Below, piece after piece: positions 1-64,000 of a stretch of 64,000 nucleotides of DNA. The position numbers and the translations under genes were made by a program. The number at the start of each line of letters is the position of its first letter. Position 1 is the first letter of the stretch. Below the pieces are notes generated by a model. The model was not told the DNA's origin, searched no databases, and saw nothing but the letters and a program-made list of their open reading frames with translations. The DNA is from an uncultured Planctomycetaceae bacterium (GTDB lineage Bacteria > Planctomycetota > Planctomycetia > Isosphaerales > Isosphaeraceae), in NCBI GenBank assembly GCA_963833985.1, contig CAWIAD010000002.1, positions 736,001-800,000 on the forward strand, read 5' to 3'.

Positions 1-669
1 CAGAACCAGGCGGCCACGGTCGAGGAGATGTCGGCGTCGATCCAGCAGCTCTCACACGCGATCGTCGAGATCAACCACAACGCCGATGCGGCCACCTCGC
101 TGGCCGAGAAGACGTCGCACCTCGCCAAGCAGGGGGGCGACTCGGTGGAGCAGGCCATCGAGGCCATGGTACTGATCAAGAAATCGAGCGAGCAGGTCAG
201 CGACATCATCCAGGTGATCAGCGAGATCGCCAGCCAGACCAACCTGCTGGCCCTGAACGCAGCCATCGAGGCCGCCCGCGCCGGCGAGCACGGGCTTGGC
301 TTCGCCGTCGTCGCCGACGAGGTGCGCAAGCTCGCCGAACGCTCCAGCGCCGCGGCGAAGGAGATCACCGCCCTCATCAAGGAATCGACGCGCCGTGTTG
401 CCGACGGTGCCCAGCTTTCTGAAAAGGCCGGTGAATCGCTGGCGCGGATCGTTCAGGGCGTCCACGAGACGGCCGCCAGCATCACGAAGATCGCCCAGGC
501 CACGCGCGAGCAGTCGGAGGCGTCGGCCGAGGTCAACAAGGCGATCCAGAACGTGACCAGCATCACCGAGACCAACGCATCGAGCTCCGAGGAACTCTCC
601 GCCAGCGCCGAGGAGCTTGGCGCGCAGTCCGCGGCGCTCAAGAACGTGATCTCGGGGTTCAAGGTGTAG
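1..669 (+). CDS. Methyl-accepting chemotaxis protein, C-terminal signalling domain (5' truncated by window edge)
   Basis: Open frame from base 1; MCP hairpin tip [40 protein letters not shown]; directly upstream of cheR. Confidence 0.96.
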
Positions 670-700
670 TAGGCAGGAGGCAGTCGGCAGGGGGCAAGTT

Positions 701-897
701 GTAGGGTGGGTCGAGCCGCACGCGAGGCCCACCAAGGCGGCAGTCGGCAGGGGGCAGTGGGCAATTTGTAGGGTGGGTCGAGCCGCACGCGAGGCCCACC
801 AAGGCGGCAGTCGGCAGGGGGCAGTGGGCAATTTGTAGGGTGGGTCGAGCCGCACGCGAGGCCCACCAAGGCGGCAGTCGGCAGGGGGCAGTGGGCA
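701..897 (+). repeat. Three tandem 67-bp units, each a GTAG-type REP-like palindrome plus GGCAGNN heptamers
   Basis: Units start at 701, 768, 835: GTAGGGTGGGTCGAGCCGCACGCGAGGCCCACC (GGTGGG/CCCACC arms) followed by AAGGCGGCAGTCGGCAGGGGGCAGTGGGCA. Confidence 0.9.
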
Positions 898-903
898 GTG
901 AAG

Positions 904-1035
904 TGAAGCGGAAGACAGGCATTCTTGCCTGTCGAATGAAGCGGAAGACAGGCATTCTTGCCTGTCGAATGAAGCGGAAGACAGGCATTCTTGCCTGTCG
1001 AATGAAGCGGAGGACAGGCTTTCTTGCCTGTCGAA
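904..1035. repeat. Four tandem 33-bp palindromic units
   Basis: TGAAGCGGAAGACAGGCATTCTTGCCTGTCGAA at 904, 937, 970, 1003 (last copy has 2 mismatches); internal hairpin GACAGGCA-TTCT-TGCCTGTC. Confidence 0.92.
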
Positions 1036-1091
1036 AGTAGGCAGGAGGCAGGGGGGCAAACTGCAAATCGTGGGTTTGTTTTCAGGGCTAT

Positions 1092-1922
1092 ATGCATCTC
1101 AACGAGCTGACCGACGATGAGTTCAAGAAGTTCTGCGGGCTGATCTACCGCGTGGCCGGCATCCGTATCGCCGACAACAAGAGAGTGCTGGTGGCCAACC
1201 GGGTTCGCCGCCGGCTGCGCGCCACGGGAATCCCAACGTTCGCCGACTACTACGCGTTCCTGGTCTCGCAGGGCGGGAACGGCGAGATGCCGCTCTTCCT
1301 GGATGCCATCACCACCAACGAGACCTACTTCTATCGGGACCAGCACCATTATCAGTGGCTGGCACAGACGTTCCTGCCGGAGATCCTGAAACAGGCTGCC
1401 GAGCGGAAACGCCCGCGCCATCTGCGCATCTGGTCGGCGGCGTGCAGCACCGGGGAAGAACCCTACTCGATCACGCTGAAGCTAATGGCGCACAAACCGC
1501 AATTCTCCGGCTGGAAGATTCACGTGGTGGGGACCGACCTCAGCGGCGCGGTGCTGGCCTCGGCCCGCGCCGGCAGCTATGACGAACGGGCCGTCCACCT
1601 CATCGGTCCTGAGGAACGCAAGCGATACTTTGACGAGGATCCTCAGACGAGCCGCTGGTCCGTCAAGAGCGAGGTCCGCTCCATGGTCACCTGGAAGCTG
1701 CATAATTTGATGACACCCATGAGGGAGGAGCCGTTCGACTGCATCTTCCTCAAGAACGTGCTCATCTACTTTGATACGGCGTCCAAGCAGGCGGTCGTCA
1801 AGAACGTGCTGGCTGCGCTGGCCAGGGGCGGATACCTGGTCGTCGGGCCCACCGAGGGAATCTTCGCCATGCTCGACCCGCTCACCAAGGTGAAGACATG
1901 GCTTTACCAGAGGCAAAGCTGA
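1092..1922 (+). CDS. cheR: Chemotaxis protein-glutamate O-methyltransferase CheR
   Basis: Motifs TTNETYFYR, RIWSAACSTGEEPYS, GTDLS, FDCIFLKNVLIYFD. Confidence 0.97.
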   Translation: MHLNELTDDEFKKFCGLIYRVAGIRIADNKRVLVANRVRRRLRATGIPTFADYYAFLVSQGGNGEMPLFLDAITTNETYFYRDQHHYQWLAQTFLPEILKQAAERKRPRHLRIWSAACSTGEEPYSITLKLMAHKPQFSGWKIHVVGTDLSGAVLASARAGSYDERAVHLIGPEERKRYFDEDPQTSRWSVKSEVRSMVTWKLHNLMTPMREEPFDCIFLKNVLIYFDTASKQAVVKNVLAALARGGYLVVGPTEGIFAMLDPLTKVKTWLYQRQS

Positions 1923-1957
1923 TCGGGTCAAGACGCTGACGCTGCGAGGAACGGTTC

Positions 1958-4392
1958 ATGTCCGGGTTCGACCTTTCAGAGCTTCTGCCGTTCTATCTCG
2001 ATGAGACCGACGAGCACATCGCCGCGCTCAACGACGCCCTGCTGCGCCTGGAGCAGGACGCGACCGACGCCAGGGCGCTGGCGGAAGCCTTCCGGATGTT
2101 CCACAGCATCAAGGGTGCGTCAGTGGTCATGGGCTTCGAGACCGTCAATCGCCTGACGCATCATCTCGAGAGCCTGTTCGACCAGTTCCGGTGCAAGAAG
2201 CGCACCCTTGACCGGCCAGTGCTCGATCTCACGTTCCGCTGCCTCGACGAGCTGCGTGACTATCACCGCGATCTCCGCGCCGGCGAGCAGGGGACCGCCG
2301 ACCTGGCGGCGCTGACGCCCCTGGTCATCGCCACGCTCGATTCCGCGGCGCCCCCACCGCAGCTTCCCCCGAAGGCTGCCGCCCCGGCTCAGAAAGATAC
2401 CGAGGCCGAAATCGCTCCCGAACCGAAATCCATGGCGCCCGAGCCGGAGCTCATGGTGCCCGAGTCGCCGGCCTCGGCATCAGAGACGATGCCGGAGGGG
2501 CCCGAAGGCGTTGGCGTGACCGTCGTGTTCGAGCCGAACCTGCCGCTGCCGGACATGAAGGCCAGGCTGGTGCTGAACCGGCTGGCGCGCGCGGCCGTGT
2601 GCTGCGGACGCAGCCCCCCGCCGAGCAGCTCGACGAAGTCGAGTCGCTCCGCGAGTTCACCGTCTGGCTGGTGGCGGAGTGCGACCCGGAGGAGCTTCGC
2701 TCGCTGGCCGACGTCGACGGCGTGGCAACCATCCGCATCAACCCGGTGGCGTCAGTCCATGCCAGTCCCGCACGCGCGCAGCCAGGCCCGGTGCTGGAGC
2801 CGGCCGGCAGCTCACCGATTGCAGCGGGCCCGTCGACCGACGCGCCGGACCCTTTGGCCAGCGCCATGAGTGAGCCCGCTCGAGCCGCCGAACCGCCGGG
2901 TCCGGTGCTACCCGCCACCGCGCCCGCAACGGCCGGCGCCGCGCCGCGGAAGGCGAAAGTGGCCGAGACGATCCGGGTTGAGAGCGACCGGCTCGATCAG
3001 CTCATGAACCTCGCCGGCGAGCTGGTGATCAACAAGGCGCGGTTCGTGAACATCGCCAGGGGCCTTGAGGAGCTGTTCCGCGGATCCAACGCCCAGGCCC
3101 TGGCCGTCGATACCGAGGAACGGCTGGAGAGCATCACCCGCGGGCTCGACGGCATGGTGGCGGCGAAGGCCGGCGTGGCGGAGGGCTCGGTGGACCGCTG
3201 GGCGGGCCAGGTCCGCCGCCTCCGCGACAACTTCCGCGAGATCCAGCACGAGCTCAGCCGGCTGCGTGACGGGCGCGAGCAGATCAAGACGTTGGCCGAG
3301 GCCATCCATAGCCTGGGCCGCGTGACCGACGGACTGCAAAAGGGCGTGCTCGATACCCGGATGGTGCCCATCGGACCACTCTTCGAGCGCTTCCGGCGCG
3401 TGATTCGCGACCTCAGCATTTCTTCCGGCAAGGAGGTCTCGCTCCAGATCAGCGGCGAGAAGACCGAGCTGGACAAGCGGATGATCGACGAGCTCAGCGA
3501 CCCGCTGATCCACATGGTCCGCAACTCGGTGGATCACGGACTGGAGCCGCCCGAGATCCGGCAGGCCGGCGGCAAGCCCCGCGCAGGCACCGTTGTGCTC
3601 CAGGCATCGCACCGGGGCAACAGCGTGGTCATCACGGTCAGCGATGATGGACGCGGGATCGACTGCGAGCGGATCCGCAAGAAGATCGTGGCCAAGGACC
3701 TGGTCACCCTATCCGTTGCCCAGCAGCTCAACGAGCGCGAGCTGGTGCCTTACATCTGGCACCCGGGCCTCAGCACTGCCGAGACGATCACCGAGGTCTC
3801 GGGCCGCGGCGTGGGTATGGACATCGTCAAGAACCGGATCGAGAACCTGAGCGGCAGCGTGGACGTGCGTACCGTCGCCGGACAGGGAACCACCTTCACC
3901 ATCCGGCTTCCGCTCACCCTGGCCATCATGTCGAGCCTGCTGGTGCGGATCTTCGAGGAGATCTACGCGATCCCGCTCGACCACATTGACGAGATCGTCG
4001 AGGTCCGGCCACGCCAGATCTATCGCGTTCAAGGCCGGCCCACAATCGAGATCCGCAAGAAGATCGTGGCCCTCGTGTCACTGGCCGACCTCTTCCGCTG
4101 GGGCGGAAAAGCCCACCCGGCCCGCACGAAGAATCATGCGGGGACGGAGAACGGCGAGGAACCGGACACGTTCCGCGTCGTCATTGTGCAGAACGGTGAG
4201 ACCACGATCGGCCTCATCGTGGATCAACTTATCGGCATGCAAGAAGTCGTTCTCAAGTCGCTGGAGAAGAATTTTCGCCCCATCCCCGGCCTCTCCGGCG
4301 CCAGCATCCTGGGCGACGGGCGGGTGTCGCTGATCCTCGACGTCGATTCGATCATCGCCACGGCCACTGGTCGGATGGAACCACGAACGTAA
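1958..4392 (+). CDS. cheA: Chemotaxis histidine kinase CheA (frameshift near 2590, probably a sequencing indel)
   Basis: Hpt domain AFRMFHSIKG in ORF 1958; ORF 2599 carries TIRV..RLDQLMNLAGELVI, HMVRNSVDHGLE, DDGRGID, SGRGVGMDIV and a CheW-like C-terminus. Confidence 0.95.
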
Positions 4393-4492
4393 GGGAAGGC
4401 GACCACGAAAAAAAAGGAAAGGTCAGGAATCACACAGGCACGCTACCACGAAAGGGAGTCAAACAGGCAGGGAAGGAACAAGACGGGGAAGC

Positions 4493-4520
4493 AACCACGA
4501 AATACACGAAATACACGCAA
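4493..4520 (+). repeat. Left arm of the inverted repeat flanking the GxxExxY gene (9-bp tandem CACGAAATA)
   Basis: AACCACGAAATACACGAAATACACGCAA; matches the reverse complement of 5039-5066 at 27/28 positions. Confidence 0.9.
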
Positions 4521-4625
4521 ATTAAAGAAGAGCATGAGAAACGGAAAATGCGAAGCAATGAGAGCAAATATTTTTAAAAGGTAAAACGAAACAGAAACTT
4601 CGTTGGACATCCGGGGGGCGCGGAG

Positions 4626-4997
4626 GTGATACGGCTGGCGGAGGAGAGTTATCGGATCATGGGAGCGTGTTTCGAGGTCTACAAGCTCAAGGGGTGTGGG
4701 TTTCTGGAAGCCGTTTACCAGGAATGCCTGGAAATCGAGATGGAGTTGCGCGAGGTTCCGTTGCAGGCACGCGCCGAGCTGGTGCTCACCTACAAGGACC
4801 GAACGCTCAAACATCGCTATCAGCCCGACTTCGTCTGCTTCGAACAGATCATCGTCGAGATCAAGGCCGTCTCTCAACTGAGCCACGACCACCGAGCCCA
4901 ACTCCATAACTACCTGCGTAGCTCGGGCCTTCGCCTGGGCCTGCTCGTGAACTTCGGCCATCATCCCTTACTGGAATATGAACGCATTGTCCTGTAA
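4626..4997 (+). CDS. GxxExxY family PD-(D/E)xK nuclease-like protein
   Basis: GCGFLEAVY motif, PDF...IIVEIK, AQLHNYL...GLLVNFG; GGAGG adjacent to GTG start (exact start uncertain). Confidence 0.93.
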   Translation: MIRLAEESYRIMGACFEVYKLKGCGFLEAVYQECLEIEMELREVPLQARAELVLTYKDRTLKHRYQPDFVCFEQIIVEIKAVSQLSHDHRAQLHNYLRSSGLRLGLLVNFGHHPLLEYERIVL

Positions 4998-5038
4998 TCT
5001 CTCTCGCGGATCGAAATCTCTTTCTTCCCAACTTTCTC

Positions 5039-5066
5039 TTTCGTGTATTTCGTGTATTTCGTGGTT
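5039..5066 (-). repeat. Right arm of the inverted repeat flanking the GxxExxY gene
   Basis: TTTCGTGTATTTCGTGTATTTCGTGGTT; reverse complement of 4493-4520 with one mismatch. Confidence 0.9.
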
Positions 5067-5162
5067 CCCTGATCTTCTCTTCCCATAGTTCCTGATCTCC
5101 TATTCCTTTTTCGTGGCCCCTTCGTCTTCTTTCGTGGTCCCTTTTCGTGGTGGCCAACGCGG

Positions 5163-5819
5163 ATGGCAGCTTTGAGTCCGGCCCAGTGCCGTTTGCTCTG
5201 GATGATCTTCGAGCGTGGGGCAGAGAGTGCCTCTCTGGCTCTTTCAAAGTGGCTCGGTCAGGACGTGCGGCTTGCCATCAGCGAGGTGGAGCAGGTGGAT
5301 CTCTCGGCGGCAGCCGAGATCCTCGGCCCGCCGGAGGTGCTCGTCGCGGCCTGCGTCATGGGTCTTTCCGGGCCGCTGAGCGGACAGATCCTGCTCGTCT
5401 TCGAGGACCGCTCCGGCCTGGCAATTGTCGATATGCTGATGCAGCAACCGCTGGGCACTGCGCAGTCGTGGGGTGAGCTCGAGCGGTCCGCCGCGCAGGA
5501 GACAACTAACATTGTGGGCTGCGCGTACCTCAATGCCCTTGCGGCACACCTGCCCTCGCGGATCTCCAGCGGGCGAACCGGCAGTGACGAGCTCGTTCCC
5601 ACGCCTCCGATCTTCTTGCAGGAGTTCGCTGGCAGCTTGCTGGAGTTCACGCTCATGGAGCAGGCACTCGAGCTAGACGAAGTATTGCTGGTGCATACCT
5701 CGTTCACCTCGGCCGCCCAGGAGAAGCAGTTGACCTTGAACTGGTCGCTCCTGCTGGTTCCCGATCGTGCGTCGCTGCACGCGCTGGCTGGCGCTCTGGG
5801 CGAGCTGGAAACTCATTGA
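5163..5819 (+). CDS. cheC: CheC-family CheY-P phosphatase
   Basis: SAAQETTNIVGCAYLNALA (ExxN motif), ASLALSKWL N-terminal pattern; located between cheA and cheD. Confidence 0.88.
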   Translation: MAALSPAQCRLLWMIFERGAESASLALSKWLGQDVRLAISEVEQVDLSAAAEILGPPEVLVAACVMGLSGPLSGQILLVFEDRSGLAIVDMLMQQPLGTAQSWGELERSAAQETTNIVGCAYLNALAAHLPSRISSGRTGSDELVPTPPIFLQEFAGSLLEFTLMEQALELDEVLLVHTSFTSAAQEKQLTLNWSLLLVPDRASLHALAGALGELETH

Positions 5820-5835
5820 TCGCGAGGTGGGTAGC

Positions 5836-6368
5836 GTGGCTTCCACACGGGATTCGTCTGGCTCATCAACCCCCTTGCCGGTGGTCTCGGTGGCAATCGG
5901 TCAGTGGGCGGTCGCCGTCGCGCCGGTGAAGATTCGCACGCTTCTGGGTTCCTGCGTGGGAGTGATCCTGTTCGATCGGGTCGCCCGCCTGGGTGCCATC
6001 GCGCACATCGTGCTGCCTGACTCGCGGGGCGCGCTGGAGCATCCGGGCAAGTTCGCAGACACCGCCATTCCGGCCATGATTGCCGAGATCGAGCGGAAGC
6101 TCGCGGTCAAGCCGGCCGGCCGGCTGGTAGCGAAGCTGGCCGGCGGAGCCAGGATGTTCGCCACGGGGGACGGCTCCAGCACGGGCGGCAATTCCGTGCT
6201 CAATGTTGGCCAGATGAACCAGGAGGCCGCGGAGCGAGTCCTGGCGCATTCCGGATTCCGATCCTGGCACGCGATCTGGGCGGCTCCAGCGGTCGGCACT
6301 TGACCCTCGACACCGCTTCGGGCATCGTCGCAATCAGGATCCCGGGAGGAGCCGACTATGAAATCTGA
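5836..6368 (+). CDS. cheD: Chemoreceptor glutamine deamidase CheD (frameshift near 6250)
   Basis: TLLGSCVGV, AHIVLP, GKFADTAI, AKLAGGARMF, NVGQMN; the expected C-terminus IPILARDLGGSSGR continues in another frame to TGA 6368; start approximate. Confidence 0.92.
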
Positions 6369-6434
6369 ACGCATTCGCGGGCGCCGCTGCTGCGGCAATT
6401 CGCGAGGGCCGGTCCCGGGAAGCAGGCCACACTC

Positions 6435-6812
6435 ATGAAGCGACTTCTTGTAGTGGACGACGCGCTGTTCATGCGCAAGCTCATCTGCGGCGTGGCGGCC
6501 GAGGCTGGCTGGTCCGTCGCCGGCGAGGCGTCCAATGGCGAGCAGGCCGTCGCGCTCTACGATCAGCTCCGGCCGGACCTTGTCACCATGGATCTGGTCA
6601 TGCCCGTGATGGGCGGGCTCGAGGCGCTCCGGCAGATCCGCACGCTGGATCCGGCGGCCCAGGTGGTCGTGGTCACGGCCCTCGATCAGAAACAGGCACT
6701 GATGGACTCGATCCGCGAAGGTGCCTTCGATTTCATCGTCAAGCCGTTCGAGCGCGAGCGGGTGCTGAACCTGCTGCACAAGCTCGGGACGACCGGGGAA
6801 GCAGGAACATGA
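6435..6812 (+). CDS. cheY: Single-domain response regulator CheY
   Basis: LLVVDDALFMR, PDLVTMDLVMP, VVTA, DFIVKPF; inside the che operon. Confidence 0.93.
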   Translation: MKRLLVVDDALFMRKLICGVAAEAGWSVAGEASNGEQAVALYDQLRPDLVTMDLVMPVMGGLEALRQIRTLDPAAQVVVVTALDQKQALMDSIREGAFDFIVKPFERERVLNLLHKLGTTGEAGT

Positions 6813-6820
6813 GCCGACTA

Positions 6821-6850
6821 CGGTGGGTTGCGCTCGCTGACCCACCCTAC
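6821..6850 (-). repeat. GTAG-type REP-like element between cheY and cheB
   Basis: Reverse complement GTAGGGTGGGTCAGCGAGCGCAACCCACCG; near-identical to 63378-63406. Confidence 0.8.
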
Positions 6851-6872
6851 GGTTGATCGCCACGAGGGTGCA

Positions 6873-8095
6873 TTGCCGATAACGGAACGAACTGCCGAGG
6901 AGAAACAGAGCCCAGGGCGCATCCGCGTACTCGTGGTTGACGATTCAGCCCTGATGCGCCGTCTGCTGTGCGATCTGCTGGTGCAGCGCGGGAGATCGAG
7001 GTCGTGGGCACGGCGCGCGACGGCCGCGAGGCGGTGCTCCAGGCGGTGCGGCTCAAGCCTGACGTGATCACGCTCGACGTCGAGATGCCCGAGGTCTCAG
7101 GGCTCGAGGCTCTGCCGCTCCTGCTCGCCGCGCACGAGGCGCCCGTCATCATGGTCAGCGCGCTCACGCAGGAGGGCGCTGATGTCACGCTCCAGGCGCT
7201 GGAGCTGGGCGCGGTCGATTTCATGCCCAAGCCGGAACGCAACCAGCTTGCCGAGATGCGCGCCAGCTCCGAGCTACTGGTCGCCAAGATCCTCACCGCG
7301 GCCCAGAGCCGGGTACGGCGCGCACGGCGCACGTCTTCCGCACCGCAAGGCCCCACGCCGACGCGATCCGCCAGGGCCGCGCCCATGCGCACCCCGGCGC
7401 CACGCGGCAAACACGCGGACTCGCCCGTTGCGGGCGTGGGCACGCCTGCACCCGCGCCTCCGGCCTCCTCTCCAACGGTGCCGGCCGCCCTGTCGCGGAC
7501 CTGCCTGGTGATCGGCATCTCCACGGGAGGCCCCCAGGCGCTGAGCATGATCTTGCCGCTCCTGACCGCACCGCTGCCTCCCATCCTGGTCGTGCAGCAT
7601 ATGATCGCTCAGTTCACCGGCGTGTTCGCTGCCCGGCTCGGCCGCTCCTGTTCGCTCTCGATCAAGGAAGCGGCCGAGGCCGACCCGATCGTCCCCAACC
7701 AGGTGCTGATCGCTCCCGGCGGCCGACACATGATGGTGGCCGGCACGATCTCCCGCCCGCGAGTGAGCCTCTCCGACGACGCTCCGGTCAGCGGCCACAG
7801 GCCGTCAGTGGACGTACTCTTCCAGTCCGCCGCGCGCGTGTACCAGTCGGCGACCATCGGCATCATCATGACCGGCATGGGCCGCGACGGCGTCGACGGG
7901 TGCAAGACCATCCTCACCTCCGGCGGCTTCACGCTCGGCCAGGACGAAGCTACCTCCGTGGTCTATGGCATGAACAAGGCTGCCCTCGTCGAGGGTGCCC
8001 TCCGCGCCGAGTTCGCACTCGACGAGCTACCCGGCATCCTCAAGAACCTGGCCGCGTTCCGCGAGGACGTGGAGAGCCGGAAACGCGAGCCATGA
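6873..8095 (+). CDS. cheB: Chemotaxis response regulator / methylesterase CheB (frameshift near 6985)
   Basis: RVLVVDDSALMR in frame of ORF 6828, then PDVITLDVEMP, GISTGGP, VVQHM, HRPSVDVLF, MTGMGRDG, VVYGM in ORF 6968; TTG start inferred. Confidence 0.94.
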
Positions 8096-8211
8096 CCATT
8101 CCGGAGATGAGGCCATCCCCTCCCGCCCGCGAATGTCAGGCATGAACTCCCGGGACGGTCGATATCAGTCACGTCCCACTTTCTCTCTGGCGATGTTGAG
8201 GAACGTGCTAT

Positions 8212-10212
8212 CCCATGTTTGGGGTGAGATCGCCTTCCGCGCGACTGCTGCCACGCATAATTCCTCTATTTTCCAGGGGTTGGCGAGCGGCATACCCGTT
8301 TTTTTCCGAAAAGTGTAGTGACAATATCGACGCGATTACTTCGGAATTTACCTTGATTTCGCCTTGAAATCGGCGCGTTCCGTCGTGATACTTCACGACA
8401 TGTACCTGAGAACCATAAAAGTCCGGTCGTCCAGCGGTGCGCTGAACGAGTACGTCCGCGTCGTCGAAGCCTATCGCGACAACGGTAAGGTCAAGCAACG
8501 CACCGTGGCCGATCTGGGACGCAAGGACCTGCTTGCGGAATTGTTTCCCAAGCTAAAACGCTTGCTCGGTCAAGATGTCGAGTCGGAGTCCGCTGGGGAC
8601 GAGGATCTCGACATCCTGGACGCTTCCACCTGGGGGCCGGTCCTCGCCGTCCGGGCCTTGTTCGACCAACTCGGGCTCTGGACCATCCTCGACGAATCAC
8701 TCGGCAAAGCCAAAGGCGTGCCGTTTACTGACCGGGCCTTCGTGCTCATTGCCAATCGCCTGATTCACCCCGCCAGCGAACACGGCTTGGCGGGGTGGCT
8801 GGAGACCGACTTCGTCTGTGATCGCCAAGGCCGCCGTTTTGTTCCTCGCTGGCACCAGCACAAGCGGGTTCGCGTCGACTTTCGCCAACTGGAGTCCTGG
8901 TACCGGACCCTCGATCAACTCGTGGACGCCAAGGAACGGATCGAGGTGGCTCTTTATCACCGCCTTCGCGACCTGTTCAGTATCAAGCCGGACCTGGTGC
9001 TCTATGACATCACGAGCACCTACTTCGAGGGAGCTGGACCGGCCAACTTCGCCAAGCATGGCTACAGTCGGGACGGCAAGCCGCACAACGTCCAGGTGAT
9101 CGTCGGAGTGGTGATGGTGGGCGGCTGGCCGATCGCTCATCACGTTTGGGCCGGCAACGAAGTCGACCACCAGACCGTGCAGAAAGCCATTCGTGATCTG
9201 CACCAGCGATTTGGTTTCAGCCGCCTCGTTTTTGTCGGCGATCGAGGCATGATCACCAATGACAATCTGGAAGCGATCACTGGCGACAAGCATGGCTATC
9301 TTGTGGGCGTGAAGCGAAGGCGGAACGCAAAGTTGACCAAGTGGCTGGCTGCCCTCGACGATGCCAAGTGGATTTCTTGCCCGGTAGGGATCACCGCCCG
9401 GGAAAAGACCAATCCACCGCGCACTCGGGCGCAAGAGGTGCCGTCAGGAGTTGAAGGTTTGCGGATAATCATCGTCGATTCCGACGAGCGCCGCGAATAC
9501 GAGCAAGCCATGCGTCAGAAGGCCATGGAGCGGACACATCAATCGCTCGAAGAAGTTGCAGGGGCGTGTGGCGGCAGGGAAGTTGAAACAGCCCGAGAAG
9601 ATTGGCGCCGCAGCCGAGCGCCTCCTGCAACGAAACCATGGCTATCGTTACTATTCGTGGGACCTCGACAAGGGGATTTTCCGCTACTTTGAGAACACGA
9701 AGGGTCTGACCAATGAGCAGGGAATCGAAGGCAAGTATGTGATCGCCACGAGTGAAGCAGCGCTCAGCGTGCTTGAGGTCGTGGCGATCTACAAGGACCT
9801 GAGCGATGTCGAGCGCGGGTTTCGCCAGCTCAAGGACGTGCTGGCCATGCGGCCGATTTATCATCAGATTGAGGAACGAGTAAAAGCACATATTTTCGTA
9901 GCTGCACTGGCATTACTGGTCCAGCGGCTATTGCACCGCCGACTTGAGCACGCTGGGATAGATTTCTCTCCAGAGAGGGCGATGCAAGCTCTCTCCACGC
10001 TCCGGGTGGTGACCCTCCGTCTCGACGATCAGCCCGAACGGCAAGGAGTCAGTGGAGGCTGCCCCGATGCGCGGCGGGTCCTGAAGGCGCTGGGCTTAAC
10101 CGAGCTCAGGCCGCCAGCACCACCGGAAGACGAAAAAACCGTGATGTAGTGACAATCTGAAAAATCGCCCCTTGCGCCGCAAGGACTTAGGGCGACCCAC
10201 CCCAAACATGGG
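8212..10212 (+). mobile_element. IS1634-family insertion sequence, 2001 bp
   Basis: Perfect 15-bp terminal inverted repeats CCCATGTTTGGGGTG (8212-8226 and 10198-10212); flanking direct repeat CTAT (8208-8211 and 10213-10216; GCTAT if the right end is one base shorter). Confidence 0.92.
8400..10149 (+). CDS. IS1634-family DDE transposase (frameshift near 9550)
   Basis: LYDITSTYFEG, GYSRD, FVGDRGM in ORF 8364; YKDLSDVERGFRQLK, RPIYH, RVKAHIFV in ORF 9556. Confidence 0.92.
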
Positions 10213-10213
10213 C

Positions 10214-10548
10214 TATTTGTAGGGTGCCTCAAGCGCAGCGACGACGCACCAGTGGGATAGCCGGGGGTCGCGAATCGGTACGTCGTCGCTCCGCTCGACA
10301 CACCGTACGCGCTAGACGGCACACTCAATCCCGTGCCGTCGATGTCAGTCACGTTCCTCTTGCTCTACCGGCGAGGTTGACGAACGGGGTATTTGTAGGG
10401 TGCCTCAAGCGCAGCGACGACGCACCAGTCGCCTTGCCCACGCCGTGACTCGGTGCGTCGTCGCTCCGAGGGATTGCGTGAAGGTGTCGCGGGTTGGGTG
10501 CGAGCCGGCGCACCTCAGCTAGACGGTGGGTTGCGCTGAACCCTCTAC
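10214..10548. repeat. Cluster of REP-like palindromes in alternating orientation (REPIN/BIME-like)
   Basis: TATTTGTAGGGTGCCTCAAGCGCAGCGACGACGCACCAGT identical at 10214-10253 and 10390-10429; inverted relatives at 10276-10308 and 10451-10469; degenerate GTAG element on the minus strand at 10524-10548. Confidence 0.85.
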
Positions 10549-10789
10549 GTGTTTGGCTCCGGTCGTGCGGATGAGAATAAAGGCCGATCTGGCAACGGCG
10601 GGAGAATGCAGGCGGGTGCTGACATGGCCGACGCCTGATGCCGGGGGCAGAAGGATACGGCCCGCTCACAAGACGACGCCGTTGACCCCTCTCTCGGTCG
10701 CAGTTAACCTTTGGTTGGACAACTGTCGTTTATTGCTTGCCACCGCTTCTCCGCGTCTTCCGCATATTGTCATGGAAGGAGCAAGTGCC

Positions 10790-13700
10790 ATGAACGTGAT
10801 CTTGCCATTACTCTTCTGGGCGATGGCCGAGCTTCCCGCATCGGCCGATGTGGCGCCGGTTCCGGTCGCGGGCGTGGTGGTTGATGCATCGGGACGGCCG
10901 GCTCAGAATGCGGAAGTCTGGCTGACGCGCGCGGTCCGATCCGAGGACGAGCGCCGATCGGCCGGGGCCCTTTCGTGGCATGCCTTTATCAGGAATGACG
11001 AAAGCACCGTCGCGGTTCGCTCGCGAACCGATGAGCAAGGGCGATTCCGGATCGAGGTATCGGCCGCGATCGCGGCCCGGTCCGACCCGATCGCCCTGGC
11101 AGTGTGGGCGTTTCATGGCGAGGAGGCGGTGACCATACGCCGCCTGCCGCGCGCGCTCAGGGCCGACGATCCACCGGACCGCTTGCCGCTCGGTACGGCC
11201 ACGCGCAGCAAGTGGGAAATCCATGGTCCCGACGGGCAGCCGATCGCCAGCGCCCGCGTGCGGCCCGCGGAAGTGCGTGAGATTCCGCTGCCGGAGGCTC
11301 TCGCCCGCCAGCTCGAGGTGACAACCGATCCCGAGGGCCGGTGCACGCTGCCGGGTTTGCCCCGCGACGCCATCGGCGCACTGCGGGTCCAGTCGCCCGC
11401 GTCGGGCATTCAGCATGTTGCCGTGAGCGGGAACACGAGCACAACGCTCACCCTGGCCCAGGTGGGGCGGGTCGCCGGCCGGCTGGTGGCACCCGAGGGT
11501 TTCGCACAGCCGATCCAAGGCGTCAGGATCCGGGTCCGGTCGCAGGTCGGCGGGTTCGACGGCTCGGGCATCTCGGGCGAGGCCGAGGCGGCGTGTGACG
11601 CGTCCGGGAACTTCGAGATCCCCGCAATCGCCGCGGGATTGCTCACGGTCGAGATCCTCTTTGATCGCGAACACGGCACACCCCTGCGCGGTGAGCCGCC
11701 GCGTGGACTGGTTCTCCGCGCGGGTTCGAGCGTCGAGGTCGCGATCCCCTTGCGCGCCACGGTACTGGTCCGGGGCGTGGTGCGCGACAAGGAGACGAAG
11801 AAGCCGGTCGCCGGGGTCAAGCTGGTGATGAACGGGGAGATGGGCGGAGACACGTTTGCCATCTCGGACGCCGCCGGGAACTACTCGGCGCACGTGGTCC
11901 GCGGGGTGGGCCAGCCGTTCGGCTGGGCGATCCAGGTTCCGCGGCCATTCTTTGAGCCCAGGGGGGCACGCGAGACGCCCCAGTCAATGCCCGCGCGTGA
12001 CCGTGCCGAGCTGGAGTTGCCTCCCATCGAACTCACACGCGGCCTCGATCTCGCGGGCGTTGTGGTCGACGAGTCTGGTAAGCCCGTGGGCGACGCCGAC
12101 GTTGAAGTGGTGTACGGCCAGGAGAACCTGACTCGCGCGGATCCGCAGGGACGGTTCCTGCTGCGCGGCGTTGATCCACGGCTCGACCTGAAGATCGAGG
12201 CCCGCAAGGGTGCTGCCACGTCGGGACGGACCACGATCGTGCGCGCGGGGAACCTGGCGACAGGCGCGCTTTCGCTCACGCTCCACGAAGCTCCATGGGG
12301 AGGCATTCGCGGCCGGGTCGTCGATCGAGCGGGCCAGCCCATCGAGCGCACCGCGGTGCGGATCTGGCGGCAGATCCCCATCGAAGGACGCACGTTTCTG
12401 AGAGAGCCGGCGGCCGGAGAGGACGGCGCAATCGTCTTCCGCACGGACGCCAACGGCCGGTTTCGGAGCACGCGTCCCTTGCCGCTGGGCGACGACTATG
12501 TCGTCGAGGTGACGGCTTCCGGGCACCTCCCGGCGCGAACTGCGGCCATCCGGCTTGCCGGCGGTGATCAGGCAGTTCCAGACATCACGCTGCCGGGCCT
12601 GCGGACGGTGACCGGCCAGGTCGCCGATCGAACGGGCAGGCCGCTCGGTGGTGTGCGAGTGCTTCAGTCGGGCGATGGACCGCTGCGCACGGAGACCACC
12701 ACCGATGAGAGCGGGCGGTTCCAGCTTGGCGGCGTGATGGAGGGCCCGGCGTTCGTGTTCGCCTCCAGGGAAGGGTACCGATCCGGCTTCCAGGCCATCG
12801 GTGCGGACAGCACGCCGGTCAAGCTCACACTTCTGCGCGGCGACGAACCGCCGATCCGAAAGTACAGGACCCTGGACTCTGCCTTGCCGGCTGATCAAGA
12901 GAAGACCTTGGCCCGGCGGCTCATCGAGCCGTACGTCCGGCGCGTGCTGGACCACGGATCGGACCAGCAAAAGTTTCGCATGGTCATGAACGCGGCGCAG
13001 GTCGATGCTCTGGTGCTGCTCGATAAGTTCGAGACGATCAAGTTCAGGAATTCCGACTTTTCGCATCTGGCGCGCGTCCGGTTCGTGGAAGGCCTGGCGA
13101 AGGAGAACCCGGACGAAGCACTCGCACAGGCCGAGGTGAGTACACTGCCCGAGGCGCGCGCGATCAGTTACGTGAGCATCTGGGAGCTGCAGCCCGAACT
13201 GGACAGGGCCAAGGTCCGCGAGCTGGTGGATCAGGCACTGCTGAACGCGCGGGCGATCAAGTCGCCCGAGCAGAGGATCGCCATCAGCGCGGATCGCCGA
13301 CAAGCTCATCGACCTGGGAGAAAAAGAGCCGGCGCAAGCTGCTCACCGAGGCAGAAGCGCTGGCGGGCTCCACCAGGAAGGGCAAGACCAGGGATTTCAA
13401 CCTGATCAGCGTCGCCGAGGCCCTGGCGCGGCTGGACCCGCCCGCGGCACTCAGGCTGCTCGATGACTTCGAGCAGGAAATTCGCAAGAATAATAAAATC
13501 GATTTGACGTATGTATTTGTGAGAGGCTATGGAACCACGGCGTACAAGATCGCGGCCGGGGCGCCGGAGGTCGCGGAGCAGATCCTCCAGAAGATCCGCG
13601 GCCTCGATCCTCGCCAGCCCAACAACTACGTCGTCGCCGTGTGCTCCAGAATGGCACCCACCGACCTGCCGCGCCCGGCGCATCGCCGCGACGATGTTCG

Positions 13701-14335
13701 ATGACAGGACGATCGGGATGCAACCTTATGCCCTGGGACTGATGGCACAGGCGGTTGCCGCGTCCGACCGGCCGGCAGCCGTGGGCCTGCTAGAGGCCGC
13801 ATTCCATGAGCTGGAGCAACAGCAGCCAACCCGGAGCGGCACGACGCTTCATGGAAAAGCACAGCTCGCCGGTGCGCTCTTGCCCGTGGTCGAGGATGTC
13901 GAACCGGATCGCTTGCCCGAGTTCACCGCCCGAGCCATTGCGCTGCGCGAGCCCTGGCTCGACGGCAGTAGTGTGGCTGAACACGCTGAGGAGATCGCCC
14001 AGATCGCGATGATGATTGCCCGTTATGACCGTGAGCTGGCGTTGCATCTGCTCGAGCCCCAGGTCAAGCAGCTCGCGATGGTCCGCGGTCCGGCCGGCTC
14101 CGACTTCACCTCGTTCCGGGTGCTCGCGGCGCTGGCCCTGATCGACCCGCGCCGGGCTGTCGAGCTGGCGGAAAGCCTCCCCGACGATCCGGCGCCTGGC
14201 CTCGACGAGAACACGCCCAAGAACCTTGCCCGAATACAGCTCGCCGTGTTGCTCGCCGCGCACGGCAAGGCGCGCTGGCAGCAGGTTTACGACAGTTATC
14301 TGAACCTCTGGACTCCGGGACAACGCTATCTCTGA
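10790..14335 (+). CDS. Large secreted protein with repeated carboxypeptidase-regulatory-like beta-sandwich domains and a helical C-terminus (about 3 frameshifts near 13287, 13333, 13672)
   Basis: RBS GGAAGGAG before ATG 10790; repeated G-x-V-x-D-x-x-G-x-P motifs; pieces in three frames are collinear with the intact paralogue at 14362. Confidence 0.8.
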
Positions 14336-14361
14336 GAAGGAGGCTCAAGGAGACCGCGATC

Positions 14362-17300
14362 ATGGCTGCTCTCGCGCTGCTTTTCTCAATCACGCTTTCG
14401 GCCCAGCTTGCACCCTCGGCCGATCCCCGGCCGGTGCCTGTCTCGGGCATCGTCCTCGATTCCGCCGGCAAACCGGCGGCCGGTGTCACGGTCTGGCTGA
14501 TCGACGGCTTGCCCGCCGAGGCGTTCCGCTGGTTTGGCGACGAGCTTCGCGTGGCGCCTTACGCCGGGCCCGGCGTGGGTCTGCCGAGGATTCGAGTGGA
14601 AACGCGAACCGACGCTTCAGGCCGGTTCGCGCTCGAGGTTCCGGCCAGCTTCATCGCCCGCCGCTGGCAGAATCCCCTGGTCCTCCTGGCCCATCAGCCG
14701 GGGACACCGCTCGCGATCCATCGGCTGCCAGGGCCGCTGGGACAGGATCCTGCGCCGGTTGACTTGCCGCTTCAGGCCGGCGAGGGAACGGCGCTGCGGG
14801 TGCTGGCCCCTGCCGGAACGCCGGTCGCCGGGGCGATCGTCGAGCCGCGCGATCTCGATGACGTGCCGCTCGATGTTCTTCTGGGCGGTCCGCTCGGCGG
14901 CACGACCGACAGCCAGGGCCGCGTGGTGCTGGCGTCGGTGCCGCGCGGCCTGTTGCGGGAGGTCGCGGTCACGGCGCCTGGTCTTGGCACCCAGCGCCTG
15001 CGGATCGATGGCGATCCGGCGGCGGACCTCCGGCTTACGCCGGTGGGAAGACTGGCGGGACGCCTGGTGGCACAGGGAAACGAGCCAATCCGCGGGGTGA
15101 GCATCAAGGCCACAACGCTCGTGGGGGGATTCGCGGGCACGGGCCGAAGCGGCTGGGCCCAGGCGGCGGCCGATGCCTCCGGCCGGTTCGAGATCCCGGC
15201 CATCGCCGCGGGGATGCTCACGCTGGAAGTCGTGCTGGACCCCAGAGCGGGTGCCAGGCTCTGCACCGAGCCCCATCGCGGGATCGTCGTGGCGGACGGG
15301 ACGACGACCGAGCTCACCATCCCGCTCCTCCCGTCCGTCCGGATCGCGGGATCGGTCCAGGAACAGGGGACGAATCGTCCCATAACCGGCGCTCTGGTGC
15401 AACTGGACGGGATGTTCGGCGGCGACTGTTTCGCGGTGACCGATTCCGGCGGCAAGTATGAGGGCTTCATCGCTCGCGAGAATTTTCAGCCTTACGGCTG
15501 GACGATTCGCGAGCCGATCCCATTCTTCTTTCCCACGGTGATCAAGGACACCTATCAGCGCATGCCGCCGCCGGGAACCGATGAGCTCGTGATCCCGCCT
15601 CTCGAGCGGCCGCGCGGAGTCGACGTGCCCGGCCGCGTCGTGGATGACATGGGGCGCGCCGTCGCGGGTGCCACGGTGGAAGGAACCTGGCGGCACGGCA
15701 CGGGCCGAACCCAGCTCGCAATGGCTCGCGCCGATGCCCAGGGCCGGTTCGTCCTCCACGGGGTCGATCCCGCGGCCGAGTTGACCTACCGCGCCTGGCG
15801 GGGTGATTTGTGCACGTCCGGGACGACCACGGCGCAGGCCTCCGCCGCGCTCACGAAGCCCGTCACGCTGAGCATCACGCCCAAGGCTGCCGCGCAGCTC
15901 GGCGGCCGGGTGCTCGACACCGCAGGCCAGCCAATCGCCGGCGCAGCGGTGCGAGTCTGGCGCGTGGGCCGCGGCAAGGACGGCGGTGTGACCGAGCTGG
16001 AACCGATCCTGTCCGGGGACGGACGCGCGATTGTCCGGAGCGGATCGGATGGCCGCTACCAGACACTCAGAAAGGTTCACCTCCCCGACGAGTTCTTCGC
16101 CGAGGTCCAGGCGCCGGGACGGCTTGGCGATCGGTCACTCACGGTCCTCGTGGCCGATGAGAAGCAAGAGATCCCATCTGTGATCCTCCGCCGGGTCGGT
16201 TCGATCTCCGGCCAGGTGGTCGACCGCCAGGGCCAGCCCGTGGCCGGTGCCCTGGTGCGGCAAGCGGGTGATGGACCGATGCCGACGGAGGCGACCACGA
16301 ACGTGCAGGGCCGGTTCGAGCTTCCTGGCGTGCGCTCAGGACCGGCGATCGTGACGGTCTCGAAACCGGGCTACCGAATCGAGCCCCATCTCGTTGCAGA
16401 CAGCCAGGCGCCCGACCGACCCGTCCTGACGCGCAGCGATGAGCCGGCCGCGCGCGCGTACAGCACCCTCCCTCCGGCCATGACCGCCGAGCAGGAACTC
16501 GCGCTGATCCGCCGGCTCGTTTCGCCGCTGGCCAGGCGGATCCTCAAGGAGGGGACCGAGGACGACCGGCGCAGGATCATGAGCAGTCTCGCGGAAATCG
16601 ATCCCGCATGGGCCCTGGAGCATCTGGATTCGGTCAAGTTCGCCGATCCGGACGCTCCCGACGAGGTTCGAGCGAGCATCGCCGGCGCCCTGCTACGCGA
16701 CGACGCCGACGAGGCCGCCACGGTCATCGAGAGCATCAAAAGCCCAGCGCAGAAGGTTTTTGTTTACGCCAGTAGCGCGCGGGAACTGCTGAAGCGCGAC
16801 CCAGCCCGAGCCCGGCAGTATCTCGACCAGGCGATCGTGAATCTCAGGTTAGCCAGTCCACGAAGCCAGGTCTTCTCGACGCAGACCATCAGTGACCTGC
16901 TCGTCGATCTCGGCGAGACGCAGCGTGCCCGCCAGTGGCTCAAGGACCAGCGGCAAAAGTTTGAATCGCTCTACACCGGGGGGCAACGGAGCTATTACAT
17001 CGCAAGCCAGATTCTTGTTCCGATGGCCCGGATCGACGCGCCTGCCGCGCTGGCGGAATTCGAGACGCTGCGACGCAACGTTGAGCGCGAATCGAATCCA
17101 CGCGACCCAATAGTATTCGATAGACAGCTGGATAAGATCGCCTTTCACCTTGCCGATCGATCGCCCGCGGAGGCGGAACGGCTGCTGCGGAGGGTCGCAT
17201 CCTCAGGGGAATCGATCCGTTCCCTCGATGGCCTGGTCCTCGGGATCTGCCGGCGGATGGCCGCCAGAGACTTGCCCCGCGCCAGGAGCCTCACCGGACT

Positions 17301-17946
17301 GATCGGCAACGCGGAGATCGAAGAGAAGGCATTCGCCCTCGGTCTCATGGCCGGGGCGATTGCCCAGGCTGAGAAAACGACGGCGCTTCGCCTGCTCGAT
17401 GAGGCGTACACCGAGCTCGAGCGGCAGAGAGCACGCGGCAGGGTCAGCCAGTTCTGCACGATCGCGGGTGTGGCCGGTGGTTTACTGCCCATCGTCGAGC
17501 AGGTCGACGCCAGCCGCTTGCCCGAATATCTGTCGCGGGCCATCGCGCTGCGGCCCCTGCCGGGCGCGTGGAGCGAGGGCTCGTACATCCCCAACCAGAA
17601 CGCGCGGCTGGCGATGATGGTGGCGCGCTACGACCGGAAGCTGGCCGCTCTGGTCATACAGCCGGACCTCGATCGTCTGGGCAAGCTCTGGTTGTCGGCC
17701 CACGGAATCGAACTGCGAACTCGCGTCACCCTCTGTGCCCTGGCCCTGGTTGATCCGCTCAGGGCCGTGGAGATGATCGAAAGTCTGCCGGAGAGCCCGG
17801 GCCCGGGGCTGAATGGGTTCACTCCGGGCGAGAACGACATCCGCATCGATTGTGCCCGGCTGCTGTCGCTGCGCGGTGACGACCGCTGGCGGCAGGTCTA
17901 TCAACAGTTCCTCCTGGTCTGGACGCCGGACCAGGAATTGCGCTGA
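14362..17946 (+). CDS. Large secreted protein with repeated carboxypeptidase-regulatory-like domains (paralogue of the upstream gene)
   Basis: 1194-aa ORF, AAGGAG RBS, signal-peptide-like N-terminus, repeats GIVLDSAGKP / GRVVDDMGRAV / GRVLDTAGQP / GQVVDRQGQP. Confidence 0.85.
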   Translation: MAALALLFSITLSAQLAPSADPRPVPVSGIVLDSAGKPAAGVTVWLIDGLPAEAFRWFGDELRVAPYAGPGVGLPRIRVETRTDASGRFALEVPASFIARRWQNPLVLLAHQPGTPLAIHRLPGPLGQDPAPVDLPLQAGEGTALRVLAPAGTPVAGAIVEPRDLDDVPLDVLLGGPLGGTTDSQGRVVLASVPRGLLREVAVTAPGLGTQRLRIDGDPAADLRLTPVGRLAGRLVAQGNEPIRGVSIKATTLVGGFAGTGRSGWAQAAADASGRFEIPAIAAGMLTLEVVLDPRAGARLCTEPHRGIVVADGTTTELTIPLLPSVRIAGSVQEQGTNRPITGALVQLDGMFGGDCFAVTDSGGKYEGFIARENFQPYGWTIREPIPFFFPTVIKDTYQRMPPPGTDELVIPPLERPRGVDVPGRVVDDMGRAVAGATVEGTWRHGTGRTQLAMARADAQGRFVLHGVDPAAELTYRAWRGDLCTSGTTTAQASAALTKPVTLSITPKAAAQLGGRVLDTAGQPIAGAAVRVWRVGRGKDGGVTELEPILSGDGRAIVRSGSDGRYQTLRKVHLPDEFFAEVQAPGRLGDRSLTVLVADEKQEIPSVILRRVGSISGQVVDRQGQPVAGALVRQAGDGPMPTEATTNVQGRFELPGVRSGPAIVTVSKPGYRIEPHLVADSQAPDRPVLTRSDEPAARAYSTLPPAMTAEQELALIRRLVSPLARRILKEGTEDDRRRIMSSLAEIDPAWALEHLDSVKFADPDAPDEVRASIAGALLRDDADEAATVIESIKSPAQKVFVYASSARELLKRDPARARQYLDQAIVNLRLASPRSQVFSTQTISDLLVDLGETQRARQWLKDQRQKFESLYTGGQRSYYIASQILVPMARIDAPAALAEFETLRRNVERESNPRDPIVFDRQLDKIAFHLADRSPAEAERLLRRVASSGESIRSLDGLVLGICRRMAARDLPRARSLTGLIGNAEIEEKAFALGLMAGAIAQAEKTTALRLLDEAYTELERQRARGRVSQFCTIAGVAGGLLPIVEQVDASRLPEYLSRAIALRPLPGAWSEGSYIPNQNARLAMMVARYDRKLAALVIQPDLDRLGKLWLSAHGIELRTRVTLCALALVDPLRAVEMIESLPESPGPGLNGFTPGENDIRIDCARLLSLRGDDRWRQVYQQFLLVWTPDQELR

Positions 17947-17967
17947 ATACGAGGGAGGTTGCCAATC

Positions 17968-19354
17968 ATGATCGCTCTGCCTCTGACATGTCTCGCCCTC
18001 ACCCTGGCGGGTCTTCCGCCGGGCGATCACAAACCCCAGCCTGCCGCGGAAGCCTGGCAATTCGTGCTGCCGGGGGCTGGCGATCCGTTCGAGCATCCGC
18101 CGTTCCGTGCCATGGTCCTCAGCCGCGACAAGCCGGAGGATGTGAGCGAGAAGGTCGCCTATCGCGGCACGACTCGGCGCTACGGGCAGCTCCGCTACGG
18201 TAGCCCGGGCTCGGTGCGCGTGACGGTCGTGCTCGACGAGATGGGGCCCGGCGACGTCGACCTGTTCGTCGATGCCAATCGCGACCGCAAGATCGATGAC
18301 CGCGACTGCGTCGCTGGAACGAAGAACGGCACGAGCCGTGAACGGGTCTGGCGCATGCCGCTCGACGTGGCCATGGTCGAGGGCGAGGTGACGAAGCTGA
18401 CCCGCCGCGCCCTGATTCTTCGCCTGGGCGCCACCGGGCGGACTCTCGGCTATGCGTCGGCCGGGTATCTCGCGGGGACAGTCCTCATGGAGGGCCAGCC
18501 TCGCTCGGTCCGGCGCATGGATGGCGACGGCAACGGCCTTCTGACCGATGGCCAGGACCGGCTCTGGATTGACCTCAATCACGACGGCCAGTGGGACGCC
18601 GCGTCCGAGCAGTTCCTGTACACGACCATCCTCAACCTGGAAGGGAAGCGGTACGTGCTGCGGTCCGACACGCTCGGCACGCGACTGGCGCTTCGAGCCG
18701 CTCGTCGGCACGGGGAGCGTCCAGCTTGCTCTGGGGACGGGGAAGGCCAAGGCCGCTGAGCTGCACGCGACACTCGTCGGCCGCGACGGGTCGGCGTTTG
18801 GCCTCTCCGGCAACGAGCCGGCGACCGTGCCCGTGGGCGAGTACCGGCTGAGCACGGTCACGGTGACGTTTGATGATCCCCAGGGAGGCCTGAGCTGGTC
18901 GTTCATCTTCTCCGACAACGGCGCGCGAGGCGACCTCAAGTGGTACACCGTCGGCAAGGACCAGCAGCGGTCGATCGACCCGATCGGCACGCTGGAGATG
19001 GCGCTCACCGTGGCCGACAAGGTGAAGGCGGTGAAGCCGGGCGAGGATGTTTCCGTCCAGCCGGCGCTCTACACGGGCGATGGCCTCCTGATCAACGTGG
19101 CCTATCGCGGCACGCCCACGTCGGCCTCGGCCCAGGAATACGCCGGTGCGCTCACCACGCTGGCCACGACCGACGGCCAAACGCTCGGTACTGCGCACTC
19201 GGGCTTTGCCTGAGGCACCTTCTGCGCGGCCTCGGTTCGAGTGCCCCAATCTCAGCCCGCCGGTCCCGTCCAGTTTTCCACCGAATTCAACAGCGGCCCG
19301 CTTGCGGGTGTCCTGCGCAAGGCCGTCACGGTCGAGGTGAACACGAAGCCTTGA
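17968..19354 (+). CDS. Secreted hypothetical protein with Dx[DN]xDG-like loops; probable selenoprotein (in-frame TGA 19211-19213); frameshift near 18690
   Basis: GGGAGG RBS before ATG 17968; DANRDRKID, DGDGNG, DLNHDGQWD; after the TGA the frame stays open for 46 GC3-rich codons (GTFCAASVRVP...SGPLAG...TKP) to TGA 19354. Confidence 0.7.
19214..19245 (+). promoter_or_regulatory. Candidate bacterial SECIS hairpin
   Basis: GGCAC (19214-19218) pairs with GTGCC (19241-19245) immediately 3' of the in-frame UGA. Confidence 0.45.
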
Positions 19355-19391
19355 CCGTGGTTATAATTGGATGTCAAGAAGCCCCGTGCCG

Positions 19392-19797
19392 CCTTCAGGA
19401 GACTGCCATGTTCGATCTGATCAAGAAGACATTGCTCACCGGCGTCGGTCTGGCCGTCATGACCAGGGACAAGGTAGAAGAGCTGGGCAAGGACTTCGCC
19501 TCGCAGGCCAAGCTCTCCGAGATCGAGGGCAAGGAATTTGTCGATCACCTGATGCAGCAGTCCGAGACGGCCCGCAAGGAGTTCGAGACGCGCATCAACT
19601 CCGCCGTGCAGAAAGCCGTCTCGACCTTGAACCTGGCCAGCAAGGACGAGGTCGCGCGGCTCTCGGCGAAGGTCGAGGAACTGACGGCGAAGCTGGATAG
19701 CGGCAAGGCAACGAGCGTTTGAACGCGTGAAGATTATTCGACGGGCGGCCGCACATCGGGCTCGACCTGGTAGCCGCTGGCGAGCGCATTGGTCATG
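19392..19797 (+). repeat. 406-bp direct repeat, copy 1
   Basis: Matches 20750-21155 (offset 1358) with about 6 substitutions; contains the phasin-like gene and the last 64 bp of the CMD gene. Confidence 0.95.
19408..19722 (+). CDS. Phasin-like (polyhydroxyalkanoate synthesis regulator-like) small protein, copy 1
   Basis: MFDLIKKTLLTGVGLAVMTRDKVEEL...LNLASKDEVARL; AGGAG RBS; TATAAT at 19362. Confidence 0.8.
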   Translation: MFDLIKKTLLTGVGLAVMTRDKVEELGKDFASQAKLSEIEGKEFVDHLMQQSETARKEFETRINSAVQKAVSTLNLASKDEVARLSAKVEELTAKLDSGKATSV

Positions 19798-20115
19798 GAA
19801 AGCGGTTCTGGCTGGCCTAAGCTCGCGGCTGCTGATCTGATCAGCCCATCGCGATGTTACCAATCCCTCTGGAGTGAGGTTGCGAAGCGGACATCTCCCA
19901 GAGCCTCCTCCGGCGAATCCTGCTCGCCTGACCGAAAGCAAGCGGCTCCCGATCACGGTCGAGACGACCTTACCATGATCCCCGTCATTGGCCAGATTCA
20001 TTGAGAGCGTCCAGATGCCCGCAAGAGCTTAGGGCTAGACTTAGACTCACCAGCGCTGTAACCGGTGAACCATAACGGAAAACGCACAAACCTATTGTGA
20101 CCGGAAGGGAAACCA

Positions 20116-20307
20116 ATGCCTGAGACGACGATCAAGGACGAAGCCCGCCGCTTGGTGGAGCGTCTGCCAGAGGACGCGACCTGGGAAGACCTCCAGTATG
20201 AGATCTACTTCCGTCAGGCGGTCGAGGCGGGGCTCAAGGATTCTCGCGAAGGGCGCACGGTGTCGCTCGAAGAGGCCCGGCGCCGATTCGGAATTGACCG
20301 GTCATGA
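20116..20307 (+). CDS. Putative antitoxin
   Basis: 63 aa, LVERLPEDATWEDLQYEIY...GLKDSREGRTVSLEEA; ATGA overlap with the downstream toxin. Confidence 0.82.
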   Translation: MPETTIKDEARRLVERLPEDATWEDLQYEIYFRQAVEAGLKDSREGRTVSLEEARRRFGIDRS

Positions 20308-20591
20308 ATGTCCGCTGGACCGAGGCCGCGCTGGCCGACCTGCAAGCCGCGGAGGCATACATCGCCCGGCATTCGGAGCAGTACGCCCGCGTGATGGTCG
20401 AGCGGATCTTCGATCGGAGCGAACTCCTGACCTCGCAGCCCCGGCTTGGACCTGTCATCCCCGAGTACGAGAACGAGACGCTCCGGGAGTTGTTCGTGGA
20501 CCCGTATCGGATCGTCTATCGGCTGCTTGACCACCAGGTGGACATCGTGGCAGTGGTACACGGGGCGAGGCGGATGCCTCGCGGACTCTGA
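20304..20591 (+). CDS. Type II toxin, RelE/ParE family
   Basis: MNVRWTEAALADL...P-x-x-G...RELFVDPYRIVYR...VDIVAVVHGAR. Confidence 0.92.
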   Translation: MNVRWTEAALADLQAAEAYIARHSEQYARVMVERIFDRSELLTSQPRLGPVIPEYENETLRELFVDPYRIVYRLLDHQVDIVAVVHGARRMPRGL

Positions 20592-20749
20592 GCCCGATCG
20601 GATGCCGCCTTTCAGTCTGTTTCAGAGGGATGTCCCTGCCTGGGTGCTTGTGTTGGGTCTTTCGTACCCCATGTCTGGCCTTGGCCCGGCAGCAAATCGT
20701 AAACGGTAATGCGAGGTATAATCGGCTTGGAGTCATCGCGGATTCTCAT

Positions 20750-21155
20750 CCTTCAGGAGACTGCCATGTTCGATCTGATCAAGAAGACATTGCTCACCGG
20801 CGTCGGTCTGGCCGTCATGACGAAGGACAAGGTGGAAGAGCTGGGCAAGGACTTCGCCTCGCAGGCCAAGCTCTCCGAGATCGAGGGCAAGGAATTTGTC
20901 GATCACCTGATGCAGCAGTCCGAGACGGCCCGCAAGGAGTTCGAGACGCGCATCAACTCCGCCGTGCAGAAGGCCGTCTCGACCTTGAACCTGGCCAGCA
21001 AGGACGAGGTCGCGCGGCTCTCGGCGAAGGTCGAGGAACTGACGGCGAAGCTGGATAGCGGCAAGGGTACGAGCGTTTGAACGCGTGAAGATTATTCGAC
21101 GGGCGGCCGCACATCGGGCTCGACCTGGTAGCCGCTGGCGAGCGCATTGGTCATG
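20750..21155 (+). repeat. 406-bp direct repeat, copy 2
   Basis: Matches 19392-19797. Confidence 0.95.
20766..21080 (+). CDS. Phasin-like small protein, copy 2
   Basis: 104 aa, differs from copy 1 at 2 residues (R/K, A/G); AGGAG RBS; TATAAT at 20717. Confidence 0.8.
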   Translation: MFDLIKKTLLTGVGLAVMTKDKVEELGKDFASQAKLSEIEGKEFVDHLMQQSETARKEFETRINSAVQKAVSTLNLASKDEVARLSAKVEELTAKLDSGKGTSV

Positions 21156-21529
21156 TTGAAGAGGCCGACGATGGCGAGGATCTCGCCGAGCGTTTCCGGG
21201 TCGACGCCCAGCTTGCGCAGGGCCGCGGTGTGCGAGTTGATGCAGTAAGGGCAGGCGTTGGTGGCCGAGACGGCCAGCGCGATGATCTCGCGCGTCTTCG
21301 GGTCGAGCCGCGCGGTGTGGCCGACCGCTTCGGGATGCATGAGCGTCTTGAGGTTCGTCCACACCAGCTCGAGCTGCATCGGATTGGTGGCGAGCACCTG
21401 CCAGAAGCGCGGGACGAAGTTGATCTTCTTGGTCGCCTTGATGTCGGCGTAGATCGCGGCGACCTTGCCAGTGGCCTCATGCTCTTCCACGGGTCGGACG
21501 GTTGCCATGCGTGAGTCGGGTTGCGGCAT
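21092..21529 (-). CDS. Carboxymuconolactone decarboxylase / AhpD-like peroxidase-related protein
   Basis: REIIALAVSATNACPYCINSH (ExxxxxVS...CxYCxxxH); alternative start at 21508. Confidence 0.9.
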   Translation of the reverse strand: MPQPDSRMATVRPVEEHEATGKVAAIYADIKATKKINFVPRFWQVLATNPMQLELVWTNLKTLMHPEAVGHTARLDPKTREIIALAVSATNACPYCINSHTAALRKLGVDPETLGEILAIVGLFNMTNALASGYQVEPDVRPPVE

Positions 21530-21669
21530 GAGGCGTCTCCCTTGCCAGTTCGGGACTGGCCGCAGGTTTTGGAGCGATGGGCGGCTCAGTCCAGGTTAGC
21601 ATCAAGGTCGGCGAAGCGACGAGGGGGTGTATTGACCCGCTGAGCATCGCCGGGGACCTGCGCGGGCCC

Positions 21670-24459
21670 TCACCGTCCTGGACGGCGCGACAGGGCAATG
21701 AGCATTGACGCCCTGAGCGACTTTGCGTGTGCCGGCGCACCGGGATCCGGGAAGACCTGGCCGTAGCCGTGGAACTTGACGCGCAGGTCACCGCCGGGCG
21801 TGCCGTCAAAGTTGCCGTCGAGCAGTCGTCCGGCAGGATCAGCCACTCCACCCTTGGACGACCCGCGGAGGATGATCTGATATGTGAACCAGTTGTGGAA
21901 ATCGAGCAACCGGCGGGGTCGTAGCGTGACGGAATACGAGGTGGAGTCGTAACGTGCCCAGGAGAGCGGGATGGCGCGAGAACCGGGCGCCGGGCCGGTC
22001 AGACGGTAATTCGCGGGATTGCTGGCGGTCGTCGGGTCGAGTGCCGCGTCAAAAGTCAGGACCAAGGTTGTTGGCTGGCGATGGTAGCCGAAGCGTTCGA
22101 TCTGGAGCAGGTGTGGACCGTCGGGCGTTGGGCCGGGAAGTGGGACAGGACGGCTCACGACCGGAGTGCTCAAGCTGGCGCTGTTGTCGTCCGGGTTGGC
22201 ATCGGTCTCAGCGGGGTTCACATGGACCAAATCGAACAAGCTGCCGGACGAGGCGGAGACGGAGATGGTGATCGTCACCGTGGCACTCGCGCCAGGGGAC
22301 AGCTTGCCCAACGCCGCCGAAACCGTGCCGGGCGACGGTGTCCATGAACCCTGGCTGGCGGACGCTGAGATGAGCTGCGCTGCGGCCGGCAGCCAGTTCT
22401 GAAGTGTCACGCCGGTGGCGGAACCGGGGCCATGATTGGCGACGGTGATGGTGTAGACAAACTGTTGACCATCAAGTACCGGGCCCGGAGGCGCGGACAG
22501 CGTGACGGCAAGATCGGGGTTGGGCTGTGGTTGCGGTGCAGGTTGGACAATCGTGGTCTGACTGGCGTTGTTGTTTTCCGGATCGGGATCGGGTGCGCCG
22601 CTGGGGTCACCCGTGATGACGACCGAGTTCGTCAGCGTGCCTGCCAGCGCCGACTTCACCTGGATCTGGATTGTCCTGGTCGCCTTACCGGCCAGGGAGC
22701 CCAGTGCGAAGGTCAAGATCCGTCCTTGCTGCGCGGTCGGTGCGGGATCGGCGGAGACGAACGTCACACCGGCGGGCAAGGTGTCCGTCAGGGTCACACC
22801 GGAAGCCGTGTCCGGGCCCAGGTTCTCGAGCTTCAGCATGTAGTCAAACGAGTCCCCTAGGGTCAGCGGGCCGGCCGGTGCCGAGCCGGTGACCGAGAGA
22901 TCGGCAGAGGACAGTTGCGTCTTACCTGTTGCCTGAAAGAACTGGGAGAACTCCGAGGTGTTGCCATTCGGGTCAATGGCCGTGGCCGAGACATACTGGC
23001 CCGCGGGTACAGTGACAGGGAACGTGACGGTGAAGCTGGCATTCCCATCGGCCCCGGTATCGACCGACGTCGAGCCGAGTAGTACCGTCCCGTCTCCCGC
23101 GCCGGAAGAAGGTGCATTCGGGCTCGAGAAGAACTGGATGTTGATCCCCTTGGTGTTCGGGTTGGTGTTGATCTTGCCGACGATCGTGGTCCCGGCCTCG
23201 GTGCTCTGGACACTCGTCAGTACGGGGAAATTCTGGAGATTATCAGCGCCCGTATCCGCGTCGAGCCCGTCGTTTGGATCATGCAGTGGATATTCCTGGT
23301 TGCCCAGCTTGATGGCCAGCAGCCCGCAGTTGAAGATCCGGTTTGACACGACCGCGTCACCTGTGGATTGATCGATCTGCACGCCATAGCCAAGCCCCTT
23401 GATGTCCACGCCGCTGAAGGCAATGGTGTTGGCAGCGCCCGCGGCTGTGCCTCCCAATGTGTTGTTGCTGGCGTCAAAGAAGGAGACTCCACCGTCACCG
23501 TTGCCCAGACCGTCGATCCCGGCTTTATTGGTGCCGATGAAATTCCCCTCGATGAGGTTTCCCGAGGTCGGATCAGGGAACGCCCCGGTGTACTCGGACC
23601 CATTGACGGCGATTCCCCAGCTGCCGCCCGCGATCACGTTGGCCGCTCCTGAAACCGTGCCGCCGATCGTATTTCCCATGGAGTGGTAAATGAGGATGCC
23701 GTCGCTGAACTGCCCGAGGACTTTTGTCCCCGTGAGGTCCGTACCGATGAGGTTCCCCTCTACAAGATTGTTCATATCCGGATATGTATTCCCATTCTGG
23801 GTGTACCCTTCGATCTCGATTCCATAGGTACCCCGGCCACCCGCGATCATGTTGCGATCGGCCGGGGCGACGCCGCCGATGGTATTGTTCGACGAACTCG
23901 CTGAGATCGCATACATGTAGCCGTTGACACCAGTGCCATCAGCCGGGTTGAAACCGAAGAAATCGCCGCTGATCGTGTCGCCTCCCGGTTCCTCGATATC
24001 GACTCCCAGGCCGTTGGCGCCCAGCACCGATTGGCTAAAGTTGAAGATCAGGCCGCGCACTGCGATGCCTTGCGACGCGAGCAAGAGGCCGCGTGACGGG
24101 TCCTGTTCACTCTTGGCACTGCTCAGCTCGATGAGCGGGGTGGCGTTGTCGCCATCTGTGAGGGTATTGGCATGTGATCCTGGTTGGGTATAGCCGTCGA
24201 TTGTCAAAGGCACGGTGATCGTTGGCAGTTGATACACCGGGGCGATCTCGTGTATGCCCGATCCCGGGATGTTGAACGCGATGGTATCGCCCGCCTTGGC
24301 GTCGAGGATCGCCTGGCGGAGCGTGCCGGCTCCGGAATCATCCGTGGTGGTCACGGTCAGCGTTGAGAGCAAGGTGCGCGGCTCCATCCATTCAAGGCGG
24401 GGACGACGCTTCCGTGATCGTCGGGACTTCAAGCACGCCGCCTGTGTAAGCCGTGTCAT
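21670..24459 (-). CDS. Large secreted planctomycete protein (LEPRxLL-type N-terminus, beta-helix-like repeats, two DUF11-like Ig domains)
   Basis: RRPRLEWMEPRTLLS; DDSGAGTLRQAI; repeated NTIGG/GNxIGT; GNTSEFS; ADLSV...NLGPDTASGVTLTDTLP and PDLAV...NHGPGSATGV. Confidence 0.88.
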   Translation of the reverse strand: MTRLTQAACLKSRRSRKRRPRLEWMEPRTLLSTLTVTTTDDSGAGTLRQAILDAKAGDTIAFNIPGSGIHEIAPVYQLPTITVPLTIDGYTQPGSHANTLTDGDNATPLIELSSAKSEQDPSRGLLLASQGIAVRGLIFNFSQSVLGANGLGVDIEEPGGDTISGDFFGFNPADGTGVNGYMYAISASSSNNTIGGVAPADRNMIAGGRGTYGIEIEGYTQNGNTYPDMNNLVEGNLIGTDLTGTKVLGQFSDGILIYHSMGNTIGGTVSGAANVIAGGSWGIAVNGSEYTGAFPDPTSGNLIEGNFIGTNKAGIDGLGNGDGGVSFFDASNNTLGGTAAGAANTIAFSGVDIKGLGYGVQIDQSTGDAVVSNRIFNCGLLAIKLGNQEYPLHDPNDGLDADTGADNLQNFPVLTSVQSTEAGTTIVGKINTNPNTKGINIQFFSSPNAPSSGAGDGTVLLGSTSVDTGADGNASFTVTFPVTVPAGQYVSATAIDPNGNTSEFSQFFQATGKTQLSSADLSVTGSAPAGPLTLGDSFDYMLKLENLGPDTASGVTLTDTLPAGVTFVSADPAPTAQQGRILTFALGSLAGKATRTIQIQVKSALAGTLTNSVVITGDPSGAPDPDPENNNASQTTIVQPAPQPQPNPDLAVTLSAPPGPVLDGQQFVYTITVANHGPGSATGVTLQNWLPAAAQLISASASQGSWTPSPGTVSAALGKLSPGASATVTITISVSASSGSLFDLVHVNPAETDANPDDNSASLSTPVVSRPVPLPGPTPDGPHLLQIERFGYHRQPTTLVLTFDAALDPTTASNPANYRLTGPAPGSRAIPLSWARYDSTSYSVTLRPRRLLDFHNWFTYQIILRGSSKGGVADPAGRLLDGNFDGTPGGDLRVKFHGYGQVFPDPGAPAHAKSLRASMLIALSRRPGR

Positions 24460-24872
24460 GAGATTTCATCTTCAGCAAACGTTGAAGGTACGTTCACGCG
24501 GTTTCTATGTGGATGCAGCGCATACGACGAACCTGTCGCCGGCGCCGCGGGTGCGCCTTGCATGCCCCTTTGGTGCGATAGCCTTGACGTGATCGCCAAC
24601 GGTGCGGCGCGCCGCGCTGAGGCGGTTGCCGGGACGGCTTCCGGCTGAAATGCCACGCATGACCTGCCTTCATGGCCGTCTCGTAGGCCTCTACCCGTTT
24701 GATCCGCGATGGCCGAAAATGCATGCCAGGAATCTTGCTTTTCGTCCGGCCGGGTTCGGTACGAGCGTGTCTTCGTTGATGAATGGAAGAGACGGGGTGA
24801 ACGTGGCTGGCTGGAAAAAATGGAATACCGGCCCGGGGCCTGCCCCTTGATGGACTGGCGGAGAACCTCGCA

Positions 24873-25505
24873 ATGGTCAAGCTCGACGACAGTCGCAACC
24901 TTGCGCACTGGCTCGCATCACTCAGGGCGGGCGATCCCGAAGCCGCGCCCAGGTTGTGGAAGCGTTACTTCAAGCCGCTGGTGCAGGTGGCCCGCCTCTC
25001 GCTTCGAGGAGGGCCGCGAGCCGTCGCTGACGAGGAGGACGCTGCACTGGATGCTCTGGATAGCTTCCTTCGGGGCGTGGCCCGCGACCGTTATCCTGAG
25101 CTTGATGACAGTGAGGATCTCTGGCGATTGCTCGTGGTGATCACCCGGCGCAAAGTCCTCGACCAGGTCCAGCGTGAACGGCAGAAGAAGCGGGGTGGCG
25201 GACTGCGGATCGGCCCGCTGACTCTGCCTCTGGCCCGCGCACCCGGCAAGCCGCGACGATTGGAGGCTGCATCGTCCTCCGAGCGAACGCCCGAATATGC
25301 CGCCATGATGGTCGAAGAGTACCGCATCCTGGTCACGAGGCTTCCTGATCCAAGGCTACGTCAGGTCGCCCGCCTGAGACTTGACGGCTTCACAAGCGAG
25401 GAGATCGCCGGCCAGCTTGGTTGCAGTGTTCGAAGCGTTGCACGGCGGGTGGATGAAATTCGCAAGATCTGGCTCGAGGAGGATGACCGCGCCGGCCGCG
25501 ATTGA
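24873..25505 (+). CDS. ECF-type RNA polymerase sigma factor (planctomycete type)
   Basis: GDPEAAPRLWKRYF, ADEEDAAL, DLWRLLVVITRRK, KRGGG, GFTSEEIAGQLGCSVRSVARR. Confidence 0.92.
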   Translation: MVKLDDSRNLAHWLASLRAGDPEAAPRLWKRYFKPLVQVARLSLRGGPRAVADEEDAALDALDSFLRGVARDRYPELDDSEDLWRLLVVITRRKVLDQVQRERQKKRGGGLRIGPLTLPLARAPGKPRRLEAASSSERTPEYAAMMVEEYRILVTRLPDPRLRQVARLRLDGFTSEEIAGQLGCSVRSVARRVDEIRKIWLEEDDRAGRD

Positions 25506-26560
25506 AGTTGACGATGACCCCGATGTCGACCATGCTGGACGCATCCGAACATACGGGGGATTCATTGATGAGCGATGGTGGGCGCTGGTTCCGATGGTCA
25601 GGGCGGAAGCTGCGCTGGCTTTGCACGATCGGGATCGTCGTGCTGGTCTGGTTCCTGGTCTCGTTTGCTCTCGCGTTCCGGCTCACTCACAGGGCGCGGC
25701 CGCCGTTCGCTCAACCGGCCCCGCGTGTGGCCTGGGGAACCATCGAGGACCACCGACTCCGAACCTGCGACCACCAGGAGGTCGGGGCCTGGTTCGTCGA
25801 CGGCAAGGACAATGGGCACGCACCGCAGGTTCTGCTGTTGCACGGCAACAAGGGCAACCGCGCGAACCTGCTCCAGCGCGCGGAGTTCCTGGCCGCGGCC
25901 GGCTCACCGGTGCTCATGATCTCATTGCGGGCGCATGGCGACTCCACGGGCGACCTTAATGACATGGGGTACAGTGCGCGTCACGACGTGGTGGCTGCCG
26001 TCTCATTCCTCGAAGCACGGCATCCGGGCCGGCCGATCGTGGTGATGGGAGTGTCGCTCGGTTCGTCGGCGGCGGTCTTCGCAGCGCCGGAGCTGGGCCG
26101 CAGAGTTCAAGGCTATGTTCTGGAGAGTCCCTACCGGGACCTCAAGACCGCCGTCTGGAACCGGACGCATGCGTACCTGCCGCCTGTTCTGGCGGAGCTT
26201 GGCTACGCCGGTCTGCGGCTGGCTGCCCCGCTCGTCCTGCCGCACTTCGAGGCGATCTCACCGCTCCTGGCCATTGGCGGCATACCAGCCGACGTTCCCG
26301 TGTTGATCATCGCCGGAGCGAACGACCTGCTGGCACGGCCGGCCGAGGCGAGAGCACTATTGGAACGTGTCGCCGGGCACGGGCGTTTGTGTCTCTTTTC
26401 AAGCGCTGGCCATAACAACCTGTTTTCATCGGCCCCGGATCGCTACCGGCGCATGGTCCTCGAGTTTATCGGTACAGTCCGCCCTGGCGACCCGGCCGGT
26501 AATGCGCAAGATCCTGAGGTCGTCTGTCCGGCTCCAGGCGTCGAATCAGGGCTGCCTTGA
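25502..26560 (+). CDS. Membrane-anchored alpha/beta hydrolase
   Basis: N-terminal hydrophobic helix, LLLHG, RAHGDS, GVSLG nucleophile elbow, GAND, AGHN; start uncertain (ATG 25514-25568). Confidence 0.88.
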   Translation: MKLTMTPMSTMLDASEHTGDSLMSDGGRWFRWSGRKLRWLCTIGIVVLVWFLVSFALAFRLTHRARPPFAQPAPRVAWGTIEDHRLRTCDHQEVGAWFVDGKDNGHAPQVLLLHGNKGNRANLLQRAEFLAAAGSPVLMISLRAHGDSTGDLNDMGYSARHDVVAAVSFLEARHPGRPIVVMGVSLGSSAAVFAAPELGRRVQGYVLESPYRDLKTAVWNRTHAYLPPVLAELGYAGLRLAAPLVLPHFEAISPLLAIGGIPADVPVLIIAGANDLLARPAEARALLERVAGHGRLCLFSSAGHNNLFSSAPDRYRRMVLEFIGTVRPGDPAGNAQDPEVVCPAPGVESGLP

Positions 26561-26674
26561 TGCAGACGGTACTTCGACTCCGCTCATTCTCTCCTTCATC
26601 AGCCGTTCCATGTCATGTATCATCAAAGAGCAAAGAGCCCGACGGGACTGTGATTCTCAAGGCAGCCTTCGATC

Positions 26675-27871
26675 ATGCCAACTCGTCTGAAAAACCTACA
26701 GATCACAAACTATCGCTCGCTGGCTGATGTTTCGCTGCCCCTTGAGCCCGTGAATGTCTTGTTCGGGCCCAATGGCGCAGGAAAGTCGACTCTCCTGGAC
26801 ATGATCTGGTTCGTGCGCGATTGTGCGATCCGGAGCGTGGAGCTGGCCTCAACCAATCGCGATCACGGTATCGGCCTCCTCTTCGATGGGGCCGACGAGG
26901 GCGATCCGATCCGACTGAAACTCGCGACCGACCAGATCGAATACGAGTTGCAGCTCAGCATGTCCGCTGGCCGGATCGAGCCGTTCGCGGGTGAGCGGCT
27001 CTTCTCTCTTGACCGTGACAGGGTCTTGCTGGAGCGCCGGGCAGGTACGTCAAAGGCAGAGTTTTTCCACATCCGCTTCGATCAGGTAGCGACATTTGAC
27101 CTCCGCGAGCCCGAAAAAATCTCGCTGGGCCGTTATCTTGACTTCGAGCCCGAGTGCGAGGAAGCGATCGAGCTGGATCGAATTCTTCATTTCGTCCATT
27201 CCTACCATTCGCGGTCCTTCAATTTGTGGGGTCTCAAGAAGCACGGTTCAACCACTGGGTTCGAAACCTGGGTCAGAGGACGGGGTGAGAACCTCTGGTC
27301 GGTCCTGCGCAACCTCGAAGGCCGCCGACAGCTCGACGATCGATACGCCACGATCTTGGGGTACATGGCCGAAGCTTTCCCTGGCTTCGACGGCTTGGTC
27401 ATCGAGCCATCAAGTCCCAATACGCTCTATGCAAGCTTTCTGGAACGTGGGCGCCAAAAGCCGATACTCGCCTCGGGAATCTCCGATGGGCATCTTCAGT
27501 TGCTTATCCTGCTGACGGCGCTGTTCTCGGAAGGCCGAGATCGTTATTCATTGATGTTGATAGATGAGCCTGAGACGTCGCTCCACCCCTGGGCAATCGC
27601 GGTCCTCGCCAAGGCAATCAAACAGGCGACAGAGGAGTGGGGAAAACAGGTTCTCGTGGCGACCCACTCACCCGTATTGATGAGTCAGTTTGACCCAGAC
27701 CAGATACTGACCGTCGAACAAGCAGACGGAAGAACCCGAATCACCCGCCTGAGCGATATTGAAGAAATCAAGGATCTCTTGCAGGAGTACGCTCCCGGCT
27801 CCCTCTATATGAGCGAAGTGATCGGCGCACAAAGCAAAATTGTTGTTCCCCCAGCGCCAGGCGAAAGATGA
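26675..27871 (+). CDS. ABC-type (AAA_21/RecF-like) ATPase
   Basis: NYRS, Walker A GPNGAGKST, signature ISDG, Walker B LIDEPETSLHP, H-loop VATHSP. Confidence 0.92.
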   Translation: MPTRLKNLQITNYRSLADVSLPLEPVNVLFGPNGAGKSTLLDMIWFVRDCAIRSVELASTNRDHGIGLLFDGADEGDPIRLKLATDQIEYELQLSMSAGRIEPFAGERLFSLDRDRVLLERRAGTSKAEFFHIRFDQVATFDLREPEKISLGRYLDFEPECEEAIELDRILHFVHSYHSRSFNLWGLKKHGSTTGFETWVRGRGENLWSVLRNLEGRRQLDDRYATILGYMAEAFPGFDGLVIEPSSPNTLYASFLERGRQKPILASGISDGHLQLLILLTALFSEGRDRYSLMLIDEPETSLHPWAIAVLAKAIKQATEEWGKQVLVATHSPVLMSQFDPDQILTVEQADGRTRITRLSDIEEIKDLLQEYAPGSLYMSEVIGAQSKIVVPPAPGER

Positions 27872-28623
27872 CGCATTCCTCAACCTGGTCCTTTTATCGG
27901 GTATCGCTTCTGGTCACAGGCAAGGGGGAGGAGGAGTTCCTGCCGAAGCTCTTTCGGTCGCTCGAAGCTGAAGGGCACTGCGCCTTCCGAGTTGCCAGGC
28001 GAATTCCCCAGCTCCGCCCTATCACGTCAGCAAGAAAAAAGGAGAGGATGGTCGGCACCGGTCAACGGATCGCCGACAGGGACGAGGAAATTGCTTTGTC
28101 CGCACGGCGGTATCTTTCCGGCGGGTTTGATTACCTCATCATCGTCGACGATCTGGAGCACGACCACAGGGAGAAAGCCGCGGAAGTCTTCCGGAGATAC
28201 CGCCTGGCGCTCGACACGATCCTGGATCCCATGGGATGGAAAGATCGGGCCTCGGTCCACTTCCTCGTCAATATGCTGGAAGCTTACTACTTCGCCGATG
28301 CTGCCGCGATCAATCGTGTCCTGGGGACGGAGCTGGTGGACCACGTCGGAGATGTTGAAACGATCCGCCATCCCAAGAACGATCTCAAGAAGATCATTCT
28401 CGGATTCGACGAGATCAAACACGGACGGTCGATTCTCGAACAGCTTAACGTGATCCACGTGCTCTCGAGTCCGTCAACCTGCCGGTCGTTGCGCACCTTG
28501 TTTGGCTGGTGCTCAAAGGCGATCGGGCGAGAGTTCACAGACGTGTACGAACTCAGGAACGGGTGTTATTTCGAGGTGACTCGGCCGCAGATCGACTCGC
28601 TTTCCGACTCCTCACCTGTTTGA
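27868..28623 (+). CDS. DUF4276-like (TOPRIM-related) protein coupled to the ATPase
   Basis: ATGA overlap; LLVTGKGEEEFL, IIVDDLE, FLVNMLEAYYFAD, ExIxHPK, CRSLR. Confidence 0.7.
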   Translation: MTHSSTWSFYRVSLLVTGKGEEEFLPKLFRSLEAEGHCAFRVARRIPQLRPITSARKKERMVGTGQRIADRDEEIALSARRYLSGGFDYLIIVDDLEHDHREKAAEVFRRYRLALDTILDPMGWKDRASVHFLVNMLEAYYFADAAAINRVLGTELVDHVGDVETIRHPKNDLKKIILGFDEIKHGRSILEQLNVIHVLSSPSTCRSLRTLFGWCSKAIGREFTDVYELRNGCYFEVTRPQIDSLSDSSPV

Positions 28624-28640
28624 CACTCGTTTATCGAATG

Positions 28641-29492
28641 TCAGACCGGACCCTTCTTGGGTTGCCTTCGCCCCTTACCGCCGGCCATCGGCTCGACGCC
28701 GCCTTCGAGCGACTGGCCCACCTTCGCGGCCGCCAGGCGTGCTTCAATGGCCGCGGCGTAATCAGGGGAAAGCTCGAAACCGAGGAACCGGCGGTCCAGC
28801 TTCCTGGCGACGGTCAGCGTCGTGCCGCTGCCGCCGAAGGGGTCGAGCACGGTCTCACCCGGGTTCGAGCAGCCGCGGATGATGCGGCCCAGGAGCTGCT
28901 CGGGCATCTGGCAGCCGTGCCAGCCCGCGCGCTCCTTGAAGGTGCCGCAGACGCGGGGGAAGTACCAGGTGTCGCTCTCCGCTGCAAAGCCGCTGGGAAC
29001 GTCCTGCGGCCTGAGGATCCAGGTGTCGTCGGGCAGCCGGCCTTCCGGGTTGGCCCGCGCGTCGAAGTAGACGAGCTGCCGCGCCGAGGGGACGCGCACC
29101 TGCTGGTCGTTGAAAGTAAAACGTTTGGGGTCCTTCACGAAGTAGAACAGGTGGGCGTGACTGCGGCTGAACTTCCTGGTGCAGTGGACCCCAAACGTAT
29201 AGTACCAGATCACCCAGCTTCGCAGCGAAAGCCCCAGCTCGCGATGGAAGAGGACCTTCAGCTCGGCGGCGTACTCGTCGCCGATCGCCAGCCAGAACGT
29301 GCCGTTGGGCTTGAGCGTACGAACGACCTCGCGGCCCCATAAACGGGTCCACTCGAGGTAGGCCTCGGCCTCGCGGCGGTCGTCGTAGATATCGTAATCA
29401 TAGCCGATGTTGAAGGGCGGATCGGCGAAAACGAGGTCGATCGAACCCGACGCAACCCGCGGGAACAGTTCCAGGCAGTCTCCCGCATACAA
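28641..29492 (-). CDS. Site-specific DNA methyltransferase (N6-A/N4-C, beta class)
   Basis: [13 protein letters not shown] preceding [11 protein letters not shown], HxCQMP, GFELS; start uncertain. Confidence 0.94.
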
Positions 29493-29603
29493 CCGGTCGA
29501 AGGCCAGAACTTCGTTCGAACCCTGTTCGTGACGATGCGCTTTTCTTGGATGATGCTTCAGGCTGCGGGACGCTGGCTGGTGGCTGGCTCATGAGCTGCT
29601 CGA

Positions 29604-30818
29604 TCACTCCTCGTCGGAACTCGAATCCGGATCAATGGGACTGTTACCGTTGCTGTCCTCGTCGAGAGGTCCGCCATCGCCGTTACGATAGGGCCCGGCC
29701 GTGCCCGAGCCGGGAGCCGGCTCGTCGATGCGATACTCCGACAGCTTCTTGTGCAGCGTGTTGCGGTTGATGCCCAGCCGGGCGGCGGCCTTGATCTGAA
29801 CGCGGTCGCAGATCTGGAGCACCTGCTGAATCAATTCGCGCTCGACCTGGCCGACGATGCGGTCGTGCAGGTCGTTGGCGGACGGCCCGGCGTCACGGAC
29901 CCCCTGGCGAACGAGCTCGACCGTCAGGCTGCCGAAATCCGTGCTGCTGCTGCCGCGATGCCGGATCGGCCGAGGGGCAGGCTCGCCCCGGAGCTGGGGC
30001 GGCAGATGTTCGACCACAAGCTCGGGACCGGTCCCCAGGATGACCGCCCGTTCGACATAATTTTGCAGCTCCCGGACATTTCCTGGCCAGTCGTGCTCAC
30101 GCAGCCGGCGCATCGCTTCAGGATGGACCTTGCGCATCTCGCGCCTGTTCTGCTCGCCATAGCGCTTCAGGAAGAAGACCACCAGCGGCTCGACATCCTC
30201 ACGGCGATCACGCAGCGGAGGCAGGTAGATCGGCACCACATTGAGGCGGTAGTAGAGATCCTCGCGGAACCGGCCAGCGCCGATCTCGTCGAGCAGATCG
30301 CGGTTGGTCGCGGCGACGATGCGCGTATCAACCTTCTTGGTATTGTTGTCGCCGACCCGCTCGAACTCGCCCTCCTGGAGCACGCGCAGCAGCTTCACCT
30401 GAAGCTTGGGCGAGGTGCTGTTGATCTCGTCGAGGAAGATTGAGCCGGTGTGCGCGGCCTCGAACCGGCCGGTCCGGTTGTCGACGGCCCCGGTGAACGA
30501 ACCCTTGACGTGCCCGAAGAGCTCGCTTTCCAGCAGGCTTTCTGTGAGGGCACCGCAGTTCACGCGAATGTAAGGCCCTGTGGACCGCGGGCTCAGGTCG
30601 TGGATGGCCCGGGCGATCAGCTCCTTGCCGGTTCCGGTCTCGCCCACGATGAGGACGCAGGCCCGTGAGGGGGCCACCTGGCGCGTGGTCCGGAACACCT
30701 CGCGCATGGCCGTGCTTTCACCGAGGACGCCCGGCAGGCTTGGAATCGGCGAGGGATGGTCGCCGGCAGCCAGCGCCACAGTGTGTGCGGAGAAGCTCAT
30801 TCTGGTGTCGATGGCCAT
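29604..30818 (-). CDS. Sigma-54-dependent enhancer-binding protein, Fis-type HTH, no sensor domain
   Basis: [57 protein letters not shown]. Confidence 0.96.
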
Positions 30819-30908
30819 GGACGCTGAACTTTCACGAAAACTCAGAGGCGGCCGCGAGAGTCAGCGAGGCGCCCGGCATCGCCAGCCACCCCCTGACATC
30901 GAACAGGC

Positions 30909-33207
30909 TCAAGGTTGTGGATTCGCTGCCGGCGCGGGGTTTGCTGAAGCCGGGGTCGGGGCTGCGGGCCGGAACGCCGGCGCGGCTCGACGGATCGATG
31001 ATTGCTGACTCTGTGATTGCAGTGCGGTGATGATCGTCCCCAGCGCGGCCCGGAGCTGGGGATCCTCTTCCGACTGGTATTCCGAGGCGAGGCGGGCCTC
31101 CTGGTTGGCCGTCACCGCGCACCGAAGCGCCGGATGCTGTGGGCGAGCTGCGAGACCGTCCCGCGGCGCAGCTCGGCCGGCTGCGACGGGTCGAGCACCA
31201 CGGCGGCCAGGCTGCGCTGGGCGTCCGGATGGGGCACATCCCCGAGCGCCAGTGCCGCCGCCAGACTGGTATCCGGCTGGTTCAAGGCAACGGTCAGCTC
31301 GGGCTCGACGGCATTCAGATCGGCCGCGAACGGGCTGGCGGGTTGCGCGGCGATCCGTGCCAGCAGTGCGGATGCTCCCAGGGCGTACACCGCGCGGTCC
31401 TGCGGGCTGAGCCGCGCCGGCCGGCCGCCGATCTGGCTCTCGAGGATGGCAGAGTCCGCCGGCTGCACCACGAACTTCACCCCCGGAAAGTGGACGGCCA
31501 GCCTGGCGCGGTCGCGCTCGTTGCTGAGCGGGCCGTAGATGTACACCGGCAAAGCCCTGGTTCGGGAATCGTGCTTTAAGTTGGTCAGGATATCGATCAG
31601 GTCCCAGCCGCCGTGTGCCTGGACAGGGCTCATCGCGACCACCTCGACATCAGCCGACTCGGCTGCGGCCTGAAAACCCTTGACGGCTTTGAGTTCGAGG
31701 ATCGGCTCATAGCCCAGCCCCATGAACGCGCCGGCAAGCTGTCCGCCGCGGGTCGGGTTGGGGTCGATGATCACGGCCTTGGGCGGGCGCTGCGCGATGG
31801 CAAACCGGGCCAGTGTGGGAACGACGTGGCTGGAGCCGGGGAAGGGCCGCCGGGGTGCCAGCTCCACGAGTGCCCTGGCGGCGGCGAACTTGGCGTGGGC
31901 TCCAGGCGCCGAGAGCGCCTCGACCAGCGGGTGGGGCCCGGCACTGCCGGAGAGCTGTTCCGGGCGCGTGACACGGCCCAGGGCGGTGGCCGACGCGGCC
32001 GCCAGCCCGTCCTTGCCGTCGCCGATGGCCTTGCGCAAGACCTCCGTGAGGACGGAGGGGCCGGCCGCAATGGCCGCGGCCAGTGCACCGTTGTCCTGAG
32101 TTCCCAGGCCACCGAGGCCGACGCGGGCGATGGCCTCCTGGAGTTTCAAGCTCGTCAGACAGGTGCGTGCGTCCAGCTTCTGGGGCTCCAGCAGGACGGC
32201 CTGCTGTGCCAGCCGCAGCGCAAGATACCGTTCGGCCTCGGCCCGATTCATGGGCCAGGGCGCCGGTACCTTGCGATCCGGATCCCAGACCCACACGGCC
32301 AGGGAATCGCCAGGGAACTCGATTTGATGACGGTGGTAGCTCCAGGCGGCGTCCAGCAGCACCTGCGCCGGGCTTCGCGGCTGGTCCGCGAACGGCCGCC
32401 CGGTCAGGCTGGCCACCGCGGACCGGGCCGCGCCGCGCACCGGGGCGGGGGCTCGAGTCGCAGCCGCGAAATAGGTCAGGAACGGGACGGCACGGGGATC
32501 GCCAATCGCGCCCACTGCCGTGGCCGCGTCGGCCGCCAGGGTCGCATCGGGACTGTCCAGAACGGCCAGGAGCGGGGGAACGGCGGACTGGTCAAGCCGG
32601 CCCAGGTTGCGTGCCATGAGGCTTCGCTGCTGGGCCGTGAGGGCCGGGTTCTGAAGCGCCTGGATCAGTAGCGGCACGGCGAAGGGCCCGGCCTCACGCA
32701 GCCGGTCGACGGCGTACGATTGCTCTTCCTCCGTACCGGTCAGCTCGGTCGCCCATCGGGAGATCCGCTCGGGCTGGGTCGCGTCGCGCCGGGCGGCCGT
32801 CATCAATCGCTCCACCAGAGGTTGCACGTACCGGCGAGTCTCCGGCTCATCGGCCAACCTCAAGAATGAGCCGGCGCCGTAGCGGTCGCGCAGCTCGACC
32901 AGGGTCGCGTCGTCCACCGGGCTCTTGATGAACGCCTCGAGGTAGGGGACGGCCTTGCGGCTCTGTCCGGTCCGCACCAGGTAATCGATCGCGCTCCAGA
33001 GCTCCGCCGGCGTGCGCGGCTCCTGCGCGAAGGATTCCGGCCCGGCGCCTGGGCATGCAGCGGACTGACCAGGATGAGATCAAGGCAGAGCGCCGTCAGC
33101 GGAAGAGCCACGCACAGCGCCGCGCCGGTCAGGCTGCGGTGCTGGACGTACCGGCTTGCCAGCGCCGCGGTGCGACGGTCGGGATCGTACAGGAGGCGTC
33201 GCCACAT
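30909..33207 (-). CDS. HEAT-repeat protein with a degenerate receiver-like segment (frameshifts near 33035 and 31118)
   Basis: Helical repeats AVPLLIQAL / AVPPLLAVL / DPRAVPFL; signal-like N-terminus in ORF 32860-33267, body in ORF 31112-32977, tail in ORF 30909-31115. Confidence 0.75.
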
Positions 33208-33295
33208 GGAACACTTCCGATCACGTTGGGGAGGCTGGTTCGTCCTGGTAGATCCGCCGGCATCCACTCTGCCGGGAAGTGGGGTTGTGCGGGGC

Positions 33296-34579
33296 TCAGA
33301 GCCCGAGTTCCTGGCTGACGAGGTCCTCGTAGGTCTCGCGACGGCGCACCAGCCGCAGCGCGCCGGCGGTGACGAGCACCTCGGCAGCGCGGGGGCGCGT
33401 GTTGTAATTGGAAGCCATCACCATGCCATAGGCCCCGGCGGAAAAGGTGGCGATCAGGTCGCCGCGTGCCAGCGGGGGCAGCGCCCTGTCCTTGGCCAGA
33501 AAGTCGCCGCTCTCGCAGACCGGTCCCACGACGTCCCAGGGTTCGGTGCCGTCCATGGCGGCCTCGTAGTCCTCAGGAGGGGCAGGCAGGCCGGGCGCGG
33601 CGAGCACCGGCCAGATTCGATGGAACGACTCGTACAGCGCCGGCCGGATCAGATCGTTCATGGCGGCGTCCTGGATCAGGAACCGCTTGTCTCCAGACTG
33701 CTTGGTATATAACACACGGCTGACCAGGATGCCCGCATTGCCGACGATGACTCGCCCCGGCTCGATGGCCAGGCGGCAGCCGGTCGCCTGCACACCCGGC
33801 ACAATCGCCCGGGCGAACTCGGCAACGGGCCGGGCCTCGTGGCCCCTGTAGGAAATCCCGAATCCACCGCCCATGTTGTACCACGCGATCGGATGCCCCA
33901 GTTTGCGCAGACGGCCAATCAGCTCGACCCCCTTGGCCACTGCGCCGGCGTAGGGCTCGGCGGTGGTGATCTGGGAGCCGATGTGCATGTGGATGCCAAT
34001 CATGCGGACGTTGCGCAGTGCCATGGCGGACTCGGCGACCCGCAATGAACGCTCGATGTCCATGCCGAACTTGGACTCTTTTTTCCCCGTTGAGATGTAC
34101 CGGTGCGTGCGCGGATCCACGTCCGGGTTGACCCGCAAGGCGACGTGCGCGACACGGTTCTGCGCGGCCGCGACGCGGGCGACGGCGTCGAGCTCGGCCT
34201 CGCTCTCGACGTTGAACATGAGCACGCCCGCCTCCAGCCCGGCGGCAATCTCGTCGTCGGTCTTGCCCACGCCGGCGAAGACGGTCCGGCCGGGGTCGCC
34301 ATCGGCCAGCTTCACGCGGTGCAGCTCGCCACCGGAAACAACGTCGAAGCCGCTTCCGTGGTCGGCCATGAGCCGCAGGATGCCCAGGTTCGAGTTCGCC
34401 TTCACCGAGTAGCAGACCAGCGGATCAACGGCCGCGAACGCCGCCCGCAGCGAGTCCAGCGTTTCCAGGATCGCTCTCTGGCTGTACACGTAGAGGGGCG
34501 TACCGAACCGGTCCGCCAGCTCGGCCACGGGGACGTCTTCGCAGTAAAGCTGCCGGTCGCGGTAGTGAAACGGTTCCAT
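33296..34579 (-). CDS. lysA: Diaminopimelate decarboxylase
   Basis: GTPLYVYS, YSVKANSN, DVVSGGE, SKFG, HIGSQ, EPGR, VGPVCESGD, GAYG..MASNYN. Confidence 0.98.
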   Translation of the reverse strand: MEPFHYRDRQLYCEDVPVAELADRFGTPLYVYSQRAILETLDSLRAAFAAVDPLVCYSVKANSNLGILRLMADHGSGFDVVSGGELHRVKLADGDPGRTVFAGVGKTDDEIAAGLEAGVLMFNVESEAELDAVARVAAAQNRVAHVALRVNPDVDPRTHRYISTGKKESKFGMDIERSLRVAESAMALRNVRMIGIHMHIGSQITTAEPYAGAVAKGVELIGRLRKLGHPIAWYNMGGGFGISYRGHEARPVAEFARAIVPGVQATGCRLAIEPGRVIVGNAGILVSRVLYTKQSGDKRFLIQDAAMNDLIRPALYESFHRIWPVLAAPGLPAPPEDYEAAMDGTEPWDVVGPVCESGDFLAKDRALPPLARGDLIATFSAGAYGMVMASNYNTRPRAAEVLVTAGALRLVRRRETYEDLVSQELGL

Positions 34580-34656
34580 GGGATCTCGGGGTAGGATGGT
34601 CTATTATGCGTCGAGCGCCGGTATTCCCGGCAGGATCTCGCCCTGGGCGTGAGCCG

Positions 34657-36069
34657 TCACTCTCCCAGCACCTCCCGCCAGTGCTGAAGCTGAATCGCAA
34701 CCTGCTCGGGTGCCGTCGATCCGTGCGACCGGAGGGCACGCACCGCGCTGGCAACGCCCAGACTACCGCGGGCATCCGGGCCCAGAACCGGATGGGCCGC
34801 TTGCAGGTCCGCATCGCTCAGGTCGGCCAGCCGCTTCAAGCCGAGGCGCTCGCACTGGCCCACCAGCCGGCCGATGATGGCGTGCGCGGAACGCTGCGGA
34901 ACGCCTTTCGCGATCAGGAATTCCATCAAGGCCGTCGCGTCCAGGAAGCCCTCGTCAAGGCGCTCGGCGATGCGCTCGGAATGAAGCCGAGCACCCGCCA
35001 CCACCACGGCCGCCAGAGCCACGCAGGACTCGACGGTATCGAAGGCGTCGAAGACCGGCTCCTTGTCTTCTTGAAGGTCGCGGTTGTAGGCCAGCGGCAG
35101 CCCCTTGATCAGGACCAGGAGGGTCGTGAGAGCGCCGACGACGCGTGCGGCCCGTCCCCGGATCAGCTCCAGCACGTCCGGATTCTTCTTCTGGGGCATG
35201 ATGCTGCTGCCGGTGCAGATGTGATCGGGCAGCGCGAGGAACCCGAACTCCTGGGTGCTCCAGAGGATCCATTCCTCGGCCCAGCCCGAAAGGTGCCCCG
35301 CGGTGAGGGTCAGTGCAAAGACGGCCTCGATGGCAAAGTCGCGATCGCTCACCAGGTCCAGGCTATTGGCCCCGACCGCATCGAAGCCCAGCTCCGCAGC
35401 CACCAGCCCGCGGTCGATCGGAAGGCTGGTTCCGGCCAGGGCCGCAGCGCCTAAAGGAAGAACATTCAACCGCTTGCGGCAGTCAGCCAGGCGGCCGCGA
35501 TCGCGCTGGAGCTTCTCCACGTAGGCCAGGAAATAATGGGCGGCCAGTACGGGCTGGGCGCGCTGCATGTGGGTGTAGCCGGGAATGATCAGCTCCGCAT
35601 GCCGCCGGGCCGCGGCCAGGAATGCCCGCTGGAGCTCGATCAGCCGGTTTTCCATCCGATCGATCGCGTCCCGGATCCAGAGCCTCAGATCGGTGGCGAC
35701 CTGATCGTTGCGGCTCCGCGCCGTGTGCAGCTTGCGGCCCACGTCGCCAAGTTTGTCGATCAAAGCCGCTTCGATGTGCATGTGCACATCTTCACGGTCC
35801 ACCGAGAAGACGAACGTGCCTGCCTCGATCTCGGCCTGGATTTCTGACAGAGCCCGCACAATTTGACAGCACTCGTCCGAGGAGATCAGTCCCACGCGCA
35901 TGAGCATCCGCGCGTGTGCCGCGGAGCCCTCGATATCATGCCTGAAGAGACGACGATCAAAGGAGATAGACTCTGTAAACTGGACCACGCGAAGGTCCGT
36001 TTCGGAGCTGAATCGACCACTCCAGGCCTTCTCCACCACGCAGGACGCTCCCTGAACCGGAAGACTCAT
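34657..36069 (-). CDS. argH: Argininosuccinate lyase
   Basis: WSGRF, EDVH, LHTARSRNDQ, PGYTHMQRAQP, GSSIMPQKKNPD, YNRDLQEDK. Confidence 0.98.
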   Translation of the reverse strand: MSLPVQGASCVVEKAWSGRFSSETDLRVVQFTESISFDRRLFRHDIEGSAAHARMLMRVGLISSDECCQIVRALSEIQAEIEAGTFVFSVDREDVHMHIEAALIDKLGDVGRKLHTARSRNDQVATDLRLWIRDAIDRMENRLIELQRAFLAAARRHAELIIPGYTHMQRAQPVLAAHYFLAYVEKLQRDRGRLADCRKRLNVLPLGAAALAGTSLPIDRGLVAAELGFDAVGANSLDLVSDRDFAIEAVFALTLTAGHLSGWAEEWILWSTQEFGFLALPDHICTGSSIMPQKKNPDVLELIRGRAARVVGALTTLLVLIKGLPLAYNRDLQEDKEPVFDAFDTVESCVALAAVVVAGARLHSERIAERLDEGFLDATALMEFLIAKGVPQRSAHAIIGRLVGQCERLGLKRLADLSDADLQAAHPVLGPDARGSLGVASAVRALRSHGSTAPEQVAIQLQHWREVLGE

Positions 36070-36341
36070 TGCGCAACCTTTTGGCAAATCTGACCTAGTT
36101 TAGGCACACATTTGGTCGATGTCAATTCACTGCAAAGGATTCGGCTGGGGGCGGACCGGCAGCCGGGTGATCCCACGAAACATAGAGTTTACCGCCGTCC
36201 CCCGGTTCGCTTAGGATGCTCGTATCGCGAAGAAAGTCGTGCCGCCCGGCTCTGTCGCCGGATGGGTGGGGTGGGGTGGGGATGCTTCCGCAAGCGGTCT
36301 GGGGGCGATCCCGCAGTGAGCTTGTGCCGAGGGAGGAAGTG

Positions 36342-36839
36342 GTGGCTGAACTCCAGGAAGACCTGAAATACGTGGACGGGCAGATCGAGGGGGTGGTGTT
36401 CCGTTCCCTCAAGTTCTTCAACGACAAGCGCGGCTGGCTGGTGGAGATCTTCCGCAACGATGAGCTGGAGCAGGAACGCTGGGCCACCATGATGTACGTG
36501 TCGTCGACGCTCCCGGGCGTGGCGCGCGGGCCTCACGAGCATGTGGACCAGACCGACGGCTTCGCGTTCATCGGGCCGTCGGACTTCCGGCTCTATCTCT
36601 GGGATGCCCGGCCCGACAGCAAGACCCGTGGCCATCGCTCGGTGACGACCGTGGGTGCATCCAACCCCTCCGCGGTCTGGATTCCGCCGGGTGTGGTGCA
36701 CGCCTATCGCAACGTGGGCGATGTTTCCGGCCTCGTCTTCAATGCACCGAACCGGCTTTACGCCGGCTGGGGCAAGAAGGAGCCGGTCGATGAGATCCGG
36801 CACGAGGACGCGGATCCGCCCCGGTTCCTGCTCGATTGA
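36342..36839 (+). CDS. dTDP-4-dehydrorhamnose 3,5-epimerase family (RmlC-like cupin)
   Basis: DKRGWLVEIFR, PGVARGPHEH, IPPGVVHAY; GGAGG RBS before GTG. Confidence 0.87.
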   Translation: MAELQEDLKYVDGQIEGVVFRSLKFFNDKRGWLVEIFRNDELEQERWATMMYVSSTLPGVARGPHEHVDQTDGFAFIGPSDFRLYLWDARPDSKTRGHRSVTTVGASNPSAVWIPPGVVHAYRNVGDVSGLVFNAPNRLYAGWGKKEPVDEIRHEDADPPRFLLD

Positions 36840-36866
36840 TTCCGCTCGCACTGAGCAACCACGACC

Positions 36867-37247
36867 ATGGACCAGCCACCGGATCGCCGCTTTCCCGAGC
36901 CCTGGCACGATCCCGAGTTCTCCGCGCCCCGGGGTGGAACCCAGAAGCCCACGGACCGGAACGCGCAAGGCGTCGAGGGCGGTGACGGTGACGGTGACAG
37001 GCGGGTTAGCCGGCGCAGGCGCATGAGCGGCTGGGCGGTGGGGATTGTCGGGTTACCAATCACGGCAGGGCTGGTCCTCAATCCGACGGTCGGCCCGCTG
37101 ATCGTCGGCGCCCTGGCGCTCTTCGCCATGGTCCTGCTCCTGGTGGCCGGCGCGATGGCCCTGGGAGTGATGGGAATGGGCCTGTTCGCGGTCGGCGACC
37201 GGATCATCGTGTGGCTTCGCCAGGGAAGCCGCTGGCCGGAAAAATGA
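36867..37247 (+). CDS. Small membrane protein
   Basis: 126-aa ORF with a long hydrophobic segment, fills the gap with coding-like codon usage. Confidence 0.65.
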   Translation: MDQPPDRRFPEPWHDPEFSAPRGGTQKPTDRNAQGVEGGDGDGDRRVSRRRRMSGWAVGIVGLPITAGLVLNPTVGPLIVGALALFAMVLLLVAGAMALGVMGMGLFAVGDRIIVWLRQGSRWPEK

Positions 37248-37262
37248 GCCGGAGGTTGGCGA

Positions 37263-37287
37263 CGGCCGTGCCTGCTTGACACGGCCG
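37263..37287. terminator. GC-rich hairpin between convergent genes
   Basis: CGGCCGTG-N9-CACGGCCG; no U-tract. Confidence 0.35.
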
Positions 37288-37339
37288 CGGCTTGCGCTGC
37301 CGGCTCGAAGCCAGTCGAAATCGATGCGAAGGAATCCGC

Positions 37340-37909
37340 TCAGGGCTGGGCGATGCCAATGACTCCCACCGCCACACGCCCACCGGCATTGCCGACAGGC
37401 TGGCTGTAGTCATCGGCCTTCTCGTGAACCACGAGGCCGCGGCCGATGATCGAGTGCGGGCCCTCGAAGGTGAGGTGCGGATCGACGAGGTCGATCGATG
37501 CGTTGCCGTTCGCGTTCGCCGTGATGTTGCCCAGATCGCCGACGTGCCGCATGGACCCTTCCTGCTTGCCGTGCTTTTGGGCCTCGGGGTTGAAGTGGCT
37601 GCCCGCCGCCTTGCCGTCCGGCGACCAGACGCCGAACTCGTGCACGTGGAACCCATGCTCGCCGGGGGTCAGGCCGGAAAGCTCGCCCTTGACTTGCATT
37701 CCGCTGTCGGTCCTGGTGAAGGTCACGCGCCCTTCAACCTTGTTCCCCTTGGTGGCCAGAAGGATTGCCACGGCCTTGGTGACCGTCGCACCCTTGGCGT
37801 GAGCCTTCTTCATTTCCTGGCGGGCCTCTGCGGGATTGTGCAATCCCGAGAGGGCGAGGCAGACCAGGAGACCCACCGCGAGGGCGGCCGCACCTTTCTT
37901 CAACGACAT
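37340..37909 (-). CDS. sodC: Periplasmic Cu/Zn superoxide dismutase
   Basis: Signal peptide; HGFHVHE, AGSHFNP, KHG, RHVGDLGNI, SIIGRGLVVHE..DD, GNAGGR. Confidence 0.95.
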   Translation of the reverse strand: MSLKKGAAALAVGLLVCLALSGLHNPAEARQEMKKAHAKGATVTKAVAILLATKGNKVEGRVTFTRTDSGMQVKGELSGLTPGEHGFHVHEFGVWSPDGKAAGSHFNPEAQKHGKQEGSMRHVGDLGNITANANGNASIDLVDPHLTFEGPHSIIGRGLVVHEKADDYSQPVGNAGGRVAVGVIGIAQP

Positions 37910-38258
37910 GTCCATTCTCCCCAGGTAATGATCTCTGAAATCTCTGTGCAGTGCACGCGCGAGGCTTGATGCCAGGCTAGCTGGACTCAGGTTGGCTCTC
38001 AAGAGTCTGCCTGCACCTGCGTGACCACTTTACGCGAAAGACGTCTGGAAAACGCCCGCACGCCCGCCAGGATTGACCCTTTTTCATCGAACCGGCCAAC
38101 TCGGGGCGGCACGGGCAGCTCATGGACAGGGGCTCAGTGCGCACGGATAATGCCAGGGGTTCCGAGGCTGCCACGTTCCCCAGCGCGTTCTCGGGCTTGA
38201 AGCCGCGCGTGGCCCGCTGAGGAGGGAGAACGAGAGCAGCCCCGGCCGGAACAGCAAG

Positions 38259-39492
38259 ATGGGTGAGCCGTCGTATCAATCCCCGGACTCGATCCTCGAA
38301 CGATGGCTGCTGCGGCACCAGCAGCGCCGGTGTGCCGGTGTACCAACGGTCTCGGTGCTGGCCGGCCGGCTGGAAGAGACGGTCCCCGGGCTGCGGGACT
38401 GGGCCTCGCGTACGAATCGAGGCATGGATTGCATCGAGGCCGATGCTCTCGATTTCGACGCCATGCTCTGGGCCTGGATTGATCGATTTGTCGCCGAGTT
38501 CGACCTCGTCGGCGAAGCGACAGCCTGGCTGTCCAGACAACTGGGCTGCTCGTCTCGCGAACTCGATGGCTCCCTCCGCGGCAGGAGTGGCGTGGAGCGG
38601 GCCATGTTCCTGGAGCGGACCTTGCCCGCGACGTCCCGCACCGGGGTGGAAGCCGCGTGCCGCTGGCTGCTGTCTCATGAGAGGCCAATGTCCGGGGCTC
38701 TATCCCGGAACGAGCTGGCGGCGGAGCTGGACTCCGGTCCGGGAGCCTTGCCGCAACCGTGGGCGCGACTGCTCATCGCGCTGGGGGCGTTGATCCCAGG
38801 CGCAACGGCAGCCGTTGCTGGCGATGGTCTGGCGGGAACGTGGGAACGCCCCGGAATCGGGCCGCGCGCTTTGCAGCCTCGCTCGTTGGTCTCTGAATCT
38901 GGCCACGGCACAGCCGGCCCTGGCGCTCGCGCTGCTGCTCGAACCGGCCGCCTGGAGCGCCTACCTCGAGCATGCTCCGCCATCTCGAATCAAGGCTCAG
39001 CTCCAGGAGTCGGCACTGCCGCGCATCGTCTGGTCTCCGGGAGCCACGGAGCCGAGCTTTCCCGAGGTCGGGCTGGAGCACCCCTTTCGCCTGGCGGAGG
39101 ATCGCTCTGCCGCGGATCCTGCCGATGCGGAAGCGGCGGACCGCGCACGCAGCGCGGCCGAACGATTGCTCTTCGAGCGGCTGGAATCGCTGCCCGAGAC
39201 GGCTGGCGTCTTCCAGCTCAATGCGACACTTGATTTTCACTTCGGTCCCCACCGGTCCATGGAAATCGATCTCGCCGCGCCCTCCTTGATGCTGGCGCTG
39301 GAAATTGACGGCTACTACCACTTCCAGGATGCCGGCTCCTACCGTCGCGATCGCCGCAAGGACCTGGAACTTCAGCAGCGTGGATACGTGGTGGTTCGCG
39401 TGCTCGCCGAGGACGTCGTGGGCCGGCTGGAAGAGGTTCTCGAGACAATCCGTGCGGCGGTCGCGTTCCGCAGGCACGAGGCACTCCGATGA
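38259..39492 (+). CDS. Protein with a C-terminal DUF559/Vsr-like endonuclease domain (frameshift near 38810)
   Basis: ARSAAERLLF, EIDL, LEIDGYYH, RRDRRKDLELQQRGYVVVR in ORF 38815; N-terminal part in ORF 38259. Confidence 0.82.
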
Positions 39493-39505
39493 AGGGGAAC
39501 GATCG

Positions 39506-40573
39506 ATGACCGAAGAACTGGACCTGCGCCCGATCGACTTGCTGGTTCTGACGCGGCTGCTGGCAACCGGCGAGAAGGGTGACACCGTGTCCGGCATCAG
39601 GAAGGACCTCGCACCCTTGCTGGAACATCGCTGGTCCGGCAACGTTTTGACCCAGGTCCTGGACCGCACCTTGATCAGGCTGTCCTCCCTGGGTCTCGTC
39701 ATACAGCGACCGGGCAAGACGAAGCGAGCCGCTCCGGGCGTGCTCCTGACCGAGGACGGCAGGCGAGAGGCACTGGCGGCCCTGAACGTCAGCGCGCTTC
39801 CCGCCAAGCCCAAGCCAACCTGGTCCGTCCTGAAGAAATCGCTGCTGGTGGCGCGGGCGCTGGGGCTGTCCGCGCCTGGCCCGGCTTTTGCCAAGGGCAC
39901 GGGGCTGAAGGCGGTCCTGTTGCGGCAGAAGTTCGGCCTGCCGCTGGGTGATTACCCCGACCTGAAGATCGTCAAGACCGAGCTGACCCGAACTCTCCTG
40001 GGGATGGGCCCGAAGGAGAAGATCACCCTGGATACCGTACAGGGGGCACTCTTTGGCCGGGAGCTGGGCGAGCGGCGGCCCGCCGACCCGAAAAAAGTGC
40101 TGGACCGGCTGGTTTCCAGGCATCTGGGTGCCCGCCGCGATGACGACAGGGAATGGCGTGAGGCCGTGCTTCGCGGGTGGATCGATGGGTCGGCTGATGG
40201 CCCTGCTGCGCAGGACTCCGCCACGCCCTCGACGCCGCGCACGGAACCGTCGCATGCCGCACGCGCCATGGACCTGGCGGCGTTCGCCCGCAGCACCAGG
40301 GCCGCGGCCGAGAAGTGTCCGACCGGGCGCTTCGGCGACGACAAGGTCTTCATCATTCACGTGTGGAACACGCTTCAGAGCCACGACGAGTTCCGCGGCA
40401 CTGATCTGGCTGGCTTCAAGCAGCGGCTCGCCGAGGCGAATAATGCCCGCCTTCTGGACCTGAGCCGGGCCGACCTGGTACAGGCCATGGACCCGGAGGA
40501 CGTGCGTCGCTCCGAGGTCACCTACGACAACGCCACCTTCCACTTCATCCGCCTCGGATCCGAAAGGCACTGA
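39506..40573 (+). CDS. Hypothetical basic protein, possibly with winged-helix domains
   Basis: AAGGGG RBS before ATG 39506; 355 aa; 13 bp after the nuclease stop and 6 bp before the ATPase start. Confidence 0.8.
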   Translation: MTEELDLRPIDLLVLTRLLATGEKGDTVSGIRKDLAPLLEHRWSGNVLTQVLDRTLIRLSSLGLVIQRPGKTKRAAPGVLLTEDGRREALAALNVSALPAKPKPTWSVLKKSLLVARALGLSAPGPAFAKGTGLKAVLLRQKFGLPLGDYPDLKIVKTELTRTLLGMGPKEKITLDTVQGALFGRELGERRPADPKKVLDRLVSRHLGARRDDDREWREAVLRGWIDGSADGPAAQDSATPSTPRTEPSHAARAMDLAAFARSTRAAAEKCPTGRFGDDKVFIIHVWNTLQSHDEFRGTDLAGFKQRLAEANNARLLDLSRADLVQAMDPEDVRRSEVTYDNATFHFIRLGSERH

Positions 40574-40579
40574 CCTCCC

Positions 40580-43500
40580 ATGACGCCTGAGACCTCGGCC
40601 TCGCTCGACCCGCCGGCCGCCGTGGGCAGCGGTCCTCATGACGACCCCCGCGTGGCGGCATTCTGCTCGGAAGCGCATCCGGGACTCTTCCACGCGGTGG
40701 CTTACGGCAGTGACATCTGGCGGGCCGATCCCTTCGACGTGCCCTCGATCCATCGCAGCGTGCGCGAGGCCTTCCGGCAAACCGTCGATCGCGTGTGTGC
40801 CGCGGGCGCGCTGCCGACCGGCCGGATCCTGCTGCTGCTGGGAGACTCTGGAAGTGGTAAGACGCACCTGATGCGCGCCTTCCGCAACCAGGTGCACTCG
40901 TCTCACCGCGGTTATTGCGGTTACATGCAGATGACCGCGCTCACCGACCAGTATGGCCGCTACGTCCTGAATAACCTCGTCGAATCGCTGGACAAGCCCT
41001 ATTTTGAGCACGAGTCGGCGATCTCGGGCCTGATGCGGCTCTCCTCGGCGCTCGCCCGCTCGCTGGCCGCCAGCGAGCCGGCAAGCAGTCTGCTGGAGAA
41101 GCTCAGGGAGGAGGAACTGGACCAGCGAACGCTCGACCACATCGTGGGCGAGCTGGCGGACCGCGTCATCCTCGACGACCGCTTCAACTCGATCAACGTG
41201 TTCCTGGTGCAGGCCCTGCTCTACTTGCAGTACGACGACCCGCGAATCAAGGCCCGGGTCCTCAAGTACCTGCGCTGCGAGGACTTCACGGCTCATGACC
41301 GGCAGCTCCTGGGCGGGCTCATCCCCGCCACGTACCCCGACGCGCCCCACTGGATCATCCAGCGGCTGGGCGAGCTGATCTGGGTGCTCGAGGGCGTGCC
41401 GCTGATTCTCTGCGTCGATCAGCTTGAAGATATGTTCGACATGGAAAACGCGCCGGCACGGTTCCGGCGCTCCCTGGCCACGCTCTGCGACATCGTCAGC
41501 CGGCTGCCCTCCGCCATCGTGGTCATCTCCTGTCTGCAAGACTATTACGTGAAACTCCGAGAATACCTTGCCAGACCCACCCAGGATCGCATCCAGGGAA
41601 ATCGCGGGCCGATTCATCTGAAGGAGTCGCGCGAGCCGGATGAGATCGTCCAGATCATCGCCGAGCGGTTGCAGTTCCTGTTTCGATCGGCGAATGTACC
41701 GTGGGACCCGGCTGATCCCACGTATCCCTTGCCGGCCGACCTGCTGCGGCGGCTCGCCGGACGGAGGACGCGCGACGTGCTCGGCGAGTGCCAGCTCTTT
41801 CGCGACCGCTGCGTCGCCGATGGGAGACTGGTTGCTTACCCTTTTGATAACGAGCCGGACAGGCCGCCGGAACCACCGTTCTCCATCGAGCAGGCATGGA
41901 ACGAGCATCGCGCGACGGTCCCTCCGGTGGTGCCATCGGAAGAATCCGAGCTGGCCGGAATTCTCGGAGGCGCCATCGGCTGCTGCGCGGAAGAGCTTGC
42001 ACCGGGCCTGAAAATCTCGGCCAGGACCGACGGGCGGTACGTGCATGTTGAGATCCATGGTCGGGATGACAGCGTGGAGCGGATGCTGGTGGGCGTCTGC
42101 AACAAGGCCGCGCAGGGGGGCGGGCTGGGCAGACAGGTCGAGGAGCTGAAGACGCGCGCGGGTGAGCTCACGGCGGTCGTCGTCCGATCGACGGCGTACC
42201 CGGCCAGTGCGAGAGCCGTGGTCTCCAGGCTGCTCGAGGAGCTTGTCGCCGGCGGTGGACGCAAGGTGGTCGTGGAAGACTCCGACTGGCGATCCATGCT
42301 CGCGTTCGAGAGCTTTCGCGCCGGCCAGACTGCCACGTCCGCGCTGCATGCCTGGAGACAGCAGGCACGACCGATCACGAGCCTGAAGTCGCTGCGCGAG
42401 ATCCTTGATCTGGACCGCCTGGAGCAGGGGCCGTCGCGTGCTGGCCGGAAGTCCGCTGCCCCCGCCCCGCCGAAAGAACCTGCGGTGAACCGGCCCGCAG
42501 TGAAAGGGCCCGCGGTGAACCCGCCCGCGGTGGATGAGCTGGAGAAGGCCGGGTGCGTCGAGCCCGACGTGAGCGGGCCTGGCGACGTCGCGGTTGTTCT
42601 CAGGCCGCTCAACCCACGGCGGCCAGTCTGGCTCGATGTCGGCAAGACGGCTGATCGTCGAGCCGGCAATGTGGTGCTGGAAGACGCGGAGCTGACGCGG
42701 CACGCGGCATTCATCGGAGCGCCTGGGTCTGGGAAGACGACGCTTGCCCTGAGCCTGGTCGAGCAGCTTCTGGTCGCGGGGATTCCGGCCATCCTGGTGG
42801 ATCGCAAGGGAGACCTGTGCGCCTATGCGCAGACCGGCATGGGTCTGCGCAACGGGCTGGACGGAGGCCTGGCGAAGCGGGCCGACGAGCTGCGGAGCCA
42901 TGTGGAAGTCGCCCTCTATACACCCAGGCGGCCTGATGGCCGGCCCCTGTCCATCACGGCGGTCCCCGCTGGCCTGGGGACGCTTTCCGACCTGGAACGC
43001 CGCCAGGCGGCGCGCTTCGCGGCCTCCGCGCTGGCTGGAATGATGAACTACGGCAGCAGCAAGCGCGACCAGTCGTTGCTGGCGATCCTCGGCCGGGCGA
43101 TCGACCTGCTGAGCCAGGAGCAGCCCCAGGTCCCGCTCCCCATGGAATCGCTGCTCAGCTTCATCGGCGAACGCGACCCCGGCCTGATCAACGAGATCGG
43201 CCGGCTTGACGTCCGGCTCTTTGACAAGCTGGTCCAGGACCTGGAGACCTTGCGGCTGAACCATGGAGACCTGCTGGCGGCGGAGGGCGAGCCGCTGGAG
43301 ATCGAAGCCCTGCTCGGTCTGGGACCGTACGCGAAACCCGGCAAGACGCGGCTGAGCATCATCAGCACCAAGTTCCTGGGCAGCAACCAGGACGTCCTGT
43401 TCTGGATCGCCCAGTTTGCGATGGAAGTTGGGCGCTGGATCAGCCGGGCACCCGCCCCGGACGGCACCCTTCAGGCCGTGCTCCTGTTCGATGAGGCCGA

Positions 43501-43879
43501 TCTCTACCTTCCCGCGGTGCGTCAGCCCGCCAGCAAGGAACCGATGGAGCACCTGGTGCGCAGGGCTCGATCCGCAGGGCTGGGCCTGCTGCTGGCCACC
43601 CAGAACCCTGGCGATTTCGACTATCGCTGCCGCGATAACATCCGTACCTGGTTCGTCGGGCAGGTCAAGGAGGAGAACTCGATCACCAAGATGAAGCCGA
43701 TGCTCAGCGAGTGCCGGGTTGACGTCGCGGGCCTGCTGCCGGGGCAAACCACCGGCGAGTTCCACCTCATCCGCGATGGCAGCGCCATCGGTTTGTCCGC
43801 GAACCCGTCCGCCGTCGATGCGCGCCAGCTCTCCGAGCAGGAAATCCTCGACCTGGCACGACGAACCTCCCAGCTCTGA
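40580..43879 (+). CDS. Double P-loop ATPase: N-terminal AAA/STAND-like domain and C-terminal HerA/FtsK-like (DUF87/DUF853-like) domain
   Basis: GDSGSGKT plus LCVDQLE; GAPGSGKT, ILVDRKGD, LLFDEAD, RRARSAG, LATQNPGD. Confidence 0.88.
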   Translation: MTPETSASLDPPAAVGSGPHDDPRVAAFCSEAHPGLFHAVAYGSDIWRADPFDVPSIHRSVREAFRQTVDRVCAAGALPTGRILLLLGDSGSGKTHLMRAFRNQVHSSHRGYCGYMQMTALTDQYGRYVLNNLVESLDKPYFEHESAISGLMRLSSALARSLAASEPASSLLEKLREEELDQRTLDHIVGELADRVILDDRFNSINVFLVQALLYLQYDDPRIKARVLKYLRCEDFTAHDRQLLGGLIPATYPDAPHWIIQRLGELIWVLEGVPLILCVDQLEDMFDMENAPARFRRSLATLCDIVSRLPSAIVVISCLQDYYVKLREYLARPTQDRIQGNRGPIHLKESREPDEIVQIIAERLQFLFRSANVPWDPADPTYPLPADLLRRLAGRRTRDVLGECQLFRDRCVADGRLVAYPFDNEPDRPPEPPFSIEQAWNEHRATVPPVVPSEESELAGILGGAIGCCAEELAPGLKISARTDGRYVHVEIHGRDDSVERMLVGVCNKAAQGGGLGRQVEELKTRAGELTAVVVRSTAYPASARAVVSRLLEELVAGGGRKVVVEDSDWRSMLAFESFRAGQTATSALHAWRQQARPITSLKSLREILDLDRLEQGPSRAGRKSAAPAPPKEPAVNRPAVKGPAVNPPAVDELEKAGCVEPDVSGPGDVAVVLRPLNPRRPVWLDVGKTADRRAGNVVLEDAELTRHAAFIGAPGSGKTTLALSLVEQLLVAGIPAILVDRKGDLCAYAQTGMGLRNGLDGGLAKRADELRSHVEVALYTPRRPDGRPLSITAVPAGLGTLSDLERRQAARFAASALAGMMNYGSSKRDQSLLAILGRAIDLLSQEQPQVPLPMESLLSFIGERDPGLINEIGRLDVRLFDKLVQDLETLRLNHGDLLAAEGEPLEIEALLGLGPYAKPGKTRLSIISTKFLGSNQDVLFWIAQFAMEVGRWISRAPAPDGTLQAVLLFDEADLYLPAVRQPASKEPMEHLVRRARSAGLGLLLATQNPGDFDYRCRDNIRTWFVGQVKEENSITKMKPMLSECRVDVAGLLPGQTTGEFHLIRDGSAIGLSANPSAVDARQLSEQEILDLARRTSQL
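42479..42538 (+). repeat. Four imperfect 15-bp in-frame repeats (PAVxx linker)
   Basis: PAVNR-PAVKG-PAVNP-PAVDE in the linker between the two ATPase modules. Confidence 0.8.
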
Positions 43880-43957
43880 GACCCTTCATCGCCACAACAA
43901 ACCGCCTGGCGGATCGACCTGCTCGCGTCGCGAACAGGTCTGTATCCGAGAGCCCGC

Positions 43958-44992
43958 TCACTTGGCGAACTCCGCGTGCGGATGCGTCGTGTAGAAGTGC
44001 AGGCCGTGCCTGGGGTCAAGGAAGCGGTACAAGGGGACTGCGCCGGGCGTTGCGTCCGACTGGATGAAGAAAGCGATGCCGGTGGTGTGGAAACCCTTGC
44101 GCCCCACTCCTTCGCCATCGTCCGCGGTTGTATAGATATGATCCTTCCGTCCGTGCCAGGCGTGAACGGCCACAGCGCCGGGCACGGCGCGATCAAAGAC
44201 GTGGCAAACGACCCCTTCGGAGATCAGGCCTGCCCCGCCGGGGCCGGCCGGGCTCGTGGTGTACTGGTGCGCCCCGGTGCGGCGGTCAAACCAGCGGTAG
44301 AGCGGCACCGTCCCTGGCTGGGGAGCGGCGAAGACGTAGCCGGCGACGCCCTCGAGCTGGAACCGCGTCAGGTCGAAATGGAGAACCACCTGCTGCGCCG
44401 TGTAGTCGATGCCGCAGAACGCCCCGTACTGCTTGAAGACGGCCGAGCGCTTGAGCACCTCGGCATTGAGCCTCTGCGAGAGCAACGAGGTGCGGCCGGC
44501 GGCGATCTGGGTGACCAGATCGTCGAAGAACGAGCCCAGCAGCTTCGCCAGCAGGCCGGCCATACCCTCCAGCTCCGCTTTCTTGACGGCTTCCACGTCC
44601 ACCCGGAAGCGGGGCGTCGCGTCAGGGCCGGCCTCGATGTTGACCGCGGTGCGGATCTCGAAGCGGAACCTGCGCAGGCCCGGCGTATGGTTGCTGGAGC
44701 GGCTCACGAGCTCGGAGACGGCTGCGCCCACGGGCGGCCGGAATTCTCCCTCCACCTGACAGGCGGTCAGGAAGCGTCTGCGCCCCGCGTCGATGGCCAG
44801 CAAGCGGTAGGAGTGGACCGTGCCGCGATACTGTCCCTGCTTCTCGAACGGGCTGGGAGGAAGCTGCTCCACGACGCCCGCGAGGAAGTCTCTGTCAAGC
44901 CGCACCTCGGTGGCGGCCCGGGCGCGGTGGGCCGGGAGCAGGACTGTCCACAGGCAGACCGCCAGGGTCAGGTGCAGTGCGCAGCGCTTCAT
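43958..44992 (-). CDS. Secreted protein with C-terminal PLYR...HxYTT repeats (DUF5648-like)
   Basis: Signal-like N-terminus; TVPLYRWF..HQYTT, HIYTT, AVPLYRFL..HFYTT. Confidence 0.75.
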   Translation of the reverse strand: MKRCALHLTLAVCLWTVLLPAHRARAATEVRLDRDFLAGVVEQLPPSPFEKQGQYRGTVHSYRLLAIDAGRRRFLTACQVEGEFRPPVGAAVSELVSRSSNHTPGLRRFRFEIRTAVNIEAGPDATPRFRVDVEAVKKAELEGMAGLLAKLLGSFFDDLVTQIAAGRTSLLSQRLNAEVLKRSAVFKQYGAFCGIDYTAQQVVLHFDLTRFQLEGVAGYVFAAPQPGTVPLYRWFDRRTGAHQYTTSPAGPGGAGLISEGVVCHVFDRAVPGAVAVHAWHGRKDHIYTTADDGEGVGRKGFHTTGIAFFIQSDATPGAVPLYRFLDPRHGLHFYTTHPHAEFAK

Positions 44993-45016
44993 GGGCTTTC
45001 CTTGCCAGGGACGGGC

Positions 45017-46816
45017 TCACGGTGAAGCCACGACGAATGGCCAGATCATCGGAATGAGGATCACGGCGGCCGTGAACATGAGCAGATTCAGCGGGACTCC
45101 GACGCGAACGAAGTCAGCGAAGCGGTAGCCGCCGGGGCCGAAGACCATCATGTGCGTCTGGTAGCCGATCGGAGAGGCGAAGGCGTAGGAGGCGGCCAGG
45201 GTCACGGCCATGATGAACGGGCGCTCGTTGACGCCTAATAGCCGCGCCGATTCCAGGCAGAACGGAAACGCCAGTACGGCGGCCGCGTTGTTGCTGATCA
45301 GCTCGTTGAGCACCATGGTGCCGAAGTAGATGGCGGCCATGGTGGCCGTCGGGCCCAGCGGCCGGGTGAGGTGCACGAGCTGCTCGGCGAACAGTCTGGC
45401 CACTCCCGATTGCTCGAGCGCCTTGCCCATGCCGAACGAGGCACCAATGGCCAGGAGCACGGACCAGTCGACAGACTTGCGGGCGTCCGACGTGGAGATA
45501 CAGCGACAGGCGACCATGGCTCCGGCCGCGAGGAAGGCCGCCACCATGATGTCCACCTTGCCGCTCACGAACGCCGTGATCATGGCCAGGAATATGATTG
45601 CGGCGGGCCAGGCGCGGTCGTAACGCACCGGCCGTGAGTCCTCGACGTCGCTGATCAGGTAGAAGTCCGGGTTGTTGCGGTAGACGCGCCTGAAGTCGTG
45701 GCCCACCTGCAAGAGCAGCGTGTCCCCCGCGTGCAGCTCGATATCGCCCACCTTGTTGGTCAGTCGTGCTCCGTTGCGGTGCACGGCCACGACGGCCGCG
45801 TCGTACATGGCGCGGAAGTCCGCCTCGCGCACCGTCTTGCCCAGCAGGGGGGACGACGGGCTGATGACCGCCTCGCAGAGTGTCCGCCCGCGCTGTTTCA
45901 CGGGCGAGACCTCGTACCGCTCATCAGCGGCGGGAACCAGGCCGGGAATCTTCTCCAGGTCGATGATGGTGCCGACGACGCCCGTGAAGACCAGCCGGTC
46001 GTTGGCGCGAATGGTCTCCTCCGGCCCCACCGGGCCGATGACCTCGCCTTCACGGCTGATCTCGATCAGGAACAGCCCGGGGAGATGCCGCAGCCCGGCC
46101 TGGCCGACCGTCTTGCCCACCAGCCGGCAGCCCGGCGTGACCTGCATCTCCACCAGGTACTCGCGCCGCGATTCCTCAAGCTGCTCGATCAGGTCCTTGC
46201 GGTCGGGGAGGAGCCGGCGGCCCAGTGTCAGCATGTAGGCCGCTCCCAGCAGTGCGCAGGGGAACCCGACATAGCCGATCTCAAACATGCTCATCGGCCT
46301 GAGCTTTGATTTGATGAGCAGCCCCTGGACCACCAGGTTGGTGCTCGTGCCAACCAGGGAGCAGGTGCCCCCCAGGATGGAGAGGAACGAGAGCGGCATG
46401 AGCAGCCGGGAGGGAGAGATCCGCCGCTTGCGGCACCACGAGATCAGCACCGGCACCAGAAGGGCCACCTTGGGCGTGTTGTTCAGCACCATCGCGGAGG
46501 GGATGAGCACCGCCGCCATGGAGAACAGCGCCTTGCCTTCGGTCTCCACGTGGCCCAGGAACCGCTCCCCCACAAACTCCATGACACCGGTCTCGCGGAG
46601 GGCGGCCGCGACCACGAAGAGAGCGGCGACGGTGAGCATGCCCGAGTTGGCAAAGCCCCCGAACGCCTCTTCCGGGCCGATGACCCCCAGCGCCGCCAGC
46701 AGCACCACGGCTCCCACGAACAGCGCATCGGTGGGCAGGTCGCGCACCAGTCCATAAAGCAGCGCGGCGAGTACCGCCAGCGTCGCACACATATCGAACG
46801 TCAGTCCTGATCCCAT
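45017..46816 (-). CDS. SLC13-family permease with TrkA-C domains
   Basis: LNNTP, LGGTCSLVGTSTNL, two SxLxGKT.. TrkA-C repeats, ISNNAA, SPIGYQT...GPGGYRFADF; GGAGG RBS. Confidence 0.93.
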   Translation of the reverse strand: MGSGLTFDMCATLAVLAALLYGLVRDLPTDALFVGAVVLLAALGVIGPEEAFGGFANSGMLTVAALFVVAAALRETGVMEFVGERFLGHVETEGKALFSMAAVLIPSAMVLNNTPKVALLVPVLISWCRKRRISPSRLLMPLSFLSILGGTCSLVGTSTNLVVQGLLIKSKLRPMSMFEIGYVGFPCALLGAAYMLTLGRRLLPDRKDLIEQLEESRREYLVEMQVTPGCRLVGKTVGQAGLRHLPGLFLIEISREGEVIGPVGPEETIRANDRLVFTGVVGTIIDLEKIPGLVPAADERYEVSPVKQRGRTLCEAVISPSSPLLGKTVREADFRAMYDAAVVAVHRNGARLTNKVGDIELHAGDTLLLQVGHDFRRVYRNNPDFYLISDVEDSRPVRYDRAWPAAIIFLAMITAFVSGKVDIMVAAFLAAGAMVACRCISTSDARKSVDWSVLLAIGASFGMGKALEQSGVARLFAEQLVHLTRPLGPTATMAAIYFGTMVLNELISNNAAAVLAFPFCLESARLLGVNERPFIMAVTLAASYAFASPIGYQTHMMVFGPGGYRFADFVRVGVPLNLLMFTAAVILIPMIWPFVVASP

Positions 46817-46995
46817 CAACCTCCATCTCCCCGGCAATGGTCGACCGCGAGCTCGGCATGAGGGCCACGAAGCGCTTCACCGGGCCGGCTCGGCCCTGGA
46901 GCGTGGGGCTTAATGTAACAAAAATGCCACAGAACGGAACCGTCGGCGGCTTTGCGGTCCGCATGGCTCGGGAAAGGCGTCGCCGGGTGAGCGGC

Positions 46996-49740
46996 TTACA
47001 GCTCGGTGGTGGCCCGGATCAATGATTCCTTGAGGTTATGCGTGAGCTTGAAGCCCAGCTTCTCGCAGATCCGCTGCATCTCGATGTTCTCCGGCAGGAT
47101 GTCGCCAAAGATGTGGTTGATGTTCTCGTCGCGGCCCACCTGGAGCAGGCGGCTGAGCAACTCCGTGCCGAGGCCCAGCCGCTGATAGCGGTCGCTCACG
47201 ACCAGCGCGAACTCGGCCTCGTCGGTGCCGCGAACCTTGGTCAGGCGGCCGACCCCGCGGATCTCGTGCTCGCCGGTCTCGGGATTCTTGCGGTCGGCCA
47301 CCAGCGCCATCTCGCGGTCGTAGTCGATGAAGCAGATGCGAGTGAGGCGCTCGTGCGCGACGCGGGCCGTGAGCTTCATGGCGTGGAAGTAGCGATAGGA
47401 GACGCTGCGCTCGGAGAGCGTGCCATGGAACTTGACCAGGAGCGGCTCGTCCTCGGGGCGGATGGGCCTGAGGACCACCTCCGTCCCATCCTCGTCGGTC
47501 CAGGGAGAGATGTACTGGGTGGGGTAGGGGCGAATCGCCGGCCTGGTCAGGTCGGCCGCGCGGGTCTCCAGTTCATGCACGATCACGCGGGCGTCGAGGA
47601 CCAGCAGCCGCTCGGGCGAGGCGAGCAAGGGGTTGATGTCCACTTCCTTGATCCACTTCTGCTCGATCACCAGGTGGCTGAAGCGGACCATGAGCTGCTC
47701 GAGCGCCGCGATGTCGACGGCCTTGCGGCCGCGCACGCCGCGCAGCGCGGTGTAGATCCGGGTTTGCTCCATCATCCGCCGGGCCAGGGTGGTGTTCAGC
47801 GGAGGCAAGGCCAGAGCGCGGTCCTTGAAGACCTCGACGAGCTGACCGCCGGTTCCGAAGAGCAGGACGGGCCCGAACTGGGCGTCGAGACTGCTGCCGA
47901 TGATCAGCTCGTAGCCGTCGAGCTTGATCATGGGCTGGACGCTGACCCCCTGGAAGTGCGTGGCGCCGGCCCGCTCGCCGACGGTCGTCTGGATGGTGCG
48001 GAACGCGCTGCGCACCGCGTCGGCGTCCCTCAGGTTGAGCTGCACGCCGCCAACGTCGGTCTTGTGCGTGATCGTCTGGGAGTGCAGCTTCAGCACGATG
48101 GGGTAGCCCAGGTCTTCGGCTGCGGCAACCGCAGCGTCGGCCGTCTCGGCGACCAGTGTCTTGACAGTCGGGATCCCGTAGGCAGCCAGGAGCTGCTTGG
48201 ATTCGGACTCGGTGAGCACCGTCCGCCCCTGGCGGCGAACCGCGGTGATGATGCTCTCCGCCCGCTCCCTGCCGGCGTTGGCACTCTCGCTGTCGAACGG
48301 CAGATTGGGCGTCTCGTAGAGCCCCTGAAGGTTGTAGCTAGAACGCCACATGAGCGTGAAGACATGGGCCGCCATATCGGGATAATCATAGGTGGGGATA
48401 CCCGCCCGGCTGAGGATCTGCTCGCCTTGCTCGACGGCCTCGCCTCCCATCCAGCTCGCGAGCACGGGCTTACCGCTGATCTTGGCATGCTGCCGCAGGT
48501 GCTCGGCAGTGGCCGTGGGGTCGGTCATGGCCTGAGGGGTGAGGATCGCCAGCAGCCCGTCGATGTTGGGGTCTTTGGCCGTGATCTCCAGCGATTGAGC
48601 ATAGCGCTGGGGGTCGGCGTCGCCCAGGATGTCAATCGGGTTGCTGTGGCTCCAGGCGGGTGGTAAGAGGGCGTTCAGCGCCGCCATCGTCTCCGCCGTG
48701 AGCGGGGCCAGCTCGCCATGGTTGTCAATCAGCGCGTCGGTTGCCAGCACCCCGGGCCCGCCGGCGTTGGTCAGGATGGCGAGCCGCGGCCCCTTGGGCC
48801 GGGGCTGCTTGGAGAGCACCTCGGCCATGTTGAAGACCTCGGAAATGGAATTCACCCGGAGCACGCCAACCCGGCGGAACGCGGCATCCAGCACCTCGTC
48901 GCTGCCAGTGAGCGACCCGGTATGCGAGGCCGCCGCCTTCGCCGCCGCCTCGGTGTGCCCCGCCTTGATGACGATGATCGGCTTGGTGAGCGCGACCTCG
49001 CGTGAGGCCGACAGAAACGACCGGGCATCGCCGATCGATTCCATGTAGATGACGATGCACTTCGTGTACGGGTCGTCCCCCAGGTAGTCGATCAGATCGC
49101 CCCAGCCGACATCCAGCATCGAGCCGACCGAGATGAACGCGCTGAAACCCACATGCTCACGGAAGCTCCAGTCGAGGATGGCCGTGCAGAGGGCGCCGCT
49201 CTGGCTGATGAAGCCGACCGAACCGGGCCGGGCGATCTGTGCCGCAAACGTGGCGTTCATGCCACTGTACGGCCGCATCACGCCCACGCAGTTCGGGCCG
49301 ATGATCCGCATGCCGCCCCGCCGCGCCTCCTTCAGCAGCTCCTGCTCCAGCCTGGCCCCTTCCGCACCAATCTCCTTGAAGCCGGCCGAGATCACGATGG
49401 CGCCCGGCACACCGGCATCCGCGCATTCGCCGATCACGCCGGGTACGGAGCTGGCCGGCGTGACCACCACCGCCAGGTCCACCGGATCGGGAACCGACTT
49501 GACGTTCTTGTATGCCTTGATGCCCAGCACGTTCGGCCGGTTGGAGTTGATCGGATAGACCGTGCCGCCGAACGGGTTGCTGATCAGGTTCCAGAGCACG
49601 GCCCGGCCCACGCTTCCCTGTTTGTCCGTTGCGCCGATGACCGCGACCGTGCGAGGCGCAAAAATTGCTTCCAGGGGGGGCCGGTTCTCCGGCTCGCCTC
49701 CCGGAAGGAACGACATGGCGGATAGCGTCGAAGGAGTCAT
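46996..49740 (-). CDS. Acetate-CoA ligase (ADP-forming) family / GNAT acetyltransferase fusion
   Basis: [55 protein letters not shown]-terminal RPIRPEDE...AEFALVV.D.YQRLGLG. Confidence 0.95.
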
Positions 49741-50252
49741 GAATCGTGCCCTTCTGTTTTCCGGCCCCTGAACGAGGAATCATCCCCTGCGACAACACCG
49801 GTCAAGTCAGACGTCGACTGGTTGGGAGTTGCAGGTAAGCCAGTCAGAGAGGAACGACTGCCAGAAACCGCGACGGCCCGGGCTTGCGTGACGGCATCGT
49901 GGAACGGCAGGCCAGGCTTCTTGATTTTCTCCAGTGATGCACTCGCTGTCCATGAGACTTCACCCGAGCAGGGTCTTGTTCACCGTTTCGGCATCCGTGC
50001 AGCGGCTCATCTTTTTGAACCGGCCGAAACAATCAGACTCATGTTCGTTCTGCACCAGCGTGGTGTGCGGACGGGCCGCCAGTCGTCGCGCGGGTCCCCC
50101 TATTAAAGAATAGTATGCCGCAGCGTACGAGAATGACATGAGCTAAACTGTTTTCTCCGGACGCGCGCCGGAGGGCGCTGCAACCCGTTCGGCCCACGCC
50201 GGCGTGGTGCCAGGGTTCTATCTCTTCCCGAAGCAGCACGGAAGCTTTGTGC

Positions 50253-51287
50253 TCAATAGCCGTCGCCGCTCACGAGGTCGCCGCCGGCCACCGTACCCAG
50301 ACCTCGCCAGAGCTGCCCGTTGATCGTGGTGCGGACGAACCGCGCCGAGCCGTCCGCCAGCAGCGCGTTGACGCCGCCGGGATGATAGCTGCGTGCAGTG
50401 ACAGCCGCGAACGTGGGACCGCCGTTTTCCTCGTTACGACCGTTCAGGTCGAGGTCCATCCCCTTGTAAGCCTGCCGGCCCAGGATCACCTTGTTCGGCG
50501 GCCAGGCCGTGGTGAAGCCGGCCGCATGAACGTTGCCGTCGGACCATTCGGTATGGAACTCATACTGGTTCTCGGTGACGCAGGTGCCGTTGTCGTACTC
50601 CGGGGCGACGACGTAAGGGTTTGCATCCGGGTCGGGCACCTGGTACGGATTGTTCACCGAGGGAAGCGCGGTGAAGCGGCAGTTCGAGGCGGGCTGGCGC
50701 GCCTTCACCTCGGAGACCAGCAAGGTCTGGCTCAGCCCGTCCTGGAACTCGGCCAGGTCGCGGCTGCGGTTGGCACCAAAAGCTGACCGGTTCAGCGGAC
50801 CGTTGAACCCGCCCCACACGAACCAGTCGCCCTGGCTGACGCCATAGTTGATCTCGCCTGCCAGGCCATAATCGTGCAGGAACGACTGAGGCTCGAGCTC
50901 GCTGGGGCAGAGGAACGTGCTGACGGAGAGCGCGATGGCCGTCGCGTTCGCGGGGTCCTCCTTGAAGACCGACACGTTCGCCGCGGCATAAAGGGAGCTC
51001 CCCTCCAGGTACGGCAGGATACGTGCCTGCGCGCTCCAGCCGGTGTTGTAAACCGTCGTATTGCCAGCGCCGGAGAGTGCCATTGACATCGGCAAGGCCC
51101 CGGACGCTGAAACGTAGTGGTGCATCGCCAGGCCAATCTGTTTGAGATTGTTGATGCACTGGAGCCGCCGGGCCGCCTCACGGGCCGCCTGGACAGCCGG
51201 CAAGAGAAGCGCCAGCAGAAGCGCGATGATGGCGATGACCACGAGCAGCTCGATGAGCGTGAATCCGCGGCAGCGTGACCTGGACAT
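50253..51287 (-). CDS. DUF1559 prepilin-type protein with H-X9-DG C-terminal motif
   Basis: [67 protein letters not shown]. Confidence 0.96.
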
Positions 51288-51395
51288 GAGAGCCTCACCC
51301 GACCATGACCTGACTCGGACGATTGTCATAAGTCGATCATGCCGCGACCTGGCTCGGGATGCAAGGACACCTGCCGCCAATTTGCTGCACCCCGG

Positions 51396-52858
51396 TCATT
51401 TCCGCCTGGCTTGCACCTGTGTGCAGATCCAGTCCGCCATTGCGGAGAGGGCGCTCGGGTTGATCGTTTCCTCGATCGCGGCGTACTCCGATGGGGCCCC
51501 GGTCTGGCATTTCTGGAACAGGTGATTGAGGCCCGCAAGCTGCCGCACCTGCACGTGGGTGTTACCGGCAGACCTGAGCGTCGCCTCGATCTGCCCGAGG
51601 TTTTCCCGGGGCGGAACCTGAAGGTCCTTCTCGCCCACGAGCGCCAGAACGGGGCATCGCACCTGCGCCAGCGTGGGCCGGGGATCATAGGTCAGGAAGT
51701 AGCGAAACCAGGGCGAACGGACCAGCTTGAGCTGGCCTTCGACCAGCCCGTCGAAGTTGCCCAGCGCCTTGCGATCCGCCTCACTCAGCGATTCCTTGAG
51801 GGTCTTCACGACGCCGCGCATCCTGGTCTCGGCGGCCTTTTCGTCCTTCTCGGTCTTGAGGATGGCGAAGAGCTGCTTCTGCACCTCGAGCTGGCCCTTC
51901 AGCGTCTTCTCATCGGCCCCCATGGCCTTGAGGACTGCCTGGCCTTGCAGGTAGAGGATCTCCTCGCCGGGCAGCCCCGTGCCAGCCATGAGCACGATGA
52001 ACGCCACATCGGGCGAGCGAGCGGCCACCATGGGCGCGATGATACCGCCTTCACTGTGGCCCAGGAGGCCGATCCGGACGGGATCGATCTCGGTCCGCGA
52101 TTTCAGGTAAGCGATGCCGGCGAGCACGTCGCCGGCGAAGTCGTCGCTGGTCGAGGCCATGGTATTGCCGCTCGAGCCGCCCACGCCGCGGTCGTCCACG
52201 CGGAGCACGGCGATTCCCCGACGCGCCAGCATGTCGGCCAGGACCAGGAACGGCTTGTGCTCGAAGAGCGTCTCGTCACGATCCTGCGCGCCGAACCGCT
52301 GATCAGGATGACGGCAGGGAATGGTCCGGTCCCCTGGGGCTCGGTCAACGTGCCCGCCAGATTGATGCCGCCGGCCTTGTTCGCATACGTGACGTCGATC
52401 ACCTTGTACGGGAACGGGGCTTTTGGCGTCTGAGGCCGGCGCACCTCGGTGGCCTTCGCCGTCTTCTTCAACGTCAGCGGCAGGCCGTTGCCGGCCTGGC
52501 TCCAGTTGCCGGCGGCCTCGGTGCCGTCCCCGTTCAACTTGCCCTCGTAACGCGCGAACAGGGCTTTCATCTCGAAGGAAAGCTTCTCCTTGTCCAGGGT
52601 GATCGTATCGATCTTCAACCCCCGGGCACCCTGGTCCGGGCTGTCCAGGGTGGCGGAGAGCGTTCCGTCGGCCGCTTTGCGGACATGCACGACGACACGC
52701 AGGCGGAGCCCCGCTCCAACGCTCAGCGCACCCTCCCAGATCTGCTCCGGGCCAGCAGCCCGCGGCTTGTCGGACGCCGCCGGGGGAGTGGGCGGGTCGG
52801 CGGCCAGGTCTGGCGCTGCCACTCCTGCCGCCATCAGCCAAAGAAATCCCGTGGTCAT
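51396..52858 (-). CDS. Secreted alpha/beta hydrolase (frameshift near 52292)
   Basis: RPQTP..PFPY, LAGTLT.P in ORF 52103; QDRDE, DDRGVG, GHSEGG, GEKDLQV, GLNHLFQ in ORF 51396. Confidence 0.9.
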
Positions 52859-53069
52859 GAGGCACCTTCCACGCGGGCCCTTCATCATCGCTCTCCAGCT
52901 CCTGGGACCGAGACGCACGGAGACAACCGCTGTCGCCGCCAGTCATGGGGTCTTTCGTCGCCACGGAGGAATTATCATGGAGCAGGAGCCGACTTCAGGG
53001 CCCACTCAGTCTGGACCAGGCTCGGCCTCGAGAGGATTCCGCTGCAACCTTATCGGAAGGAGAACGCTC

Positions 53070-54311
53070 ATGCCAGGAGGAACACTCCGGCTCACGATGC
53101 TGCTGGCGTGCCTTGCCTGCATGCTAGCAGAGCCACGGCCCTTGCCCGCCCAGGCGCCGCAAGCTCACGCGCCGGACCCGGTTGCTCCGTCCACCGGCAC
53201 GCCCCCTCGTGACTGGCTGCCGCGCTGGGAGCGAAACATCCAGGCCGATGCGCGAAACCGCTATTGCGACCGCGAGCTCGGTGAGGAGATCGGCTGGCGG
53301 GTCAGCCCGTTCGAGAACGGGTTCCTGGAGGGCTACCTAGTCACGCGTGATACGAAATGGCTTGACCTGCTGGTCGATTGGGGAGACGCGTGGACGGTGC
53401 GCGGGGTCAAGGAGCCCGACGGGTTCCTGGGCTGGCCCAAACCGGAGGGCGCCAGTACCCCCGCAGTGCCCGGTTTCACGACCGATAACATGCTCGGCGA
53501 GGCAATGGGACTGACTCCCCTGGTCCGTATGGCTCGAGTTGTCCGCGACACGCCAGCACTTCAGGGACGCTACCAGACGAAGGCCCTGGGCTACCTGAAG
53601 CTCGCGGAGCAGGAGTTCGAGAAGTGGGACCGGCGCGGCTGCTGGCGCGAGGTCGCGCAGGGCGGTGTGTGGGTCGTTCCTACCTTCGGCGTCGATCTTG
53701 CCGCGGGCCGCTTCACCGCAGGTTACGACCGCCGCTTCACCGATGGCTTTACCAACCCCGCCAACAAGCAGAACCTCACGGCGCTCTGGCTGATCGCGCT
53801 GTATGAAGCCACCGGAAAGCCCGTCTACCGCGACCGGGCCGAGAAATGGTGGCGCGTGATGAAGTCTCGGATCCGGCTCCGCGATGGCGGCAAGACTTAC
53901 GAGTGGAACTACTGGGACCCTGCGGGACCCTGGGACTACAAGCCCGACGGCTCGCCCAGGCACTGGATCGGCGTCCATCCCAACGGCGGCTACTATGCGG
54001 TGGATGTCGAGGGCATCGTGTCCGCATTCGAGCACTCCCTCGTGTTCCGGCGCGACGACATCGACCGCCTCATCGCCACGAACCGCGACTTCATGTGGAA
54101 CCACAAGATCCAGGGGGCGAAGTTTCAGCGCATCGACGGCGGCAGCCCTGATCCGAGGTGGCGAAACTCGCCCGGCACGCTCTGGGTCGCACTGGTTCCC
54201 TACGACGAGACGCTACGGGCGATCTTCGAGGCCAACCACAACCCCGCAAGCTGGGGCGGCCTGAGTTCCACGCCCTGGTACCTGGCGCGCGGGAGTACCA
54301 GAGCAGACTGA
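53070..54311 (+). CDS. Secreted Trp/Gly-rich hypothetical protein, possibly an alpha/alpha-toroid carbohydrate-active fold
   Basis: GAAGGAG RBS before ATG 53070; signal-like N-terminus; YLVTRDTKWLD and LYEATGKPVYRDRA helical-barrel-like motifs. Confidence 0.7.
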   Translation: MPGGTLRLTMLLACLACMLAEPRPLPAQAPQAHAPDPVAPSTGTPPRDWLPRWERNIQADARNRYCDRELGEEIGWRVSPFENGFLEGYLVTRDTKWLDLLVDWGDAWTVRGVKEPDGFLGWPKPEGASTPAVPGFTTDNMLGEAMGLTPLVRMARVVRDTPALQGRYQTKALGYLKLAEQEFEKWDRRGCWREVAQGGVWVVPTFGVDLAAGRFTAGYDRRFTDGFTNPANKQNLTALWLIALYEATGKPVYRDRAEKWWRVMKSRIRLRDGGKTYEWNYWDPAGPWDYKPDGSPRHWIGVHPNGGYYAVDVEGIVSAFEHSLVFRRDDIDRLIATNRDFMWNHKIQGAKFQRIDGGSPDPRWRNSPGTLWVALVPYDETLRAIFEANHNPASWGGLSSTPWYLARGSTRAD

Positions 54312-54517
54312 TCCCGGCCGCTGTTTTCCACTGGGGCGGGGCCTCCTGTTGACTTTGGAGCTGGCGCGGGTAGAGACACAGGGGTACGGCGTGATGCCAC
54401 CAGGGCCGAAGCAGGCCCGGATTCCTTCCTGACACGCGGATGTGCACCGGCCGCCTCTGCGCCTTCCAGCACCCGTCGTCCCACCCTCCCCGCCCCACCG
54501 GAATCAGGAGCACCCCC

Positions 54518-55824
54518 ATGACCCGCTCCGAACTGAGCCACTCGATTTCACGGCGCGACTTCGTGAAGGAGGCCGCGGCCGGTATGGCCATCAGCGGCGG
54601 CCTGTCGCTGGCCCACACGGCCCACGCGGCCGGCAGCGACGTGATCCGCATCGGCGTCATCGGCTGTGGAGGCCGGGGCACCGGGGCAGCGGGCGACGCG
54701 TTGACCGCCGACCCCGGCATCGCCTGGTTGCCCTCTGCGACCTGTTCAAGGACCGCGTCGAATCCAGCCGGTCACTCCTCAAGGCCGAGAAGCCCGAGCA
54801 GGTGCAGGTGGACGATGAACACTGCTTCGTGGGACTCGACGGCTACAAGAAGCTCATTGACAGCGTTGATTACGTGCTCATCGCCTGCGCGGCCAAGTTC
54901 CACGCCATGTACCTGAAGGCTGGCATCGAAGCCGGCAAGCACGTGTTCGTGGAAAAGCCGCACGCCATTGATCCGCTGGGCATCCACGTGATCAAGCAGG
55001 CTACCGCGCTGGCGAAGCAAAAGAACCTGGGCATCCTCTCCGGCCTCATGAGCCGCTTCGCTCCGCCAATCCGCGAGACGGTCCAGCGCGTGCAGGACGG
55101 TCAGATTGGCGAGATCATGTCGATCGAGGAGAACTTCATCCGCGGCCCCTATGGCAGTATCCAGCGCACCGCGGCGATGCGCGAACTCGAGCAGCAATAC
55201 GCCAACCAGTACCGCTTCTCCTGGCTGTGCGGGGACGACGTCGTGCAGTCGCTGGTGCACAACCTCGACCGGGCCACCTGGGCCCTCAATGAGACGCCGC
55301 CGGTGCGCTGCCACGGGCTGGGCGGCCGGTCTGGCCCGCAGAACCTGCTGGGCGACGTGTTCGACCACCACGCCGTGGTTTACCAGTACGCCAGCGGTAT
55401 CCGGCTCTACGCCTTCTGCCGCACGACCCACAATTGCTACAACGAGGATTCCAGCATCATCCTGGGCACGAAAGGCACGGCCCATCTGAAGTCGGGCCGG
55501 ATCACCGGGCAGAAGCCCTGGCATTACACGGGCCCGAACGTGAGCCCCTACGTGGTCGAGCACCAGGAGTTCCTCAGGTCGATCCGTGCGGGTAAGCCGA
55601 TGAACTGCGGTGACTACGCCGCCCGGAGCACGCTTGTGGCCATCATGGGTCAGCTCTCCTGCTACAGCGGCCAGGAGGTCACCTGGGACGAGGTCAGCGC
55701 CTCGGAGTACTTCTTCGCGCCCCGCCCCGAAGCCTGCACCTGGACGATGGAACCGCCGACCAGGCCCGATGCGAACGGGGTTTACCCCGTCTCCGCCGTG
55801 CCCGGCACAACCAGAATCCTCTGA
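54518..55824 (+). CDS. Gfo/Idh/MocA-family oxidoreductase with Tat signal (frameshift near 54720)
   Basis: [31 protein letters not shown]. Confidence 0.92.
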
Positions 55825-55904
55825 GCGTCCCACCGGAGCAGGGCATCCGCGCCTGCCGCTGTGACTGACGGCCTTCCGGCCTGCGCGATAGACTGGCATG
55901 TGTC

Positions 55905-57221
55905 TCAGGTCGTCTTCTTCAAGGGCCCCGGCGGCGGATGGTCGCCCAGGCCGAAGAGGTGGCGGACGGCGGAGAGGATCGGGTGTGGATGGCCGCCGTC
56001 CTGAGGTGCGGTGACGGCCGAGCGGACCGCCGCGCGGGGATGGTGCAGGAACTGGTTCTGAAGCCGCATCGCCATGTGGGCGATCGCCTCGCGGTCGGCC
56101 TCGCTCAGGTTCGGTCGGGTTGCGAACAGGGCGGTCAGCTCACGCTGGCGCAACTGGTCGGCGTGGTTGCCAAGCTGCTGGAGCAGGGCGCCGGCCGCCT
56201 GCTGGTGACGCACCAGGGCACAGCACGCGGCCGTCTCACGCTCGATGATCAGCAATGCCGGATCAACGCTCTTCTGCCTCCGCACGCGGTTCTGCTCGGC
56301 CTGGGCGCGGAGGTCGTCAATGTGGTAGAGCGTCACCTGGTCCAGGTCGCCGATCCTGGGGTCGAAATCGCGCGGGATGGCAATGTCGAGAATCAGCGCG
56401 AGCCGGTTGCGGCGGGCGCGCTGCACGCGGACGTATTGCTCCAGGCTGACCACCGGCTCGGTGGCCGCGGTCGTGCTGACCACCAGGTCGGCCTCGATGA
56501 GCGCCTGGCCCAGGCGGTCGAATGGAATGGCCTGCCCGCTCCAGCGCTCGGCCGCGTACTGGGCCCGGTCGGTGTTCCGGTTGGTGATGAGGATCCGACC
56601 CGGGTTCAGGGCCTTCAGGTGCTGGAGCGTCAGGTCGCCCATCTTGCCGGCGCCAATCACCAGCACGGTCTTGTCGGCGAACGTATCGAAGACTTCCCTG
56701 GCCAGATCCACCGCCACGCTCGCCACGGACAGCCTACCCTGGTCCATGCCGGTCCGTTCGCGCACCAGCTTGCCAACGCGCAACGCGGCCTGGAAGACGG
56801 TGTGGAACACCGGCCCGATCGTCTTCCGCTCGATCGCGGCACGGTAGGCCTCGCGCACCTGGCCAAGGATCTGGCCCTCTCCCAGAATGAGGCTTTCCAG
56901 GCTAGCGGCGACCCGAAACAGGTGACCGACGGCTCCCTCGTCGTGATAGCTGACCAGGTGCCCCGCGAAGAGTTCGGGCCGAACCGCGTGGAACTCCACC
57001 AGGAATTCCATCAGGGCATCCGCATCGGGAACCGATTCCGGGCTGCCCGCCAGGTAGACCTCGACCCGGTTACACGTCGAGAGGATCACGATCTCGTTGC
57101 CTGGAAAGGAGGCTGCCAGCGATTCCAGCCCGCGGCTGCTCTTCGGCTCATCAAAGGCGAGCGCCTCGCGGACGGAGGCCGGCGCGGAGCGATGGTCGAC
57201 GCCCACGGCGAGCAGTTTCAC
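55905..57221 (-). CDS. hemA: Glutamyl-tRNA reductase
   Basis: LSTCNRVE, GEGQILGQV, VIGAGKMG, DIAIPRD. Confidence 0.97.
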   Translation of the reverse strand: MKLLAVGVDHRSAPASVREALAFDEPKSSRGLESLAASFPGNEIVILSTCNRVEVYLAGSPESVPDADALMEFLVEFHAVRPELFAGHLVSYHDEGAVGHLFRVAASLESLILGEGQILGQVREAYRAAIERKTIGPVFHTVFQAALRVGKLVRERTGMDQGRLSVASVAVDLAREVFDTFADKTVLVIGAGKMGDLTLQHLKALNPGRILITNRNTDRAQYAAERWSGQAIPFDRLGQALIEADLVVSTTAATEPVVSLEQYVRVQRARRNRLALILDIAIPRDFDPRIGDLDQVTLYHIDDLRAQAEQNRVRRQKSVDPALLIIERETAACCALVRHQQAAGALLQQLGNHADQLRQRELTALFATRPNLSEADREAIAHMAMRLQNQFLHHPRAAVRSAVTAPQDGGHPHPILSAVRHLFGLGDHPPPGPLKKTT

Positions 57222-58086
57222 GGCCGCCCTCCCCCCGGCCGCACTCCTCCATGGGCGGTCGGCAGGTGCAGAGCCTCAACTCCCACCCACGTGAACACCA
57301 GGAAGGCGAACGCCACGATCGTCAGCATCATCACGCTCCGGCCGCGCAGGGCCGGCCGGAACCGGGCATGCAGCAGGACCGCGAACACAAACCACATTCC
57401 CAGGGCGCTTACGACCTTGGGATCGGACCAGCTCAGGGTCAACCCGGCTTCCGGCCAGAACCGCCGCGCCTCCACGCTCAGGACCATGCCAATCAAGAGG
57501 CCAAAGGTCAGCAGGGGAAATGCGGCCGTGATGGCACCGCGGTTCACCCGTTCGGATTGCTCGAGGCTGGGCAAGGCGATCCCGAACCGCCCCGGTCGCT
57601 TCGACTTCAGACGCCGCATCTGGGCCAGGTACATGAGGCCGGCCGCGAACGCCAGGCAGGTGGACACCGCGCCACCCAGCAAGAAGATGCCATGCACCGT
57701 TCCCCAGAAGGCCAACATGCCGGCTTCCAGCCAGTCCGACTCCCGGGCGCGAACCAGCCGGCCGCGACCACCAGCCCAAGAACGAGGGGAAGCACGAACA
57801 GGCCAACGGCAACATTCCGCGGCCAGTGGATCATGAAATAGATGCCGATCAGGGCAACAATCCATGCCAGCACCATGACCGATTCGAACGCCGTGGTCAC
57901 CGGCAGGAGGCTCTGTTCCTTGAATGCCAGGTTGGCCAGGAACGCCGTCTGCACGAGCCAGCCCAGGGAGGTGAGCCCGACCGTGAGGTACCAGCGAAAG
58001 GGACTGCGCACCACTAGCCGCGCCAGCTCGCAAAGCAGAGCCAAGCCGTAGGTGCCCGCAAAACAGAGAACCTTGAGCCGATCCAT
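57218..58086 (-). CDS. CcsA/HemX-like cytochrome c assembly membrane protein (frameshift near 57745)
   Basis: Multiple TM helices, VHG, MYL.Q.RRLK, LPSLE, WSDPK; GTGA overlap with hemA. Confidence 0.85.
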
Positions 58087-58424
58087 GCCGACGACGCTCC
58101 GGGCGCCAGGCGGTCCTGATAAGCAGGCTGCGGAACCCGTCGCCGACCCGGCGCTACCCCGCGACGGGTTGCCACCAGCTTGACCACGCCCGGGCGCCAC
58201 ACTGGCCTGGATGATGGAGGTTATTGTAGGATTCCAGGCTGCGAAATTGCAGCCCCAGATCGGGTTGACCGGTACGGCAAGGCCCTGCCTCCTCGCTGTG
58301 CCGCCTGTCCAGGGGCCGGTGAACCCGGCTATTCAGCGCTCCGTTGCTTCGTCACGATGAACGAGGGCCTCTGGAGTCATCGGTTCGGAACGACGGCTAA
58401 TTTTCCTCAACACGTAGACATTGC

Positions 58425-59624
58425 ATGCCGCGCCGCGATTCACCGCGATCACCGTCCCGTACGGACTCCCCGCGCCGGCCCTCGGGGCACACCGCCCGCC
58501 CGCCCGGCCGCTTTCGCGGGCGAGCCGTGTGGCTGGGCATCCTCACGCTCATGGGCGGGCTCGGGGGAGTGCTCATCCTGGCGTCGTTCGGGCCACAGAA
58601 CCCCTCGCTGCTGCGCAACCGGGCGGATGCCGCGGCCAGGGCCGGTGACTGGCCGACCGCCGCGGACCTCTGGCACCAGGTCAATACCACCGATCGGGCC
58701 TCGAGCACGAGCTATCTCGGGGAGGGCCGGGCTTGCCTGGCGATCGGCCGGGCCGGCCAGGCCGAGCAGGCCCTGCGCAAGGCCGCAATGGCCGAGCCGA
58801 CAGACCCGGACGCCTGGCTCTTGCTGCTGGAAGTATTCCGGGTCGAGGACCGGTGGATCGACGCCCTGCTCCTCGGCTGGCCCGCACTGGAAAGGGTTGC
58901 CCTGGAGGCGCAACCACAGGTCCTCCGCGAGCTGACCCTGGCCGCCCTCACCGATCTGCCCGACGAGCTGGCGCGGACGACCCTGAAACGCTGGATCGAG
59001 GCCGATCCAGATGACCTGAACGCACGGGCGGCCCTCTTGCGGCGGATGGGCAGCGAGCCCCGGGCCGATGATCCCGACCGGGAGGCGCGGATCGCCACGC
59101 TCGCGTCCATGCTGGCCAGCCATCCTCGGCACGTGGGTGTGCGTGACGCGCTCGTGTCGGCGCTTGCCGATGCCGGCGAGCCGGAGGCTGGCCGTACGCT
59201 GCTGGAATCGTGGCCGCCAGATCAGCGCGACGGCCGCTACTGGCGGCTCCGCGGCCTCTGGGACCTCGAACATGATCAACGTCCTCAAGCCGCGGTCACC
59301 GCGCTGCGTGCGGCTCTGGCCGATTTTCCCCACGACTGGCGCATCCACTACCGGCTCGCCCGAGCCTTGCGCGCTCTCGGCCGCAGCGAGGAAGCGCACC
59401 ACGAGGCCGAGACCGTCGGCCGCATCCGCGAGCTGCTCGACCCGCTCGCCCTGGGGCCGGTCCTGGACGAAGCGTTCAAGCACCTCGACAGCTCCGGCGC
59501 CGGAACACTGGCGCAGCTCTGCGCGCGCGTGGGATTGACCCGGCTGGCCGACCGCTGGCGCTCCCTCGGATCCGTTGAATCCCGGCAACGAGAGGTTCAG
59601 GAAAGAAACACCGGGCGGCTCTGA
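58425..59624 (+). CDS. Membrane-anchored tetratricopeptide-repeat protein
   Basis: N-terminal TM helix; TPR-like AEQALRKA...PTDPDAW and HYRLARALRALGRSEEA. Confidence 0.82.
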   Translation: MPRRDSPRSPSRTDSPRRPSGHTARPPGRFRGRAVWLGILTLMGGLGGVLILASFGPQNPSLLRNRADAAARAGDWPTAADLWHQVNTTDRASSTSYLGEGRACLAIGRAGQAEQALRKAAMAEPTDPDAWLLLLEVFRVEDRWIDALLLGWPALERVALEAQPQVLRELTLAALTDLPDELARTTLKRWIEADPDDLNARAALLRRMGSEPRADDPDREARIATLASMLASHPRHVGVRDALVSALADAGEPEAGRTLLESWPPDQRDGRYWRLRGLWDLEHDQRPQAAVTALRAALADFPHDWRIHYRLARALRALGRSEEAHHEAETVGRIRELLDPLALGPVLDEAFKHLDSSGAGTLAQLCARVGLTRLADRWRSLGSVESRQREVQERNTGRL

Positions 59625-59831
59625 ACCAAGATTCAGTCACCGGACACCCGGCCTTCGGGTATAACAAGTAGAGTGCAACTCGTGACGGCGGCGGCTCAGC
59701 CAGGTTCGCTGCGGTCCACACTTCCAATCGCTGCACACTCTCTTCTGTCGCTCCGGATCGGCCGTGCCTGGCTGCCCGTGGTCGGCATCTCGACTTCCGG
59801 GACATGAGTTGCTTCGGGAACCGAGGAGATC

Positions 59832-60917
59832 ATGACGATGCCTTACCTGGATCTTGATCTCGACCGCGAGGAATCACGGTTGACGATCCACGGCGTTCCC
59901 TCGACCGGCAACATGGCAACGTCAGCGGCCGGAGAGCTGAGAGAAAGCGATCCGGATGGCCCCGCGCTCACCGAAGTCCCCGGCCGGGTGCTTCTGATTG
60001 AGCCGAACTCGGACGAGCGCTGCTGGCTGCGTAACGAACTCATCACCGGACACATGGAAGTCTTTGAAGCGACCGACATGATCTCCGCCCTGCGTTCGCT
60101 GGCGATGTTCCGGCCCAACATCATCCTCGCCCAGCTGCGATTGCCAACCTACAATGGGCTCGAACTGGTGCGCCGGCTCAAGCGCGAGAGCGCCACGCAA
60201 TCAACCCCGGTATTGCTCTACACCGACATGGCTTCCGCCGGCGAGCGGATCCAGGCGCTCAACCTGGGAGCCAGCGACCTGGTCTCCAAACCGTTCGTGG
60301 CGGCCGAACTGATCGCACGGCTCCGCGTGGCACTGCGCACGCGGCACCTCCTGACCATCCTGGAGCAGCGGGCACACCTCGACGGCCTCACGGGTCTGGC
60401 CAATCGGGGCGTCCTGGAAGACCGTCTGCCCCGCGAGTGGGTCGCCTGCCGTCGCCGTCAGTCTGCCCTGGCCGTGATGATCACTGACCTGGATCATTTC
60501 AAGGCGATCAATGATTGCCACGGCCATGCCGCCGGCGACAGCGTGCTCCGCCAGTCGGCCGCCCTCCTGGCCCGGATCATCCGTGCCAGCGACCTGGTCG
60601 CCCGCTACGGCGGCGAGGAGTTCGTGGTGGTGGCCCCGGATTGTGAGATCGGCCCGGCTGTGCGGCTCGCCGAACGGTTCCGCACGGCACTGGCCGAACA
60701 TCCGATCGACGAGAATGGCATCGCGATTTCGGTCACGGCCAGCGTGGGCGTCGCTTCCGTCTCGGACCTGACCGGCTCGAACCCCGCCGAATTGCTCAAG
60801 CGGGCCGACGAAGCCCTTTACCAGGCCAAGCGGGCCGGCCGCAATGCCACCTGGTACTGGGAGCAGGGACAAACCGGTCCGGTTCCGGCGACCGACGACG
60901 TCCTCGCCACACGCTGA
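59832..60917 (+). CDS. Diguanylate cyclase with an atypical receiver domain
   Basis: DGLTGLANR, DLDHFKAINDCHGHAAGD, RASD...RYGGEEF, ADEALYQAK..GRN. Confidence 0.95.
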   Translation: MTMPYLDLDLDREESRLTIHGVPSTGNMATSAAGELRESDPDGPALTEVPGRVLLIEPNSDERCWLRNELITGHMEVFEATDMISALRSLAMFRPNIILAQLRLPTYNGLELVRRLKRESATQSTPVLLYTDMASAGERIQALNLGASDLVSKPFVAAELIARLRVALRTRHLLTILEQRAHLDGLTGLANRGVLEDRLPREWVACRRRQSALAVMITDLDHFKAINDCHGHAAGDSVLRQSAALLARIIRASDLVARYGGEEFVVVAPDCEIGPAVRLAERFRTALAEHPIDENGIAISVTASVGVASVSDLTGSNPAELLKRADEALYQAKRAGRNATWYWEQGQTGPVPATDDVLATR

Positions 60918-60927
60918 GGGCCGCGGC

Positions 60928-62262
60928 TCACGACCGCCTGGAACCAATACCGGTCTCTGCCATGGCCCGGCCCATGCCATGGTAGGTGAATCCAAGCGCT
61001 GCCATCCGCGCGGCATCGTAGACGTTCCGCCCGTCGAAGACGACGGGCTGCCTCAAGAGCCGCGACATGATCTCAAAATCGGGATTGCGAAACTCGTTCC
61101 ACTCGGTGGCAATCACCAGCGCATCGGCTTGCTCGAGAGCCCCGTAAGGCCGGTCGCAGTAGGTCAAACGATGGCCGTAGATCGCCTGCACATTCGGCAA
61201 CGCCTCGGGATCGTGAACTCGCAGTGCCACGCCGGCCTCGAGCAGCGAATCGATCAGCACCAGGGCGGGCGCCTCGCGGATATCGTCGGTACGCGGCTTG
61301 AAGGCCAGGCCCCAGATCGCAATCGTACGGTCCCGCAGGGAACCGTTGAAGTGAGCGTGGATCTTGCGGAAGAGCACGTTCTTCTGCATCTCGTTCACTC
61401 GGTCCACGGCCTCCATCATCTCCGCCGGCAGCCCCCGTGACTGGGCCATGTGAATCACCGCGCGGATGTCCTTCGGGAAGCAACTGCCGCCGTAACCGAC
61501 CCCCGGATGCAGGAAGTGGAAGCCGATCCGCTGGTCGTGGCCGATGCCCCGGCGCACGTCATTGATATCCGCGCCATAGGCCTCGCACAGGTTGGCCATC
61601 TCGTTGATGAAGCTGATCTTCGTGGCCAGCAAGCAGTTGGCCACGTACTTGGTCATCTCGGCACTCTCCGGCGACATCACCAGGAACGGCCGATCGGTCC
61701 GCAGAAAAGGCGCATAAAGCTCGTGCAACCGTTCAGCGACCTCGGGCTTGCGCGCTCCCACCACCACCCGATCCGGCTTGTTGAAGTCCTCGATGGCCGC
61801 ACCTTCCTTGAGAAACTCAGGGTTGCTGGCCACGTCGAACGTCACCCTGGCCACTTCGCCCATCCGGCGCGCCAGCTCGGCGTTGGTTCCAACAGGCACC
61901 GTGCTCTTGACCACGATGATCTTGGGCGAGCGGAGCACCTCGGCCACCTGGCGGCCGACCGCCCAGATGCCGCTCAGGTCCGCGCCCCCATCGTCGCCCT
62001 GGGGCGTGCCCACCGCGATGAAGACAATCTCGGCCTCCTCGATCCCCGCGGCCAGGTCGGTCGTGAATGTGAGCCGGCCGTCCCGCTGGTTGCGGTGCAC
62101 CAGCTCGCTCAGGCCCGGCTCGTAAATCGGGATCTGGCCGTTGTTCAGCCCGTCGATCTTGGCCGCAACCTTGTCAACGCAGACAACGTCGTTGCCACTC
62201 TCGGCCAGGCAGGTGCCCTGGACGAGTCCCACATACCCCGTTCCGATCACTGCGATTTTCAC
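60928..62262 (-). CDS. ugd: UDP-glucose 6-dehydrogenase
   Basis: [56 protein letters not shown]. Confidence 0.96.
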
Positions 62263-62387
62263 GACGCGGCTCTCTTCCTTGTTCCAGCGATCCCCCGAGA
62301 CCAACTTTCCACGCCCGGCTCGTCCGCATTATTCATAGAACGAATTGATCCAGCAAGATCCTGAGCCCTCAGCAGGTGTACGAGAAT

Positions 62388-63017
62388 TCATGACCGGTTC
62401 TCCTCAATGCATTGCAGCACAGCCTGGCGAACGGCTTCCGAACCGTGTTCAGTCCAGAGCGAGATCCAGCGGGGATTCGCCCAGTCGCGGAGCAGTCGGC
62501 GCCGGGCTACCGGATCGGCCACGCGGTCGAGGACCACTGGGCGAAGCTCGGCGAACACGGCCGCCAGGCCGGCCGCGGCTGGCCCCAGCGCCTGGGCTGC
62601 CTGATCGCGAAGCACCGCGGCCAGGGCAGGACTTGCTCCCGAGGTCGACACCGTCACGACCAGCGGCCCCGACCTCCAGACGGCGGGAACCTGGAAATCC
62701 CCCGATCCGGGATCGCTTGCCGAGCAGGCCCAGACGCCGATCCGCCGGGCGTCGGCAACGACCCGTGCATTCACATCCTCCGGCCCGGCCGCAATCACCA
62801 GGCTTGCACCTTCCAGCAGGGCCGCGTGGTAGGGCCCGGCGATCACCTCCAGGCCCGCAACCTCCCTCAGATCCAGTGTCCCGGCCGCCGGATCCACTCC
62901 GACCACCCGCGCCCCGGCCGCCAGCAGTCCGCCCGCCCTGCGCCGGCCCACAATCCCCAGGCCCACGACCACCGCCGTCCGCCCCCGCATCTCCAGCTCG
63001 ATCGCATACCCCGGCAT
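62388..63017 (-). CDS. Precorrin-2 dehydrogenase / sirohydrochlorin ferrochelatase (SirC/CysG N-terminal-like)
   Basis: VVVGLGIVGRRR, DFQVPAV, VSTSGASPALA. Confidence 0.9.
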   Translation of the reverse strand: MPGYAIELEMRGRTAVVVGLGIVGRRRAGGLLAAGARVVGVDPAAGTLDLREVAGLEVIAGPYHAALLEGASLVIAAGPEDVNARVVADARRIGVWACSASDPGSGDFQVPAVWRSGPLVVTVSTSGASPALAAVLRDQAAQALGPAAAGLAAVFAELRPVVLDRVADPVARRRLLRDWANPRWISLWTEHGSEAVRQAVLQCIEENRS

Positions 63018-63112
63018 GACGCTTCAGTCCCTTAGTCCCCCCCCTCAAACCTTTCTCTACTCTCAATCTATGGCCGTCCACGCGCTACTGTGGCCAGCCT
63101 TCTTCTCCCCAT

Positions 63113-64000
63113 CTATCCTTCTTTTCTCCCGATCAGGGTGCAGCTTTCGCCGTTCGTCCTCTCCCCATCATCCTTTTCTTCATCCCCGCTTGCTCTCGAT
63201 CGCTCCTCATTCCCGCCCCCTCCACTCGCATCCTGCCCGAGGCGCGTGCCCGATTGGCTCCGTTCTGGCGTCCCTTTTCGCTCCGCAACGACTGCATCCT
63301 CTTTACCACTATCAACTTGCGTCGCCACCAGATTGGCTTCGTTCAAGACACCCCGAGAAACTCGTGGTGAACCACCCGTAGGGTGGGTCAGCGCAGCGCA
63401 ACCCACTGGCTTGCAGACCTTTACGTGCGGTGAGATACCCCCGCCCAACGACATCCCGGGACCATCCCCTTCGTTCCGGCCGTTGCGCGATTCATCGTGT
63501 GGTTGACGTGCGACTGGCTCCGGCGCGGGGCCGATCTGCGGCTCATGGACAACCGGCATGGGGGGGCGGTCGGCTTCATTATTGTTGTCGGCGCCGAGCT
63601 CGGCTTTTTGCAGCTTCGACAGCGTGGTCAGCGTACGCAGCAGCTCACGGGTCAGCGCACCCTGGTGCCGGCGCAGGACCGCGACGGCCTTGCTGGCGGC
63701 GAAGACCGCGCGGTCGGGCTCGGCGTCGGCTTCGATCTGCTCCAGGTCCTCGTGCTCGCCGAGCCGCGCTTCCAGCCGGTGGATCGCCTCGTCCACGATC
63801 GAGCTGAGGACCTCCCAGCCCTCTTTCGGGTTCGCCGGCGGGCGCGACAGGCGCCGCCACGGCATCGCGCCGCTGAAATAAGGGCCGGAGCTGGCCTTCA
63901 TGTTGCGGAACAGCTCCCAGAGCTCGCGGCCCTGACCCGGCTCGATCGCGTCGACGGCCTGGAATACGCGGTTGGCGGCCGGGTCGATCATCCCTTCCAG
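63113..64000 (-). CDS. Hypothetical protein, 3' part (start beyond window); low-complexity tail containing a REP
   Basis: Helical, GC3-rich segment 63600-64000 (LRRHQGALTRELLRTL); tail of uncertain coding status. Confidence 0.6.
   Translation of the reverse strand: MEGMIDPAANRVFQAVDAIEPGQGRELWELFRNMKASSGPYFSGAMPWRRLSRPPANPKEGWEVLSSIVDEAIHRLEARLGEHEDLEQIEADAEPDRAVFAASKAVAVLRRHQGALTRELLRTLTTLSKLQKAELGADNNNEADRPPMPVVHEPQIGPAPEPVARQPHDESRNGRNEGDGPGMSLGGGISPHVKVCKPVGCAALTHPTGGSPRVSRGVLNEANLVATQVDSGKEDAVVAERKGTPERSQSGTRLGQDASGGGGNEERSRASGDEEKDDGERTNGESCTLIGRKEG
63378..63406 (+). repeat. GTAG-type REP-like element
   Basis: GTAGGGTGGGTCAGCGCAGCGCAACCCAC, one base longer than the copy at 6821-6850. 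Confidence 0.8.

Follow-up and report, generated by a model that had tools for sequence, protein, structure and literature searches.

The locus and its genes

The stretch of DNA analysed here (the window, 64,000 nucleotides) belongs to a soil planctomycete and carries a module of three plus-strand genes at positions 38259-39492, 39506-40573 and 40580-43879, with intergenic gaps of 13 bp and 6 bp. Both flanking genes are on the minus strand: sodC (Pfam Sod_Cu, E 3e-44) and a gene for a DUF5648 protein. Coordinates and Pfam matches agree with the first-pass annotation of this DNA, which described three co-oriented genes with these gaps between opposite-strand sodC and another gene, and every motif that it quoted is found in the translations. 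Upstream of gene 1, on the same strand, positions 38123..38151 match the sigma-70-like promoter consensus at 10/12 positions. This is the sole such match within 37900-44100, where shuffles predict 0.3, and on this consensus match it is likely the promoter of the operon. All features described below are on the plus strand.

Gene 1 (38259..39492) encodes an AAA+-like N-terminal region followed by a Vsr/DUF559-type nuclease domain (39265..39462; Pfam PF04480, residues 151-216 of the ORF starting at 38815). The DUF559 match passes the Pfam cut-off (E 3.8e-6), as the first-pass annotation had anticipated, and the domain's profile matches 3hrl and 3r3p. Six acidic residues (E349, D351, E362, D364, D378 and D382 in the numbering of locus L007) are invariant in all 22 of the 22 alignment rows that cover them. 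Gene 1 is, however, interrupted: the reading frame shifts near 38797-38800, while relatives are single ORFs, mostly of 390-450 aa. In a comparison with six related loci, no such frame change was seen in the other genes of the window. Gene 1 is therefore probably a broken nuclease gene in this genome, unless the shift is an assembly error, and with the same proviso the system here probably works without its nuclease. Gene 1 also has a low codon score, but we do not take this as evidence of decay, because several of 7 intact relatives score low too. The N-terminal region aligns with the AAA+ domain of gene 3 over 205 columns with a score of 29.2 (30 column-shuffled controls did not exceed 23.8) and an HH probability of only 13%; from these sequence comparisons, it is likely a degenerate, inactive AAA+ domain.

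Gene 2 (39506..40573) encodes 355 aa. Its AlphaFold2 model (pLDDT 88) has an N-terminal winged helix, a helical middle part, a disordered linker and a conserved C-terminal domain that we call g2C. The winged helix (39506..39793) has a MarR/PadR-like predicted fold and, on this basis, likely binds DNA. The g2C domain (40265..40561; residues 254-352, i.e., 99 residues) contains the motif LSRADLVQAM, is common to phage proteins, and is predicted to bind the gene 3 ATPase. One winged helix was detected in gene 2; in the model, the order of elements in the C-terminal domain is winged-helix-like as well, and no homology was found among the three parts. The profile of gene 2 is matched by 2389 clusters (clustering at 50% identity), and neither gene 2 nor its relatives have a Pfam family. 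The first-pass annotation had called the protein one of unknown function, and we obtained zero Pfam, PADLOC or NCBIfam matches. A search of the g2C profile against PDB and Pfam gave no meaningful match, comparing the predicted gene 2 fold with viral models gave none at E 0.001, and the ESM Atlas returned unnamed clusters only.

Gene 3 (40580..43879) encodes 1099 aa, and Pfam confirms the two ATPase modules previously read from its motifs, with an N-terminal AAA domain and HerA_C/DUF87. The first module (40637..41869) is an AAA+ ATPase of the Orc1/Cdc6 clade with intact Walker A and Walker B motifs and invariant arginines R337 and R398. It is followed by a middle domain (41873..42427) whose elements, in the predicted model, are ordered helix-3 strands-helix-strand-helix-strand, as in the restriction-endonuclease (REase) fold. 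A catalytic REase fold is expected to carry D/E-x-K on strand 3. Here the catalytic residues are absent, with G/A-V-C at the position of the catalytic motif, and the modelled domain is probably an inactive REase. Its profile had no meaningful match in PDB or Pfam. Beyond the strand at residues 561-564 the model contains helices only, up to residue 616, and no winged helix. After a linker comes the HerA/FtsK-type ATPase (42638..43876; HerA_C and DUF87), which has about 95 extra residues. This part matches PADLOC mad8 (E 4.6e-22, 377 residues over 283 profile positions) and HerA (E 3e-10) as well as HerA structures in the PDB, and HerA-type motifs are conserved. It is optional: in some relatives it is cleanly missing, and these proteins end 1-31 residues from the residue-616 point.

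Conserved core, optional parts and distribution

Wherever a cellular-type metagenome locus extends for at least 600 bases downstream, gene 3 directly follows gene 2 (63/63), so the genes are not grouped by chance. Among 86 distinct loci there are 4 exceptions in which g2C lacks an ATPase directly after it. We could score the architecture of 62 of these 86 loci. HerA and nuclease are both present in 35, HerA only in 11, neither in 16 and nuclease only in 0; for the 24 scorable metagenome loci, the corresponding numbers are 15, 4, 5 and 0. Thus, the nuclease gene is never retained without HerA in the scored loci. On a tree of 59 rows, the states change 6 and 7 times. Since both HerA and the nuclease have been lost repeatedly, the first-pass view of the three genes as the core is not upheld. 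The core consists of gene 2 and the front of gene 3 (the AAA+ ATPase and the probably inactive nuclease-fold domain), to which HerA and the nuclease are optional, nested additions. This two-gene core retains intact Walker motifs. The 16 loci with the adaptor and ATPase front alone, one of which (L064) is decayed, have no evident effector; no recurring replacement effector lies downstream of the ATPase in HerA-less loci, and no fourth gene recurs at the loci.

The module occurs in 13/13 other genomes of its own genus and in 7/8 and 3/3 genomes of two other genera. It is present in 19 of 47 high-quality genomes of the family and was not found in the other 28, and it was found in 3/400 genomes sampled elsewhere in the phylum and 4/300 sampled around Minicystis. 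Searches of plasmids and cultured phages gave no match. Comparison of loci and sampling of genomes therefore bear out the expectation of a conserved gene unit with a patchy range. The first-pass annotation had also stated that a vertically conserved core lacking any antiphage or antiplasmid phenotype would count against a defence role; vertical inheritance within genera, half of that description, is what the own-genus genomes indicate. The locus is a fixed site among housekeeping genes, with sodC within the flank in 28/79 loci. Enrichment near defence islands was not seen: neighbours are mostly non-defence genes, and PADLOC matches among 118 neighbours of 26 loci are mostly to generic kinases, proteases and WD40 proteins. 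PglZ, methyltransferase, GNAT and TGT are all missing among recurring neighbours.

This setting raises the possibility that the adaptor and Orc1/Cdc6 ATPase form a lineage-specific housekeeping module for DNA binding or repair, with HerA and the nuclease as ancestral extras that are being shed. Near-universal presence in three genera, the fixed site beside sodC, the retained two-gene core with intact Walker motifs, and the lack of matches in plasmids and cultured phages are all in its favour. However, we consider it improbable, given that the module was not found in most high-quality genomes of the family and is rare elsewhere, that parts have been lost repeatedly, that one domain is carried by phages, and that two myxobacterial copies adjoin conflict genes (STAND-WD40 and EAD1-trypsin). 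Much the least probable explanation in our judgement is that the locus is what remains of a domesticated mobile element whose targeting ATPase was TnsC/MuB-like, since no transposase or integrase is among the recurring neighbours, a single IS66 gene was seen among 58 neighbours scanned, and the site is stable across a family.

Predicted contact between g2C and the ATPase

The prediction of a complex between g2C and the gene 3 AAA+ domain scored 0.76, and the best of 3 controls scored 0.00. Of 157 solved complexes, 116 reach the mark used for such scores, versus 2 of 215 mismatched pairs. Contact agreement between runs was at least 89%, with partner pLDDT of at least 88. The complex prediction, in which gene 2 binds gene 3, is in keeping with the adaptor role that had been suggested for gene 2. 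On the gene 3 side, the predicted interface is the nucleotide-binding face and includes the P-loop, Walker B and segments 319-325 and 390-406; its conservation (0.48) is below the protein average (0.60). On the g2C side, it includes the RADL core that is retained in phage copies.

Copies of g2C in viral contigs

Without other parts of the system, g2C occurs in 30 IMG/VR viral contigs (26 distinct). We selected these matches with the RADL pattern, so the invariance of RADL in viral copies is by construction. Head or packaging genes lie nearby in 9 of 25 scanned loci; the domain directly follows a portal gene in 3 loci and lies between the terminase and major head genes in 2. This supports the link to phage conflict that the first-pass annotation proposed. 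The carriers are large multidomain proteins in which the domain is single, tandem, or placed behind a receiver domain, and L116 is a fusion of the domain with a helicase. An NP-motif is present in some viral carriers, but it is not general and was rejected as their signature. In viral contigs, 110 pattern matches to the ATPase yielded zero confirmed cases, and zero close relatives of P0278 were confirmed. Our literature searches found nothing on the gene family or on phage copies of g2C, a point on which the supplement of PMC10853773 may bear; the copies are unmentioned in sections of that paper.

These observations lead to two ways of reading the phage copies. They may be imitations of the host adaptor, a reading that we develop below. 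Alternatively, the operon could be a defence or DNA-processing machine while g2C binds nucleic acids or nucleotides as a general module, which phages put to uses of their own (e.g., coating injected DNA), with no mimicry involved. Several results point in this second direction. Peripheral interface positions are unconserved in phage copies: RADL-pattern positions aside, agreement with the host consensus is 0.29-0.30 at the predicted interface and 0.42-0.49 elsewhere. Outside the predicted interface, host and phage copies alike conserve K280, K305 and the strongly conserved S336, E337 and H346. The fusion to a helicase fits a general module, as does the AU test, which does not reject monophyly of the host g2C sequences (p-AU 0.54); the trees are too weak to resolve the direction of transfer (14 long-branch rows were dropped from one). 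Moreover, phage polyvalent proteins are reported to carry DNA-binding domains (Iyer et al. 2017, PMC5512222). Like those proteins, viral g2C carriers are large, multidomain and often in head-packaging modules; a difference is that g2C, as judged on relatives of gene 2, lacks a Pfam family. On the other hand, the most conserved surface motif of g2C (R321, A322, D323 and L324) falls inside the predicted ATPase interface, and the ATPase directly follows the domain in nearly all cellular-type loci. On balance, we regard a general module without mimicry as unlikely.

Relationship to described systems

The three-gene layout is similar to that of DndFGH, which also has a middle winged-helix subunit and a large protein ending in HerA/FtsK. 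However, DndFGH has the P-loop kinase DndF and inactive SWI2/SNF2, methylase and TRD domains that are missing here, and the present nuclease is a separate gene. PADLOC gave no DndF or DndG match, and its DndH match (E 0.063) covers the HerA part only. MADS is a gene set, mad1-mad8, with a methyltransferase; the present system matches mad8 through the HerA part only. SIR2-HerA, DUF4297-HerA and NurA-HerA share a HerA-type motor, but their HerA stands alone, whereas the present motor follows an AAA+ ATPase in one polypeptide and their cognate partner genes are absent. The NCBIfam model HerA_antiphage scored 14.5 bits, its cut-off being 800. We therefore rejected assignment to a named system by PADLOC or NCBIfam, as these gave partial ATPase matches only. 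BREX and BREX-Related Capture systems, in the account consulted (PMC12839542), have PglZ, which neither the present operon nor the 118 neighbours of 26 loci match.

The first-pass suggestion that the operon may be undescribed is nevertheless not supported. Rakesh, Aravind and Krishnan (2024; PMC10853773) described, computationally, Orc/CDC6-coupled "HerA/FtsK capture" systems and proposed an anti-invader role. As presented in the main text of that paper, these systems share with ours an Orc/CDC6 AAA+ ATPase, an active REase (of two families there; here DUF559 with invariant acidic residues, in a frameshifted copy), a HerA/FtsK ATPase with an insert (of clade 2, 4 or 5 there; here absent in 16/62 scorable loci), and a separate winged-helix gene. 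Their AAA+ core is followed by an inactive REase domain, and the middle domain of gene 3, with its fitting order of modelled elements and missing catalytic residues, may correspond to it. Their separate gene has 2-4 winged helices and is related to DndG; in gene 2 one winged helix was detected, the element order of the C-terminal domain is winged-helix-like, and PADLOC gave no match. Given this close layout, we see the present family as a variant within a kind already described and not as a class of its own. In several respects the family departs from the systems presented there. Their ATPase protein has a winged helix after the inactive REase, which gene 3 lacks, the winged helix being in gene 2. 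In the present family the nuclease carries a likely degenerate AAA+-like region at its N-terminus and HerA can be dispensed with, and the mobile neighbourhood of their systems contrasts with a fixed site without recurring mobility genes. The main text of PMC10853773 does not mention planctomycet, myxo, DUF559 or Vsr, although its supplement could list the family.

Proposed function

We think the chances about even that the operon is a putative DNA-directed anti-phage machine for whose ATPase the phage-borne g2C copies would compete. Gene 2 would contact DNA through the winged helix seen in its model, while g2C, according to the complex prediction, would sit on the AAA+ domain at its nucleotide-binding face. 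Gene 2 may thereby provide in trans the DNA-binding module that is usual in cis in Orc1/Cdc6, gating assembly of the ATPase on DNA. By analogy with its family, the fused HerA ring would then pump the captured DNA, and gene 1 might be recruited through its degenerate AAA+-like domain to cleave it. Since a methyltransferase is not among the genes that accompany the system, it may recognise its targets not through marks but through the structure or state of the DNA (ends, or intermediates of replication or packaging). Free or tandem phage g2C, packaged or expressed, could act as a decoy by occupying the docking face without a DNA-binding part. More specifically, an adaptor domain that caps an Orc1/Cdc6-type ATP site may switch a planctomycete and myxobacterial defence machine, with diverse phages having copied the domain into head-packaged decoys; this fuller scenario we advance only tentatively, and consider doubtful.

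In favour of an anti-phage machine with phage decoys are the co-occurrence and nesting of the parts, their folds, the patchy range, the like domain set of the capture systems, the viral g2C copies (often near head or packaging genes, with no viral ATPase confirmed) and the predicted complex. The fixed inherited site, the mostly non-defence neighbours and the effector-less two-gene loci are points against it. So are the loss from phage copies of all but the core motif of the interface, the below-average conservation of that interface in gene 3, and the position of S336, E337 and H346 outside it.

HerA/FtsK capture systems have so far been predictions with no known counter-measure. The present family offers a compact case of three genes, is carried by cultured bacteria (Singulisphaera, Aquisphaera, Tautonia and Minicystis), and forms a natural deletion series that shows how the parts depend on each other. 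Intact operons occur in Singulisphaera acidiphila (L022) and Aquisphaera insulae (L017), for instance, and the two-gene form in Paludisphaera. It offers a specific predicted contact for mutation and a list of phage proteins that are potential inhibitors. Should the phage copies be decoys, they would represent a new family of anti-defence proteins, would reveal in trans regulation of Orc1/Cdc6-type ATPases, and would prove on evolutionary grounds that phages are a target of HerA/FtsK capture systems. Even if they are not, a large unannotated domain common to bacteria and phages has been defined. What is new here is the occurrence of g2C apart from the rest of the system, both in viral contigs and as tandem copies inside other proteins.

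Composition and relationship to known systems

Gene 1 (a Vsr/DUF559-type nuclease), gene 2 (a winged-helix adaptor) and gene 3 (an ATPase with a HerA/FtsK motor) form a real, conserved and modular system. The genes, gaps, flanks and motifs described in the first-pass annotation were all confirmed in the window sequence. Going by its nearest named relatives, the host is a planctomycete of the Isosphaeraceae. The genome (2 contigs, 10.2 Mb, completeness 96%) carries one copy; another HerA-like gene lies on its contig C2 at about 5497355-5498479, with 32% identity to gene 3's HerA.

After removing 14 duplicates from 100 loci, we retained 86, of which 62 were scorable: 35 have nuclease and HerA, 11 HerA only, 16 neither (one decayed) and none the nuclease only, a nested pattern of loss. 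The others have gene 2 without gene 3 (4) or gene 3 without a gene 2 match (2), are cut short (6) or are ambiguous (12). On a 59-row tree, HerA requires 6 state changes and the nuclease 7. We also examined the 80 top-ranking out of 279 loci from metagenomes: the corresponding counts for 24 scorable loci, near-duplicates included, are 15, 4, 5 and 0, and gene 2 is followed by gene 3 in 63/63. Conservation of the three-gene order, raised in the first-pass annotation, holds for genes 2 and 3, but the nuclease or HerA is absent from part of the 62 scorable loci. HerA-less forms of gene 3 end in a clean stop, and no replacement effector was found in HerA-less loci.

Some relatives depart from these layouts. 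L059, L061, L092 and L099 have gene 2 with no ATPase after it, though the flank is long enough. A gene 2 relative, P0143, has its winged helix and middle part doubled ahead of g2C, the conserved C-terminal domain. In an error-rich assembly, a single 745-aa frame (P0162, L058:8846-11083) spans genes 1 and 2, perhaps because the two are fused, perhaps as an assembly artefact. Two gene 3 relatives (L056:11159-11758, L073:916-1500) carry an additional N-terminal domain of about 200 residues, alike by eye and without a Pfam match.

The first-pass annotation recognised no named system matching the set and suggested that it may be undescribed. It is indeed not DndFGH, MADS, a SIR2-HerA, DUF4297-HerA or NurA-HerA pair or, going by the accessible part of PMC12839542, BREX/BRC. 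However, the accessible part of PMC10853773 describes neighbourhoods of Orc/CDC6 with inactive REase, active REase, HerA/FtsK and winged helix as predicted anti-invader systems, and the present family appears to work like these. Because two features stated there are missing, namely a winged helix behind the inactive REase of the ATPase protein and a mobile context, we class the family as a variant of this already described, predicted kind. No literature on the family or on phage g2C copies was found, including in the accessible part of PMC10853773's main text.

Frame change in gene 1

The frame of gene 1 shifts near 38797-38800, where relatives have a single read-through ORF, and this may be an assembly error. 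In the ATPase tree, the window's clade has 6 rows (support 100); the other five lack gene 1, one retaining just its last 49 codons, and gene 1 is intact in the sister Aquisphaera pair. Given these absences and the intact sister pair, the change fits an early stage of decay. We rejected a low codon score as a sign of decay, since certain intact relatives also score low.

Distribution and gene neighbourhood

The gene 2 profile matched 2389 clusters. The system is present in 13/13 other genomes of the genus and 64/120 of the family (19/47 of high-quality ones). The ATPase profile is positive in 3/400 genomes sampled elsewhere in the phylum and 4/300 sampled around Minicystis, although distant forms may go undetected, as these scans used strict thresholds and scored 3-4 candidates per genome. 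Family-wide, carriers' genomes tend to be larger (5.6-16.5 Mb versus 4.8-10.5 Mb).

Enrichment near defence islands was not borne out: neighbours are mostly housekeeping genes, sodC being within the flank in 28/79 loci, and conflict genes adjoin a few myxobacterial copies. No recurring fourth gene or methyltransferase was found around the 79 loci. Both the Polyangium copy (L060:6874-16861) and the second Minicystis copy (L077:3386-15068) have YcaO/TfuA genes on one side and STAND-WD40 plus EAD1-trypsin genes on the other, and Prok-RING and caspase genes lie immediately upstream of the first Minicystis copy (L055:5306-8955). Downstream of the system in L047, after about 3.4 kb, comes a further stand-alone HerA gene (L047:9560-11308). 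ABC-type ATPase genes (AAA_21-like) are inserted beside the system at L013:14241-16228 and downstream in L015, L031 and L038, hinting at a modest insertion hotspot.

Predicted contact between g2C and gene 3

Complex prediction of gene 3 (20-616) with g2C scored 0.76, the best of three controls scoring 0.00; the score mark is reached by 116/157 solved complexes versus 2/215 mismatched pairs, and applies only roughly because custom alignments were used here. Runs shared at least 89% of contacts, and partner pLDDT was at least 88. The predicted interface comprises g2C residues 276-279, 312-315, 318-324, 326-328 and 341-343, and, in gene 3, the P-loop (89-90), Walker B exit (283-288), 319-325, 346-353 and lid (390-406). 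The model supports binding of g2C to gene 3's ATPase; no solved complex resembling the pair was found. In AAA+ proteins, the next subunit docks on the face that g2C is predicted to touch, so g2C would cap or gate gene 3's oligomer.

Copies of g2C outside the system

A search among longer proteins gave 1130 g2C matches. Of these, 120 were listed. In 28 proteins examined, the rest of gene 2 is missing, and most have 2-4 tandem g2C copies. A receiver domain matched in 13/23 scanned g2C proteins, 4 exceeding Pfam's cut-off. The same arrangement occurs on two IMG/VR contigs (L102:8480-10276, L105:8771-10267), where a receiver-like domain precedes a pair of g2C copies, suggesting phosphorylation control; NP motifs often stand between modules in such phage proteins.

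Scanning viral contigs for g2C gave 30 loci (26 once 4 near-duplicates were removed), none with other parts of the system, and no ATPase locus was found in viral contigs. A PHROGs scan of 88 proteins, covering 25 of these 26 distinct loci, matched head or packaging genes at 9 and other phage genes at 8, with no match at 8. The g2C gene immediately follows the portal in L100, L103 and L129, and in L108 and L119 it is positioned between the terminase and major head genes. Host and phage copies form separate clusters in trees, with weak mixing, and a single origin of the host group was not rejected.

We infer a defence role, with a sequence of steps in which phage g2C would act as a decoy competing for gene 3's docking face. 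Phage copies retain R321-A322-D323, which are kept at 0.93-1.0 in the g2C set from the search among longer proteins. Against a decoy, however, phage copies diverge at the remaining interface positions (0.29-0.30 versus 0.42-0.49 elsewhere), conservation of gene 3's interface falls below the protein's average (0.48 versus 0.60), and S336, E337 and H346 of g2C are conserved yet lie outside the interface. This pattern could reflect host-specific coevolution, or a different ligand common to host and phage copies. We consider the combined reading, a defence machine with adaptor docking and a phage decoy, to be evenly balanced between right and wrong. In two metagenome contigs (L195, L196), g2C stands alone as a protein of about 100 residues.
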